Assembly: GCA_900128395.1 (NCBI GenBank)
Contig: LT649239.1
Coordinates: 1-64,000, forward strand
Length of the DNA stretch: 64,000 nt
Direction: 5' to 3'
DNA from: Stramenopiles sp. TOSAG23-2
Taxonomy: Eukaryota
The notes under the pieces were generated by a model. It was not told the origin of the DNA and ran no database searches. It saw only the letters and a list, made by a program, of their open reading frames with translations. The first letter of the stretch is position 1. Each line of letters begins with the position of its first letter. The position numbers were made by a program, and so were the translations under genes. This document shows, piece after piece, positions 1 through 64,000 of the stretch.

Positions 1-97
1 CAGTCAGTTTCATTTAAAACATAATTAGATCAAAATATTCATGTACTTCTTTCCTTTAGACATGTGTTAAGAGATGTGTCTTATTTCGAATTAATTC

Positions 98-462
98 GTA
101 GAAGATTTAGATAGAAAAAATCGACACATTGTATTTTGGTGATATTTCTGATAATTTTTCAATATTTTGGTGATTTTTTGGCCTCTAACCCTAAACTAAC
201 CCGATCTTGAAAATCACATATCGGTATAAAGCTCGGCTTATACGTGATGTATGGACAGGAGAACAGTCGGGGATTGTTTTGTAGAAGATTTAGATAGAAA
301 AAATCGACATATTGTATTTTGGTGATATTTCTGAGAATTTTTCAATATTTTGGTGATTTTTTGGTCTATAACCCTAAACTAACCCGATCTTGAAAATCAC
401 ATATCGGTGTCAAGCTCGACTTATATCCGGTGTATGGACAGGAGGACGGTCGGGAAATGTTC
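98..462. repeat. Diverged tandem repeat, 2 x 183 bp, each copy containing a telomere-like TAACCCTAA seed
   Basis: gtagaagatttagatagaaaaaatcgac starts at 98 and 281; the copies differ by scattered substitutions. Confidence 0.9.
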
Positions 463-502
463 ATATCATCAGTATACGACTTTTAGGTATTGGTTTCAGC
501 TT

Positions 503-704
503 TGTATATAATGGGAAAGTGTAGAAATGGCATTCGTGTGAGTGTACGTTGGTGTTGAAAAATAGAGTGAGAGGTCCCGTCATGTAATGAAATGAAAAAT
601 CCATCATCACAACGATGAAATGTATATAATGGGAAAGTGTAGAAATGGCATTTGTGTGAGTGTATGTTGGTGTTGAAAAATAGAGTGAGAGGTCCCGTCA
701 TGTA
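503..704. repeat. Tandem repeat, period 118 bp, about 1.7 copies
   Basis: tgtatataatgggaaagtgtagaaatggc at 503 and 621, near-identical through ggtcccgtcatgta. Confidence 0.9.
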
Positions 705-2272
705 CGGGTATGACCCCGCAGTGCTGAGTAGTGCTAGCATCTCTAACCCTAACGTAAATGATCAAAATGCACGATATTTTTAATAAGCAAGGTTCTACTG
801 GTAAACTGCCAAGACCACGACCTACAGATATTGTATACGTAATAAATAACGGATATACAACGTTTCAAAGTCTAATTTTAATATCTTCAATGAAAGTTTT
901 CAACCTTTCATGATTTTCACCATTTCGATGAAAAAGTGCTCTAATACTAACTCCATGCTAACGTACGATTTAAAAAAAATTCTCAGCACTTTTTGTTAAA
1001 AACATAATTATACACGTAAACTCTCGGAGAAAAGTTAAATATATCACCTATGACATAGAAACTACGATATTTTATCAAAATTTTTTATGTTTCATGTTCT
1101 AAATGAAGATTTCTAGCTCCCGTTAAAATTGTTGTGTATGAAAATCGATCTGGATTTTTAGGCCTTTTTCAACCATGTTCAAATACATTGCAAAATAGGG
1201 TATAGTTAATACAATATATCTCAAGTCAATCAAAATATTAATACAAAAGTAGGTTCGATTCTCATTAATACATGTATAGAGCCAAACCTAAGAGTAAGTT
1301 GATGACAACTGAGTGTCAGGAACATACTTTACTAACAACGTTTCAATTGCATGTCAAAGTACCCTTACTATGGAATAGGCTTGTAAAACCTTAATAAAAG
1401 TGTCAAAAAATGTGCATTTTTGAGTGAAAATTCACTTTGGGTCTAGCGTTTCATGTAAATGTAATATTTATTTTGGTTGGAGTTTAGAGATACAAGTAAT
1501 ATATATAAAGAAAGGATGCGGAAGTTTATATGGGGTGTAAATGTTGGAAATGATGTTTGGAGACATAATGCAAATTTTGTATATCTGATGAAATTTCTCA
1601 ATTTTCGTACCCACTTTGGCGGAACTTTTAAAAATGAAAATATAATTGGCAAAAATATTCGTGTTTGAGGTGTTAGAGAAATGTAGTATAAAGTTGGTAG
1701 TCTAATTTACATAATTTTGGCAATATACTTAAAACTTAAGTATGGAGATTTTTTGTTAAACTATAGTATGGAGATTTTTTGTTATTTTCTATAGTAATGA
1801 TAATTGTCCCTATGAAGTTTTTTTAATATATGGAAATAGCATTAAGAAATTAGCATGGACAGGCGCCTTTCAACATTTTACACTTGAAAATTGTGTTTTT
1901 CTGCCATGTTTTCTGTTTTTCGTTTCCTAACATATTTATACTTAATGTAGTCCTTTTCATATACTCAGTAGATTTGTAGTGTTTGATATATTTGATAGGT
2001 CATATTAGGTATTTTTTGTACTTGAGAGAAGGGCATATTTCTCCAAAAAAAAAATTCTACTAAAAAAAACTGGACCACCAACAAGAATGCCTGGAAAATG
2101 CCAGAATGAAGACGTTATAATTAATTTTTTTTTTTTTCTTGATAATTATTATTATTTCAATTGATGAATATATGAAATAATAAAATGGTATGAACATGTA
2201 ACAAACAAAGTAGGAAAATCAATCTCATTATTATTTTGCAATCTTTGCAACAAAACAACAAAAAACTCAAAG

Positions 2273-4225
2273 ATGGACTTACGTCATATACATTCAAAAG
2301 GAAATGCATCGAAATATACAGGTATGGAAACCATTCGTTGTAAAAGTTGTGGTACAACAATGGGATTTCCAACGAAACGTGTTAAGTTAGTTTATAGGTA
2401 TTGTACATATTGCCAATTAGATATAGGAGAGTTAACGTATAATGATTCGGATGAAGGTATTTACTGCGAAGTAAAGGAGGATGATCCGAATTCTGCCGGT
2501 GGATTAATTAAACGTTTACGTCTTGTCATACGTGCAGCTGCATGGGGACATCCTAGAGATGGTGCAAAATCGATTGATGTAACCGATAAAATTCAAAAAA
2601 TGGTAGACGAAGGCACGGGTGACTCGTTAACAATAAATGCTAAAAAATTTAAACCACTAAAAACTTTTGGTGATCCATATGAAAAGGGCCGAAAGCAATT
2701 AACTATACTTACACGTTATGGCGATCGCTATTGTGAACGGTACGTCATGCAAGGGAAAGGTGATAGGCTGAAAAAATCACTTAAAATTGTACCTCCATTT
2801 GACCCATGGTTATTTATTATATATGCTACATATGGACATCGAGCAGATCCACGTTGCCAATACAATGTTACGGAAAAGTTACAAGCTAGAATAGACGATG
2901 CAGGTGGTAGATATTTAGGTATACCAGGGGATGAAGATGTAGCAAACTGGTTTGGGGATCCATATCCTGGTGGCCGTAAACATTTAATTATTGATTATGA
3001 AATGGGTGGCTGGCTAGGTGATGTTACTGTCCCGGAAGCACATGGACATGTATTGGAACCATTGACAATAATAGCACCCATGGTAACTCCACAATTAAAA
3101 ATTAATTATGCTCGATTTGGTATGTTAAAACCGTTAAAAGAACAAAGTTTACTTAAAGGTGCGAGACCTAAATTTGTGGATCAATATTACAGTGGAGAAG
3201 TAAACGATATAAGCAAAGATGGTACATATAGTATTAAATTTGATGATGGTGATTTTAAATCAGGTATTACATCTGCTCAAATACGATCTTTGGACAAAAA
3301 GGAAGAAAAGAAAATGGAAAAGAAAAAACCTAAAAGTATAAATGATATTGAAATTGATAGTGGTGGTTTTGAAATTGGTGAACGTGTCGAAGCTGATTGC
3401 TTCTCTAACAGTGAAACATTAACTTTGATTTTGCAGAAAAGAGCTGATTATTGTGAAGGAGAACGTTTAGAAATTACTACAGAGGATAACATGATTGAAA
3501 TTGTTGGTAAAGATCCATGTCCAGGACTTGCCAAAGTATTGTACATAGAATATACATTAAGAGAACATGCCGGTAAAGCAAAAATACGATGTGATACAAG
3601 TGGACATTTAGTAGAAACATTATCATTAGAAACACCTGCATATAAAGAAGGTGGAGAACGTTCGCGACTTTTAAAAGGAAATAATATGTTGGTAGCACCT
3701 GGTGTAAATTTAAAAAGTGCTGGTTTTGGGCACCCATCAATGGATTCTAGAAAAGGTTTATATGATATTACCTCTATTTTGACACGGCGTTTGGATCGTA
3801 ATAAAGGTAAACTTTTACACGTCCCGCGTAGTGAGGATTTGGAAAAAAGTTTTGGTAATCCATGCCGTGGTGTATTTAAAAATTTATTTATACGATACCA
3901 AATGCCAATGTGGATGCAAACATTAGAAGTTGAAGGTATTGGTAGGCGTTTACAAGCAACTGTACGTCTTGGATGGCCTGGAGATATAACAGTATCACCA
4001 AAACCAAAAGATGTACCATTAAAAACAAAAGGTGGGCAAGGATGGTCAACAAGATGGAAAGGTGATTTTGATGAAAATGCTTTGCATGCATCCAGGCATG
4101 AAATTGCTATGGAGAAAAAGAGAAAAATCGAAGCTGCACATAAAGCATTGCAATTAAAGATTGCAATGCAAAAACGCAAAGAGAGAGAAGCTATATTAGC
4201 AAAGAAAGGAAAATTGTTGTTGTAA
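2273..4225 (+). CDS. Protein with an N-terminal CxxC..CxxC zinc ribbon, four DUF3395/SUEL-like (DNAJC11 C-terminal-like) repeats and an inserted Tudor-like segment
   Basis: 650-aa ORF; four units of AxYG..DVT..LQ..FGDPxPG..KxLxIxY; RCKSCG and YCTYCQ; YYSGEV..DGTYSIKFDDGD. Confidence 0.7.
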   Translation: MDLRHIHSKGNASKYTGMETIRCKSCGTTMGFPTKRVKLVYRYCTYCQLDIGELTYNDSDEGIYCEVKEDDPNSAGGLIKRLRLVIRAAAWGHPRDGAKSIDVTDKIQKMVDEGTGDSLTINAKKFKPLKTFGDPYEKGRKQLTILTRYGDRYCERYVMQGKGDRLKKSLKIVPPFDPWLFIIYATYGHRADPRCQYNVTEKLQARIDDAGGRYLGIPGDEDVANWFGDPYPGGRKHLIIDYEMGGWLGDVTVPEAHGHVLEPLTIIAPMVTPQLKINYARFGMLKPLKEQSLLKGARPKFVDQYYSGEVNDISKDGTYSIKFDDGDFKSGITSAQIRSLDKKEEKKMEKKKPKSINDIEIDSGGFEIGERVEADCFSNSETLTLILQKRADYCEGERLEITTEDNMIEIVGKDPCPGLAKVLYIEYTLREHAGKAKIRCDTSGHLVETLSLETPAYKEGGERSRLLKGNNMLVAPGVNLKSAGFGHPSMDSRKGLYDITSILTRRLDRNKGKLLHVPRSEDLEKSFGNPCRGVFKNLFIRYQMPMWMQTLEVEGIGRRLQATVRLGWPGDITVSPKPKDVPLKTKGGQGWSTRWKGDFDENALHASRHEIAMEKKRKIEAAHKALQLKIAMQKRKEREAILAKKGKLLL

Positions 4226-4772
4226 AACGTTAATTTGTTGTAGGAAAAGTAAAATTTGTAGTATGTGTGTGTGTGTGTGTGCGTAACGTGTGTATTGATA
4301 TTTATTTTATATATATTTTAAAACAGTCTATATATATCATAATATGATTATATTAATAAAATATATTAATATTTTTTATTTCTACTCGCGATAATTCCTA
4401 CTCTCAAAAGTATGTGTGTCAATAACTACGTACGCTCGTAACAAAAACAGGAATTACAGATGAAGTGCGGCATTTTTAATATGATAAAGTGTACAATGTC
4501 GTTTGAAAGTAAAAATATTAATATGATTTTTTTAAAAATGTTAATCCTCACTAATGACAAATAATAATCTAAAAAATGGTAATATATACTTTAAGATTTT
4601 AACCGCGTTCATAAATCTAAAAAATGGTATATATATCTAATATTTATAAAATAAACCAAACTTCGTACGTAAATACCAAACTCTTCTCATATTTTATTTA
4701 ACAACTTGTTTACATTTACAAGAAACCATGTATACATTCACCCACATACAATACATTTACATACACACATAT

Positions 4773-5828
4773 TTACTCAACTTTTTCTTCAACATTAGCC
4801 GCTTTCGATAATCTCGATGCTTTCGCTATTTTGCCAATCGTACGCATGACTTTAATACGTGCTTGTGCTTTTTTCCATTTCGTTTTTGCGCATATATTAC
4901 CGATACCATCTTGAATATGATGACCCAAATCGCCTTCTCTCCGTTTTGTCTTATCACATATCCATGGATGTGCCAATACTTCTTCTGCAGAATAACGTTC
5001 TTCAGGATCAACAACTAATAATTTAGAGATTAAATCTTTTGCACTATCTGAAACTTCATCCCAATATGGCGATAAGAATTCGTATTCTGCTGCCTTTATC
5101 GATTGGAATAATTCCATTAAATTGTCATCCTCCGCATAAAACGGTTGAAAACCACACAATAAGATATATGCAATAACGCCCAAACTCCACATATCAACTT
5201 TTGGTCCATACATTGGTGATGTTTGGATCACTTCTGGCGCAACATAACTTGGTGTACCACATGCTGTTTCCATCATATTGCTTGCAGTATCTTGATCAAT
5301 ATACTTTGCTAAACCAAAGTCTGTAAGTTTCAACGTATTTCCATCGTTTTCACTATAGATTAAATTTTCTGGTTTTAAATCACGATGAACGATATTATGA
5401 TCATGCAAATATTTCAATGCTTCTGCCACTTGGCATATGACATCAGCGGCTTCTTCCTCGCCATATTTTTCTTTCTGCGCAATACGATCAAAAAGTTCGC
5501 CACCGTTGCAAAGTTCTACCATTAATATTAAATGCTTATCACTCTCAAACATTTCATATAGTTGTACACAGCCTTTATTTTTAATTTTGAGCATTATATC
5601 TACCTCATCTTTCAGCAACGGCAGGTCTTCGTGCGTACAAGTAGCTTTATCTATAATTTTTGCTGCCACTTGAGCTGGATATTCTGATCTTTCTGGATCT
5701 CCATTGTTGACTTTTGTAGCTGAACGAACAGTTGCAAACGAGCCCTTTCCTAACACTTTTTTACTTACAGTCCAATATTTGGAACATTCCTCTTTTTTTA
5801 ATACACCAGATGAACCAGATGCACCCAT
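4773..5828 (-). CDS. CaMK1-like Ser/Thr protein kinase with a putative N-myristoylation site
   Basis: GKGSFATV, HRDLKPEN, DFG, CGTPSYVAPE, C-terminal KWKKA calmodulin-binding-like helix; starts MGASGS. Confidence 0.93.
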   Translation of the reverse strand: MGASGSSGVLKKEECSKYWTVSKKVLGKGSFATVRSATKVNNGDPERSEYPAQVAAKIIDKATCTHEDLPLLKDEVDIMLKIKNKGCVQLYEMFESDKHLILMVELCNGGELFDRIAQKEKYGEEEAADVICQVAEALKYLHDHNIVHRDLKPENLIYSENDGNTLKLTDFGLAKYIDQDTASNMMETACGTPSYVAPEVIQTSPMYGPKVDMWSLGVIAYILLCGFQPFYAEDDNLMELFQSIKAAEYEFLSPYWDEVSDSAKDLISKLLVVDPEERYSAEEVLAHPWICDKTKRREGDLGHHIQDGIGNICAKTKWKKAQARIKVMRTIGKIAKASRLSKAANVEEKVE

Positions 5829-6609
5829 ATTTTTGTATTTGTGAAAGTGTTAGCTTATATAAAATATTCTCTATATATTATAGATTATCTTATTGTAGTA
5901 ATATATAATTAATTGTTGTATCTCTATATTAATATATACTATATATTATATATATATATACTTGGGATTAACGGAATGTAAATTTAAGATAAATATATGT
6001 TGTGTGTAGTCCAGGCAGTCGTCTTATTTCTCCACTTCTTCTCTTCTTTTTTCTAACATATCTTGCGAAGGGTGATGTATTTACTGGTCGATCTTTTATT
6101 TATTCATTACAGTTTAAAGATACTTATAGCGTAAATCATAGACATTTTCATTTTAAATATCCCAAAAAGCGTGAGGTACTCTTTGTATCCAACTTCATAA
6201 TACTGGTAATATTTCTTTTGTGCACTTTAACTTTTTTGGTGAGAAGCAGGAGTTGCAGAAACGCCGAAAAAAAAAAGAAAAAGCTGCGCCAGCAGCAGTG
6301 TCCAGCTGGCCCAGACAAAAAAGGCTGTTGCTAGTACGTAGTAGTATATGATTTTGTATATTAAAAATAGCATAAATATAGTATTGGAGAATTTTTGTGT
6401 TTCGCCTACATAGACTATTACATTATTACAGCTTAACAGTTGTTGTGTCAAAAAATAAAGACTGTAAAAATATATATTATCATTACATTGTATATATATT
6501 TCAATCAATATTTTTGTATAAGACTGGAAATCTTCCCATTCGTAATATATTGAAAGTACAATAAAGGCTAAAGGCCAAAGAATAAGCATATATTCATTAT
6601 TATTACATA

Positions 6610-7656
6610 ATGAAAATTCGTAACTTACCCGTTCCTATATGGAAGCGTAAACAACATGTAAAAATTCCTGTAATAATAAAAGGCAGTAAAGCAAGAAAAG
6701 ATGACTTGAATTCCGTTGGAACAGCCGTATCAAACGAGTTTTGTCGTAAAATATTATGGAATCAATATCCTAAAAATCTAATAGACGTAGTAAAAGAAAA
6801 GGCTGGAGCGGCACCACCACCAATACCGTTGGGCCCGAGTGATTTTGAAGAAGATGGGAGGATGAAAGCTGAAACTATTAAACGATCTATAGAACAGGTC
6901 TATCCTGGTGCAGAACCAAATCCAACTTTAAGAAAAGCTATATTAGGTGTATTATCAGATGAAGGTTTAAATTATTCAAATACATATTTTGCTTGCTCAA
7001 GATCGCCATTGAACGTCAGTACCATTTTTAATGGCGATTGGCTCTTTCCAAAAGATTATGTAAATATTGGTGGATTAGGCGGTTTGCCATTTGGTGGTCG
7101 TTCCGCGTTTCGCACAGTAATGAAACGTGTTCCAGACTCATGTTGTTTGTTACTTGTATCATCGACTCATACGGGCTTTGATCCAGCTGGAAATTTAGGT
7201 TTTGTACAACGTTTGGATACTAAAACCATGCAAGTCTCTCCCCCATTGCAAACATGTCGTGCAGGCATGAAAGCATTTCGAATATTATTAGCAGATCCAG
7301 ATTATTCATTAACAGAATTAGAACAACAAGATAAGCAATATAATTATATATTTAATCTAATAAAACATCATTTTGATCATATTTCTGAATGTGATTTTGT
7401 TACTGAAGGTATTGGACGTGTATTTTTAGATAAATCAAGAACAACACTATTGAAATATTTAAGTGAATCTAAAAAGGCACAGAATACAATCGTTGTTATA
7501 TTAAGTGGTACGCAAATTGAAACCCCATCTGGTATGGATGATTATTTTAGTATAACCGATTTAGAAATAAGACGTGGATCAAGGCCAGAAGACTTGAAAA
7601 GTTATAAAGATAAATTAAAATATTTTCTTGATCGAGAGCATTTATCACAACATTGA
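6610..7656 (+). CDS. LCIB/LCIC-family (theta-carbonic anhydrase-like) protein, probably catalytically degenerate
   Basis: YPGA..NT..IGGLGGLPFGG..RVP..HTG..GNLGFVQR..CRA follows the LCIB motif order; the CxDE motif reads SPLN. Confidence 0.7.
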   Translation: MKIRNLPVPIWKRKQHVKIPVIIKGSKARKDDLNSVGTAVSNEFCRKILWNQYPKNLIDVVKEKAGAAPPPIPLGPSDFEEDGRMKAETIKRSIEQVYPGAEPNPTLRKAILGVLSDEGLNYSNTYFACSRSPLNVSTIFNGDWLFPKDYVNIGGLGGLPFGGRSAFRTVMKRVPDSCCLLLVSSTHTGFDPAGNLGFVQRLDTKTMQVSPPLQTCRAGMKAFRILLADPDYSLTELEQQDKQYNYIFNLIKHHFDHISECDFVTEGIGRVFLDKSRTTLLKYLSESKKAQNTIVVILSGTQIETPSGMDDYFSITDLEIRRGSRPEDLKSYKDKLKYFLDREHLSQH

Positions 7657-8131
7657 ACAATAATGCATTTTTGTTCAAATATATAAAAAAATTCTCTTAT
7701 TTATAATATATTTAAAGATTTTATTTACTCATAAGGTATATAATAATATTATAACGTAAACACTAACGATAATTGATAGTGTATTAATATAAAAGTTGTT
7801 CACAAATATATATATCCTCCATGTGTAATATTTTGAGTGGTGTTTGAGAGTCTTCTCTCAGGTACAATCTATCATACTTGTACATTTATTTATAAACATA
7901 CAAACAAATATATATATATGTAACAAAAAATGTTCATAAAATTAAAATTCCAATTTTGAAAATGTAACAAACGAAGAAATCGAATTTGGAAGATGAATAA
8001 ATATTGGCCAAAATGTAGCCCTTCAGTAGTGAGCGGGATGGGTAAAACGTAAAAAATTATTTTTTCAAAAATAATAAATACCCCGAGAACCGTAAATTTT
8101 AATAAAAAATAAAAATTGTGCACACACATTT

Positions 8132-9058
8132 TTACACTATGCCATCGTCATCATATTGTCGTTGTTGTTGTTGATGGTATTTCTTTTCACTGGTTGAATT
8201 TATTTTATGTTTTGTCGATGATGGACCTTTTATCATCCGTTTTGCGATTTTTCTTATGCCTTTTAAACTGAAATATGATTTTGTTGGTGTATTTCTAGGC
8301 GATTTATTGTTATCACTATTTCGACGGGCATCTTCATTAATGTCAATTACGTTGAAGGAATTACGATTGTTGCTATCACTACTATCTTTGCTAATACTGC
8401 GATTGATACCTGTACCATTCATCTCATCATCATCCTTATTATAATTTGAAATATAATCAACTTCATAATCACTATTACTATCATTTTTTAATACAGATGA
8501 AAATAGGCTTTCGCCATCGATCAATTGTTTTTTTTTCTGCAAACGATTTGCATCTTTGCTGTTGTCATCTATACTATTAAAAAAACTATTACTTAATAAT
8601 TGCTTTTGATTTTGTTCATCGATTTGTTGTTTCTTTTTCAATGCTACATAATTCAGTTCCATTGATTTCTTTAAATCTGCTGCTTGTTTTCTTTTGGACT
8701 CAGCAACTGCAACTGCTTCAATACCAGTCAATGACATTCGTGCTAATACTTTCCCTTTCTTGCTATTTGATGCCCGCGATGATGTAGATGATGAATTTGA
8801 TCGAACACTACTAATGGATGATGATGCATTTGATCGACTTGATTTTGATGTAGCATGGCTACTAAATGAATGTTGCGAATCAGTATCGATAGACGATAAT
8901 GATTCCGCATATGCAGTCCTTCCACGTATATGCAATGACCGTCTCATTTCATCCGATAATGACCTGGTCTTTTCATTTTTATTCAATAATTGATCAACAT
9001 CTACATCTAACAGTGCTAAATCATTTAATGATATTGCTTTTGCTTGCATAGCTTCCAT
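8132..9058 (-). CDS. Hypothetical low-complexity Ser/Asn-rich protein
   Basis: 308-aa ORF with host-like codon usage; no recognisable domain. Confidence 0.7.
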   Translation of the reverse strand: MEAMQAKAISLNDLALLDVDVDQLLNKNEKTRSLSDEMRRSLHIRGRTAYAESLSSIDTDSQHSFSSHATSKSSRSNASSSISSVRSNSSSTSSRASNSKKGKVLARMSLTGIEAVAVAESKRKQAADLKKSMELNYVALKKKQQIDEQNQKQLLSNSFFNSIDDNSKDANRLQKKKQLIDGESLFSSVLKNDSNSDYEVDYISNYNKDDDEMNGTGINRSISKDSSDSNNRNSFNVIDINEDARRNSDNNKSPRNTPTKSYFSLKGIRKIAKRMIKGPSSTKHKINSTSEKKYHQQQQRQYDDDGIV

Positions 9059-9563
9059 TACTACTTCTAAAGAATTATATTATATAATTTATTTGTCGGT
9101 ATGTATACACACACACACACACACACATATATTTAATACTCGCTTTGATCTCATTTGATTTTCCTTTACTGTTTATCCTCATTGTAGATTCGTACACATT
9201 TATTACATTTTATATATTTTAATATATGGATTATCACATGTAGTAAATATATGTGATTTTTGTAGAAGAATTCTTTTCCATTTTGTTTTGGAGCGTATTT
9301 TTGAGTATTGTGCTATATTCTAATTATCATTCAAGTATAAATTATGGGTCATTTGAGAGGTACATATAGGCGATTAAGGTGAAAATGATGATTTTTGCGA
9401 AAAGAAATCATCAAAAAATACATATCTTTTTTTGGTATTATTATATATATTGTTCTCTTATGTGTTGAGGGTTCAGGAACAGAAATCCAAAACATATAAT
9501 ACGGCATTGAGGTCAGTATATATATTGCCTGTAATAAGACAACTCTTATACCAGAAAAAAAAA

Positions 9564-10172
9564 ATGTCTACCAATAACGAACCACCAACACAACATTTAG
9601 CACATCATTTTAGATATATGGCCATGTATCATAAACATTGCTGCGCGTGTTTAATTAAAGCAATACAAGAAAAGATGCCTGATGGTGAGACAGGTGATGT
9701 TAATAATAATTTGTACAAAAAAAATGTGTCTCTGTTTTTTAATTCTATACATGGAACCATGAACCATTTATTAGGAGGTGATGAGATATGGTATGGTCGT
9801 ATAAACGGTAGTGAAGTGCCAAAGGATATATTTCCAATCTATTTATTAGATGGTGTTGAGCTAGGAAGAAAGTGGGAAGAAAGATATGAAAACAGAAATG
9901 AATTATTTGAAAAATTATTAGGACAATGTGATAGGTGGATCGAACTGTTGAAAGATAAAGATGATGCATGGTGTATTGCCAATATAACGTATCATGATAC
10001 GGAAGGTGTTGCTACAAATCTTGTACGTGCATCAGGCTTAACACAAGTGTTTAATCATGGAACGCATCATCGTGGACAAATTTCAGCTGTATTTTCAAAA
10101 TTCAATTTTGAGTGTCCTTCTTTTGATTTTCAATCATTGCAAGATAAGTTTTTAAAATATCAAGTTGTGTAA
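9564..10172 (+). CDS. DinB/YfiT-family metalloprotein
   Basis: FFNSIHGTMNHLL..DEIW and FNHGTHHRGQ His motifs; first ATG at 9564 (MSTNN). Confidence 0.9.
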   Translation: MSTNNEPPTQHLAHHFRYMAMYHKHCCACLIKAIQEKMPDGETGDVNNNLYKKNVSLFFNSIHGTMNHLLGGDEIWYGRINGSEVPKDIFPIYLLDGVELGRKWEERYENRNELFEKLLGQCDRWIELLKDKDDAWCIANITYHDTEGVATNLVRASGLTQVFNHGTHHRGQISAVFSKFNFECPSFDFQSLQDKFLKYQVV

Positions 10173-10399
10173 TATAGTTATTTACTTTTGGGGTATAAAA
10201 AATATTCACACAAATATAAAACACACTTCTCGTTAAAAAAAATAATAATTTTTGTTACCTCCTCTCTCTCTCCAGAACACAAACGCATAATGTATTTTAT
10301 CCGCACCCGGTATTCATTTTATGCACATATAGAACTAAGTCCATTTTATTAATAATATCTTTTTCTGTTCCTCCTCATTTTCTTTTATATGGTGTGTAT

Positions 10400-11038
10400 T
10401 TACAATTCTTTTTTCAAAAATATATCATGGACAGATTTTTTAATTTTTTTAATTGGACCGCGATTTCCATAACATTGTATTCTATCTAAAGAACCTTTCT
10501 TAGATGATTGTCCTAATTTTTCCAAATACTTTTGATGGTCTTCATGTGCTTTTGTATATACGAACGGTGTTTCAATTGAAGTAACTATTGGTTGGCTATA
10601 AACATGTTTTTCATTTAAAACGTTTATCATCTTTATAGCTTTATTCTTCTGAAAATCATCAACAGGAAATATGGCGCTACGATATTGAGTCCCTGCATCA
10701 CCACCTTGACGATTTAAACTTGTAGGATCGTGAAGAGTGAAAAAAACTTTTAATAATTCATCATAACTTACAATATTTTCATTATATTGTATATGTACAC
10801 TTTCTGCATGGCCAGTTCGTCCAGAAGTCACTTGACGGTATGTTGGGTCGATTGTTTTCCCACCACAAAACCCAACTGATGTTTCAACAACACCTGGTAT
10901 CCTTTGATATGCTAATTCAATTGACCAATAGCAACCTGCAGCAAAATATGCATTTTTAATATTATTATTATTTTCAGATAATGTACATGATATTAATAAT
11001 ACAAAAATGGTTACAATGAACAAGTGCACTGATTTCAT
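10400..11038 (-). CDS. msrA: Peptide methionine sulfoxide reductase A with signal peptide and C-terminal KKEL
   Basis: FAAGCYW, PTYRQV..TGHAE, HDPT..NRQGGDAGTQYRSAIF, AHEDHQKYL, IQCYG; hydrophobic N-terminus. Confidence 0.95.
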   Translation of the reverse strand: MKSVHLFIVTIFVLLISCTLSENNNNIKNAYFAAGCYWSIELAYQRIPGVVETSVGFCGGKTIDPTYRQVTSGRTGHAESVHIQYNENIVSYDELLKVFFTLHDPTSLNRQGGDAGTQYRSAIFPVDDFQKNKAIKMINVLNEKHVYSQPIVTSIETPFVYTKAHEDHQKYLEKLGQSSKKGSLDRIQCYGNRGPIKKIKKSVHDIFLKKEL

Positions 11039-11684
11039 TTTATCAATTATATATGTATACGATATCAACGGAAATTAAACACAATATAGTTGTATGAATT
11101 AATTATATATATATACATATATATATGTATTGATTTATCAACACAAGCCTTAGGCAAGCTACTATTCGTTTTCATTTTCTATAATAATAATTATAATAAA
11201 TTAATAGGAAAGTGCCAAAGATCTTATTGTCCTTATCCTCTAAGCCATTTATTATATTTTCGAGCGAGCGGTTTTTACACAATGCTGTATAGTGTTAATA
11301 ATCGATTAAATATCGACATATAAAAATAGTTTTGAGGGGTTAAATAAAGTTAAATTACTAAAAATACCACTTTACCAACTACTCATACCTCTGCACCTCT
11401 TGCAACATTGCATATATCTATTATATATTACTAAGCACTGGAGAAGTAAAATTGTTAAAACTTAGATTTTATCCACATGTCAAAAAATATTATGCAAATA
11501 CCTCTTACAAACTCTAACACGCGAGCTTAAAATACACCAAACGTTTGTAAACGTTTTAATGTTTGACGTTCGACGTTATAACTATTACAATACGAACGCC
11601 GTAGAAAAAAATTAAATTATCTCAGTGTTTTTTTATTGAAATTAACCAAGAACAAAATCACATTTCACCAAAACAAAGTTAAAA

Positions 11685-13076
11685 TTACAACCTGTTTACG
11701 CTATTCTTCTTCCCATTTACATAATTATCAATTGAATCATCCATTTCTTTCAGCCATGGGGTATGATGTACTGGTGCCATTGTACCAGTCATTAAAGATT
11801 TATGAGCATGATCACGAAAGGACATAATATCATGGTGTTTATTATGTTCCCATACTAAAAATGCTTGAATCATCCCTTCAATATCAAACTCTGGATAATC
11901 CGTCATTTCCATTAATCGTCGTGTATAATCTCCTTGAAAACGCATATTTGCTTCATCGGTTGGTTCAATTGCCTCTTCTGCTTTCCGCCATTTTGCCCAT
12001 TGCTTTTCCATATCTGCTTTATTTGGCAATTGAATACGTCCGAGGATGACATCGCGTGCATACCATGCTTGCGTATCAAACATATTAAATGTAAACCATT
12101 GATCTTGCATGCCAATATACATCATTTTTGGATTGTGGGGCCATACAATCCCTTCATGCAAATCATCACACCATAATCGATTTTTTGTTTGTAATCTTAA
12201 AGTTGGATGGATAAATGGAAAAGAATGTTGGTATCCAGTGCACAAGATTATAGCATCAATGTTTTCAACAACTGTGCCATCTTTAAATACACAAGTTTTA
12301 GTGCCGGGCAAAATTTTGCTAAGAAGTGGAACTGTTTTGAAATTATCTGGCCAATGAAATCCCATCGGTGCAGTCCGGTAAGAACATGTTACTGATTTGA
12401 CGCCATATTTATAACATTGAGAGGCAATATCTTCTGCACTATAACTTGTTCCAATAACAACAATATTTTTACCTTTAAACTCTTCCGCACTACGAAAATC
12501 ATGTGAATGCATAATTCGACCTGCAAATTGTTCAGCTCCATCAAAATACGGTACATTTGGCGTTGAAAAATGTCCAGTGCAACATATAACATAATCAAAT
12601 GTTTCGATACTTTGCTGTTTTGTTTTCGTATTATACGCAGTAACTGTAAACATACTCGTGGTGTCATCGTATGTACAATTTTGTACTGGCGTATTTAGTT
12701 GTACCCATTGTTTCACGTTTGCCTTATTGGCACGCCCTTGAATGTAATCATACAACACTTCTCTTGGTGGAAAAGATGGGATTGCTTTGCCAAAATGTTC
12801 TTCGAAATAATAATCAGCAAATTCTAAGCATTCCTTCGGTCCATTACTCCATAAATGCCTGTACATCGAGCCATGTACGCGCATACCATGCTCATCCAAG
12901 CCGGTTCGCCACGAATAGTTCCATAAACCACCCCAATCAGATTGCTTTTCATAACATACAACTTCTGGTATGATTGCCCCTTTTTCTTTTGCTGATTTAA
13001 ATGCACGCAATACTGCAGTCCCAGACGGCCCAGCTCCAATGACACAAATACGTTGTTTTCCAACTAATCCAGACAT
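11685..13076 (-). CDS. tmm: Bacterial-type flavin-containing monooxygenase (trimethylamine monooxygenase-like)
   Basis: GAGPSG, WGGLWNYSWRTGLDE, SMYRHLWSNGPKECLEFADY, FAGRIMHSHDFR, GTSYSAED, GMQDQWFTFNMFD, SLMTGTMAPVHHTPW are characteristic of Tmm/mFMO. Confidence 0.9.
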   Translation of the reverse strand: MSGLVGKQRICVIGAGPSGTAVLRAFKSAKEKGAIIPEVVCYEKQSDWGGLWNYSWRTGLDEHGMRVHGSMYRHLWSNGPKECLEFADYYFEEHFGKAIPSFPPREVLYDYIQGRANKANVKQWVQLNTPVQNCTYDDTTSMFTVTAYNTKTKQQSIETFDYVICCTGHFSTPNVPYFDGAEQFAGRIMHSHDFRSAEEFKGKNIVVIGTSYSAEDIASQCYKYGVKSVTCSYRTAPMGFHWPDNFKTVPLLSKILPGTKTCVFKDGTVVENIDAIILCTGYQHSFPFIHPTLRLQTKNRLWCDDLHEGIVWPHNPKMMYIGMQDQWFTFNMFDTQAWYARDVILGRIQLPNKADMEKQWAKWRKAEEAIEPTDEANMRFQGDYTRRLMEMTDYPEFDIEGMIQAFLVWEHNKHHDIMSFRDHAHKSLMTGTMAPVHHTPWLKEMDDSIDNYVNGKKNSVNRL

Positions 13077-13825
13077 ATTGCTAATATAGAATAGAATGAA
13101 TATATATGTTTGTTAATTAATAAATTTATTTTTGTTTAATAATCCGATGTATAATATCTAATCTTTTATGCATGTATTTATATAGTTACTATAATAAAAT
13201 ATATAAATGAATGATGGCTAAAAAGATACAGGTGCACAGGGCATCACGGGCCGCAAAAGTTCGCAAAAGGCCCGCCTGTTTGCTCTTACCCTTTTACCTT
13301 GCCTACCCTTCTCTTATATATAAGTATAAAAATACAATGTATTTTCTATTTTGTGTAGTGTTAAAAATTAGTATACAGAAAAACATGCCTAACAAACTGT
13401 ATCCACAATCTGGATTCTGGATTCTTAATGAGCAAGATTAAGATTGGAGTGTTTAAGGATAAGTTTTTTTTTAAAAATACTATGGAAATATCAGCACTAT
13501 ATTTTTACAGTAATGTTATTTATATGTTAAAATTTTTTGAAATCCCATTTTCAATTCAAAAAAAAACCAACTACTAATTCTACTAATAAAATAACAAATC
13601 AAAAATACATTTATAATTACATATTATTTACAGAAACACAATAAATGGAAGAATGACATATCCACCCCTACAATCAAATTAAAAGAATAATATATATTAA
13701 AACATATACATTACTGTGATAATCAATATCATTTGCCAGATTTATTTATACAAACCTATATAATAAATCTTACCAATACACATTATAATCAATATAAAAG
13801 AAACAGACACAAATATTATATAAGA

Positions 13826-16800
13826 ATGTCGTCCATAATACGTCCAAGGACAAAACCACGTAAAGTGAAAAAATATAATACGAAAGTAAAAAAAACAATA
13901 CATAAATTAGAACGTGAAGAACATGATAAGTTACAAGTACATATTGACTATTTGAAATTTGCTACGAAATATGCTGTTGAAAAATTTGAAGAATACGAAA
14001 GCGATTTAAATGGTGGTGATGATGAAATTGATGATATTAAAAACAAAAAGCCAAGTTATGTATTTTATAATGATACTAAAAAACGAAACCGTAGTAGCAA
14101 TAATAATAACAACAAAGCATTAACGGTTGATATTGACTCTTCTAATTTTGGTTTAGCAAGAGATGATAACAATGATAATTACAGCAACAACGATTTAAAT
14201 GATGAAAATGTTACACCATCAACAAGTAGTGTATTAAATGCACTTGATCATTTAAAAAGTTTTGTAGTTGGATCACCAAAATTACGAAATGCAATTGGTA
14301 CTACTACACCTTTGCTTCCATCGTTGGTTTCCTTTATTAGTACATTACAACGAACGGATCATGGAAATAAGCATAACTTATTGCTTGTTCGTGCGTTGGA
14401 AACGGTTGAAGTATTGTTACATGATAATTACAAATGTATTCAATATTTAGCTAATGAAGTCGATGCTTCCTTAGAATGCCTTGTACGTGTGTTAGGTAAT
14501 GTTCGTGAATTGACACGAAGTTGGGAAGGCATGCAGGTATTAGATCGTATTTCATTAGTACTTTTATACATAGTTACACTTGGTGATGAAGCACGTAGTT
14601 TGTTTTTTAAAGCAAAAGGTGGTGCAGCATTGTTACTTTCTGTTGATATATTATGCTCTGTTGCAAAACGGCAAATTCCAGAACCTATATATCGACGTGG
14701 TTTTGATGTAAGTGCAGATTCGTGGGTACAACTTGCTAAACGTGTATGTGGATTGATAGTAGAAGCAGGTGCATCTGAAAAAATTAGTAATAAAAGTAAT
14801 TTACGAGCATTGCACAAAGCAGGTGTTTTTGGTAGTTTATGTCGCTGGCAAAAAACATTGATGCGTCGTCCTGGTGGTAATGAGAAAAGTGGTAGCAGTA
14901 ATATTAATACCAATCGTGGGCCATCACCTTTCTTAACAACGCCATATGCAAAGGATTTGATATTAGCAATCAATGCACTATTAGCCGGTGAAAGAGATTA
15001 TCAACGTACATACCTAGATACTGGAATGGTACCATTATTAGTACATGAATTATTTCGTTCATGGGTGAATTCATGGTTAGGTGCAACTATTCCAGAACTT
15101 GATGAAGATGGCGAAGATGGTTATACCTATTTTGGTAGCCCAGAGGAAAGTAAACGTGTTCGTGGCATAGCGGCTGATGCATATAGTACCTATGCAAGTT
15201 TACAATTGTTACTAGCAGCATTGCAATATGATTTCACAGATGCAACAGATGAAGTAGAAAAAGAAATAGAGAAAGCGTCTGTATCTGATTTATTAGAAAC
15301 GTGTGTTATGTTAGCAATAGATGAAGTTGGAGGAAGCGTTGTAGAATCCTTTCAATACCAAGTAATACGTGAGGAACTTTATGGCAATGAGAATAATAGT
15401 CGCAATAGAAACAACGACGATAATACTTCTCAACAACAGGATGATAATATAGACTCAACTGCTACGGCATCGAAAGCTAAGCAAAAAATGATGAAAACTC
15501 TTGACGGTAATATTACTAATATGAATAATCAAATGAATAATATAAGTCTTATTACTGCAGGTGCAAGTAGCAATTCTGAAATTAACAGTAACATAAGTAG
15601 TAGTAGTAACAATAGTAATATATCACCAACAATAAATAATAATATATTATCAATAAAAATTTTATTGGCAAGTGGTGTAACAATAGAACCTCCAAGGCGT
15701 GCAGTTAGTAGCTGTGCGAGATGGTATTCGACTATCATGGATGAGTCCAGAGATTTACATTTATACCATTACGATGAGGAAGCATGTGTCTATTCTTTAA
15801 ATGCATTAGAGCAAGTATTACAAGAAGGTACGGAAGTGCAACATTTTTTCATAAATATACGCGGTGCGGTTGAATTATTAGTACAAAATGTCAATCAAAT
15901 AGCTGAGAGTGTTATGAGAGCAGCATGTGCAGCAACGCATTCTTTGCTCCTTGGAAATTCAATTACACAACAAGCGTTTTTAAAGCGTGGAGGACTACGT
16001 GCACTTTCAGATTGTTTACACGATTATGATATCAAAGTTCGTTTATTAGCATTGCAAAGCATAGCAATTTTGTGCTCAAAACAAGAACAATGCTTAGATG
16101 AAGTGCGTAAAACTGGTATTTTAGAACATGTCGTCTCGATTTTAAACGATTTTCCAGCAGACGACGTAAACGTTGAAGTAGCAATAGCTGCTGCAGATGT
16201 TTTAGCGCATTGTGTCAATGATAACGTAGCAAATCAAGCGTTGGTACAAAATAATAATGGCCTTGCAACTTTATTCAAAGTATTCCAGTGGTGTGTACGA
16301 TGGCGTAGCACGGAATATGAGGTTGGTATGCCTTTGTCACCAAAACGACAACGAAATGCATGGGGTATTGCATCGGTGCTTGAGAATGTATGTGCTGCTT
16401 TAAGTAATTTAGCATATAGAAACCAGAGCAATCAAGAAGAGATGTTGAAGAATGGCACATTAGCTTTGTGTGTATCCACCCTTTGCAACCGTGCTGGTAC
16501 GAGTTTTAATGGTTTCAAAGGAATTGATTCAGATGATGGAATTGACAAGTCAGCTAGTTTGCCTTGCCGGCCATTGGAATTAACTGTTGCAATTTTGAAT
16601 ATTGTCATTAACGGCGTAGATGCAAATCCAAGTAACCAAACGGCTGTTGGAATTGAAGATACAGTTGTTTTATTATCATTGTTCATGGGTCCGATTGATA
16701 CCGTTGATAATGGTGCAACAACTTTAGGCCTTCCATTGTTCGAAAAAGATGTCGGGATGTTGCAACACATGTCGTCGTCTAATTTAGTATGGCATTTGCA

Positions 16801-18445
16801 ACGTGTAGCAGCAATGAGTTGTTTGTTACTATCGCATTTAGCGTGGGATAATGCAGAGACGCAATCGCATTTAGGCAAAGAAGATAAAATATTGCAATTA
16901 GTAAATCTTGTAGATACTGGAAGTACGTTCCAAAATATTTTGAAACGAAATGAACCAATGTCATCCTCTCCCTCTGCTGCTGAAAATAGAAGTGGGCCAC
17001 CAAGTAACGGAACAAATAATAATCCTAATAGCAACAGCACTGAAAATAACAACACGCATAATAGCGTTTTAAGTGGTGTTGGGGATGGTATTTTTAGCGT
17101 AGATGAAGACTTAGCAGGAAAAGATGAAGTGCGTTTATATGCACTAATGGCATTAATTAATCTATCATATCACAACATTTTAGTTCAAAATTCAGTCAAT
17201 AGTTTACGTCTAGAAGATCAGCGAACGGCATTTGAAGTCATTTTACAAACAGTTAGCAGTGATTTATTTGATGTTCGAAAAGCAGCAGTATTTTGTTTAG
17301 ATAATTTAGTAACATCTCATCGTGAAAATTCAAAATTGCTTGCAAACGCTGGTGGGGTGCTGTCATTGGTTGCATTGTTAAACGATGATGAAGATGACGA
17401 AGTTAGTAAAAAAGCATTTCGTACGTTGACTAGTATGTCTGATATCGCCATGAGTGTCATTTTAAGCCATGTCGCTGCATTATCATACGGAATAGATGAT
17501 GTGAAAGGTATTGGTAGTGGTCTGAAACGCCAAGGATCTATGCCAGAAATGCCAAAAGCAGCTCTAGATGAGATTATTGCTGTTGCAAATCAAGAGCAAG
17601 CATATTATTTAAATCTTGATACTAGCGATGGCGCAGGTGTTAAAACATCGGAGTGGGAAGATGGTCTCACAGTTGGGGATTCAACTGAGACCACCAACAA
17701 CAACAATGATAACAATAATGCATATAATGAAAATGATGGCGGGGAGCGATCAAATTTGCCAGTAACAACTACTGAAATTGTGTGGGGAATGCTTGGAAAA
17801 TTATTGCCTGTCATTAATGGTATTGTTTATAATGATGGTAATGCACGCAATTTTCTATGGAAAACTGGCTCCGGCATACCAATTTTATTGCATATTATGA
17901 CCCGTGTTTTACCATTAGATTTACGTGTTGTTGCTAGCTATATCGTTTCAAATGTAACACAAAACACTGAGCCTGAGTTACAAGCGCTTGCGTTGGAGAT
18001 GGGTGCGTTGGGTGTATTTAATGCATTTTTGAAAGAAATTGATCAAAACAATGATAGCGATGGAGAAGAATCTGCAAATAAAACGAATGATAGTTTTGGT
18101 ATTATTTTCACTGCATTGCAAAATTTATTGAAAAATAATATAGATAATACCCAACAATTAGCAAAGCCAGAATTCGAGAGCTTGTTAGTATTAATTATAA
18201 AGTGCTGTCGACAAAACTTGAATACAGAATTACGTAATGATGCGGCAATTGTTTTATTGACTATATCAGAATTGGCAATTGATGAAAACGGGGCATTGCA
18301 AAAACGATTAGTAGAAGAGGATGTTGATGCTGCATTAGCACTTCAAACGTTGTCTGAAAGCTTTGATAGCTCATTAACACATCAAATTAAACAAAGAGCG
18401 GAGAAATGTTACAGAGCGTTAACTAATAGAGATTCAAAGAAATGA
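13826..18445 (+). CDS. Large armadillo-repeat protein
   Basis: About 1540-aa ORF; repeated GG...L..LL and AL.NLA..N..NQ ARM motifs; Asn-rich linkers; first ATG at 13826. Confidence 0.85.
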   Translation: MSSIIRPRTKPRKVKKYNTKVKKTIHKLEREEHDKLQVHIDYLKFATKYAVEKFEEYESDLNGGDDEIDDIKNKKPSYVFYNDTKKRNRSSNNNNNKALTVDIDSSNFGLARDDNNDNYSNNDLNDENVTPSTSSVLNALDHLKSFVVGSPKLRNAIGTTTPLLPSLVSFISTLQRTDHGNKHNLLLVRALETVEVLLHDNYKCIQYLANEVDASLECLVRVLGNVRELTRSWEGMQVLDRISLVLLYIVTLGDEARSLFFKAKGGAALLLSVDILCSVAKRQIPEPIYRRGFDVSADSWVQLAKRVCGLIVEAGASEKISNKSNLRALHKAGVFGSLCRWQKTLMRRPGGNEKSGSSNINTNRGPSPFLTTPYAKDLILAINALLAGERDYQRTYLDTGMVPLLVHELFRSWVNSWLGATIPELDEDGEDGYTYFGSPEESKRVRGIAADAYSTYASLQLLLAALQYDFTDATDEVEKEIEKASVSDLLETCVMLAIDEVGGSVVESFQYQVIREELYGNENNSRNRNNDDNTSQQQDDNIDSTATASKAKQKMMKTLDGNITNMNNQMNNISLITAGASSNSEINSNISSSSNNSNISPTINNNILSIKILLASGVTIEPPRRAVSSCARWYSTIMDESRDLHLYHYDEEACVYSLNALEQVLQEGTEVQHFFINIRGAVELLVQNVNQIAESVMRAACAATHSLLLGNSITQQAFLKRGGLRALSDCLHDYDIKVRLLALQSIAILCSKQEQCLDEVRKTGILEHVVSILNDFPADDVNVEVAIAAADVLAHCVNDNVANQALVQNNNGLATLFKVFQWCVRWRSTEYEVGMPLSPKRQRNAWGIASVLENVCAALSNLAYRNQSNQEEMLKNGTLALCVSTLCNRAGTSFNGFKGIDSDDGIDKSASLPCRPLELTVAILNIVINGVDANPSNQTAVGIEDTVVLLSLFMGPIDTVDNGATTLGLPLFEKDVGMLQHMSSSNLVWHLQRVAAMSCLLLSHLAWDNAETQSHLGKEDKILQLVNLVDTGSTFQNILKRNEPMSSSPSAAENRSGPPSNGTNNNPNSNSTENNNTHNSVLSGVGDGIFSVDEDLAGKDEVRLYALMALINLSYHNILVQNSVNSLRLEDQRTAFEVILQTVSSDLFDVRKAAVFCLDNLVTSHRENSKLLANAGGVLSLVALLNDDEDDEVSKKAFRTLTSMSDIAMSVILSHVAALSYGIDDVKGIGSGLKRQGSMPEMPKAALDEIIAVANQEQAYYLNLDTSDGAGVKTSEWEDGLTVGDSTETTNNNNDNNNAYNENDGGERSNLPVTTTEIVWGMLGKLLPVINGIVYNDGNARNFLWKTGSGIPILLHIMTRVLPLDLRVVASYIVSNVTQNTEPELQALALEMGALGVFNAFLKEIDQNNDSDGEESANKTNDSFGIIFTALQNLLKNNIDNTQQLAKPEFESLLVLIIKCCRQNLNTELRNDAAIVLLTISELAIDENGALQKRLVEEDVDAALALQTLSESFDSSLTHQIKQRAEKCYRALTNRDSKK

Positions 18446-18618
18446 AAAAAGACGCACAGAATCACCTCTACTTTTTTATATTTTTGTATTATTATATATA
18501 TATAAATTATTTTTTAAAATTATTATAGAATTCAATCTGGCAATATGATTATCCATTATATTTTTGGTCATCAGTATCATATACATATATTTTTATTTTT
18601 TTGACGGGGGTGTTCGTA

Positions 18619-19410
18619 TTACGTTTTACCATCATAATACGTACCATCTTCAAGATGTTTATATGCTTTTCCACCGTGCTGCTTCAGTAGTTTAATAATA
18701 TCCTCTTTAGCATTATTGTTAAAGTTGTTATAAGCAACATCTAACGGACTCCATCCAGCAACACTTCGTTCATTAATAATGCCTAGCGTAGTGGATTCAT
18801 TCAGCAAAAATTGCATAATATCCATCGTAGAATTAAACTGTGCAGCATAGTGCAGTGCCGTCCAGCCATTTTTAGCCATCTTACGCTCAATGTTAACATT
18901 ATTTTTAACAAGTAATTCCACAATATCTAATTTTTCTCTTCGTACTGAGCTGATTAAAGCTGTACTTTCTTTTCCATAACTGTTCCTCCCAACTTCGCTT
19001 ATAAACTCTTTCAAATTATTGCATCTCATATAATTTTGACTCAAATTGTAAGTTTTCAAAAAAAAATGTGCATCTTTGATTTCCCCATTTTCACACGCAG
19101 CGATGAAAGGCGTAACGTGTAGATCAATATTGAATATTGAAAAATGTCTTTTTACCTTTAAATATTTTGCATTCAATTTAATTAACTGTTGATATTTATT
19201 CAATATTTTATTACAAACAGCTTGAAATACATTATCGGTATATAATATTGTTAATTGCTTAAGAAATGAAGATTGAATGAATTTCGTAAGTGAATGCACA
19301 TCTAAATAATAAATGATAGTAGAAATAGTGCCACATGCAGATTCAACATCACCTAAAAGTTTGAACGTTCCAACAACATGTATATTTGGACTATCATTAT
19401 TGTTCATCAT
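18619..19410 (-). CDS. Ankyrin repeat protein
   Basis: TPFIAACENG, TALISSVR, GWTALHYAA, GWSPLDVA..IIKLLKQHGG. Confidence 0.9.
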   Translation of the reverse strand: MMNNNDSPNIHVVGTFKLLGDVESACGTISTIIYYLDVHSLTKFIQSSFLKQLTILYTDNVFQAVCNKILNKYQQLIKLNAKYLKVKRHFSIFNIDLHVTPFIAACENGEIKDAHFFLKTYNLSQNYMRCNNLKEFISEVGRNSYGKESTALISSVRREKLDIVELLVKNNVNIERKMAKNGWTALHYAAQFNSTMDIMQFLLNESTTLGIINERSVAGWSPLDVAYNNFNNNAKEDIIKLLKQHGGKAYKHLEDGTYYDGKT

Positions 19411-19989
19411 CTTTTGTTATTATTATTATTATTATTATTGCATTTACTAGTTGTTTTTACACGGTACGCAGTATAAAAAACATTTGTGAACCAATTGTAT
19501 CTTTCGTCGAGTAGCGATGTATGTGGGTATAATATATTTTTTTCCATGTGCTTGTGCAACGTGCTTGTCATCACCACTTTTTTTCATCTTTTTTTTTTTT
19601 TATAAATACTGCTGTCTTGCCTGGCTTGAGACGGAATAAAATGCGGACATTTTTAATAAAAACACTGTAAATGGAGAGTCAGAAATGGAAAAAAAGGAGC
19701 TTTTATCTAATAAATATATAACTTTTCGAAGAACCACACCAGATCGAGAGGACGACCACACACACTATATTTATTATATATACTATTTAGAAAACCAGAA
19801 AACATATACGATAGAAAGAAAAAGGACTATAATATATTGATACATATTTCATGTGGAAAAAGCACAACGTATTATAGATAAACTGTATTACAATATAATT
19901 CTACCAAAAATATAAAAATAATAGAAAAGTTGTATAGAATTGAATATACCAAAAGATATATATAAAGAGCTAAAATAATAATAATAATC

Positions 19990-20406
19990 ATGCAAATATT
20001 TCTAAAAACAATCCATGGAAATACAATAACTTTACAAATTGATTCAACAACAAAAAATACGATAAAACATGTGAAAGAAATAATTCAAGAAAAGGAAGGT
20101 ATACCACCAGCAGAACAACGTTTGTTATATATTGGAAAACAATTGGAAGACAATAGGACACTAGATACTTATGACATACAATCAGAAGCTACGTTACAAC
20201 TGGCACTACGTCTTTGTGGTGGTAAAGGTGGATTTGGCTCATTATTGAAACAACAAGGTCGTAAAGCTGGTAAGAAAAAAATAACAGATTTTGGTGCATG
20301 CCGAGATTTAAATGGTAGACGTTTACGCCATGTAAACGATGAGATACGTTTAAAAAAATTTCATCAATTTCATAACCAAGCACGCCAAGAAATCGATAAG
20401 AATGGC

Positions 20407-20443
<37 letters not shown>

Positions 20444-21549
20444 AAACCAGCAGCAGTGGTAATAATAAAAGATTGGAAAAACAAATTAGAAAAAAAGCAT
20501 TGAAAGATTTTGAACAATTTGAAAAAGATGCATCGTCTGGAATTGGTGGATGGCATACTGCTGTACCTAAATGGGGTGAACATTTTGGTAATAGTTTTCG
20601 TGCTTCCGATTTAAATAAAAATAAAAAGAAGAAAACGAGTAATGATAACAATAATGATGATGATAATAATAATAATAAGATAAATAATAAAAAAAGAAAT
20701 GCACGTATGGCAGCAATTGAATCATATGCATCCGAAGCCAATGGTGAAGGTGATGCAATAACTAATGCTGTTATGGCTGGTTTATTAAAACGTCGTAAAA
20801 AGAAAAAAATGAAACGTTTGAAAGAAAAACAACAGGAACGACAAGAAAAAAATACATCAACAAGTACAACTACAACAGTGTCAAATGCTGATAATGTAGT
20901 AGAAAATAGTAATAACATTTTAATTTTAACATGTTTACGTGGTAAAGTTGGCTTGGGAGATACAGGTGAAGTTCAAGGTTTAAGCAATTACGGTAGTGCA
21001 GGTGTAGCATGGGTAACATTATCAAAAGGTCAATGGTATTATGAAGTTGAATTATTATCAGATGGTATTATGCAAATTGGTTGGTGCGATACATTATTCA
21101 TAGGAGATGATAATGAAGGTGATGGTGTTGGCGATGATTTACATTCATGGGGATACGATGGTAAACGACAACAATTTTGGCATGGTAAATCCTATCCTTT
21201 TAAAAGTGATGAAGAAAAATCCTCGTCATGGAAAATTGGTGATGTAATAGGTTGTTATGTTGATTTAGATGAACATATTATGTCATTTTATTTAAATGGT
21301 ATTGAAATTGCTGAAGTTCCAGATATGAAAAAACATGATAACAATGGTGGTAATAGTAGTAGTAATAATAATAATACTAAATTTCAATACCAGGATGGTT
21401 TGTATCCAGCATTATCATTAGAGGAAGGTAATATGGTACGTGTCAATGTTGGACAACGTAAATTTAAATACGATATGAAAAATTTAAAAAGTAAATTTCA
21501 CAATATAAAAAATAACATGGTGAAAAGTGTATGGGAAAGTCGGAGTTAA
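19990..21549 (+). CDS. SDE2: SDE2-like protein: ubiquitin-like domain, GG^KGG cleavage site, SDE2 motif and C-terminal SPRY domain
   Basis: [72 protein letters not shown]. Confidence 0.85.
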
Positions 21550-21873
21550 AAAATCCATATATACATACATGGAAGAGTGTGTGTGTTTGATTTGCGAGGA
21601 GAGAGAAGAGAAAAAAAATATTCAAAAGAGGTTATTTTACGTGGGTGTGAATACGCTTTAAAATATTACGAAAGTTAAAGTATATAATAAAAATTTTTAC
21701 AAAAAACAATTTTTTATATTTAAAAATAATGATTTATATAAATATGATATGATAAATATATGATGATTAGAATACTTTCGTAAAAAAATAAATTAAAAAA
21801 ACACTAAGGATACACGACATTGCTAAAATAAAAAACACTCTATATATACGAATCTCTCTTTTTACTTTTATTT

Positions 21874-23757
21874 TTACATTCCCTCAAATTGTAAATCTTC
21901 CCATTGTAATTCATCATCATCACCAGCACCAATGGTACGTTTTTTACCAGCACCACTACCACCATCTTCATTCGTACGATCCAATGTATCGCTTGCCAAT
22001 CCTTCACGATGTGCCAATTTATCTAAATCTTGTACAATTTTTGGCAATTTAGGAATACCAACAGCAACAGGTTCTGCGCTAATATAAGTATTTTTCTTAT
22101 TTTTTCCATTCTTTTTATTTTTTGTATTCTTATTACTATTACTTGGTAAAGCAGGTCCAATAATTGGTGCACCACCATTATTCTTATTACTATTATTATT
22201 ATTATTATCATCAGAAGTTGTTGTTGTCGTTGTGGTAGTGGTGCTTGCACTACTACTGCTACCTACATTACCTTCTAATGTAACTTCAGTCATTTGATCA
22301 TCTTCAGGCGGTGGTTTAAACCATGGTAAACGTCCACGTTGCCAATCATTAATAACTTGCCTAGCAACTACACTAATAGCTGCTTCTCCCCCTTTCAACA
22401 AACGGCCAGTTTTAACAGCTATTTGTTTTAAAAAATCTTCACTATCTGTCCAGCCATGGATACCATATGTACGTACAATATATTCACGCTTTACTTGTGC
22501 TAAAATTGGAGGCACGTAATTTTCAGGATATGGCAATCGTTCACTGCGTGTTACGCCACGTAATACCAATGTTGCTTCCTCTTCATCAGTTGGTGGAACC
22601 ACACCAGGACAGTCAATTAAAAACACACGTTTCATCAACGTAATATATTGCCATATTTTTGTTTCCCCAGGAACGGGTGCAGCTTTGCATACTTTTTTTT
22701 TCTTTAATGTATTGATTACACTACTTTTACCAACATTTGGATATCCAATAAATCCAACACTAATTTGTTTTTTATCTTGATGTAATTGTGAAAATTGTCT
22801 TAATAAATTAATTAATGCACCTTTACCAAATGGATTGTTAATCGATGCATGGAATGCCAACGTTGGATATTCTTTTGATAATATTGTTACCCAACGCCTT
22901 GTTACCCATATTGGCACTAAGTCGCATTTATTCAATACAAATACTAAATGTTTATGGCGTGCATTTTTTTTTAAATGACTTTCAACATTTTTACTTCTTG
23001 TACCCATTGGATTTCTTGCATCTAATACTTGTATCACAATATCAGAACAATCCAATACTTTGTATAATTCACCCCAAATACGCCTGGATTGACCTTTTTC
23101 AAATACACTATTACGAACTAAGATACGCGTGCCATCTTCTGGTACGACTTCATCTCTATCTACTACTTTTGTTTCATCGTATATTTTTGCTTTTTTATTT
23201 GCTTTGTTCACTAAATCTTCCAACCCAGATGCTTCACATTTTGGCCTTTTACGTTGGGATTTAGGGCCAAATACACTTTCAAATGATTCCGTGGATAATA
23301 AGTTCATTTGTGCTGTTTTCTTTGTATCCGATAACAATCCCATCGGCAATTTACGAGTTCGCAATACAACTGTATATGGATCGTTCACTTTTGCACCCAT
23401 TTCTTCACGAAATTTATCTAGTTGTTTTGGATTAATAATACGTGTATTACCAAACCATCTACGATTTGGTGCTGTTCTTGCTACTGCACTGCCCATATTT
23501 TTCACAATTCTTCCACCGGTGGAATTTTTGTCGTTGTATGCACCACCATGTACAATTTGACCTTTTTTATTACGTATAGCATGTCCACCACGATACATAT
23601 TTAATCGATTAATGGATGATTTGGTACGCATAGTAGTACCTTTAATTCGCCCTACCCCTGGCGTAGATTTTCTTGGTACTTTCCGATCTGGATTCGTCGA
23701 TGCATTGTTTCGTTTAAATGCAGATCCTTTTTTCTTTGGTTTACCTGGACGTTGCAT
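21874..23757 (-). CDS. NOG2: Nucleolar GTP-binding protein 2 (circularly permuted GTPase)
   Basis: NGP1NT region [58 protein letters not shown]. Confidence 0.96.
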
Positions 23758-24034
23758 GTTTCTTGTTGATTTTTTTTTTTTCTCGTTTAATATAATATAT
23801 ATTATATATTTATGTTCTTCTTATCTTTGAACACTCTTCCTTTCTTTTTTATTTTTTAATTTCCCATATATATGTCATATACGTCCTCTCTTCCAACTTG
23901 TTTTTATTATATATATCATATACATATATATGTTAAAATCAATGGTGATGAACACTTGAGGACGATCCTAAGCGATCAGGTGCTATTCCCTACTAAATCA
24001 TGTAAGACATGCTGTGTCTGTGCTATTGTAGGTC

Positions 24035-24054
24035 GGGTTAGGGGTTAGGGTTAG
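24035..24054 (-). promoter_or_regulatory. Interstitial telomere-like box (CTAACCCTAACCCCTAACCC on the minus strand) about 280 bp upstream of NOG2
   Basis: gggttaggggttagggttag is seen directly; a regulatory role is inferred. Confidence 0.45.
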
Positions 24055-25749
24055 AAATCGAGAACGAGAGGCATCTCTGATATTTCTATTGGCCCATTCA
24101 AGTATAAATTATTGGTCATTTGATAGGAGGAAAAAGGAGTTGAGTTATTATCTGATATTCTAATATCACTTTCACGTATAAATTATTGGTCATTTGATAT
24201 TGAGAAGTGAGATCGGTTCAACTTTTTTAGCTAGGGAGTGTACTACACTTTACTATAGTATTTTTTGTACAGAGTAAATCTGGGAGATAGTTTTACGGCG
24301 GGTTTGTCGGTTCAGCATCATTTTCGCTCTGGAAGCATGTACTAATGCTATGTCCATTAAAAAGCTGAAAGAATGGTTGCAAAACAATCGACACGTATTA
24401 AAACTATAAAAAAAGAAGTGATAACAAAGAGAAAAAGACCTCGTCCGCAAATTTAGCATGCCTTAGCAGGTAAATATAATCAGAACCTCTCCCAAAAAGC
24501 CCAAACCAGCAAAGTATGCAGGTAGTGATTAGTTTTTTTTTTGCGAAGAAAAAGTGGGGTAATTAGTAGGTACATACCATGGGCAACTGCATCGTTGTCC
24601 ATAATTAACACTATACACTATTGGAGGGGGGATGAATGGGCAGGGAAGTGGCATTCTTTTGTAAAAAACTATTCCAAATTAACACTACACACTATGGGAA
24701 AAATCGATGGCACAACGTTCACCATATATACTATATATATACGTACTAGATAAAAATATATAGAATCAAGAACACACAGAGAAGAAGACATAGAAGAACT
24801 ATCCCGTAGAGTCATTTCGATTTCCCCCGTTCCCCCTTTTCCCCCCGTTTTAACAACCGTGCTGTGCATTTTTCGTTTGCAACCTTTTAGATTATATTCG
24901 TGCTAAACTTTTTTTGAATAAGTTTTTAGAGATATATAGATAAGGAGACATTTTTAGTTTTCTTTCTTTTTTTTTTTTCTTTGTAATAGGTCATATATAG
25001 TTAGCGATTCAGTTGATTGAGTCTATATATATATATACATATATTGTTAGTGAAGTAGATTTAATATAACATTAGCAATTTAAATAAATCAATTAGCAAG
25101 AAAGAAAATAAAAGAAGTGAACATTTTAGCGTCCCTTCGATTAGATTATTAGATAGAAAAAGTTAGATAGTATTCTTTTGCATTTCTTACCGTTCACATA
25201 TTTACATACGTGACGTATCTTTCTGTAAATTTATATAATAATAATAAAACAACAAATTGTTTTTGGTAGACGTTATTGTTTTTACATAACTCCTAAAGAC
25301 ATTTTTCGTACATTATTATTAGCAATTTATATAGAAAGTACAAGAAGTTTTTGTTTTTATATACAAAAGAATATATATTATATATATATATAGATTATTT
25401 CGAAACGAATAATATTATATATACACAAAAAGGTTCATTTTCCGCACAGATTATAGGGATTTTAGCAATAGTTAGTAATAGTAGCAAATAGTATTGTTAT
25501 ATAATAGATACATATATTTATATATATAACAACTGGTAGTTAGGAATATCATATATACATATTATATAGATATACATTAGTTAGAAAAAAAAATTGAACA
25601 AGAAAAACAAACATAAAAAATAGTTAGTTAAAACGATCCGAGAAAGAAACATTTGATAACGATTTAACAAAAAAAAAAACCAAAACGATAAAAACCCGAA
25701 TCCGTAACGTAAACGACGAAAAACAAATTTAAAGAAACAAAATTGAAAT

Positions 25750-26778
25750 ATGGCAACTTCCTTATTTGATTTTGATGACGTGACTACATTTGGCTTTGCT
25801 GAAGACAATAACATGATCTTCACCTTAGACAATGTTTCAAAAACGAACAGCAAGAATTACGACGACAACGCCGATATCGATAGCGCATCTGATAATGCCT
25901 CTGAAAGTACCATTGATGGTACAACGCCTGATATTTTAAGTGATGAAGATGGAGAAAATGCAGCATTTGATTTCACCTCGCCAACATTGAGTGGTTTGGA
26001 TGAATATGCATCGTACAATTGGAGTGATTTCACATACACCCCATTGGACCAACCGAACAATGAATTTTACTTCGATTCATCCTCGAAATTTAGTAATACA
26101 AATGGTAGTTCAATGAAAAAATTGAAGGTGACAAAACGAACGAACACGAAGAATAACACAAAAAAAAACAAACGTACCATTGATTTTGATTCACCAACGG
26201 TCTCATCATCACCGGTTAAAAAGAAGCAACGAACATCCAAAGGTTCTTCCAAATCGGAAGCGGGGCGTTTGAATGCAAAAGCAAACAAACTTTTAGATCG
26301 TCAACAATTATCTAAAAGCTTGAAAGTTGTTTTAAAGAAACATAAAGCAATGAAAAACGAAAATGGAACGAAAAACGCCGCAAACAGAAAAAAAAAATCG
26401 AACGCTGGAAAATCTTCTTTGAACAAAAAAACAAAGAAAGATAAAAAACATAAGAGCAAAGCTGCATCTAAAAAAAAATCAAAGAAAAAGAATGGTAAAA
26501 ATGCAACTGGATCTTATTCAATTAAGCAAAAGTTTACTGATGGAATACCACGTATTGGTGTATATACCATACCAGAACGCAAAGCATTATTAGCAAGATT
26601 TCATGCTAAAAGAAAAAAGCGTGTATTTTGTAAAAAAATTAAATACGAATGCCGTAAAGTACTTGCAAATGATAGACCGCGTGTTCGTGGTCGATTTGTT
26701 AAAGTAACTGATTTACCACGTTACCGCGAATGCTTAGCTAAAGGTATTCCTTTTGTACCGACACCTGCTACTAAGTAA
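25750..26778 (+). CDS. CCT-domain protein (putative transcription regulator)
   Basis: IGVYTIPERKALLARFHAKRKKRVFCKKIKYECRKVLANDRPRVRGRFVK; acidic N-terminus and Lys-rich NLS-like region. Confidence 0.92.
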   Translation: MATSLFDFDDVTTFGFAEDNNMIFTLDNVSKTNSKNYDDNADIDSASDNASESTIDGTTPDILSDEDGENAAFDFTSPTLSGLDEYASYNWSDFTYTPLDQPNNEFYFDSSSKFSNTNGSSMKKLKVTKRTNTKNNTKKNKRTIDFDSPTVSSSPVKKKQRTSKGSSKSEAGRLNAKANKLLDRQQLSKSLKVVLKKHKAMKNENGTKNAANRKKKSNAGKSSLNKKTKKDKKHKSKAASKKKSKKKNGKNATGSYSIKQKFTDGIPRIGVYTIPERKALLARFHAKRKKRVFCKKIKYECRKVLANDRPRVRGRFVKVTDLPRYRECLAKGIPFVPTPATK

Positions 26779-27691
26779 AAAATTATTATTTTTTTTTATG
26801 AAAGTAGTATTGTGTGCTTTTAATAGTTAGTTAGTGAAGATTTATTAAATACAATATGGTATCGATATAATTGATTCCGTAGAAAGTAAATAATAAATTT
26901 TATGTCCAATTTTAGGAACAAAACAACAATAACAACAACAACATGTCCTCTTTTATATGATCTATATTATATAAAATATAACAACAACAACAATAATAAT
27001 AGTAAAAATAAGAATAAATAGGAAAAAAATAAAAAGAATAATAATAACTAAAACAAGAAAAAAAAAACAAGAAAAAGATAGCATCAATAGTAGATAAAAT
27101 AAATGTAGATTGTATAACATGTTTATAGAGGGAACATTTTAGTATAAGTGTCTTGTATTTTCATATTTTTTTACAAAAACTGTATGGTTTATGTTTTAAT
27201 AAATAATGAAATACGCCAATAATAAATAATAGAAATTTCTTTTACAATATAAGAGATATTTAAAAGAAAAAAAAAAAGAAAGAAAAAGAAAGAAAGGAAT
27301 GTGTGATTTATGTGATTACATGTATATATATATATATATATATTGCCACATGGAAGAGTCAAAAAAATAAAATCATGTTTACGTAATATATATAATAATA
27401 TGTATTTTTATTACTTTTAAAATCTAAATGCTATGTATCATACAAATAATAACAAATATCAACAATCATTTCAGCGATATATTTATATTAAGCGTGAAAA
27501 GATATATTCAAATATACGTAAATATATATATATTCAACATATATAATATAATTGACGAATAATACAAGAAGATCAAGCACCATTATCAATAAATTTTACA
27601 AAGTTATATATATATATATATATATATAAATACGTATGTATACAATCGACAAATAATACACAACAAGATCAAGTACCATTAATTAATCAAC

Positions 27692-29575
27692 ATGATAAAT
27701 TTTTTTATAATATACTTATCATTGCTTCTATTATTATTCATATTTGTATCTGCTAATCGAAATTACATAGGTAGAGGAAAACAACCATTTCGTTCAAATG
27801 AAAATCCAACTTGTAAAGATTGGTTATGGCCAATGCCAGCTCACATAACATGTGGAACAGCAACAGCTTCAAAATTTACGTTTGGAAAAAGTATATCAGT
27901 ACAATTTGATAAGAGCTCTAAATCCCAAAAATCAGATATATTATTACAGGCAATCGATAAATTTTTAACACAAGTTCTACAACCGCCTTTGTTATTTCAA
28001 CGCGGTACTGGATATGAACCTGAATTCAGAGTATCCCCAAATAATAATAGTAGTAATAATAATAGATTGGAAAAAACAGATAATAATAATGATTTAATCA
28101 TCGAAAGTATAATTATACATATTGACAAAGATGAACCGGTAAAACCAATTAGTAAATTGAGCACGGATGATGAATCCTACAAATTAGATGTGAAATCACC
28201 AACAACAACGTTAACTGCTAATACTATTTGGGGTGCGTTATATGGATTGACAACGTTTAAGCAATTGGTTGTATTATCGGAAACAACGTCTAGTATTGAA
28301 TTGAAAAATAATAATAACAATATTGTTGAAATTGCAAGTGTATCATATGAACCATCAATTCTTGGTGCACCATTGGTTACGATTGAAGATGTGCCACGTT
28401 ATCCTTGGCGTGGATTGTTGATTGATTCGGTAAATCATTTTTTACCACTAGCAGATATTAAACGTACTCTAAATGTCATGGCAGAAAACAAATTAAATGT
28501 ATTACATTGGCATTTAACAGATTCTTACAGTTTTCCATTTCAAAGCCAAGCTTTTCCAAATTTATCATTAAAAGGTGCATGGCATCCAACCAAAGCAATA
28601 TATACATTCGATGACATTTCAGATATTGAAAGTTATGCAAAGTATTTAGGAATTCGAGTTGTTGTTGAAGTTGATCAACCTGGACATGCATATTCATGGG
28701 GTTTAGGTGTTCCCGGCATTACCGTGCCATGCCCATCTGTTGAGAAAGATATTGGACCAATCAATGTTGTACCATTCAATCCTATATTGAATGAAACATA
28801 TGATACAATTACAAAAGTTATGACGGAACTTGCTACACTTTTGCCAGGGGAACATATTCATTTAGGCGGAGATGAATTGCAATATGGTTGTTGGAATCAA
28901 ACAAAAAGTATAAAAGAATGGATGGTTGAAAAGGAGATCCATTCTTTTGAAGCTTTAACACAATATTTTTTTCAACGCATACGTGAAACTAGTGAAAATA
29001 TATTGAAACGGAAAGCAGTAGTGTGGGAAGATTTGTTTTTAAATGCGGAAGGTCAATTAAATTTCAACGTCACCACCGTTCCATTTCCATATGATAAAGC
29101 CATTGTTGAAGTTTGGACCAGTCCTGAATATTTAGGTGAAGCAATTAAAGCGGGGTATGATGGGATATTAGCGTATGGGTGGTATTTAGATCGGCAAGTT
29201 CCAGTCGATAATCAAACATCATGGTTTTGGATGGATACATGGCGTTTTATGTATTTAAATGATCCCGAAGGAGATGTATCATCATATCGTCGTAGCGAGA
29301 TGGATGGAAGAGATGTAAATAAACCCCCTCCCCCTGGCACAATATTAGGGGGTGAGGCATCAATGTGGAGTGAACAAGTTGATCCAACTAGTTTTGATGG
29401 GCGTATATGGCCACGTGCATGCGCAATGGCAGAGCGGTTATGGTCTCCAAAACAATTGCGTGATGTTGAAGATGCATCTTTACGTTTGAATAAGCATCGA
29501 TGTCGACTGGTTAAAAATACAGGAATAAAGGCAGGGCCGATTTGGGCTGGATATTGCGATAGTGCATACGTATGA
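27692..29575 (+). CDS. Beta-N-acetylhexosaminidase (GH20), secreted or lysosomal
   Basis: Signal peptide; LWPMP; DESYKL; PRYPWRGLLID; KLNVLHWH; HLGGDE catalytic motif; GGEASMWSE; WPRACAMAERLW. Confidence 0.96.
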   Translation: MINFFIIYLSLLLLLFIFVSANRNYIGRGKQPFRSNENPTCKDWLWPMPAHITCGTATASKFTFGKSISVQFDKSSKSQKSDILLQAIDKFLTQVLQPPLLFQRGTGYEPEFRVSPNNNSSNNNRLEKTDNNNDLIIESIIIHIDKDEPVKPISKLSTDDESYKLDVKSPTTTLTANTIWGALYGLTTFKQLVVLSETTSSIELKNNNNNIVEIASVSYEPSILGAPLVTIEDVPRYPWRGLLIDSVNHFLPLADIKRTLNVMAENKLNVLHWHLTDSYSFPFQSQAFPNLSLKGAWHPTKAIYTFDDISDIESYAKYLGIRVVVEVDQPGHAYSWGLGVPGITVPCPSVEKDIGPINVVPFNPILNETYDTITKVMTELATLLPGEHIHLGGDELQYGCWNQTKSIKEWMVEKEIHSFEALTQYFFQRIRETSENILKRKAVVWEDLFLNAEGQLNFNVTTVPFPYDKAIVEVWTSPEYLGEAIKAGYDGILAYGWYLDRQVPVDNQTSWFWMDTWRFMYLNDPEGDVSSYRRSEMDGRDVNKPPPPGTILGGEASMWSEQVDPTSFDGRIWPRACAMAERLWSPKQLRDVEDASLRLNKHRCRLVKNTGIKAGPIWAGYCDSAYV

Positions 29576-29965
29576 CTAAAAAATATTAAAAAGTACTGGT
29601 TGATAACATCTAATTTCTGTTACAGGAATTATTGACACATTTTGTGAGATAGATATTAATATTGGCTCAGCAGTGTCACTGTATTCTTTTTGGGAGTAGG
29701 AATTTGTCACGTATAATATTAAAAAAATTAAATACTGTGACATATGCATATATGGGGGTATCATTATATACGGGGAGGTATAAAACTCCAATCAATAAAA
29801 TGTATCATATGATATGTCATATGATACTTCGCGTGTATTCGTGTGTGTATCATATTATCATAATACGAAGTGTACATTTTTAGAGAGAGATAATATTTTA
29901 TAAAGAAACAACGCGCGCTCAAGAAATCTGTGATTTTATACCGCACATAAAACATATTTTCTCTT

Positions 29966-32440
29966 TTAAATATTTTGCTTTCTTTTCTTATTATTCGTGG
30001 TAGTAGTAGTAGTCGTAGTAGTCGTAGTAGTCGTATTACTACTGCTACTACTACTACTATTTGAACGCTTTCGTTTTTTCCCAGGATTGTCTTTCTTTGC
30101 TGCATCCAATTCTTTTTTCTTAATCACCCAGGCCTTTTTCACTAACGCTGTAATTTCTTTTTCTTTTTTGCCTTGCCACTCTACTTTGTTCTTCTTCGAT
30201 AAAGCATTTTTAAATTTTACATACGGGGTGACATTCACTTTACCTGTTTCTTTTCGCCATGCTGCTTTCACGGATTTTGTAATTTTCTTCTTTGATTTTC
30301 CTTTAATATTTGATCTGTTCTCTTGTAACCATTTATTTCGGAAATTGATATATTCAGAATTGGCCCCATCATCAATTTGTTGCACCAAACGTTGTTTATG
30401 CCATTCGATTTTTATCAATTCAGTTACTTCAGATTGTTTCTTACCAGCAACTAAAGCTTCGTTTTCGGATATCCATTTCCCACGGAAGGCTTGATATTTT
30501 GTTTTCTCAACATCAGTTATTCCTCTACTTTGTTTGTAGTCTCCTTTGACCATTTGCGTAATTTCTTTTTCCGTCTTCCCAATGATTTTATCAGCATTTT
30601 CTTTTTTCCATTGATTCCGAAACTCCATGTAAGGCGTAACTGGTTTATTCTCGATAATTCCATTCTTACCACCTTTTTCCTTCTGGAATGCCGCTTTTAT
30701 AATAGCAGTGACTTCTTTTCTAGTTTTGTTGCTCAATTCGCTATAATGCTCTTGTAAATATTTCAATCTAAATTGCTTATATGCACCACCGATATATTTC
30801 ATTTTATTGAAGTTCTTTTCCATCATTTTTTGCTTTTTTGGATATTTATCAACATATGCTTGCCTGAAAATTTGATTTTTTTGTGCAATCGATTTTCCTT
30901 CTAACAAGGCTTGATGTTCTTTCTCATACTCCAAACAAAACACATCATACGGTGGCAAACCGCCATGTTTCTTATTCCACGCTTGCCGAGCTAATTTGCT
31001 CCGTTCTCGTTGATTGATGGCATAAACATCTGCCCAATTTTTTTCGATATATTGTGCTTTGAATTTACCGAATGGGCTCATTTCTTCAAACTGTTTAATC
31101 GTATACGAAGGTGGCGCTGGGATTCGTTGAACAATTTCATTTTTATCACCGTTGCGGTTATTATTGCTGCTACTGCCACTACCACTACTACTACCATTGC
31201 TACCTTTTTTCTTCAATGTTGCAAATTTTTTAATTCGCAAATTTGCAGTTTCTTGCACTTGTTTGGCTCTTTCCTTTACTAGATTTTGCAACCATGTTCT
31301 TAAATATTCCGTATTGCGCGTCTCACGTTCCCTTCTGATTTCATTGACTTTTTCCCAAGTTATTTCTGGATTGTCTCGTGCAAAATCGCCAACCATCCAT
31401 GCCACTTCATTGATCGCATATGCCGCCTCTTCAGGTGTACTGTACCTACCAACCGTACAGGTTACTCGTTTTGCACCATCTGGTAGACTGGACACGGTAG
31501 AGCCATATTCAGCGACAAATTGGCCTTTTTTTTTCGGCCAATTTTTCGTCGTTTCATTAGACAAATTACTCCACCATTTTTTTATTTGACTTTTAAAATG
31601 CGTTCCATCTGTATTCGCATCACGGATTTTTTTATCAATCGTTACGCCACGAAATATAGTGCGACCGCGCTTTGTCAATTGCTCTTCGAATTCTGGTGTA
31701 TTTTTTTTCTCCCTGACAAAATCGACTACATCTTTGCTATTTTTGAAATTCAAATGGCATAAAGCTTTTAATCCTTTTTTATCCAATAGAACTTTATCAT
31801 GATTAACCGCAGCTGATATTTCATCTGGAAATGTGCCTGAATAACGCTTCTTATTTACAGAGCTTGACCAACCACTACCATTCCTATTTACACCGCGGAA
31901 TCTTGAGGTACGTTTACTAGGCAAGCTTGGATCAAGTTCTTGGATGTGGGCCTTTAATTCTTTTATTTCCTCATTTTTTCGATTGAACAATTCACGAATA
32001 TATTTTTGAACTGGAAGTGGAACATTTAAATATTTTCGTGTACGACCATTTGATTTTTGTTCATAAATTTCTTGTATGAACGGTGCTGCACAATATGCAA
32101 ATTTCGGCAAAGTGTAGCTTTTTCTTTCCTGTGTGATGCCCTCAAGCATGGTTCTATCGCTTCCAGGCAATGGTGTCTCTGGTAACGTAATCAGTTGATG
32201 TTTCACTAATTGTTCTAAATCATCTAAACTAGTAGTTGACAGGTCATGATTTAAGGTTGTATGTGAGTTGGAAGTGTTGAAAATTGTACCGGTACGACGA
32301 TGATTGTTATTTCTACTACTATTACTACTACTAGAAGCAGTACCTGTACGGCGATAATTACTATTATTTCTACTACTGTTACGAGCAATAGGTCCTGTAG
32401 TAGTAGTAGTCGTTGTTGTTGTATTTGACGATGACGACAT
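29966..32440 (-). CDS. AP2-domain DNA-binding protein with seven C-terminal HMG-like helical repeats
   Basis: SRFRGV..W..YSGTFPDEISAA..HD..LNF; second FRGV..VGRYSTPEEAA; repeats of xY..F..W..N..GK..KEIT..K..W. Confidence 0.75.
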   Translation of the reverse strand: MSSSSNTTTTTTTTTGPIARNSSRNNSNYRRTGTASSSSNSSRNNNHRRTGTIFNTSNSHTTLNHDLSTTSLDDLEQLVKHQLITLPETPLPGSDRTMLEGITQERKSYTLPKFAYCAAPFIQEIYEQKSNGRTRKYLNVPLPVQKYIRELFNRKNEEIKELKAHIQELDPSLPSKRTSRFRGVNRNGSGWSSSVNKKRYSGTFPDEISAAVNHDKVLLDKKGLKALCHLNFKNSKDVVDFVREKKNTPEFEEQLTKRGRTIFRGVTIDKKIRDANTDGTHFKSQIKKWWSNLSNETTKNWPKKKGQFVAEYGSTVSSLPDGAKRVTCTVGRYSTPEEAAYAINEVAWMVGDFARDNPEITWEKVNEIRRERETRNTEYLRTWLQNLVKERAKQVQETANLRIKKFATLKKKGSNGSSSGSGSSSNNNRNGDKNEIVQRIPAPPSYTIKQFEEMSPFGKFKAQYIEKNWADVYAINQRERSKLARQAWNKKHGGLPPYDVFCLEYEKEHQALLEGKSIAQKNQIFRQAYVDKYPKKQKMMEKNFNKMKYIGGAYKQFRLKYLQEHYSELSNKTRKEVTAIIKAAFQKEKGGKNGIIENKPVTPYMEFRNQWKKENADKIIGKTEKEITQMVKGDYKQSRGITDVEKTKYQAFRGKWISENEALVAGKKQSEVTELIKIEWHKQRLVQQIDDGANSEYINFRNKWLQENRSNIKGKSKKKITKSVKAAWRKETGKVNVTPYVKFKNALSKKNKVEWQGKKEKEITALVKKAWVIKKKELDAAKKDNPGKKRKRSNSSSSSSSNTTTTTTTTTTTTTNNKKRKQNI

Positions 32441-33165
32441 TTATTTATGTTTCAAATTTTGTTTTTTAAATAATAATAATAATAATAATAAATGAGGTCT
32501 ATAGATGTTTTAAAAATAAAAGTATCTTTATCCGTTTTACTTTAACAGAGAAAAATATTTCTTTGAGATGTATATACGGGGCTGGGGAAGCGATCTGAAT
32601 GTGATGCACGTTTGTATTCGTGACACTTTGTAATATCTTTCTCTCTCTCTCTGTTAACTGCTACCGTCTTCGATCTACATGTACTTCATTTCTATTATCC
32701 ATATTTTTGTGCTTGCCTTATATTATTCATTCATTCAAAAATCTCAAATCTCTAAATCTTCTTTTCTGAAAAAAATAAAATAACACTACTCACTATTGAT
32801 AAAAAGTGATGAAGGGATAGAAAAATGGTTGCACAGCTTGATATAGGCGTCCATGCTTGGTAATATACAAAGTACCTCCAGCAGAAAAAGATCCAAAAAC
32901 CACCTATTCTTTCCCCCCTTAATGCACAGTTTAAATTAAAATGCAAAGTGTGCTTTTTTTTCGACTTGTGCACTAAATATTTAGCACTACACAGCACAGG
33001 GTTTTCAGGAATCTAGAAGCACTATTAGAAGCACTATACCGACTATTCCTCTCTGGTTTTTTAATTATTTCAACAGTAGTATACTTTAACTTTTATTCGA
33101 ATTTTGAATTAATTAATTATTAAAAAAAGAGGAAAGATATAGAAAACAATCAAGTATGAAAGTAT

Positions 33166-33200
<35 letters not shown>

Positions 33201-33261
33201 GATTACTTTTTCATTCTCATTTTCGTTTTTGTTTTTGTTGCTTCTTCCCCCCCCGGTTAAA

Positions 33262-35451
33262 ATGATACGTTTAATGGTAAGATATCGCCATACTACTACC
33301 ATTTCTACCCCATGTAAAATATTACGACGTCGATATATAAATAATATATCAGGTAATGATAATAATAATAATAATTCTAACAAACAAATCATAATAAATA
33401 AACGTTATAATTACATGCATAATTATACTAATAATAATATCAGATTCTTTTCATCTGCATCGAACGATGATGATAATGATTCTGCTTCTAATAATAAGGT
33501 AGGGTATACTTCTCTTTCTTCTACCGTTCATAATGATAAAAATTTACCATTGGCAGAAGAAGAAGAAGAAGAAGGACTAGCAAACAATGTAAAAGAGCAA
33601 ATGATAAATAAATTATATAATGCACACCTTGAACATGATGATGAGATGAAATTAAATCTACTGTCTTATTATATAAATGGTATGGACAGTATCGAAGATC
33701 CTCTTCTTGGGGATTTAGAAACCAAAAGTTTTTTTTACGAAGTTGCCGCGCATTCATTGCCACAAGGAAACGCATGGAATAATATGAAAAATTTAGAAAC
33801 TTCCATAAAATTATTTAAAAAATTTTGTAAATATGACGAAGGTAAATTTGACATTGAATTTACGAATTCAGATATATGTCTTTTAATGGCAACTGAACTG
33901 TTTGATCGAATACAAACATCCATGACATGGGATGTACGAAATAAAAATGTTATACATATGAAATTAAAAAGTGGACATGCAGCAAGAAAAATACAAATCG
34001 TAAATAAATACGATGAGAAAATGTTAACGTATTTTATTGACTTGTTTGAATTTGTAAGAAACAATAATATATTTAATGAACAAATATTTGATTTAAATAT
34101 ATCCGATGCAGCAATTTATATGTATGGACATGATGGAAATTTTGATAATGCAAAAAAACTTTTATTTGAACGTGATGATGTTAAAAAATATCCTGAAGAA
34201 ATAATGTGTGAATTTGTAAGATTTTTTTTACTTCAAAGTACTAAAACCAAACGAGCAATAAAAATTGATGAAGTGATGGAATTTATTAAAACAGAGACAA
34301 ATATTAATGAATTTGACAGCACAATGTTTCATCATATATTTCAAGCATGTTTAAAAGCAAAGAAATATGATACTGCAATGACTTATATAACTAAATTTAA
34401 ATATCAATTTCCAAAAAAACTAGCTTATGATAATCTTTATTCACTTATGATTAGATGTTGCCGTGCAAAACGTAAACATATAGCATTACAGCTATACAAT
34501 CAGTACAAAGATATTGCAAATAAAAAAAATAACATAAAGAATAATAGAAATAATCCAAGGTATATAATGAAAACTAGATCCAGATCGTTTGCTGCACTAT
34601 TAGATTGTTATCCTCGCAATCTTAATAATAGCGAACAAAATTTTGAATTGATAACAAAATTATTCGAGGAATTAAAATTCGATATAAACAAGATAATAAC
34701 AAAAGTACCAGAAGGTACTAATAATAGTGATAATATGAGAGAAAGAAAATTAATGTTGTATGGTATTGAAAAAGATATTATGTATGAATCGTATTTTAAA
34801 AAATGCTTAGAATTCAAGAAATATGAGGCAATTATGGAAATATATCAAAGTGATTTAAATGGCAATGGTAAAAATAAAATCAATTCACGTTTATATCCAT
34901 ACATTCTACGAGCAGCGATTTTATATAATTCTACGAGAAGAAAAAATTTCAAACGTGGATTGAAATTCTATTATGACGAAATAAAAAAAGGCTGTGTTTT
35001 AGATTCCAAAGATTATCATATGATTATAACTGCATTTCAACGGGATTTTCTCGATACAAATAGTATACATATGGCACATGAAGTAGATAAAATATTTCAA
35101 GATGCAATAGATGAAAAACAAATTGATATATTTCCAATGTATGGTATGTCAAATGAGGGGGAATCAGAATCGTCTCCCATTAAGAGATGCGATTTGCATT
35201 CTATAAACAATCGGCAAACAGCATTAGTTGCTGTGAAATATATTTGTAAATATTTTAATAAAGAAATGTTTGGCGATGGCAACAAAGATACATTTGATAT
35301 TGTTGTTGGAAAAGGAAGGTTTCAAGAAAATTCTGTTTTTATGACTATTATTAAGAAATATTTAGATCATGAAAAAATTCGTTATCGTGTTAGGGGTAAA
35401 AATGGTGTAATCACGTTAAATTGGCAATCTGTTTTAGAATGGAGAAAGTAA
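33262..35451 (+). CDS. PPR-like helical repeat protein with a C-terminal SMR domain, likely mitochondrial
   Basis: Arg-rich presequence ending in RFFSS; PPR-like helices; CDLHS..FDIVVGKG..NGVITL SMR motif. Confidence 0.7.
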   Translation: MIRLMVRYRHTTTISTPCKILRRRYINNISGNDNNNNNSNKQIIINKRYNYMHNYTNNNIRFFSSASNDDDNDSASNNKVGYTSLSSTVHNDKNLPLAEEEEEEGLANNVKEQMINKLYNAHLEHDDEMKLNLLSYYINGMDSIEDPLLGDLETKSFFYEVAAHSLPQGNAWNNMKNLETSIKLFKKFCKYDEGKFDIEFTNSDICLLMATELFDRIQTSMTWDVRNKNVIHMKLKSGHAARKIQIVNKYDEKMLTYFIDLFEFVRNNNIFNEQIFDLNISDAAIYMYGHDGNFDNAKKLLFERDDVKKYPEEIMCEFVRFFLLQSTKTKRAIKIDEVMEFIKTETNINEFDSTMFHHIFQACLKAKKYDTAMTYITKFKYQFPKKLAYDNLYSLMIRCCRAKRKHIALQLYNQYKDIANKKNNIKNNRNNPRYIMKTRSRSFAALLDCYPRNLNNSEQNFELITKLFEELKFDINKIITKVPEGTNNSDNMRERKLMLYGIEKDIMYESYFKKCLEFKKYEAIMEIYQSDLNGNGKNKINSRLYPYILRAAILYNSTRRKNFKRGLKFYYDEIKKGCVLDSKDYHMIITAFQRDFLDTNSIHMAHEVDKIFQDAIDEKQIDIFPMYGMSNEGESESSPIKRCDLHSINNRQTALVAVKYICKYFNKEMFGDGNKDTFDIVVGKGRFQENSVFMTIIKKYLDHEKIRYRVRGKNGVITLNWQSVLEWRK

Positions 35452-35928
35452 GACACACAGAGCGAATGCTTTTTGCATTTTATGAGGCTGTGGTAAATTT
35501 TATATGGTGTTTCGTAAAACTAATTTAAATTACGATCGTAAAAAATATCTGACAAGAGTCTTTTAGTGTGCTGTGTGTGTTGTTATATATTTTTTTAAAA
35601 AAAGAAAAATTTTACGACGTACATGTAAAAATATGGAAAATGAGAATTGGAAAGACACGATGATTTATAAAAATACGAAACCTTTGTAAAAAATAAAACA
35701 GTACTATACCGAACACGTACACACTATTTTATTATAAAATAAATTCCTGGTTTAATTTGTGCATTTTCACCAAAAATACATTTTTTTTAACAACATCTTA
35801 AACGCTTAACGCACACTCCTCTTTAAAAAACATTCTTTGCAACCACGCAGTTTTACTATACGAATCCGTATTTATTTCCCGATGATATTATATTATTGTT
35901 TCAAATATTTTAGGATGTTGTTTTAAAA

Positions 35929-37370
35929 TCAAAATCTTTCTTTCTTTTTGGAGGTTGAGTTATATTTACGAAGTGGGTGTTCGTATATATTTATATTGAT
36001 TTCATCCTCTTCCGGTTTCTTTTCGTTCTCTGCAGCAGTAACAATATTTGTTTCCTTTTGTTTTTTCTTCTGTTTATTGTAAGTAACCAAAGTTGCCGAT
36101 AGAATCATTCCAAAAAATCCAATATAATGAAATACAGAAAATATTTTGTCATATATAACCATGAAAGCCAACGTTGTTGGGATTAAAAACATTGTTGAGG
36201 CGGCAACAGACATGTAACTTGGTACATACTTGGAGCAATGTGAATATATATTGTTGCCCCATACAAGCACGTACGAACCAGTGGCGGTATATACAAAACT
36301 AATTGAAAAACAATTAAAGGTTTTCAAATTGTATATAATTACAATAATTGTTACAAATAAATTGAATGTGCAACCACTATTAAATGTACATTGATATTCC
36401 TTCGTTGTCTATAGCAAATATAAATTGTTATTTTTTGTTAGAAAATGCATACACGTCTTAAATTTATTTTTGTATAGATATTTACAGAGGTACTTACGTG
36501 TGATTTCCTGTATGCACCGATTGACGTATAATTGATTCCCCATATCGTTAATGCAGATGCAAACGTAATTATACTAAAAGCGGGCATTGCCTTCTCCTGG
36601 TTGTTGGTATCATTATTATTGGTTCCGGATATTAACGATGTAATGTCACATGATAACATTACAGCGGATAATATCATAGCACAAATTCCGAAAATTTTTA
36701 CGCCATTAAGCTTTTCATTCAAATAACACACACCATGGCCTATAGGAATTAATAATTGCAATGGTAGCATTGCAGATAAAATAGTCATATCTGTATTTGG
36801 CGTTCCAGACAAATTGCACCAGAGAAACCAAGCAAAAGAACTTCCAAAAGGTTGAAAGAACAAACCGACAAAAAGCCAATTAAATATTTTCGGCTTTTTT
36901 ATTATAAAAGTTTTAATGGTCGTATCTGCTGTTACTAACGTTGATGTTAATATACCAAAAAATTGGCCAAGACCTAAGCCACCTATGGTAGTGCAGACGG
37001 TAAAACCGTCTGCACTACCATTTATCGTTAACAAAATCGTTGCGATAGCCCAGATAGAAATTACAAGTAAAAATTCAAAAACAATTATGTACATTGGCGG
37101 CGGCATCTCTTTGCTTTCGTTATTTTTTTGCAATTGTATTTCGTCTGGAGAAATGGTGGATAATTTTCCAGATATTTCTTCAATTTTATGATTCTTCGAT
37201 TGGATATTATCTTTGACTACATCAGCATGGTCATTTTTGCTACTCAATTCAAATATCGGTATTAATTTCTGTGATGAATTCGCAGCAATGCCATTATTAT
37301 TTTGTATCTTGGAATAAAATAATTGATCTTTCACTTTTTCGTTGTGGTGATGATTTGTTAGTTTCGACAT
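35929..37370 (-). CDS. EamA/DMT-family multi-pass transporter, 2 exons (37370-36498, 36408-35929), about 450 aa
   Basis: Intron 36409-36497 (GTAAGT..TTCTAAC..TAG) joins the two ORFs in frame; LNEKLNGVKIFG and YDKIFSVFHYIG DMT-type loops; many transmembrane segments. Confidence 0.8.
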
Positions 37371-38431
37371 AGTGTTTTATTCCTTATAATAATTAATCTG
37401 TATCGATAATCGTTCTATCCTTTTTTTATCTTCTATATTACATTCTTTTTGTTTCAAGGTCGCATTATGCGTATATAGTGTATTTCTAATTTCTATGCTT
37501 TTATCAAGGTGGTCATTGTTGCAACATTGCCGAATAGCATAGAAATAGCACTTAGATTGGTATAAATTCTAGATTCCATCGGCCTAATGGAAAAAATGTA
37601 TTCCGTGCGTGCTATTCCATGCTAAGCAACCTGTTGAATCTCGTATAAACTTTGGAAAAAAAGAACTTTCAAAGCTATTTACATGCTTTTGCAAAAATAC
37701 AAAAAGTTCTTTTTACCTTTTGTCCTTTTGCGGCTGCTTGGTGCTCGTAATAGGATGGTCTTCAATATAGAGTACGACAAGTATAATTGACAGCAAAAAA
37801 AAAAAAGAAACTCTTGCGTCTCTGATGCGTCTCTGCTGCGTCTCTGCCAGTCTGCCCTCTCTCCTCTCCGAGATCAAACGGGTCTCGGATCTCGGAAACT
37901 CCGCACCCTGTGTACATGTAAAAAATGTACACTTATAATATATTAATAATAACAAAATAACAAAATAAAACTATTCACTATGATAGGATGATAGGAAATA
38001 TAGGCAATTTTATTTTTCATATCAACAGCGCAAAATACTGTAGATTACATATTTATTATACCTGGTACTACAACATACATAATAATATGATGTATTATTA
38101 TTATTATCATCATCATTATTATTATTATTATATGCAAAACATAAATGCAAATATGCAAATATATAAATATTACTAAGTTATTTATTAAATACTTAGATTG
38201 ATCAAAAGAAAGAAAAACAATCAACTTATTTATCTCCTGAAAATTATAATCAAATATCGAACTATTGAAATAATCAATTAGCACGTTTACGTTTGCGCTA
38301 ATATTGAAATGAAAGTATAAAGAACAACAACCAAAACAATACAAAATACAATTAAACTATTTAATATAATATAATATACGTGATAGCAAGACTGCCAGAA
38401 AACGGAGTAAAGGCAATAATAATTAAATAAT

Positions 38432-41400
38432 ATGCACCAGCAAGTGCACTCACAAGTGCACCCACAACACGTCAATAGTAAAATCGAAGAAGCAACAATG
38501 CATCCACAAGAACGATTTTTATTACAATCTGCGATTGAAAGAATTTGGCATCAATATGATATTAACAAATCAAACTCAATTGATGCAAAAGAAGCAAAAC
38601 AAATGATAATTGATATCACAGGACATAAAAAAATATCAAAGCACGTAACGGCATTCATCGCTCATATTGAAAGTGAGGCATATGAAACAACTGGCCAAGA
38701 ACCTAACGGAGTATTGGAAAAGAATGAATTATTGAACTTTTTAGAACACGGTATTCAGCTGAATAAAGAGCAACGAGAAATATATGCAAAAAAAGGAGCA
38801 TTCCAAAAAACACTAGTTGATTTTTTCGTTGGATGCGATAAATTAATGGATGAAATATGCGATGAACATAAAGTATTATTGATTAAGTACATTGATTCAA
38901 TATGGAGTAAATATGATGTAGATAATAGTAAAAGTATAGGCGTGCAAGAGATCAAGCAATTAATATTGGACATTACCGGTCATGAAAATGTAACTGAAGA
39001 GGAGTGTAGTAATTTTGTAGCATACATAGAAAGTCAATCAAGTGGAGAAGCCAATGGTGAAATAGAAAAAGAAGAATTATTTCATTTTTGGAAGATGCTA
39101 TTTCAATGAGTGAAAATGAGCGTAAAGATTTTGGAAGTCGAAGTAAATTCCATGCAACATTAGTTGACTTTATTAATGGCATAGATAAAGCAAGACATGG
39201 CTTTGCGATAAATAAGAGAAATGCAATTGTTGATTTTATATGGTCAAAGTATAGTACCGATAATTCTAATTCAATTGATGAAGAGGTATCAAAACAAATG
39301 ATTTTAGATGTAACTGGGCATAAAACAGTTGGATCAAAATGTTTGACGAAATTTATAACCTATATAGAAAGCGAATCATATGCTGTAACAGGCAAAACTG
39401 CGAATGGAAAGTTGGAGAAACAAGAGATATTTCACTTTATAAAAGAAGGTGAAAAACTTACGACGAAGCAGCGTAAGCTATATGCAGAACAAGGACCTTT
39501 TCAAAAATTTATAATTGAGTTTCTCAGCGGCTGCGAAAAGCTAACAGCCAGTATCGAATTACAGTTGGTCGCAAATGATGTCAATGTGACAGATACGAGC
39601 AAGAAAGCAAATCAAAATAGCGATATCAATTCAAAACAAAAAGCAACTAATGATCTACAAGCAAACATACTGACAAAAGAACTTGAAGTCAAAGAGGAAA
39701 CGAAAACGTTGGATGCCACAAGTTTAGGAAATGATATAGAGACGATGGCGGTCGCTGCAAAGCAAGAAGAAGCAAATGTAGAAAACAACATGATCGAATC
39801 AAAAGAAGAAGTCAAAGTGACCGTTGGTGATGAATCGGAGACTATAAATAAGGTAAATCAAATCAGCGTAGGCGATAGGGTCTATGCAGATTGTGATTGG
39901 GATGAGTGGTATCCTGGTGTTGTAGATTCAGTTAATGATGATGGCACATACAATATTAATTTTGACGATGGTGATTATGTTGAAAATGTCTTGGAAGAAC
40001 AAATTGAAATGGCTGGTGAAGAGACAGAGGATCATGTAGATGGAGCAGCACAGGAAATGGATCCAAATGCTATCAACGTAACAGCGACAAATGTAACAAA
40101 AGAAGAAACTAGTTCTATTGAAAACCCAATGGTTGAATTGGGTGCTAAAAATGCTGTTACAGTTGCATCAAATGTTGCAAATTCGGTTAAGTCAAAAAAA
40201 GGAGCATCAAATATGGAATCAAGTTCAAACAACCAAGTAGTTTCTGCATCAGTTGCTGCAACAGTTGAAAAAACTAATACATCAAATGGTATTAAAGCAT
40301 TAAATGTAGAATCAAGTTTAAACAACCAAGTAGTTTCTGCATCAGTTGCTGCAACAGTTGCTGCAACAGTTGAAAAAACTAATATACCAAACGGTATTAA
40401 AGCATCACATGTAGAATCAAGTTCAAACAACCAAGTAGTTGCTGCAACAGTTGAAAAAACTAATACATCAAATGGTATTAAAGCATCAAATGTAGAATCA
40501 AGTTTAAACAACCAAGTAGTTGCAGTTGCTGCATCAGTTGCTGCAACAGTTGAAAAACCTAGTACACCAAATGGTCTTAAAGCATCAAATATAGAATCAA
40601 GTTTAAACAACCAAGAAGTTGTTTCTGCAGCAGTTGAAAAATCTAATACATCAGTTGCTGCATCAGTTGCTGCAACAGTTGAAAAAACTAATACATCAAA
40701 TGGTATTAAAGCATCAAATGTAGAATCAAGTTTAAACAACCAAGTAGTTGCAGTTGCTGCATCAGTTGCTGCAACAGTTGAAAAAACTAATACATCAAAT
40801 GGTATTAAAGCATCAAATGTAGAATCAAGTTTAAACAACCAAGTAGTTGCAGTTGCTGCATCAGTTGCTGCAACAGTTGAAAAAACTAATACATCAAATG
40901 GTATTAAAGCATCAAATGTAGAATCAAGTTTAAACAACCAAGTAGTTGCAGTTGCTGCATCAGTTGCTGCAACAGTTGAAAAAACTAATACATCAAATGG
41001 TATTAAAGCATCAAATGTAGAATCAAGTTTAAACAACCAAGTAGTTGCAGTTGCTGCATCAGTTGCTGCAACAGTTGAAAAAACTAATACATCAAATGGT
41101 ATTAAAGCATCAAATGTAGAATCAAGTTTAAACAACCAAGTAGTTGCAGTTGCTGCATCAGTTGCTGCAACAGTTGAAAAAACTAATACATCAAATGGTA
41201 TTAAAGCATCAAATGTAGAATCAAGTTTAAACAACCAAGTAGTTGCAGTTGCTGCATCAGTTGCTGCAACAGTTGAAAAAACTAATACATCAAATGGTAT
41301 TAAAGCATCAAATGTAGAATCAAGTTTAAACAACCAAGTAGTTGCAGTTGCTGCATCAGTTGCTGCAACAGTTGAAAAAACTAATACATCAAATGGTATT

Positions 41401-41664
41401 AAAGCATCAAATGTAGAATCAAGTTTAAACAACCAAGTAGTTGCAGTTGCTGCATCAGTTGCTGCAACAGTTGAAAAAACTAATACATCAAATGGTATTA
41501 AAGCATCAAATGTAGAATCAAGTTTAAACAACCAAGTAGTTGCAGTTGCTGCATCAGTTGCTGCAACAGTTGAAAAAACTAATACATCAAATGGTATTAA
41601 AGCATCAAATGTAGAATCAAGTTTAAACAACCAAGTAGTTGCAGTTGCTGTATTATTTATATAA
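38432..41664 (+). CDS. EF-hand repeat protein with a Tudor-like domain and a 33-aa tandem repeat tail; single-base frameshift near 39085
   Basis: Three IW..YD..S.SID..E units; one extra T in cattttt gives ..EELFHFLEDAIS.. and fuses the two ORFs; VGDRVYAD..WYPG..DGTYNINFDDGD. Confidence 0.75.
40203..41650 (+). repeat. Coding minisatellite, 99-bp unit; about 10 identical copies (c.40654-41650) preceded by about 4 degenerate copies
   Basis: gaaaaaactaatacatc recurs at 40681, 40780 and onward; encodes ATVEKTNTSNGIKASNVESSLNNQVVAVAASVA. Confidence 0.95.
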
Positions 41665-41864
41665 TTATTTTTTTAGTTTTAGTTCAGAAATTAAAATGCA
41701 AAAGGTGATTCATAATTTTTTTTTTTCGTTTCGTTTTGATTTAATAACATTTTATTGGAATAGATACGAGTTGTACATACAGCATACATATATATAAACC
41801 ACGTTTGCGAATCTTTGTTGAAAACAGGAGAAAGAGAGACAGCAATAAAATTAAAAACAAGAAA

Positions 41865-42935
41865 ATGGTCGAATATTTGAATAATGTTGAAAAGGTAACG
41901 GCCGTTATGCATAATAATAATAACATTATTGTCAATAGTTTACGGCGTGTTTTGAAGAATACAAGTACTGCATGTCATACCATGAAAACATGTGATTTGT
42001 GTTATGCGACTACAGGTTGTCATTTTTGTGCAAGCGATAATCAATGTCATACATATGGTAGTGCATATGGATGTGTCTATGGTGCTTCTTGCGAGACTGA
42101 AGATGGGTGCGTGCGTAAAACAGCTGAAAATATACGATATATGGGTGCGACTTTTGGGGATATAATTTTAATTATGTTTCTCGTTGGTATCATTATGACA
42201 TGTGCTGTGCTATGCGTTTGGTCAGCCAGTTTACTCAAAGATTTGGTTAGCGAAACAAAAGAGGAAACCGATCAAAAATATATTAGATTAAATAGAATGT
42301 CGAATGCTGGTGAAAATATCGATGATGTGGATGATGAGGAAGCTTCTAACTGGATCGTACCAAAAAAAAAAGTGACAATGACACCAGCTAAAGCTGTTCG
42401 AATATTACGTTGTTGTAAATTATGTTGGTTGGGTCTTGTTGTTTCTAGTATTGTCATTGGCGTCCTAGTTGGTATTAATTTCCCAAACAAACCAACGTAC
42501 AATGTATGTATGGAAAATTTTAATTGGAAAAGTATTTTAAATAGCTTTACGAAATTAAGTCTTCAAGCTGATTTTGATGTTGTTTTAAGTATTAAAAACC
42601 CAAATCGATTTGATTTCGCTGTAAATAATTTGCGAGTTGATTTTTTACATGATTCTATTGTTGTTGGATCTGCTCATGATACAGAAGAATTAGTTTTGAA
42701 ACCTCATACAATAACTGATTATGTCTTGAAAGTAAGCTTTCGACCTGGATTTACGCAAGCACTAAGTATGCAACAAGATTACATGCGTAATGATTTATAT
42801 TTCACTTTAAAAGGTAACGTACTAGGGTATACAACACCGTTGGGTTGGAAATATGATTTTGATCAAGAAATTGAAGATGTTGAATTACGAATTGGTGATG
42901 AAGCTGATACAAGCTTATGTAAATGTAAATCGTAA
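41865..42935 (+). CDS. Membrane protein with a PSI-like Cys-rich domain, two transmembrane segments and a LEA_2/WHy domain
   Basis: C..TCDLC..GCHFC..C; two hydrophobic segments; LSIKNPNRFDFAVNNLRVDF..VGSA. Confidence 0.75.
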   Translation: MVEYLNNVEKVTAVMHNNNNIIVNSLRRVLKNTSTACHTMKTCDLCYATTGCHFCASDNQCHTYGSAYGCVYGASCETEDGCVRKTAENIRYMGATFGDIILIMFLVGIIMTCAVLCVWSASLLKDLVSETKEETDQKYIRLNRMSNAGENIDDVDDEEASNWIVPKKKVTMTPAKAVRILRCCKLCWLGLVVSSIVIGVLVGINFPNKPTYNVCMENFNWKSILNSFTKLSLQADFDVVLSIKNPNRFDFAVNNLRVDFLHDSIVVGSAHDTEELVLKPHTITDYVLKVSFRPGFTQALSMQQDYMRNDLYFTLKGNVLGYTTPLGWKYDFDQEIEDVELRIGDEADTSLCKCKS

Positions 42936-43514
42936 ATCTTGTAAAAATGTACGTATATTGTATATGTATATGATAATATGATATTCACACATTTTCTTTT
43001 AAACCCATCGATTCTGCTGTTTCAAATTCGCATTTCGCTGGGAAATGGCCTTTGGGAAAATACCCTTACTGGCGGCTTACCATTACCAGTACTACATCAT
43101 GCACGCGTATATCATTTTTCTACATTTTCGGATATTTTGTACTTTTTAGATTATGTGAAAAATAAAAGAGGAATTTTAGTGCTTTAGAAAAAATGGCATA
43201 TAGAACCATAGTCAATAGTGTTAATGTGCGAATAATAAAATATGACTATCAAATATATGGAAATTATATTGTAATTGAATTTATGGGTTTTCATTTTGGG
43301 TTTCTACACCAAGTCCGTTAAAAAACACGACGACAAAACACGACGACAGTCTTTTTTTTTTATTTATTAATAGCTTAAAATGATTATACTGTATATAATA
43401 ACACAAAAACCCAAAAGCATAATATCAATATAGCACAAAAACAAATGCAAATTTTCTTTCATAGTACAGTATTTAGCACACACATATATACATACATATA
43501 CATACATACGCATT

Positions 43515-44267
43515 ATGGGATTGGATGAAACATTAAATTTATTGCAAGAATCGTTAAAACGTTATCAAGCTTTAAATTATTTGGCAAGAAAAGATCAAAA
43601 CTATAAAAAACCTGGTATTAGTAACTTGTTCACCACACAATGTAAAGAAATAGAATTATATTTGGCAATTGCAGAATGTAAACGTCTGATGGCTACACAG
43701 CTGGAGGATGATTATGATAAAATTAAAAAATTAAAGGAAGCAGATAATGATTGCCAGGTTGCATATGCGTGTGTCAGAAAGTTAACACCTGATTCAGAAG
43801 ATGAAACACGACAAATGAAAATAGCTGAAGGAGATGTGTTGAAAATTTTAGGAACGATATATGCGCAAGCAAAACTATATCATGCAAGTAAAGATAGTTA
43901 TAAACAAGCGTCAAAATTATATGAAGACAACAACTACGGCGAAGGTGAAGCTTCAATTATGGTGAAAATGACCAAATTAGAAATAGAGCATAATAGAATA
44001 GGTGTATTAATTGATAAAATGAAAAAATTAAAAGCAGCTGGAAATCGAGAAGAGGAACAATTACGTGCTGTATTTAACAAACACGATGTTGATGGTAGTG
44101 GTGATATATCAACGGAAGAATTTAAAGGAATTGCTACTGATTTAGGTACGGTTCCAGAATTAACTGATGATGAATTGAAAGAAGCTGTATCTCAAATTGA
44201 TAAATCAAATGATGGTGAATTTAGTTTCGAAGAGTTATGGACTTGGTGGATTCAAGATAAACTGTAA
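43515..44267 (+). CDS. TPR-like helical protein with two C-terminal EF-hands
   Basis: DVDGSGDISTEE and DKSNDGEFSFEE loops; LGTIY..A..Y..A TPR-like segment. Confidence 0.85.
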   Translation: MGLDETLNLLQESLKRYQALNYLARKDQNYKKPGISNLFTTQCKEIELYLAIAECKRLMATQLEDDYDKIKKLKEADNDCQVAYACVRKLTPDSEDETRQMKIAEGDVLKILGTIYAQAKLYHASKDSYKQASKLYEDNNYGEGEASIMVKMTKLEIEHNRIGVLIDKMKKLKAAGNREEEQLRAVFNKHDVDGSGDISTEEFKGIATDLGTVPELTDDELKEAVSQIDKSNDGEFSFEELWTWWIQDKL

Positions 44268-44660
44268 AAAAATGTTTTTTAATTGACCCGGTTTTTCTGA
44301 GAGACCTTCCAAGGGACAAATAAAATTTTAGCATATTTTAAAATCAAATGATGGTGAATTTAGTTTCGAAGAGTTATGGACTTGGTGGATTCAAGATAAA
44401 CTGTAAAAAAATGTTTTTTAATTGACCCGGTTTTTCTGAGAGACCTTCCAAGGGACAAATAAAATTTTAGCATATTTTAAAATATTAATATATAAGAGTG
44501 TACACAAATTACACGCGCACATAAGTGTCTCCTATATTTACATTTCATCCGTGTACTCCGCAAAAATCAATAATTTAATTTTTTTTTGAAAATTTATTTT
44601 TCCATATTTTATTTCTCAATATTTTTAAGCCAAGAAGATGCCATCAACGCACTCTGGCTT

Positions 44661-45863
44661 TCATTTCATGATTTCAATACTGTATCGTTCCCCAAGACCC
44701 ATTGGTAATAATACACCTGGTTTTAAACGAGCTCTTAATTTACCTTGTTTGTATATTTGTTGTTCATGCATTGGTGTAGTCGATCGATTAAAAATATCAC
44801 GAAGTTTTTCTCCACTGTTCAATGAATGATGATGATATCTGTTGTGTTCATTTCTACCAGTTAAACTTCTGTATTGCACTGGACCAGAAGAGATTTCTCT
44901 TCCTTTCGTTCCAGGTCTAGTAGCTGAAGATGTAGCTGTAGCTGTATATCCCATTGCTCTATTCATATTAACATTATCAGTAGAACTAATGTAAAAGGTA
45001 TTTGGTGTATTCATTGGAGTTTTAAATGGCTTTTTTTCCCATATGGAATCTGCATGGATATCCTCAGGGACAAGACTTTCTCTTACGGATAAGGTTCGGC
45101 TAACGCTCACAACAGTATTACATTGTGAATTTCCGACCCTGGGGGTTGCTGGTGCTGGCATATCAATGATTGATGAGCCACCTGATTCTAACGCATTATC
45201 CTCTTTCTTTTTGTTTTTGCGGCTGTTTGTATTTGGAGTTACCGGTAATGGTGGTTTTCGCTTCGCTCTTCTGCTACTAGTGCTATGACGAAATTTTACA
45301 ATTGGGAGAGATGCGGAAGGATAAAAATTTGGCTTATCAATAACTTCAGATATAGAGTCGATGGAGGTCATAGGTCGTTGCGTATTATTGAGAATGCCCT
45401 TGCCGTTGAGATGCGGAAGGATAAAAATTTGGCTTATCAATAACTTCAGATATAGAGTCGATGGAGGTCATAGGTCGTTGCGTATTATTGAGAATGCCCT
45501 TGCCGTTCGTTGCATACTTTAAATCGGACATGCTGCTACTAGTAGTAATGCCATTGTTTATTGCCGTTGAAGGTGACATTGGGCCGCCTGTTGTTGATGG
45601 TCTCAGCTTCGGTTCAACCGTAACACTTGTTAACAAAGGTGTTGTTGTCTGTTGAATTTTTTTGTTGGTGTGCCATTCGAAGTTGCAGCTGGTGGTTCTA
45701 CATCATGTGCATCACCATTGGATGTTAATACACGTGGAATATTTACATTGATTTTATTATTACTTGCATTATCATTTTGTTGTTTTTGATTTCCTATTAT
45801 GAATGATGATTCATCCTGTTGTTTATCATCAATGATACTAGTTGCCGGTTGAGATGGATCCAT
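44661..45863 (-). CDS. Hypothetical disordered protein (about 367 aa) split by a 100-bp duplication and a homopolymer frameshift
   Basis: Removing 45308-45407 and adding one A in the A7 run near 45660 joins three ORFs into one frame. Confidence 0.65.
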
Positions 45864-46297
45864 CTTAATGATGTATTTGTGTATTATATATATTTATCTC
45901 AGCACTTTTTCAATGTTTACAAAGAATATATTATAATGTAACGTTACGAAATAATAGAAAACGCGATTGTACCTTATCCCTGAATATAGGAGAGGGGATA
46001 TATATATATAATTTAATTAATATTATAGGTATTTTCACATCTAACAGTTTGTACATATATATGTATTTTTATTTTATATATATGTGTGCTCCATCAACGG
46101 TACTAACAGGTACATTTAACAAAAAAATACATGGAAAATTGGGTATTCGTTAAGGTAAAAAGTCATTATCACAATCAACAAATTTCTACTAAAATCAATC
46201 TTCGTTATCACGTTTTTTTGTACAAAGTGCCATATGAAGTAACTTCTATCGTAGTATTAGTATAGTGGGTATTAATATTTAATAATAATAATGGTAC

Positions 46298-47879
46298 AAA
46301 GGACTTTTTTATAAATAATTGTATCTATATCCTTTTGGGATATGCGTTAGAAGCGTAATTCTTTTCCTTATAGATACTCAAAGTTTCAGTTTATATCGAT
46401 ATAAAAGGACTTTTTTATAAATAATTGTATCTATATCCTTTTGGGATATGCGTTAGAAGCGTAATTCTTTTCCTTATAGATACTCAAAGTTTCAGTTTAT
46501 ATCGATATATATTTATTTATATATTTGTGTTTGAAATTGGGATTATTTTATTAATTAATTGATTATTTATTGGTGTTTTTTAGTTAAATTATCAAAAAAT
46601 AGCCTTCGTTAATAAGATAAGAAAAAATTAAATAAAATTGTATATAGCGGCAAGCAAATTGGTGTTTTTAGAAAGATATTGTGTATATAGGATATGATAA
46701 TAGATTTGATTGATTTAAACCAGTTAGTTTCCGTTAAAACAGATTCAAAAAAAAAAAGTGCAAAAAAAGTGCTTTTAAACGATTTACTCCATTTTAATTA
46801 TTTATTTTGGAGCATTTTACCAGTTGGTTCAGATCCATCTGGAGGGTTTAAATTCTACAGTATCATAGTTTTTAAATCGAATATGGTAGTTAATAATAAT
46901 AGAATATATGTAGGCGAATTATTGTTATATTATCTATGTAATCAAAATGATACAAAAATTACTGATAAATTTAGAATGTCAAGCGTTATAATTTATCTTA
47001 AAAAAATAATAAGTTTTATTTCACCTCATAATATCATTTGGATGTTAATTGATATTTTTGATGGTTTTAATAAAGCATTTCTAAGCAGACGTAGCAATTT
47101 AATTGTTGCTAAATTACGAGCATACGACGATTTTTTTTTAGTTAAATCGAGTTCCACAGTAAGAAATGAAGCTTCATTAAATGAATCCTTCGAGTTAAAT
47201 TTAAGTTTCTACGCCGAAATCGTAGTAAACAGTTACAACAATTGCATTGCATGGTTTTTCATCAAATTTTTGGTTTTCCATTCAATGCTCATTAATTTTA
47301 ATAGTACGTGTATTTCCAACAATACATTAGTGACTACTTATATAAATTCCTTGTACAGTGTTTTGCGTCAAATTGAGAACGTTGATTGCGCGTTTTTAAA
47401 TTGGAGTAAATATACAGTACCGTCGATGAATATTAAATATACGGTTTTTTATCAAAATTTTGGTTTTCCGTATTTATTTAATATGAAAGTAGTATTTTTT
47501 AGGACGTGTAGCGATACACTAGTACCTACTTACAATTATCCTTTATGGATAATCCTTGTACAACTTTTTTATCTTCGATAAAATAAATGTACCGTCAGAT
47601 ATTAAATTATCTAAATGCGTGTTCGGGGACGAAGGCTCTAAAGTCAAGGTTGGAGCTGTTTTTATTCATTTAATCATTGAATATTTTAGGTTTGATCATA
47701 GAGGATTATCAAAATTGGAAGTAACACACCAAATTAAGATAATTTTTTATGGGAGAATGTTATTTAATGAATAAATGGAGGCGAGATCCGGAGTAGGGAA
47801 TTTAGAATACAGTACAGATAGGGAAGAGAGTAAAATTTTTAAATTATCCTAGGACATACTACTGAAAAAAAAAAAAAAA
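46298..47879 (+). mobile_element. Retroposed insertion with a poly(A) tail and a 17-bp target-site duplication
   Basis: aataataataatggtac at 46281-46297 and 47880-47896; A-run 47865-47881 directly abuts the right copy. Confidence 0.75.
46694..47581 (+). CDS. Orphan 295-aa F/L/I/N-rich ORF inside the retroposed insert, possibly continued by frameshift to 47774
   Basis: 888-nt stop-free frame in very AT-rich DNA is unlikely by chance; no recognisable family. Confidence 0.55.
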   Translation: MIIDLIDLNQLVSVKTDSKKKSAKKVLLNDLLHFNYLFWSILPVGSDPSGGFKFYSIIVFKSNMVVNNNRIYVGELLLYYLCNQNDTKITDKFRMSSVIIYLKKIISFISPHNIIWMLIDIFDGFNKAFLSRRSNLIVAKLRAYDDFFLVKSSSTVRNEASLNESFELNLSFYAEIVVNSYNNCIAWFFIKFLVFHSMLINFNSTCISNNTLVTTYINSLYSVLRQIENVDCAFLNWSKYTVPSMNIKYTVFYQNFGFPYLFNMKVVFFRTCSDTLVPTYNYPLWIILVQLFYLR

Positions 47880-48475
47880 AATAATAATAATGGTACTTGT
47901 ATAATAAATGGTAATAAATGGACCAACTAATACCACATTTCAATGCCTTTTCATTCATATATATAATGTACATGATATACAATCTACACAGGGAGAGGTT
48001 GTAGATAATTGTAATATCACCACTGTGTTGAATATGTACACATTGTTTAAGAGATATAACAGTAGAACAAGATAATATATCTATAGTTGGAGACTATATA
48101 TATATATATATATATATAAAGAACATTACGAAGATATAATATATAACATCATTTTTTTGTTAATTTTAATATAATAATATTAAAAATTACGTACATTTGG
48201 TTGTGTTTACAAACATTTGGTTGGTTTTATTTTATTTCATATCATCTTTATTCGTCATTTTTTTGTTAATTTTAATATAATAATATTAAAAATTACGTAC
48301 ATTTGGTTGTGTTTACAAACATTTGGTTGGTTTTATTTTATTTCATATCATCTTTATTCGTAATTTATCATCCGATATAATATAATACTATACCTAGTAT
48401 ACATATATTTGGACATATATTTTTAGATACATTATACGAAGATATATGTAAAAAGAAATACGATCGTATAACACT

Positions 48476-49075
48476 TTGTTACGTCGTGCTAAGATTCAAG
48501 TACCTAGACCAATTCATCCTAGTTTTAAAACACATTCATTTATGGTTATTTATGCTGAAAATTCAGTTGACAATATAAAATCTGGAAAACATATTGGTCA
48601 AGATGTAGAAAAATCATTATTGTCTCGCCAACAAACAATTACATCTGTTGTTTCAGAAGCTGAATATGTTGTAATGATTTTGACAGGAGGTGTATTAGAA
48701 GATGAGAGTTGTCTTCGTAATTTACAAATAGTTTTGGATGAAGAAAAAGAATTATTGTTCATCATGTCAAAAGTAGATGATTGGGTATTTGAAGCTAGTG
48801 ATACTGAAATAAAAGCAAATAATAAGACTGCTAAAACAATACGAAAGATGTTAAATGGTCATGAAGTTATGTCGTATCGACCAAAAGGTGGTAAGCGTAA
48901 TTATGAACATGAATCAATGATGAATGAAATGATGATGGAACGTTTGGGTGTGGCAACAGTAATAGAAGAAGTTGGAACAACAATGAACGGGCAGGAGAAT
49001 GGTGTGGTGAATACGGAAGAAGAAGAAGAGAAAGTTAATGTTAATGTTGATGATGATGAACACAAAGAAGATTGA
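48476..49075 (+). pseudogene. 3' fragment of a gene with a TIR-like domain; no clear start, in-frame TAA just upstream
   Basis: EAEYVVMILTGGVL..CLRNL..EEKELLFI and YR..YEHESMM resemble TIR_2-type motifs; the ORF starts at TTG. Confidence 0.4.
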
Positions 49076-49258
49076 AAAATGGTATTGGAAACTTGGAAAC
49101 CGAGAGTAATAGAAAACGTAAAGTCTAAAACAAAGAAATAAGGAAAAAAATAGGAGATGATTGAAACGATTGTGATACATCATTTATGCACCACAATATT
49201 ACACAAATATTAATAAAACAAAATAACAAGTAAAAAAATGTATATTTTTTTGAAACAT

Positions 49259-49400
49259 ATGGTGCGTGGAAGAAGAGAGAATATGTCTCTGATTTCACAT
49301 AACGCATGGTGCGTGGAAGAAGAGAGAATATGTGTCTGATTTCACATAACATGTGTGCGTGGAAGAAGAGAGAATATGTCTGATTTCACATAACATGTGT
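49259..49400. repeat. Three tandem copies of about 45 bp
   Basis: gtgcgtggaagaagagagaatatgt..ctgatttcacataac occurs three times. Confidence 0.9.
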
Positions 49401-50908
49401 GTGTGTGGTGACACCAATAGCTAAATGCGCTGCCGTCGTGTGTATAACATTTCTGATGCTCACATTAATTTTATTAAAATTATTATTAATATTTTTTTAT
49501 TATAAAAAATATATATTATATCATATAAAAAATTCTAATAATATATATCGTAGTCGCGTCGAGTATTGGTTTTTTTATAATTTTATGAAAATATTCTTGT
49601 GGTTTTTTACCAAGAACTTCATGGGCATTTTGAAACTCTGTATCGGCCCAACAACGATAAATATATGGTATCCCATCACTCGTCATACCATTTAACTCTT
49701 TTCCTATGTTAATTACAGCCTCCATTTCTTTTCTTTCTTGATCTGTTTTGCAATATTTTAACAAATCCATTGGTCCAACGGCATTTTCAATATCTTCCCC
49801 TACTAAATTTTTTCGATAGTCATAAATTTGATTCTAAAATTCTATAGGAAAAATGCTACTCGATTATTCCCTTCGTTCTTCCCTGCTACAGCCCTTACCT
49901 TAAAATAGAAAAATGCCAAAACTAAAAACAAAAAGACTAAAAAATAATAATAATAATTGTGATCGATTTGTGCATTCATTATTTTGAACAAAAATATGAA
50001 TAACTAAGACACATTAGTAACAAAATTTATAGATTTATATGCATTGTATGTAGATAAAAGAGAAGTACAATATATACATATATATATACTACATTCCATA
50101 TATATTTTATACGTATATATTAATTAATACACAAGGGATAGTACTACCATATATATATATATATATATATTAATATATATACAATTTCTCCTTCTTAGAG
50201 ATCATTAATATTTCGATATACGTGGTAACAACATGAAATGATTTTGTGATCGTAAAGCTCTTTTTCGTTGTCCAGCATTTTGGCACTCGTAGCATTAGCT
50301 ATATTGTAATACCAGTATTATAATATCAAGAAGCAACTTGCTACACTTGCGACTTGCAAGAGGCAAGATAAAGAGGCAAGAGGCGAGGATATCATAATCA
50401 GGATCTCGACCCTATAAATCTAAATAATATTTTTCATATATCCTTGACTATTGACTATATATCATATACACAAGCTATAAATATATAGGTAATCGGTAAT
50501 CTAATTTACCAAGTACACGCGCCGCAGACTATTATTTTTTTTATATTTGAAAAATAAAATAATAATTTCATCAATAGCCATACCTATTATAATTTCAATA
50601 ATAAATAATAGGCAACAACATAGATCTAATCATTCATAATATCTATAAATATAATATAATAATAATATTATTCTTCTATTATTATTATTTATACTTGCAA
50701 AATAAAAAAAGGAAAAAGAAAGCGAAGAAACATTATTATATCTCGACGAGGAATGGTTAGATGAAATACATACAGACTAAATGAACACATGTCTTTCTCG
50801 TTCGAATTACAACGATGTCAATAAGAATGTGTTAAGAGAAATAACTGTCGTGTTCTTTTCAAACTTGTTATCCCCTCGATTGCTTTAGAAGGCTGTGGTG
50901 GTGGCGGG

Positions 50909-52276
50909 ATGACTGTTGGTCTCCTCTTCCTGCTTTTCGTAGCGTCGGCCCAGTCCATAAGCGTGTGGGACAGTGAAATTGTGTGGCATTCCCAGGTTGA
51001 TCAAGAGAAATATGTCATGCAACAAGTGTATGGCGACTCTGTTCCCCTCGGAACAGGGTATTTTGTTGAGATTGGAGCCGCGGACGGAATCCATATGAGC
51101 AACACCTTGACACTCGAAAAAGCGTTCGGGTGGACCGGTCTCTGCGTCGAGCCCTCTCGTCAATATGCGCGTTTGGTAACAAGCGGACGGAGGTGTGCCA
51201 TGAGGAATGAGCCGCTTTCGAATATATCTGGCATCGTTGTCGATTTTTTTGAAGATGTCCAGAACAGCAGCGTGGATATCCAAGTCGCTGCAAATCGCCT
51301 AAAAAATGATAATAACGGTGAAATGACATTGGGAGCAAATCCAAGCTCAAGAAATCTGTACAGCGGCATCCGCGAGCATTTGCTGTACTCGACCCGGGGA
51401 GAAGTGACGCGTCGTGTAACGCGAACGTTGGAAGAAGTGATGGATGAACATCATGCGCCTCCTTTTGTCCATTTCTTATCGCTCGATACGGAAGGGACCG
51501 AATTCATGATATTGCAGAATTTTAATTTTTCCAAGTACACATTTGGTGCGGTAGCCGTAGAGCACAACCAGCAGGGCGAAAAGCGAGAACAAATTAGACT
51601 ATTGCTGATAGCCCATGGGTACGTTCGAACATTTTGCGTGGAGATGGACGACATATACGTGCACGCCAGCCTCGTATTAGCACGGGGTATTTTTGTAGAT
51701 CCACGTATGTGCGACACAAAATTGCTTCGCTTGAAATGCCCGCAACCCGAAGCCAATAAGCAAATATTAGTACAGGCCTGCCTGGCTTACAAGGGGTTGG
51801 ATGAAAATGCGTGCCGCCAGCTGCAGGAGAGAATGCTCTCCAAGTCCCACGAGTGCGGAAAGATGAGTTTGTCGGAACGCAGTCTACTGGAAGTTGTCGT
51901 TCCGGTGCTATTGAACCAAGACTTCTACTTTAAAGTTGGACTGGAAGATAAGACAGACAAGGTAGTGATACCTCTGGGGCCGTCAAGTAATCTTGAAACC
52001 GTGACTGCCGAGTTTTGTACCAAGCACGCCCTAAGTAGCGAGCAATGCGAAAGGTTGCTCTTGGAGCTAGAAAAATTCATTCGGCAGTCTTTGCAGGTTG
52101 AGACTCAGAAAAGTATTTTAGAGGTCGTCCGGTATATGAAAAAGAAAGGCACGTGTGCTCACTCCCTGTCTATATTGGATCGCTCGGCAGTTGACCCAAA
52201 TAACTCCCAGGCTGCATTTTTGGAGGGGTGCAATAGGCTAGCAGCACATGCGTCTGAGTTAAAAAGAATATTTTAA
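50909..52276 (+). CDS. FkbM/Methyltransf_21-family SAM methyltransferase with signal peptide; GC-rich relative to the host
   Basis: YFVEIGAADG..SNTLTLEK..GWTGLCVEP; FLSLDTEGTEFMIL..FGAVAVEHN. Confidence 0.9.
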   Translation: MTVGLLFLLFVASAQSISVWDSEIVWHSQVDQEKYVMQQVYGDSVPLGTGYFVEIGAADGIHMSNTLTLEKAFGWTGLCVEPSRQYARLVTSGRRCAMRNEPLSNISGIVVDFFEDVQNSSVDIQVAANRLKNDNNGEMTLGANPSSRNLYSGIREHLLYSTRGEVTRRVTRTLEEVMDEHHAPPFVHFLSLDTEGTEFMILQNFNFSKYTFGAVAVEHNQQGEKREQIRLLLIAHGYVRTFCVEMDDIYVHASLVLARGIFVDPRMCDTKLLRLKCPQPEANKQILVQACLAYKGLDENACRQLQERMLSKSHECGKMSLSERSLLEVVVPVLLNQDFYFKVGLEDKTDKVVIPLGPSSNLETVTAEFCTKHALSSEQCERLLLELEKFIRQSLQVETQKSILEVVRYMKKKGTCAHSLSILDRSAVDPNNSQAAFLEGCNRLAAHASELKRIF

Positions 52277-52434
52277 ATATTTTAAATTTTTGTATGATAC
52301 AAAAAATCCCTCTCATAATTAAAACAACTCTATGTAAAGACATGCACACAAAAAAAACCACCACATTCACACATTCACACATCACACATTCACTATTTCC
52401 TCTCTCTCTCTCCTCCCTCTTTTGGTTTTCACAC

Positions 52435-54254
52435 TCATTCATTTTTCCCCCTTTTTTTATAATTACTACGACGAGCATTTGATGACATGTATGTATCATA
52501 ATAATCAGCATTGAATATATATTTTGCAATTTTATCAGCACTATCGGTAGAACCAATTCGTTTTGCATTTTTTTTTAATGAAGCAAGACGTTTTTTGTCT
52601 TTTAAAATTTTTTCAATTTTATATCCTAACATCCTTGAATCATTTATTTTGATTCCTGCACCTTCCTCTAATATCATATCTGCATTCCGTAATTCTTGCC
52701 CGGGTAAACTATGATACACAACAATAGCAGTACCCATTGCCAATGATTCTGCAGTTGTTAATCCACCTGGTTTTGTGATAATTAAATCAGCGCATGATAA
52801 ATATTCATCTGTGAAGCATAGCGTATATGAACAAGAAAAATGGTGTTAGAGAGAGAGAAGGTATCCTTTTTAGAGGTTTAATATATATATATAGGGGAAT
52901 ATATTAGAATTTACTTACGCATCACACGAGTAAAACCTTCAATTTTTACTTTATGCCTAATCGGTACATTGATTGCTAATAATTGATCTCTCAAATCTTC
53001 ATGTCTTCCACATACAAGTGCAATCTGTACACTAGTTGTCATTTCTAATAATGCATGATACGTTTCAAAGATATCATCGCCACCAGCCATTAATAATATA
53101 ATTGGTAATTTACCATCTAATTGTAAATCTTTTAAACACTTTTGTTTTGAACGTACATTTGAAAATGCTTGAACAATTGGCATACCGGTAATTTGTATTA
53201 AATCATTTGAAATTCCCATTTCTTGTAAGGCATGTCTACATTCATCCCTTGCAACGAAAAAATGCTCACATGGTTGACATGCCCAATATGCATGAACGTC
53301 AAAATCGGTTACTGCTGTTACTTGCGGTACATTGAATGCAGGTAATTTCTGTCTTAAATGTGATATAATCTTTAATCCAAGAAAATGCGTATTGATTATA
53401 ATATCTGGTTTGAAATTAAATAAATACTCGACAAACGATAATGAAAATGCTTCTTCTAAAACAGTTTGAAAGAAACCATGTTCGCCAACATCTAATCCAG
53501 GAGCTTGCTGATTTGATCTATCAAACATCAATCCGATAAATGCTTGTCCCCAATCTTCACCTACTAATGTCATAAAACCTTTTTTATATACTGTTCGTAA
53601 AAACCATTCTTGTGTATCAATAATATCTAATACTTTCACAACAGTTTTACCATTCTTCTCGTCATTATTATTATCATTATCATTGTCACTTGCTATTTCA
53701 CCACCTGAATTAATAATGCGTTTTTTAATAGCTTCTTCTATTGCTTGCGCGGCACGCTTGTGCCCACTACCAACAGATGCATGAATAATTAAGATACGCT
53801 TTGGTTGCCCTGTACATTTATTTAACCCAACTTTTGTTAACTGCCTATATTTATATGCTTTAAATGCTACAATGATCAACTTATACAAAACAGCGACAAC
53901 GTGTCCTAATAAATAAAACACAATGTGTAAAAATATAGTTTGATGTGATTTTATTGAAAGTGAATCTTTCCATATGAATAAATATGGTTTTGCTTCCTCG
54001 TCAGCAATGTATGCCAGTATAGTTGGATGCGTGTTTTTCACAATTCCTGCGACGAGTGTAAATAGAAAGCTCAATAATGCTGCAACTGTATTTAATTGAT
54101 GTGTTTTATAGAGCCTGTGATGCAACTGCAATATATTAATAGAACCATCTATTACTGATGAACCAACAAATACAAAGACAGCTAATATGAAACATGCAGA
54201 TATTCTATCTTCCGGTGACTCCATGTCGAAGTATTGTTTATAATGTTCCATCAT
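52435..54254 (-). CDS. GT28 diacylglycerol glycosyltransferase (UgtP/MGDG synthase family) with N-terminal transmembrane segments; 2 exons (54254-52919, 52808-52435), about 569 aa
   Basis: ASVGSGHKRAA, PDIIINTH, VTDFDVHAYW, TGMPI; intron 52809-52918 (GTAAGT..CAG) restores MHEYLSCADLIITKPGGLTTAE. Confidence 0.92.
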
Positions 54255-54672
54255 GTGATAACGAGCGTATTAAGATTTCAATTTATGTTCTTTCATATAT
54301 ATCTCTTCTCTCTTCCTATTGTCTATTTATTATATATATATATGGGTGAGTATTAGCAGAGCGTATGATATTAGAAGTGAGTCATTTATTTGACAGAGGA
54401 GAAGAGGGATAGTATTTGCTATTTGTCGTCATCTAAAACAAGATTTAACCACTGTATCAAAATCAAAATATAAAATATTAATTACATACAGAGAAGATAT
54501 TCTTTTAAAATATTATTATTATGTGTACATCTTTTTTTATTATATATAATATCCAATCTCATTCCCAGATATTATGGCATATGCACATGTATATTAATAA
54601 AAAATTATAAAACACATTCCCTGCATCGTCTTCATGTGTTATAAAAGTCATTATCAAGATTACTTGATGACA

Positions 54673-56022
54673 CTAAACACTTCCAATGCCAGTACTGCCA
54701 ATACCCAAACCAGACATAGATGGCATACCTGACATCCCTCCCAGTGAATTCCCAACATTCTGTGCCCATGATTGACTATGTCTTGCTATTGCTTTTCCCG
54801 TATTGACAAATGCTTTAGTTACAGCATGTCTAACTGTTATTGATGATGTTCGATTGTCCCAATAATATGGATAATTTTCGTTGCACTTATCTATTAATAT
54901 CATATCATCATCACTTAATTCGAAATCATATATATCAATATTTTCCCGAATATGTTTACCATTCGAACTACGTGGCAACGGTATTATATTTTGTTGTTTC
55001 ATCCAACGAGCAAGAATTTGATGTTTGCTTTTATTCATTCGTTTACTAATTTCTTCTAACGTACGATTGACTCTTTTTGCACCAGGACTTGTGACATTCG
55101 CATCACTTGACATAGAAATTTGTGTTGCCATTCCCATACCATAACCAATTAATATAACACCCATTGATTTTGCTGTTTCAAGCAATTCTTTTGATGCAAA
55201 TCTTGGATGGTATTCCAATTGATTGACTGCTGGCATTATTTCAGCATATTCCTTCATCTCTAGTAATAATTCTTTCGTATAATTACTAACGCCAATGTAT
55301 CGACATTTACCTTGTCGTTTTGCTTTTTCCAATGCTTTCCAAGATGCTTTTCGTCTTTCATATGATACATCCATATCCACCTTTGCTGTAAGTGATTTCC
55401 TAGCTGTTTCTTGCATCATTTCACGTGCATCATATCCATTTGGTAATATCTTTGGTTTCACTGCACCATCGTTATCTTTATAATTAAATAATTCAAAAAA
55501 ATGTGGCAAACATGCACTGTTGTATTCTTGAATACTTGCAGTCGGGTTGTGTATTAAAAATAAATCAACGTACTTCAATTTCAATTCAGATAATGATATA
55601 GCAATTGATTCTTCTTCATCACCTTTTAAATTTAAGCCACCTTTGTACATCCAGATATCATCCTTACCTTTTGAATCTGGTGGAAAAAAGCCAACTTTAC
55701 TTGTAATAAAGATATCATCGCGATCTAGATCTAATTCTGCCATTGCGCGCGCTACAGCATTTCCAACTTCGGCATGATTTCCATAAAGCAAAGCTGTATC
55801 TATTAAACGATATCCCCAACGTATTGCTTCAACTATAGCTTCTTCTCCCATTTCCCCTTTCAAACCAGACGTACCAAAACCAACTTGTGGAATTTTGCCA
55901 CCTTGACCTTGAACAGCAAAATTATAAGTTGGAACATTTGACGATTCATTTAACGATGGACTTATATTACCACCATTACCACTATTAGATGTTTTCGATT
56001 CATCATCTGCAATTGATGCCAT
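54673..56022 (-). CDS. Aldo/keto reductase
   Basis: IPQVGFGT, IDTALLYGN, FITSKV, DLFLIHNP (D/Y/K/H tetrad), IGVSNY, PAVNQLEYHP. Confidence 0.93.
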   Translation of the reverse strand: MASIADDESKTSNSGNGGNISPSLNESSNVPTYNFAVQGQGGKIPQVGFGTSGLKGEMGEEAIVEAIRWGYRLIDTALLYGNHAEVGNAVARAMAELDLDRDDIFITSKVGFFPPDSKGKDDIWMYKGGLNLKGDEEESIAISLSELKLKYVDLFLIHNPTASIQEYNSACLPHFFELFNYKDNDGAVKPKILPNGYDAREMMQETARKSLTAKVDMDVSYERRKASWKALEKAKRQGKCRYIGVSNYTKELLLEMKEYAEIMPAVNQLEYHPRFASKELLETAKSMGVILIGYGMGMATQISMSSDANVTSPGAKRVNRTLEEISKRMNKSKHQILARWMKQQNIIPLPRSSNGKHIRENIDIYDFELSDDDMILIDKCNENYPYYWDNRTSSITVRHAVTKAFVNTGKAIARHSQSWAQNVGNSLGGMSGMPSMSGLGIGSTGIGSV

Positions 56023-56927
56023 TGTTATATTTTTTTATGACAACTTGCGTGAATATTCAAATTGAAAATAGAGGGGGGTAAGACGAAAATCTTTTATTTG
56101 AAATTATTATATAGTATATTGTTTTTTTGAAATTATTAAAATGCAAAAAAAAATAATAATATTATATATATATATATATATATATTCAATTAATAATATG
56201 CACAGCACTTCCTCTTCTATTTTGAAAGAATATTTATTGCAAAGATATATTATACCAATAACAGAAAAGAAAACAACGATAGATATATTGTGTGTGTGTG
56301 TGTATACATCTGTATGGGTGTGTGCCATGCATGCACAATAATAATAATTATTTTCTAGTCGTCTAGCCAAGATAAACTGGGACTTTTTTTTGTGTCAAAA
56401 ATGTGAAACCAAAAAAACATTTTTCACAAAACGTTCTATTGTTAAACATAGTGATATCGTCAAGCCCTAATTCGGGTATAATAATTTTTTTTGCCAAAAT
56501 ATTTTGCAGGAGTACAAATTTTTTTTTTGCCTGATCAAAAAATTTATTCTATAGTCTATACTATCCGGATATATTTATGTATTTGCACATTTAGAATATT
56601 TGTTTGAAAAAAATCATCTCGATAAAAAAATCGGAATCTTAGTATACAAATATATATACTTAATATATTTTAAAAAAAGTATGAACGATTATTTCAGAAA
56701 TTATTTTTCCTTGTGTAAAATTATGTATAAATAGAATAAAGAATTGTAACAATTTAAATTGTTGTTGTTGTTGTTTTGCGGATATTTTGATTAATATTTT
56801 TATAGATGAATTATTTGATATTTTGTGATTTTATGTATGATGATATAATAATGTTCGGACATACTTTCAATAAACCTTGTAAATGAGAAGGATTATTTGT
56901 GGATTTCAAAACGACGTTTAATTTAAG

Positions 56928-57714
56928 TACTAATTTAGTATACTAATTTATGTATATTTGATAGAGAGGTATTGGATATTACCAAAAAGCGGATATTCTT
57001 AGTTTATTCCGCTATAATATTTTTTGGATTCCTATTATAACATAGCCACAGCACTAGCTACGATTGAAATTATTCATAAAAGATATCAGATGAGATCGGG
57101 AGATTCTTCTCGAAATATCGAAGAAGAAGATTTGTTCTATGAACTATGATGAATAATGATATATTGCATTTATATATACATCAATAGACACAAAGGATGG
57201 AAAGGTGCAGCATAGATAGTAAGAATACAAAAACGGAAGTCTTTTTTTCTGGCTAGCTGTCTTTTTTATCTCTCTGTCTCTCTCTCTCTGTGTGTGTCAA
57301 GAAAAAATAATTAATACTAATTTAGTATACTAATTTATGTATATTTGATAGAGAGGTATTGGATATTACCAAAAAGCGGATATTCTTAAGTTTATTCCGC
57401 TATAATAATTTTTGGATTCATATTATAAGATAGACACAGCACTATCTACGATTGAAATTATTCATAAAAGATATCAGATGAGATCGGGAGATTAAGGTAA
57501 AATCTCGAAATATCGAAGAAGATTTGTTCTATGAACTATGAATAAAGATATATTGCATTTATATATATATCAATAGACACAAAAGATGGAAAGGTGCAGC
57601 ATAGATAGTAAGAATATAAAAACGGAAGAAGGAAGTCTTTTTTCTGGCTAGCTGTCTTTTTTATCTCTCTCTATCTCTCTGTCTCTCTCTCTCTGTGTGT
57701 GTCAAGAAAAAATA
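56928..57714. repeat. Diverged tandem duplication with a unit of about 387 bp
   Basis: tactaatttagtatactaatttatg at 56928 and 57315; the copies differ by SNPs and small indels. Confidence 0.9.
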
Positions 57715-57813
57715 TTTATGTACGTATAGTCGTGTATAATATATATATAGTAATAATTAATAATTTACTGGCACGTATTTACTTTAGTTAGTCAATATCA
57801 TATCAATTGGTAT

Positions 57814-58272
57814 ATGCGAAACTCTAAACGTTCGCAGCAAAATAATAACAGGAAACATAATAATACGTCACATACTAGGCAACGATCCGATATCGAATTA
57901 TCAAGTATGAATAATAACAGTACAATCTCAGATGATAGAGGGCCATTGTTAGGGAATGATAATTCCAATAGTAATAACAGTATGGAAGATAATAAGAAAC
58001 CACCAAATATGGTACGGATACAATGTTGTGCAATCACGTCCGTAGCAGGATTTATAATATTATCCTTTATTGCTACGTATATATTAGCAGATAGTGAAGG
58101 AAAACATTTAATATTAGATCGTGAAGATACAAAAGAAGCACGACAGCACAAAGCGCTTCATGTATTTATCGCCGCTGGTATGTATTTAGTGTTAGGAATA
58201 TACAATTGTTTTTTATGGAAAAAATCTGATAATACATATAATAATGGACCAGGATATCAAGCGCTTGATTAA
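57814..58272 (+). CDS. RNase kappa / V-ATPase subunit f-like two-TM protein
   Basis: CC..S..G.I.L first TM; VFIAAGMYLVLG resembles RNASEK CFIAAGLYLLLG. Confidence 0.65.
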   Translation: MRNSKRSQQNNNRKHNNTSHTRQRSDIELSSMNNNSTISDDRGPLLGNDNSNSNNSMEDNKKPPNMVRIQCCAITSVAGFIILSFIATYILADSEGKHLILDREDTKEARQHKALHVFIAAGMYLVLGIYNCFLWKKSDNTYNNGPGYQALD

Positions 58273-59183
58273 ATAGACTGTATCATATTTATACACGAAG
58301 TTGTCTACACATACTGTGTACAAAGAGAGACTGTTTTTAATCAAAAGCACCTGTCGCATATTGTAGTTGGGTGGAAATTGTAGAGAGTATGAAACATATA
58401 TATCGTATGAGATGCATCATTATGAACGCTTCATATTATGATTTATTACTCTCTCTAACATAAAAAAAGATATCATATATATATAATATCATATATATAT
58501 GATATATATCATCTGACTTCGATTTTAGTGAGATAGATATTTGAATATTGGCTCAAGCACTGTAATCCCAAGGACCAAGGAGAGAGGAGAGTGTATAGAG
58601 GGTGAATTGTGAATTGTTGTAACACTGTGGGTAGAAATAAAAAATATCTGACTTCGATTTTAGTGAGATAGATATTTGAATATTGGCTCAAGCACTGTAA
58701 TCCCAAGGACCAAGGAGAGAGGAGAGTGTATAGAGGGTGAATTGTGAATTGTTGTAACACTGTGGGTAGAAATAAAAAATTAAAGAGATACGCGTACATT
58801 TATAATATATACGATTTGTAATATTTTTAAAATTAATACTCGTACTTCTCGTACGTATAATTTTTTAGAGACCGGTGTGCCGGTGTGTGTGTAATAACAC
58901 ATTAAATGTGGTTTCCTCAGTCTCTGAAATTTTTACCGATCCTATCATATATGGCATAATATAATGACACACATATGATCATATGATATGCATAATAATA
59001 ACATCCACATGCATCCATGTTAATATTATGAAGTTTATTCTCCCTTCCATTTGTCACTCTCTACATGGTATATGAAAGAACTGATATATGCATATATATA
59101 TATTAATATAATATTTTTTAATATAAATACATTGAAGTCCGCTGTATGATAGATCTAGGATCATCTACGCATATATAGTATTT

Positions 59184-61752
59184 TTACAAACCAATACAAT
59201 AATCTTTATCATCGGGGCAAAATTTACCATGGAAATTTGCTGCTAATTTTCCTGGCATATCTGCGGTGCCAAGCGTTGCCATTGTTTTTCCATCCAAGAT
59301 ATACAATGTTGAATGGTCTTTTATACTATTATACCCGACAAATATCAATGCACCATCATCCTCGCTAACTGGATTTGGATTTGGTACGAATAATGGTTCA
59401 CATACATAGACATTGTCTTCTTGAAATTTCGCCATCACTTCCCCTTTTTCAATATCAACTTTAATAATCTGATCAATAAAATCAGAACTTCCATCATGCC
59501 AATGTGTGTTTGCATCGACGAAACTAGCACCCCATGTATAACGATGAGGCTCCATGTGATAATTGACCCAATTAAATGTAGCCATTTCAAATGTTTTATC
59601 GATGACATCGAGCATCGACGAAACTAGCACCCCATGTATAACGATGAGGCTCCATGTGATAATTGACCCAATTAAATGTAGCCATTTCAAATGTTTTATC
59701 GATGACATCGACACATGTTGGTCTACCTGTAAATACAGGGACGGTACAACGTGTTAAACGCGCTTGCGAATAGGTACCGACATAATTTTTTGGTTGGTCC
59801 ACTAAATTTTCCAAATACATACCATAGGTTATCAACGTATCGTTTTGATACTTAGATAAATCTACAATGATATTATCGTTCCCATCATCGTACGCATTTA
59901 AAATATGATAGACGAACCATGCACCATCAGCAGAATCGACTGAGCGGATCAATGTTCCATTATTTCGATCTAAAATATGAAATTTCACTGGAATCGTATC
60001 ATCCCATGTCATTGCATCTATCACTTTTTTTGCACTCAAAAATTTTAAAAAATGATAATGCAATGGACATTGTATCAACAAAACGTATTTCTTCGTTAAA
60101 CCAAAACTGTGTATGAAAGACGTCATTTTATCTTTCACAGTTCCTATAATTTTACGAGGTGGCAACGGCCCTGTACCGTTAAACCCAGATTCTTGATATG
60201 TCCAAACATTGTAATGCGCACCACCATTAACACCGTCGTTCCATCCAAATTCCAGCCAATAATGTTTCTTTTCATGTCGATCGTATCGGCCATGTGCTAC
60301 GCCTAAACCTAATAAGCCTATTTTTTCAATCTCATCATCAGACCAAGCTTCATTTGCCCCGCCAATTGTTTCCAATGTTACAGGATCAAATTGAGTAAAT
60401 AAATTTTCATCTGTTGTTGCAATATATTTATTATCAAATTTCCATAAATTTACTAATGGGTTGGATGCAAATTTTTCTTGCCATTTTGGTATAGGCGATG
60501 ATGACTTTTTGCTATTCTTTTGTTGTTTTTTATCTCCAATAACAACTTGATCCATTGTTGTTGTTATTGTTGCCGTCACTTTATCATCGCCATCCGTTAC
60601 CGTTCTTGTCGTTGTAGTATTTGGTGCTTCGATCGGTAAATGGGGTCGTGGTCCTGGGGTTTTAGGTGTGCCATATCCAGGTTCTGCATATTCATTTGAT
60701 GTTTCGCTTTTATGGAAAGATGTTGTATTTAAATATTTACTTAAATGTACAACTGTGCCTTTCTCACCATTAATCTCCCAACGATGAACTTGTGCCCATC
60801 CATCATTCCAATGGCGTATTTGATCATTTCCATTTTCATATTTTCCTGGTGAATTGCGCAATAATGCACCATTAAGCCATTTAGGTATCGTACCTTGCAA
60901 TTTGATCTCATTTCGTGCTACTTCAGGCGTTGTTTCAAAATAACCACTGGCACGACTAGGTGTTATATATTGAATTGAAGTCGGTGCCGTCATATTAAAT
61001 AGACCATCGACCATTTCAACTTTTGTTTTTAATACCGTATCACTATTTTTAAGCATGGACAATGGGCTTGTACTTGGTACATTCAAAATCGCTTCCTTCA
61101 ACAATTTTACGCCATATTTTTGTTCTGTTGCACTGTACAATAATGTTTTTGTATCTTTTACGCTGATTCCATATGTATTGATAATTTGATGCATCAATGG
61201 AATTTTAATTGCATTGTCATTAAACGTTGCATCAATAATAACCGCAGCTGCCTCGTTATTTGTTACGTCTTTTACGACTACATGTTGTAACTCTGGTGAA
61301 GTGTTACGATCCCATTCAAACGTAGCCATCTTTTTAGGTAATCCCCATACATTAATACCAGCATCCTTTGCCATTTCATTATCAACGTATATAGCATGGA
61401 CCCAATTTCCTTTTTTTCCTTCATATTGGACAGTTGCACATATGAATATTAACTCACTATATTCAATAGTTGACTGGTTATTATATTTTGCAATATATAA
61501 TGAACCTTCTGTTAATCCACTACCTTCCTTTGTTTCAACAATATTAAAGTCAGATGGGACACATTCTTTTGCAACGGACAATGGAACATCAAACACTTGC
61601 ACATATGCATTGCCTTTTTGCACCCACGGTGGTGAAGGGAACGATTCTGTTGTCACTTGCGCAGAATATGACGGTACCATATTAACAAACAAACAACTTA
61701 TCACAAGTAGTATTACTATCATCATTTTCTCATTATTATTATATTTCCACAT
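59184..61752 (-). CDS. Signal peptide + acetoacetate decarboxylase/NXD1-like domain + carotenoid cleavage oxygenase (RPE65/BCO family), about 822 aa after removing the 100-bp duplication 59512-59611
   Basis: PPW..KG..EYSELI..WVHAIYVDN..VWGLPKK; GTIPKWLNGALLRNSPG, HWNDG, VAHG, FIHSFGLT, VYHILNAY, EPLFVP..EDDG, NFHGKF. Confidence 0.88.
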
Positions 61753-62681
61753 GTTTGAGTATAATCTATAATATACAATATGTATATATATCACGATACT
61801 TATCACAAGTAGTATTACTATCATCATTTTCTCATTATTATTATATTTCCACATGTTTGAGTATAATCTATAATATACAATATGTATATATATCACGATA
61901 CTTTAATTATACGTCTATGTGTTGTGTTTCTATTATTTAATCAATAATCTACAATAACATTAAATATAGATTAAAACACAATTGCAATTTATTATTATAC
62001 TTCTTCTATGTTTCACCGTGTTGATGGTATATTTCGATAATATATAAATGCACAAATAATACCAGGTACTATTATATTTTTAATTAAAATGATATAAAAT
62101 TCATCAAAAATAATAATCTGAATCACCACCACGGTTTTGCTGAGAAATATTGGTGCTAATCACCTCGTATTTGTATTGTTGAAAATATAATATCAGGGAG
62201 AATATAATATTAATATTATACCGGAAGACGATGTTTGATGCAAGGTATCTATAGCAGGGCAGGTCCAAATATTTTTCTTCCAGATTTTTCAGCCGACGCG
62301 TGTGCACGTGCCATAAAATTATTATTTTGGAAAAATTAATAAAATGCCTATCCATTTGACCAATTTCCAAAGCTTTTCAAGCCTGTGTCCATTGTATTTA
62401 GACAGTACAGCATTGTTTTCTTTACTCCTATCTGAAATATGTTTAAGGAGTCTATTTGAAAAATGAGTGGTTATGGTAGTGTAATCCCTATCAAGTTTTA
62501 TTACTTAATTAATCGCTTATGTGTATTATTATTTATTATTATTAGGCACTTAGCAATAATTTGAAATAATAATAATTGATGATGTGCTGCAAAGATACGA
62601 ATCTAAAATCTAAATCAGATGTAATATATTCGCCGTTTTTATCGTGATAGTGAACGTAGAAAACATTTGTTACAAATAATG

Positions 62682-63041
62682 ATGGAAATGAAAGCATATA
62701 ATCAAGAACAAAATTGTGTCAGTATAAATACAAGATTTACAATGCCCACTACCACCACCACCACCACTACAACAACTAATACTGGCAGAAGTAGCAGTAG
62801 CAGTATTAGCAGCAATACAATTGTGTGGAATAAAACAAGTGACTTGAATGTTGCTGGTTTTAGATTCAGTGTTAAGCAACAGCCGGAAGAAATAGTACAT
62901 CGGGAATGGCGAGTAGCCATGCAACAAGGCACGGGTCGTCAATATTATTATAAAGCCTCTTCTCCAGAAAACACAACATGGGAAAAACCAATTAATTTAG
63001 GTTCTAGGCCATTAACTAGAGTTGAAGTTAACGACTCCTAA
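62682..63041 (+). CDS. Short WW-domain ORF, possibly a fragment
   Basis: WRVAMQQGTGRQYYY....TTWEKP. Confidence 0.55.
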   Translation: MEMKAYNQEQNCVSINTRFTMPTTTTTTTTTTNTGRSSSSSISSNTIVWNKTSDLNVAGFRFSVKQQPEEIVHREWRVAMQQGTGRQYYYKASSPENTTWEKPINLGSRPLTRVEVNDS

Positions 63042-63403
63042 AAAGTCAGGGGATTTACTGCTACACAATTTTTATCGGAACATTTCGGAAACGAACATCT
63101 TACACCTTCATATTCGCTAGAACATTGGCATACACCGGTCGATGTGGTACATGTCCCTTGAGAATTACTGCTACTAGTGCTAGATGAACTCCCACTTGGA
63201 TTTATTGATGAACAAGTCTTTTGCCAATAATTCCCTTTACACAGACAAAAGCCACCACAATCTACCGCTGCTCCGTTAAAATCATTCATAGACTTATCCA
63301 TACTACTACTACTCCTACTACCAGATAATGTATCTTCGTTTGGATTAAATTTCATTACCGGTGTGATTTTCACAGGCGGTATTTTCGCATTTGCTTTCGA
63401 CAT
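63038..63403 (-). CDS. Short EGF-like Cys-rich ORF, possibly a fragment
   Basis: GTC..STGVCQCSSEYEGVRC and GFCLC..Y..C. Confidence 0.5.
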   Translation of the reverse strand: MSKANAKIPPVKITPVMKFNPNEDTLSGSRSSSSMDKSMNDFNGAAVDCGGFCLCKGNYWQKTCSSINPSGSSSSTSSSNSQGTCTTSTGVCQCSSEYEGVRCSFPKCSDKNCVAVNPLTF

Positions 63404-64000
63404 GATGTTTAAACTTTATTTTCTAAAATTAAAATTAGATATGAGCTATATCTAGTAAAATGTAAAATAATTTCTTTAAAATAGATGATATGAGCTATGC
63501 ATATATATATATAGTAAAATGTCAAAAAATAATATTTTTTTCCCCTCTTTTTTGTTAATTCTTTTCTTTCGTCAATTTTTTATTATACAATAGACGACAA
63601 AAAAGGGGTGTTTAATTTTGTTTGTTTTGCATTATCCCATTTGTGTTTCTTCATCCGACTATACTTATAATATATGTATATATGTGTATGTATGAATGTG
63701 TTAATCGCGTGTCATATTACCGTACTCCGGCACCTTCCCTCTGTGTCAACTGTCAGGCTGCCAATGTTATCGCAATGCTAAATTTAACATATATACAGCA
63801 CCAAATACCCAATTTTTAAGGATTTCATGCCGAATTTTACACCAAATATATTGATTGACATCATAAATGATTTGACTTCCAATTTCCTATCCGATCTACC
63901 AATACAATTAAGTATAATAAGTAGTAGTCTATAGCTAGATGTGTAAAGTTTGAGAGAATATTCCATCCTGTGTGCATACTAGAGATTAATAACTCATATA

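Follow-up and report, generated by a model that had tools for sequence, protein, structure and literature searches.

A probable non-autonomous poly(A) retroposon in a marine stramenopile that shares its structured 3' tail with APE+RT LINEs of metagenome loci

HAL1-type elements are non-autonomous derivatives of LINEs that retain one ORF. The non-autonomous member of a SINE/LINE pair takes its 3' tail from the partner LINE (PMC3747384, PMC5786205); in primates, SVA (PMC3287187) and LAVA (PMC5174737) are composite non-autonomous non-LTR elements, and internally deleted derivatives of R2 (PMC3414825) are non-autonomous elements that arose by deletion. The insert that we describe here lies in contig LT649239.1 of Stramenopiles sp. 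TOSAG23-2 (assembly GCA_900128395.1), the first 64,000 nucleotides of which form the window of this study, and it is an element of a known biological kind. Like the dependent member of a SINE/LINE pair, it has a poly(A) tail, a target-site duplication, no reverse transcriptase (RT) of its own and a 3' end of about 450 nt that is 78-90% identical to the ends of APE+RT LINEs. The lack of a tRNA, 5S or 7SL-like head (ARAGORN, 0 genes; Rfam, 0 matches), a T6 run near its 5' end (element nucleotides 9-14), a length of about 1.5 kb and an open frame of 295 codons show that it does not belong to the classical Pol III SINEs. With SVA, LAVA and the R2 derivatives it has in common that it is a kilobase-sized mosaic of parts of different origin that would rely on LINE proteins; it differs in that neither its host lineage nor its sequence nor its partner LINE is related to theirs, that it has neither a VNTR nor site specificity, and that its mosaic holds two copies of a LINE module in different frames. 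The comparison with HAL1 is equally mixed: both are non-autonomous poly(A) elements with one long frame, part of which (here residues 116-227) comes from the partner LINE, but the inherited frame lies downstream of ORF2 and not upstream as ORF1 does, and there is no clear constraint at the protein level.

The insert is a genuine insertion with a target-site duplication and an A-run. The 17-mer AATAATAATAATGGTAC is found at 46281-46297 and again at 47880-47896 (coordinates are those of the window; the duplication has no strand and all other features are on the + strand), with the two copies 100% identical, and TTT (46278-46280) directly precedes the left copy, both as recorded in the first-pass annotation. 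The run of 17 A that had been placed before the right copy is a real A-run at 47865-47881, but only 15 A (47865-47879) precede the repeat and the count of 17 needs its first two A. When microsatellites and long repeats are left out, this is the sole exact 17-mer pair spaced 300-5000 nt in the window; a Markov-2 simulation of 30 windows yielded six such pairs in total, or 0.2 per 64 kb anywhere. Apart from an artefactual 106-bp tandem copy, a repeat search located no LTR or inverted terminal repeats at the ends of the insert. The left junction sits inside one 5358-nt contig of run X1 (45700-46327) with 0 differences, although this support is not fully independent since X1 may be the source data of the window's assembly. 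No contig joining 46297 to 47897, as an empty site would, is present in runs X1, X3, X7 and X15, in which the flanks are barely covered outside X1. The insertion is probably recent.

The insert opens with a perfect 106-bp tandem duplication (46298-46403 = 46404-46509), absent from the first-pass annotation, which is an artefact of assembly and not biology. The duplication is a perfect 2.0-copy repeat, the contigs of X1 hold a single unit, and we regard 46298-46403 as a surplus repeat of the first 106 nt of the element, produced by an assembly join. An X1 contig runs unbroken through 46404-47844, and 46328-46403 is covered by no listed X1 piece. There are seven perfect tandem duplications of 100-139 nt in the window, one of which falls exactly at the 5' end of the element. 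Dictyostelium TRE5-A has a duplicated 5' module; a module of that kind as the cause of the repeat was dropped, since the duplication is an artefact. Taking the single 106-nt unit of the X1 contig set (possibly the same data as the window's assembly) gives an element of about 1476 bp, beyond the limit for classical SINEs, which are non-coding and under about 700 bp. The span first assigned to the insert, 46281-47896, holds as an insertion with its target-site duplication, but the artefactual duplicate reduces the true insert from 1582 bp to about 1476 bp.

By sequence comparison, the element is a mosaic of about 630 nt of family-specific sequence, about 320 nt of the 3' region of a LINE subtype and about 450 nt of structured LINE tail. 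The family-specific 5' region (46404-47036) consists of about 290 nt before the ATG and the first 115 codons, and has no blastn match elsewhere in the window or in five metagenome loci that carry the tail (L001-L005); the promoter is probably located here. Depth in X7 and X1 peaks at 46438-46601, which holds AT-rich low-complexity sequence, and depth summed over contigs does not measure copy number. The middle segment (47037-47354) shows homology, at 75% identity, with an L004-type LINE in its 3' region (insert nucleotides 740-1057 match L004 2097-2438), and it includes a degenerate first copy of a conserved module (about 47246-47364). The tail (47428-47864) contains the second module copy, a near-invariant block of about 70 nt and a terminal hairpin (47794-47851). 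The identity of the element's 3' 452 nt to the metagenome loci is 80.5% (L001), 80.7% (L002), 78.2% (L003), 90.2% (L004) and 88.5% (L005), and in L002 and L003 the homology extends as far as a poly(A) whose first position is that of the poly(A) in the element. The tail is conserved at the level of RNA: two-sided changes keep the pairing in 6 of the 25 predicted pairs of the module hairpins and in 5 of 71 in the distal tail, and the first block of the module is read in two frames, both inside the 295-aa ORF and between LINE subtypes. The AATAAA that had been seen overlapping the stop of a 72-aa ORF does lie at 47770-47775, 90 nt before the A-run, but the motif is not conserved (AATAAC in L001 and L002, AATAAT in L003) and we have rejected it as a polyadenylation signal.

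A long ORF precedes the tail in L001, L003 and L004, each of which is cut inside ORF2 by the end of its contig. The ORF of L001 has an RT core (Pfam RVT_1, E 0.002, under the curated cutoff) and is matched over its full length, at 59% identity, by a 1763-aa protein, P0039. In this protein, PF03372 marks an endonuclease domain (25.1 bits, the cutoff being 24.5), and its residues 449-695 match the RTs of solved R2 retrotransposon proteins (E 9e-13). These matches show the tail-bearing LINE to be of the APE+RT type, the tail following its ORF2 in three of the five loci (L001, L003, L004). An autonomous LINE has its own RT with an APE or RLE endonuclease; for the window element a search for either gave no Pfam match and, against P0039, a best E of 2.3. 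A self-search found neither a second copy of the element nor a LINE within the 64-kb window. Another X1 contig shares nothing with the element but its last 74 nt, which indicates that the tail is common to other repeats; together with the metagenome loci, this contig gives a hint that the partner LINE resides in the same genome. L002 is the only relative with a 5' truncation point inside its locus, and its truncated LINE copy shows no clean target-site duplication, the best candidate being 14 nt with two mismatches and not abutting the boundary.

Besides the locus in the window, a second X1 contig, 11131 nt long and carrying a different flank, terminates in 46298-46327, the same 30 nt as the contig of this locus, and a third flank joins the same first base in metagenome run X3. 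At least three different flanks meet at this base, so the element exists in multiple copies and its 5' end is fixed. Of 411 candidate proteins, 14 are related to its ORF at E <= 0.01, and they sit on short contigs; the contigs of cluster members are 0.7-2.3 kb long with one exception of 16.9 kb, and part of the stretch is present in 14 studies. An exact 22-nt motif of the tail had 0 matches in genome contigs and 0 in viral contigs, and a protein-pattern scan of a prokaryote genome collection returned 585 pattern matches, 0 of them confirmed.

We conclude, with a probability of about 85%, that the insert represents a non-autonomous poly(A) retroposon, of which it is one copy among several, and we infer that it was mobilised in trans, via target-primed reverse transcription, by a LINE with which it shares its tail. 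The homology to LINE 3' ends and the identical 5' end of other copies bear out the original proposal that the duplication and the poly(A) reflect target-primed reverse transcription. Of the origins then proposed, that of a new non-autonomous retroelement family is the one favoured by the data, as the 3' 450 nt or so come from an APE+RT LINE, RT and endonuclease are lacking, and copies occur with other flanks. In the mechanism that we suggest, Pol II would probably transcribe an RNA from the fixed 5' end, and this RNA would be polyadenylated. The partner LINE, which lies outside the window, would supply an APE+RT protein that recognises the common 3' tail, the poly(A) or both and nicks the bottom strand at a T-rich/A-rich target (TTT|AATAAT...). 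Reverse transcription would then be primed on the poly(A), and a second-strand cut staggered by 17 bp would give rise to the target-site duplication.

Both ORFs of the first-pass annotation, one of 888 nt (46694-47581) and one of 72 aa ending at 47774 (47556-47774), are present; the orphan gene proposed for the insert is real as an open frame but only a candidate as a working gene. Residues 1-115 of the 295-aa ORF are specific to the family, residues 116-227 are 60% identical to an ORF of L004 that is situated 3' of ORF2, and the C-terminal 50 residues or so are translated from the conserved RNA hairpins, and conservation at the C-terminus is that of the hairpins. The length of 295 codons was reached in 0 of 2000 simulations. 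No Pfam family matched, a search of the ESM Atlas gave no usable match, and among 1.84 billion representatives only 14 proteins matched at E <= 0.001, 13 of them belonging to the element family or sharing the C-terminal module; a repetitive protein, P0038, is the weakest match (E 3e-5). AlphaFold2, run on a 15-row alignment, produced no confident fold (mean pLDDT 31.9, pTM 0.26), and the language-model recognition score was low. The ORF is a candidate protein only, and the constraint on its sequence is weak. The 72-aa ORF, which has no Pfam match, is a chance open stretch in the LINE-derived tail and not a gene; in L001-L005 its frame is free of stops for 36-75 aa and the start is not conserved.

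If the 5' 630 nt or so were the 5' UTR or first coding sequence of the LINE, joined to its 3' region, the insert would be an internal-deletion derivative like other non-autonomous elements that arose by deletion. This variant of the main reading, still non-autonomous but with a different 5' origin, we consider unlikely. Residues 1-47 of the protein P0035 are 83% identical to residues 31-77 of P0039, the start of the endonuclease, and run straight into the 3' module, which shows that such deletions occur in this LINE family. L005 is an L004-type copy with an internal deletion of 184 nt, and the 3' breakpoint (L004 2107) is no more than about 10 nt from the start of homology to the window element. 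On the other hand, neither the window ORF nor the whole insert resembles P0039, and residues 1-115 have no match outside the family among the 1.84 billion representatives, the DNA loci L001, L003 and L004 covering the LINE only from within ORF2 onward. Also in favour of a deletion, the P0039 contig is 6713 nt long with an ORF of 5289 nt, which leaves about 670 nt of 5' sequence unseen, provided that its 3' region matches that of L001 in length.

If a LINE had copied a cellular, viral or organellar mRNA on one occasion only, the resulting retrocopy (a processed pseudogene) would likewise be marked by a target-site duplication and poly(A), and the ORF is intact and far longer than simulation produces. 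However, the last 450-840 nt are LINE 3' sequence rather than the 3' UTR of a cellular gene, the 5' end is the same in several copies with other flanks, diverged subfamilies occur on many contigs, and no parent gene or viral or mitochondrial relative was found in Pfam, the 1.84 billion representatives or the ESM Atlas, making this explanation highly improbable. The earlier suggestion of a retroposed RNA-virus or organellar mRNA is left without support, given the lack of a Pfam match and the 13 of 14 protein matches that lead back to the element family or its C-terminal module. We find it scarcely credible that the element was spliced into the locus by the assembler through AAT/poly(A) low-complexity sequence and is absent from this place in the genome. 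The assembly is imperfect, as its seven tandem duplications attest, and the right junction occurs in no contig of X1, X3, X7 or X15 (47855-47902 is a repeat); but the left junction is contained without differences in the 5358-nt contig of a k-mer assembly of X1 (possibly the window's source data), and an identical 17-mer on both sides is expected of an insertion, not of a chimera.

Within the retroposon reading, the open frame 3' of ORF2 is the sole unusual aspect of an otherwise known kind of element. Conceivably, the LINE family and its derivative carry a maintained and translated frame that runs through the structured 3' RNA, in which case the window element would be protein-coding; we regard this as doubtful. 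The start of such a frame would coincide with the ORF2 stop or lie slightly upstream of it, in every case in +1, and the frame could give a fast-evolving protein or act through translation itself. If this were true, the 295-aa product would be a new N-terminus of 115 aa fused in frame to the '3' ORF' of the LINE. The stop-free stretches 3' of ORF2 at four LINE loci were equalled in 0, 3, 0 and 4 of 2000 simulations, and that of the window's LINE-derived part in 0 of 2000; the subfamilies differ by in-frame indels, and there is a weak excess of synonymous SNPs (8 observed against 4.8 expected, P 0.066; control frames 4 and 1). Against this stand an omega of 0.89 for L001/L002 and 0.61 for the window and L004 (ORF2 of the L001/L002 pair has 0.31), the pLDDT of 31.9, the low language-model score, and the conserved 'peptide' motifs, which coincide with RNA hairpins and are in different frames.

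The analysis exposes a systematic artefact, in that perfect tandem duplications of 100-139 nt break genes in this assembly. Gene callers label both the retroposon and the LINE as 'hypothetical proteins', and this annotation can now be corrected. At this locus, retrotransposition has left a clean and probably recent trace in an AT-rich marine eukaryote that has been observed chiefly in marine metagenomes. It shows past activity of a LINE and a retroposon dependent on it in the host lineage, and it defines a retroposon family together with the LINE that is the likely partner.

The locus holds a genuine retroposon insertion; the kind of element is known, and the family member is new. The 17-mer AATAATAATAATGGTAC occurs at 46281-46297 and again, with 100% identity, at 47880-47896, and TTT lies directly upstream of the left copy, as the first-pass annotation had described. 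An A17 run had also been placed ahead of the right copy; the run is present (47865-47881), but only 15 A precede the repeat, and the count of 17 needs the repeat's own first two A. The 888-nt (46694-47581) and 72-aa (47556-47774) ORFs lie where they had been reported, and AATAAA (47770-47775) overlaps the stop of the shorter. Among exact 17-mer pairs spaced by 300-5000 nt in the window, the one at 46281/47880 is the sole pair besides microsatellites, a coding tandem array and a ~390-nt repeat, and 30 windows simulated with a Markov-2 model contained six such pairs altogether (0.2 per window). The duplication, and with it the repeat-flanked insert, is therefore real and not a product of chance. 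It sits in a divergent intergenic region, between a minus-strand gene starting at 45863 and a plus-strand ORF at 48476, in an AT-rich window (32% GC) whose ORFs are long, seemingly unbroken and eukaryote-like, with Asn/Ser/Thr tracts.

The coding tandem array (40203-41650, plus strand, inside ORF 39106-41664) consists of 99-nt units, about ten of them perfect along with older diverged copies; the resulting 33-aa repeat is located in the C-terminal half of the 852-aa product. The direct repeat of ~390 nt (56928-57715) shows up as exact 17-74-nt blocks whose two copies are 387-405 nt apart. A 183-nt tandem repeat at 98-461 (two copies, 91% identity) has CCCTAAA-like telomere-type motifs in its unit, and the window may start near a chromosome end. 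At 50909-52276 (plus strand), a 455-aa ORF with an FkbM-type methyltransferase domain (PF05050, E 1.6e-11) occupies an island of 46-50% GC, against 32% for the genome; the island may have arrived by horizontal transfer or be foreign DNA of another kind.

As assembled, the insert opens with two identical tandem copies of a 106-bp unit (46298-46403 = 46404-46509), an assembly artefact. Independent k-mer contigs of X1, a sequencing run, have a single 106-nt unit: record 1 (the locus contig, 5358 nt) ends at 46327, and record 3 (the element contig, 1441 nt) starts with the same 30 nt that end record 1 and continues unbroken across 46404-47844, which is incompatible with a tandem repeat. None of the X1 pieces listed covers 46328-46403. 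With one unit, the element is about 1476 bp long. Tandem Repeats Finder returned 16 rows for the window, seven of which have 2.0-2.1 copies, a period of 100-139 nt and 99-100% identity (44202-44483, 45308-45507, 46298-46509, 48149-48366, 58511-58780, 59512-59711 and 61696-61903). Besides the one at the element's 5' end, that at 45308-45507 (100 nt) splits the minus-strand gene 44661-45863, with a peptide repeated in two ORFs, and that at 61696-61903 (102 nt) repeats the N-terminus of ORF 59596-61854. The seven look like contig ends joined with their overlap unmerged and, as some break or double coding sequence, false frameshifts are to be expected in gene models built on this assembly.

The last ~50 residues, which the ORF shares with related small ORFs, correspond to a conserved module that is present twice in the element; a metagenome scan with this module matched 28 stretches, and confirmation left five loci (L001-L005). 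In blastn each of the five aligns with the insert's final 452 nt, with identities of 80.5% (L001), 80.7% (L002), 78.2% (L003), 90.2% (L004) and 88.5% (L005), and in L002 and L003 the homology reaches a poly(A) of ~18-19 nt whose start coincides with that in the window. In L001, L003 and L004, the shared tail lies downstream of a long ORF, which can be recognised as a LINE polyprotein. That of L001 (1144 aa, its 5' end cut by the contig) has an RT core (RVT_1, E 0.002, 18.2 bits, below cutoff) and is 59% identical over its full length to P0039, a protein of 1763 aa from a 6713-nt contig. P0039 itself contains an endonuclease domain of the apurinic type (PF03372, 25.1 bits, cutoff 24.5), and its residues 449-695 align with R2 reverse transcriptases of solved structure (E 9e-13). 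L002 is a 5'-truncated L001-type copy (93% identity over 1077 nt) and L005, likewise truncated at its 5' end, is of the L004 type and lacks 184 nt internally. The shared tail is thus where a family of APE+RT LINEs, comprising at least three subtypes, has its 3' end. The public protein P0035 (74 aa) is a natural internal-deletion derivative of the LINE: its N-terminal 47 residues share 83% identity with the start of the P0039 endonuclease and run directly into the 3' module.

Upstream of the tail, insert positions 740-1057 (window 47037-47354) match L004 2097-2438, which lies 3' of the L004 ORF2, at 75% (blastn), and residues 116-227 of the 295-aa ORF are 60% identical to P0011, the ORF located 3' of that same ORF2. 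A degenerate first copy of the module (~47246-47364) falls within this segment, the second begins the tail at 47436, and the two are translated in different frames inside a single ORF. The 5' 633 nt (46404-47036) have no match in L001-L005, the rest of the window or P0039; the L001, L003 and L004 contigs are cut within ORF2 and lack the LINE 5' end. Neither Pfam nor comparison with P0039 revealed an RT or endonuclease of the element's own. The element is a mosaic: its 5' part is specific to the family, a segment from the 3' region of an L004-type LINE follows, and the LINE tail ends it.

What is conserved in the tail is the RNA. Of the 25 pairs predicted in the module, 6 are preserved although both partners have changed (ACGG...CCGT to ATGG...CCAT, AATTATCC...GGATAAT to AATTACCC...GGGTAAT), as do 5 of 71 in the distal tail, and the terminal 14-bp hairpin (47794-47851) is invariant. 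The module's block 1 is translated in one frame in types L001-L003, and the L004 type and the first copy in the window use a different one. What resembles a conserved C-terminal peptide of the ORFs is these hairpins in translation. Where "peptide" motifs recur in the LINE 3' frames, the DNA has short inverted repeats, such as ATGGATT...AATCCAT near 9828-9850 of L002.

Three different flanks join the element at the same first base: X1 record 1, X1 record 2 (11131 nt, with different upstream sequence and ending in the same 30 nt, 46298-46327) and record 18 of X3, a marine metagenome. Such a shared first base speaks for several insertions and for transcription that starts at a defined point. In X1 record 4 (784 nt), just the element's last 74 nt (47771-47844, 4 differences) are shared, so other repeats in the X1 data carry the same tail. 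At least part of the stretch is present in 20 of the 24 listed runs, from 14 studies, and at least half of its sampled words in 5 of the 24; the runs with the best coverage, X1 and X2, are possibly the source data of the window and are not independent support. X15, a metatranscriptome, has short contigs identical or near-identical to parts of the element body, and many on the tail; these do not prove transcription, because DNA can occur in such libraries.

The element has a poly(A), a target-site duplication, a T-run/A-rich target, a structured LINE-derived tail and several copies with a fixed 5' end, and no enzymes of its own. The steps that we propose follow the established scheme of LINE and SINE retrotransposition. 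The partner LINE protein would bind the element RNA through the tail and/or the poly(A), the endonuclease would nick the bottom strand at the TTT/AA junction, the T-rich 3' end would prime on the poly(A), and a second cut 17 bp away would give the duplication. Transcription is probably by Pol II and not Pol III, because a T6 run lies at element nt 9-14 and the element has no tRNA, 5S or 7SL-like head. The scheme agrees with those parts of PMC3747384 and PMC5786205 that treat it.

The first-pass annotation had proposed either a retroposed RNA-virus or organellar mRNA or a new retroelement family. The 295-aa ORF belongs to no Pfam family; a word-indexed protein search with 411 candidates gave 14 proteins at E <= 0.01, and an exhaustive phmmer search of 1.84 billion representatives likewise gave 14, at E <= 0.001. 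Apart from the weakest (P0038, a repetitive protein, E 3e-5), the matches are of the same family (57-98% identity) or are small ORFs that share only the last ~50 residues and have unrelated N-termini; residues 1-115 matched only family members among the same representatives. A viral or organellar mRNA thus finds no support in the Pfam, phmmer or language-model searches, and the LINE-derived tail, the lack of RT and endonuclease and the three flanks at one first base bear out a non-autonomous retroelement family. Like SINEs and other LINE-dependent retroposons, the element would work through a partner-derived tail; with no Pol III head, a length of 1.5 kb and a long ORF, it is not a classical SINE. 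HAL1-type elements are ORF-bearing derivatives, and the element is similar to them. Further similarities are to non-autonomous elements that are composite or arose by deletion, among them SVA (PMC3287187), LAVA (PMC5174737) and the R2 derivatives (PMC3414825).

The 72-aa ORF was rejected as a gene, since its frame is open for just 36-75 aa in relatives and its start is not conserved. In favour of a gene, the 295 codons of the longer frame were reached in none of 2000 Markov-2 simulations of the element (maximum 175); the 115 open codons of the 5'-specific part were reached in 7 of 2000 and the 180 of the LINE-derived part in none. All four LINE loci have open frames of 166, 150, 235 and 166 codons 3' of ORF2 (0, 3, 0 and 4 of 2000 simulations), located at L001 3391-3891, L003 2561-3013, L004 1766-2473 and L002 9692-10159. 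In L001, L003 and L004, it is the +1 frame that is open, from the ORF2 stop or from a point before it, and the LINE 3' frames terminate within the conserved 3' module. The subfamilies' ORFs differ by in-frame indels, a pattern biased by ascertainment because the protein collection holds called ORFs only. Other runs show 17 variant positions in the ORF; 8 of these are synonymous, where mutations of the same types would be expected to give 4.8 (P 0.066), and two control frames have 4 and 1. Against a gene, omega between L001 and L002 is 0.89 for the 3' ORF, 1.33 and 0.62 for its frame-shifted controls and 0.31 for the end of ORF2; between the window and L004, it is 0.61 for residues 116-227. The AlphaFold2 model of the 295-aa ORF, also on this side, has a mean pLDDT of 31.9, and the ORF's language-model recognition score is 866, where 91 in 100 known-family proteins reach 2300. 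We read this as a frame that is kept open but whose amino-acid sequence is constrained weakly at most; that the ORF encodes a working protein is possible and, we judge, rather unlikely. The most unusual aspect of the family is that an open frame is maintained 3' of the partner LINE's ORF2 and is reused, in frame, in the element.
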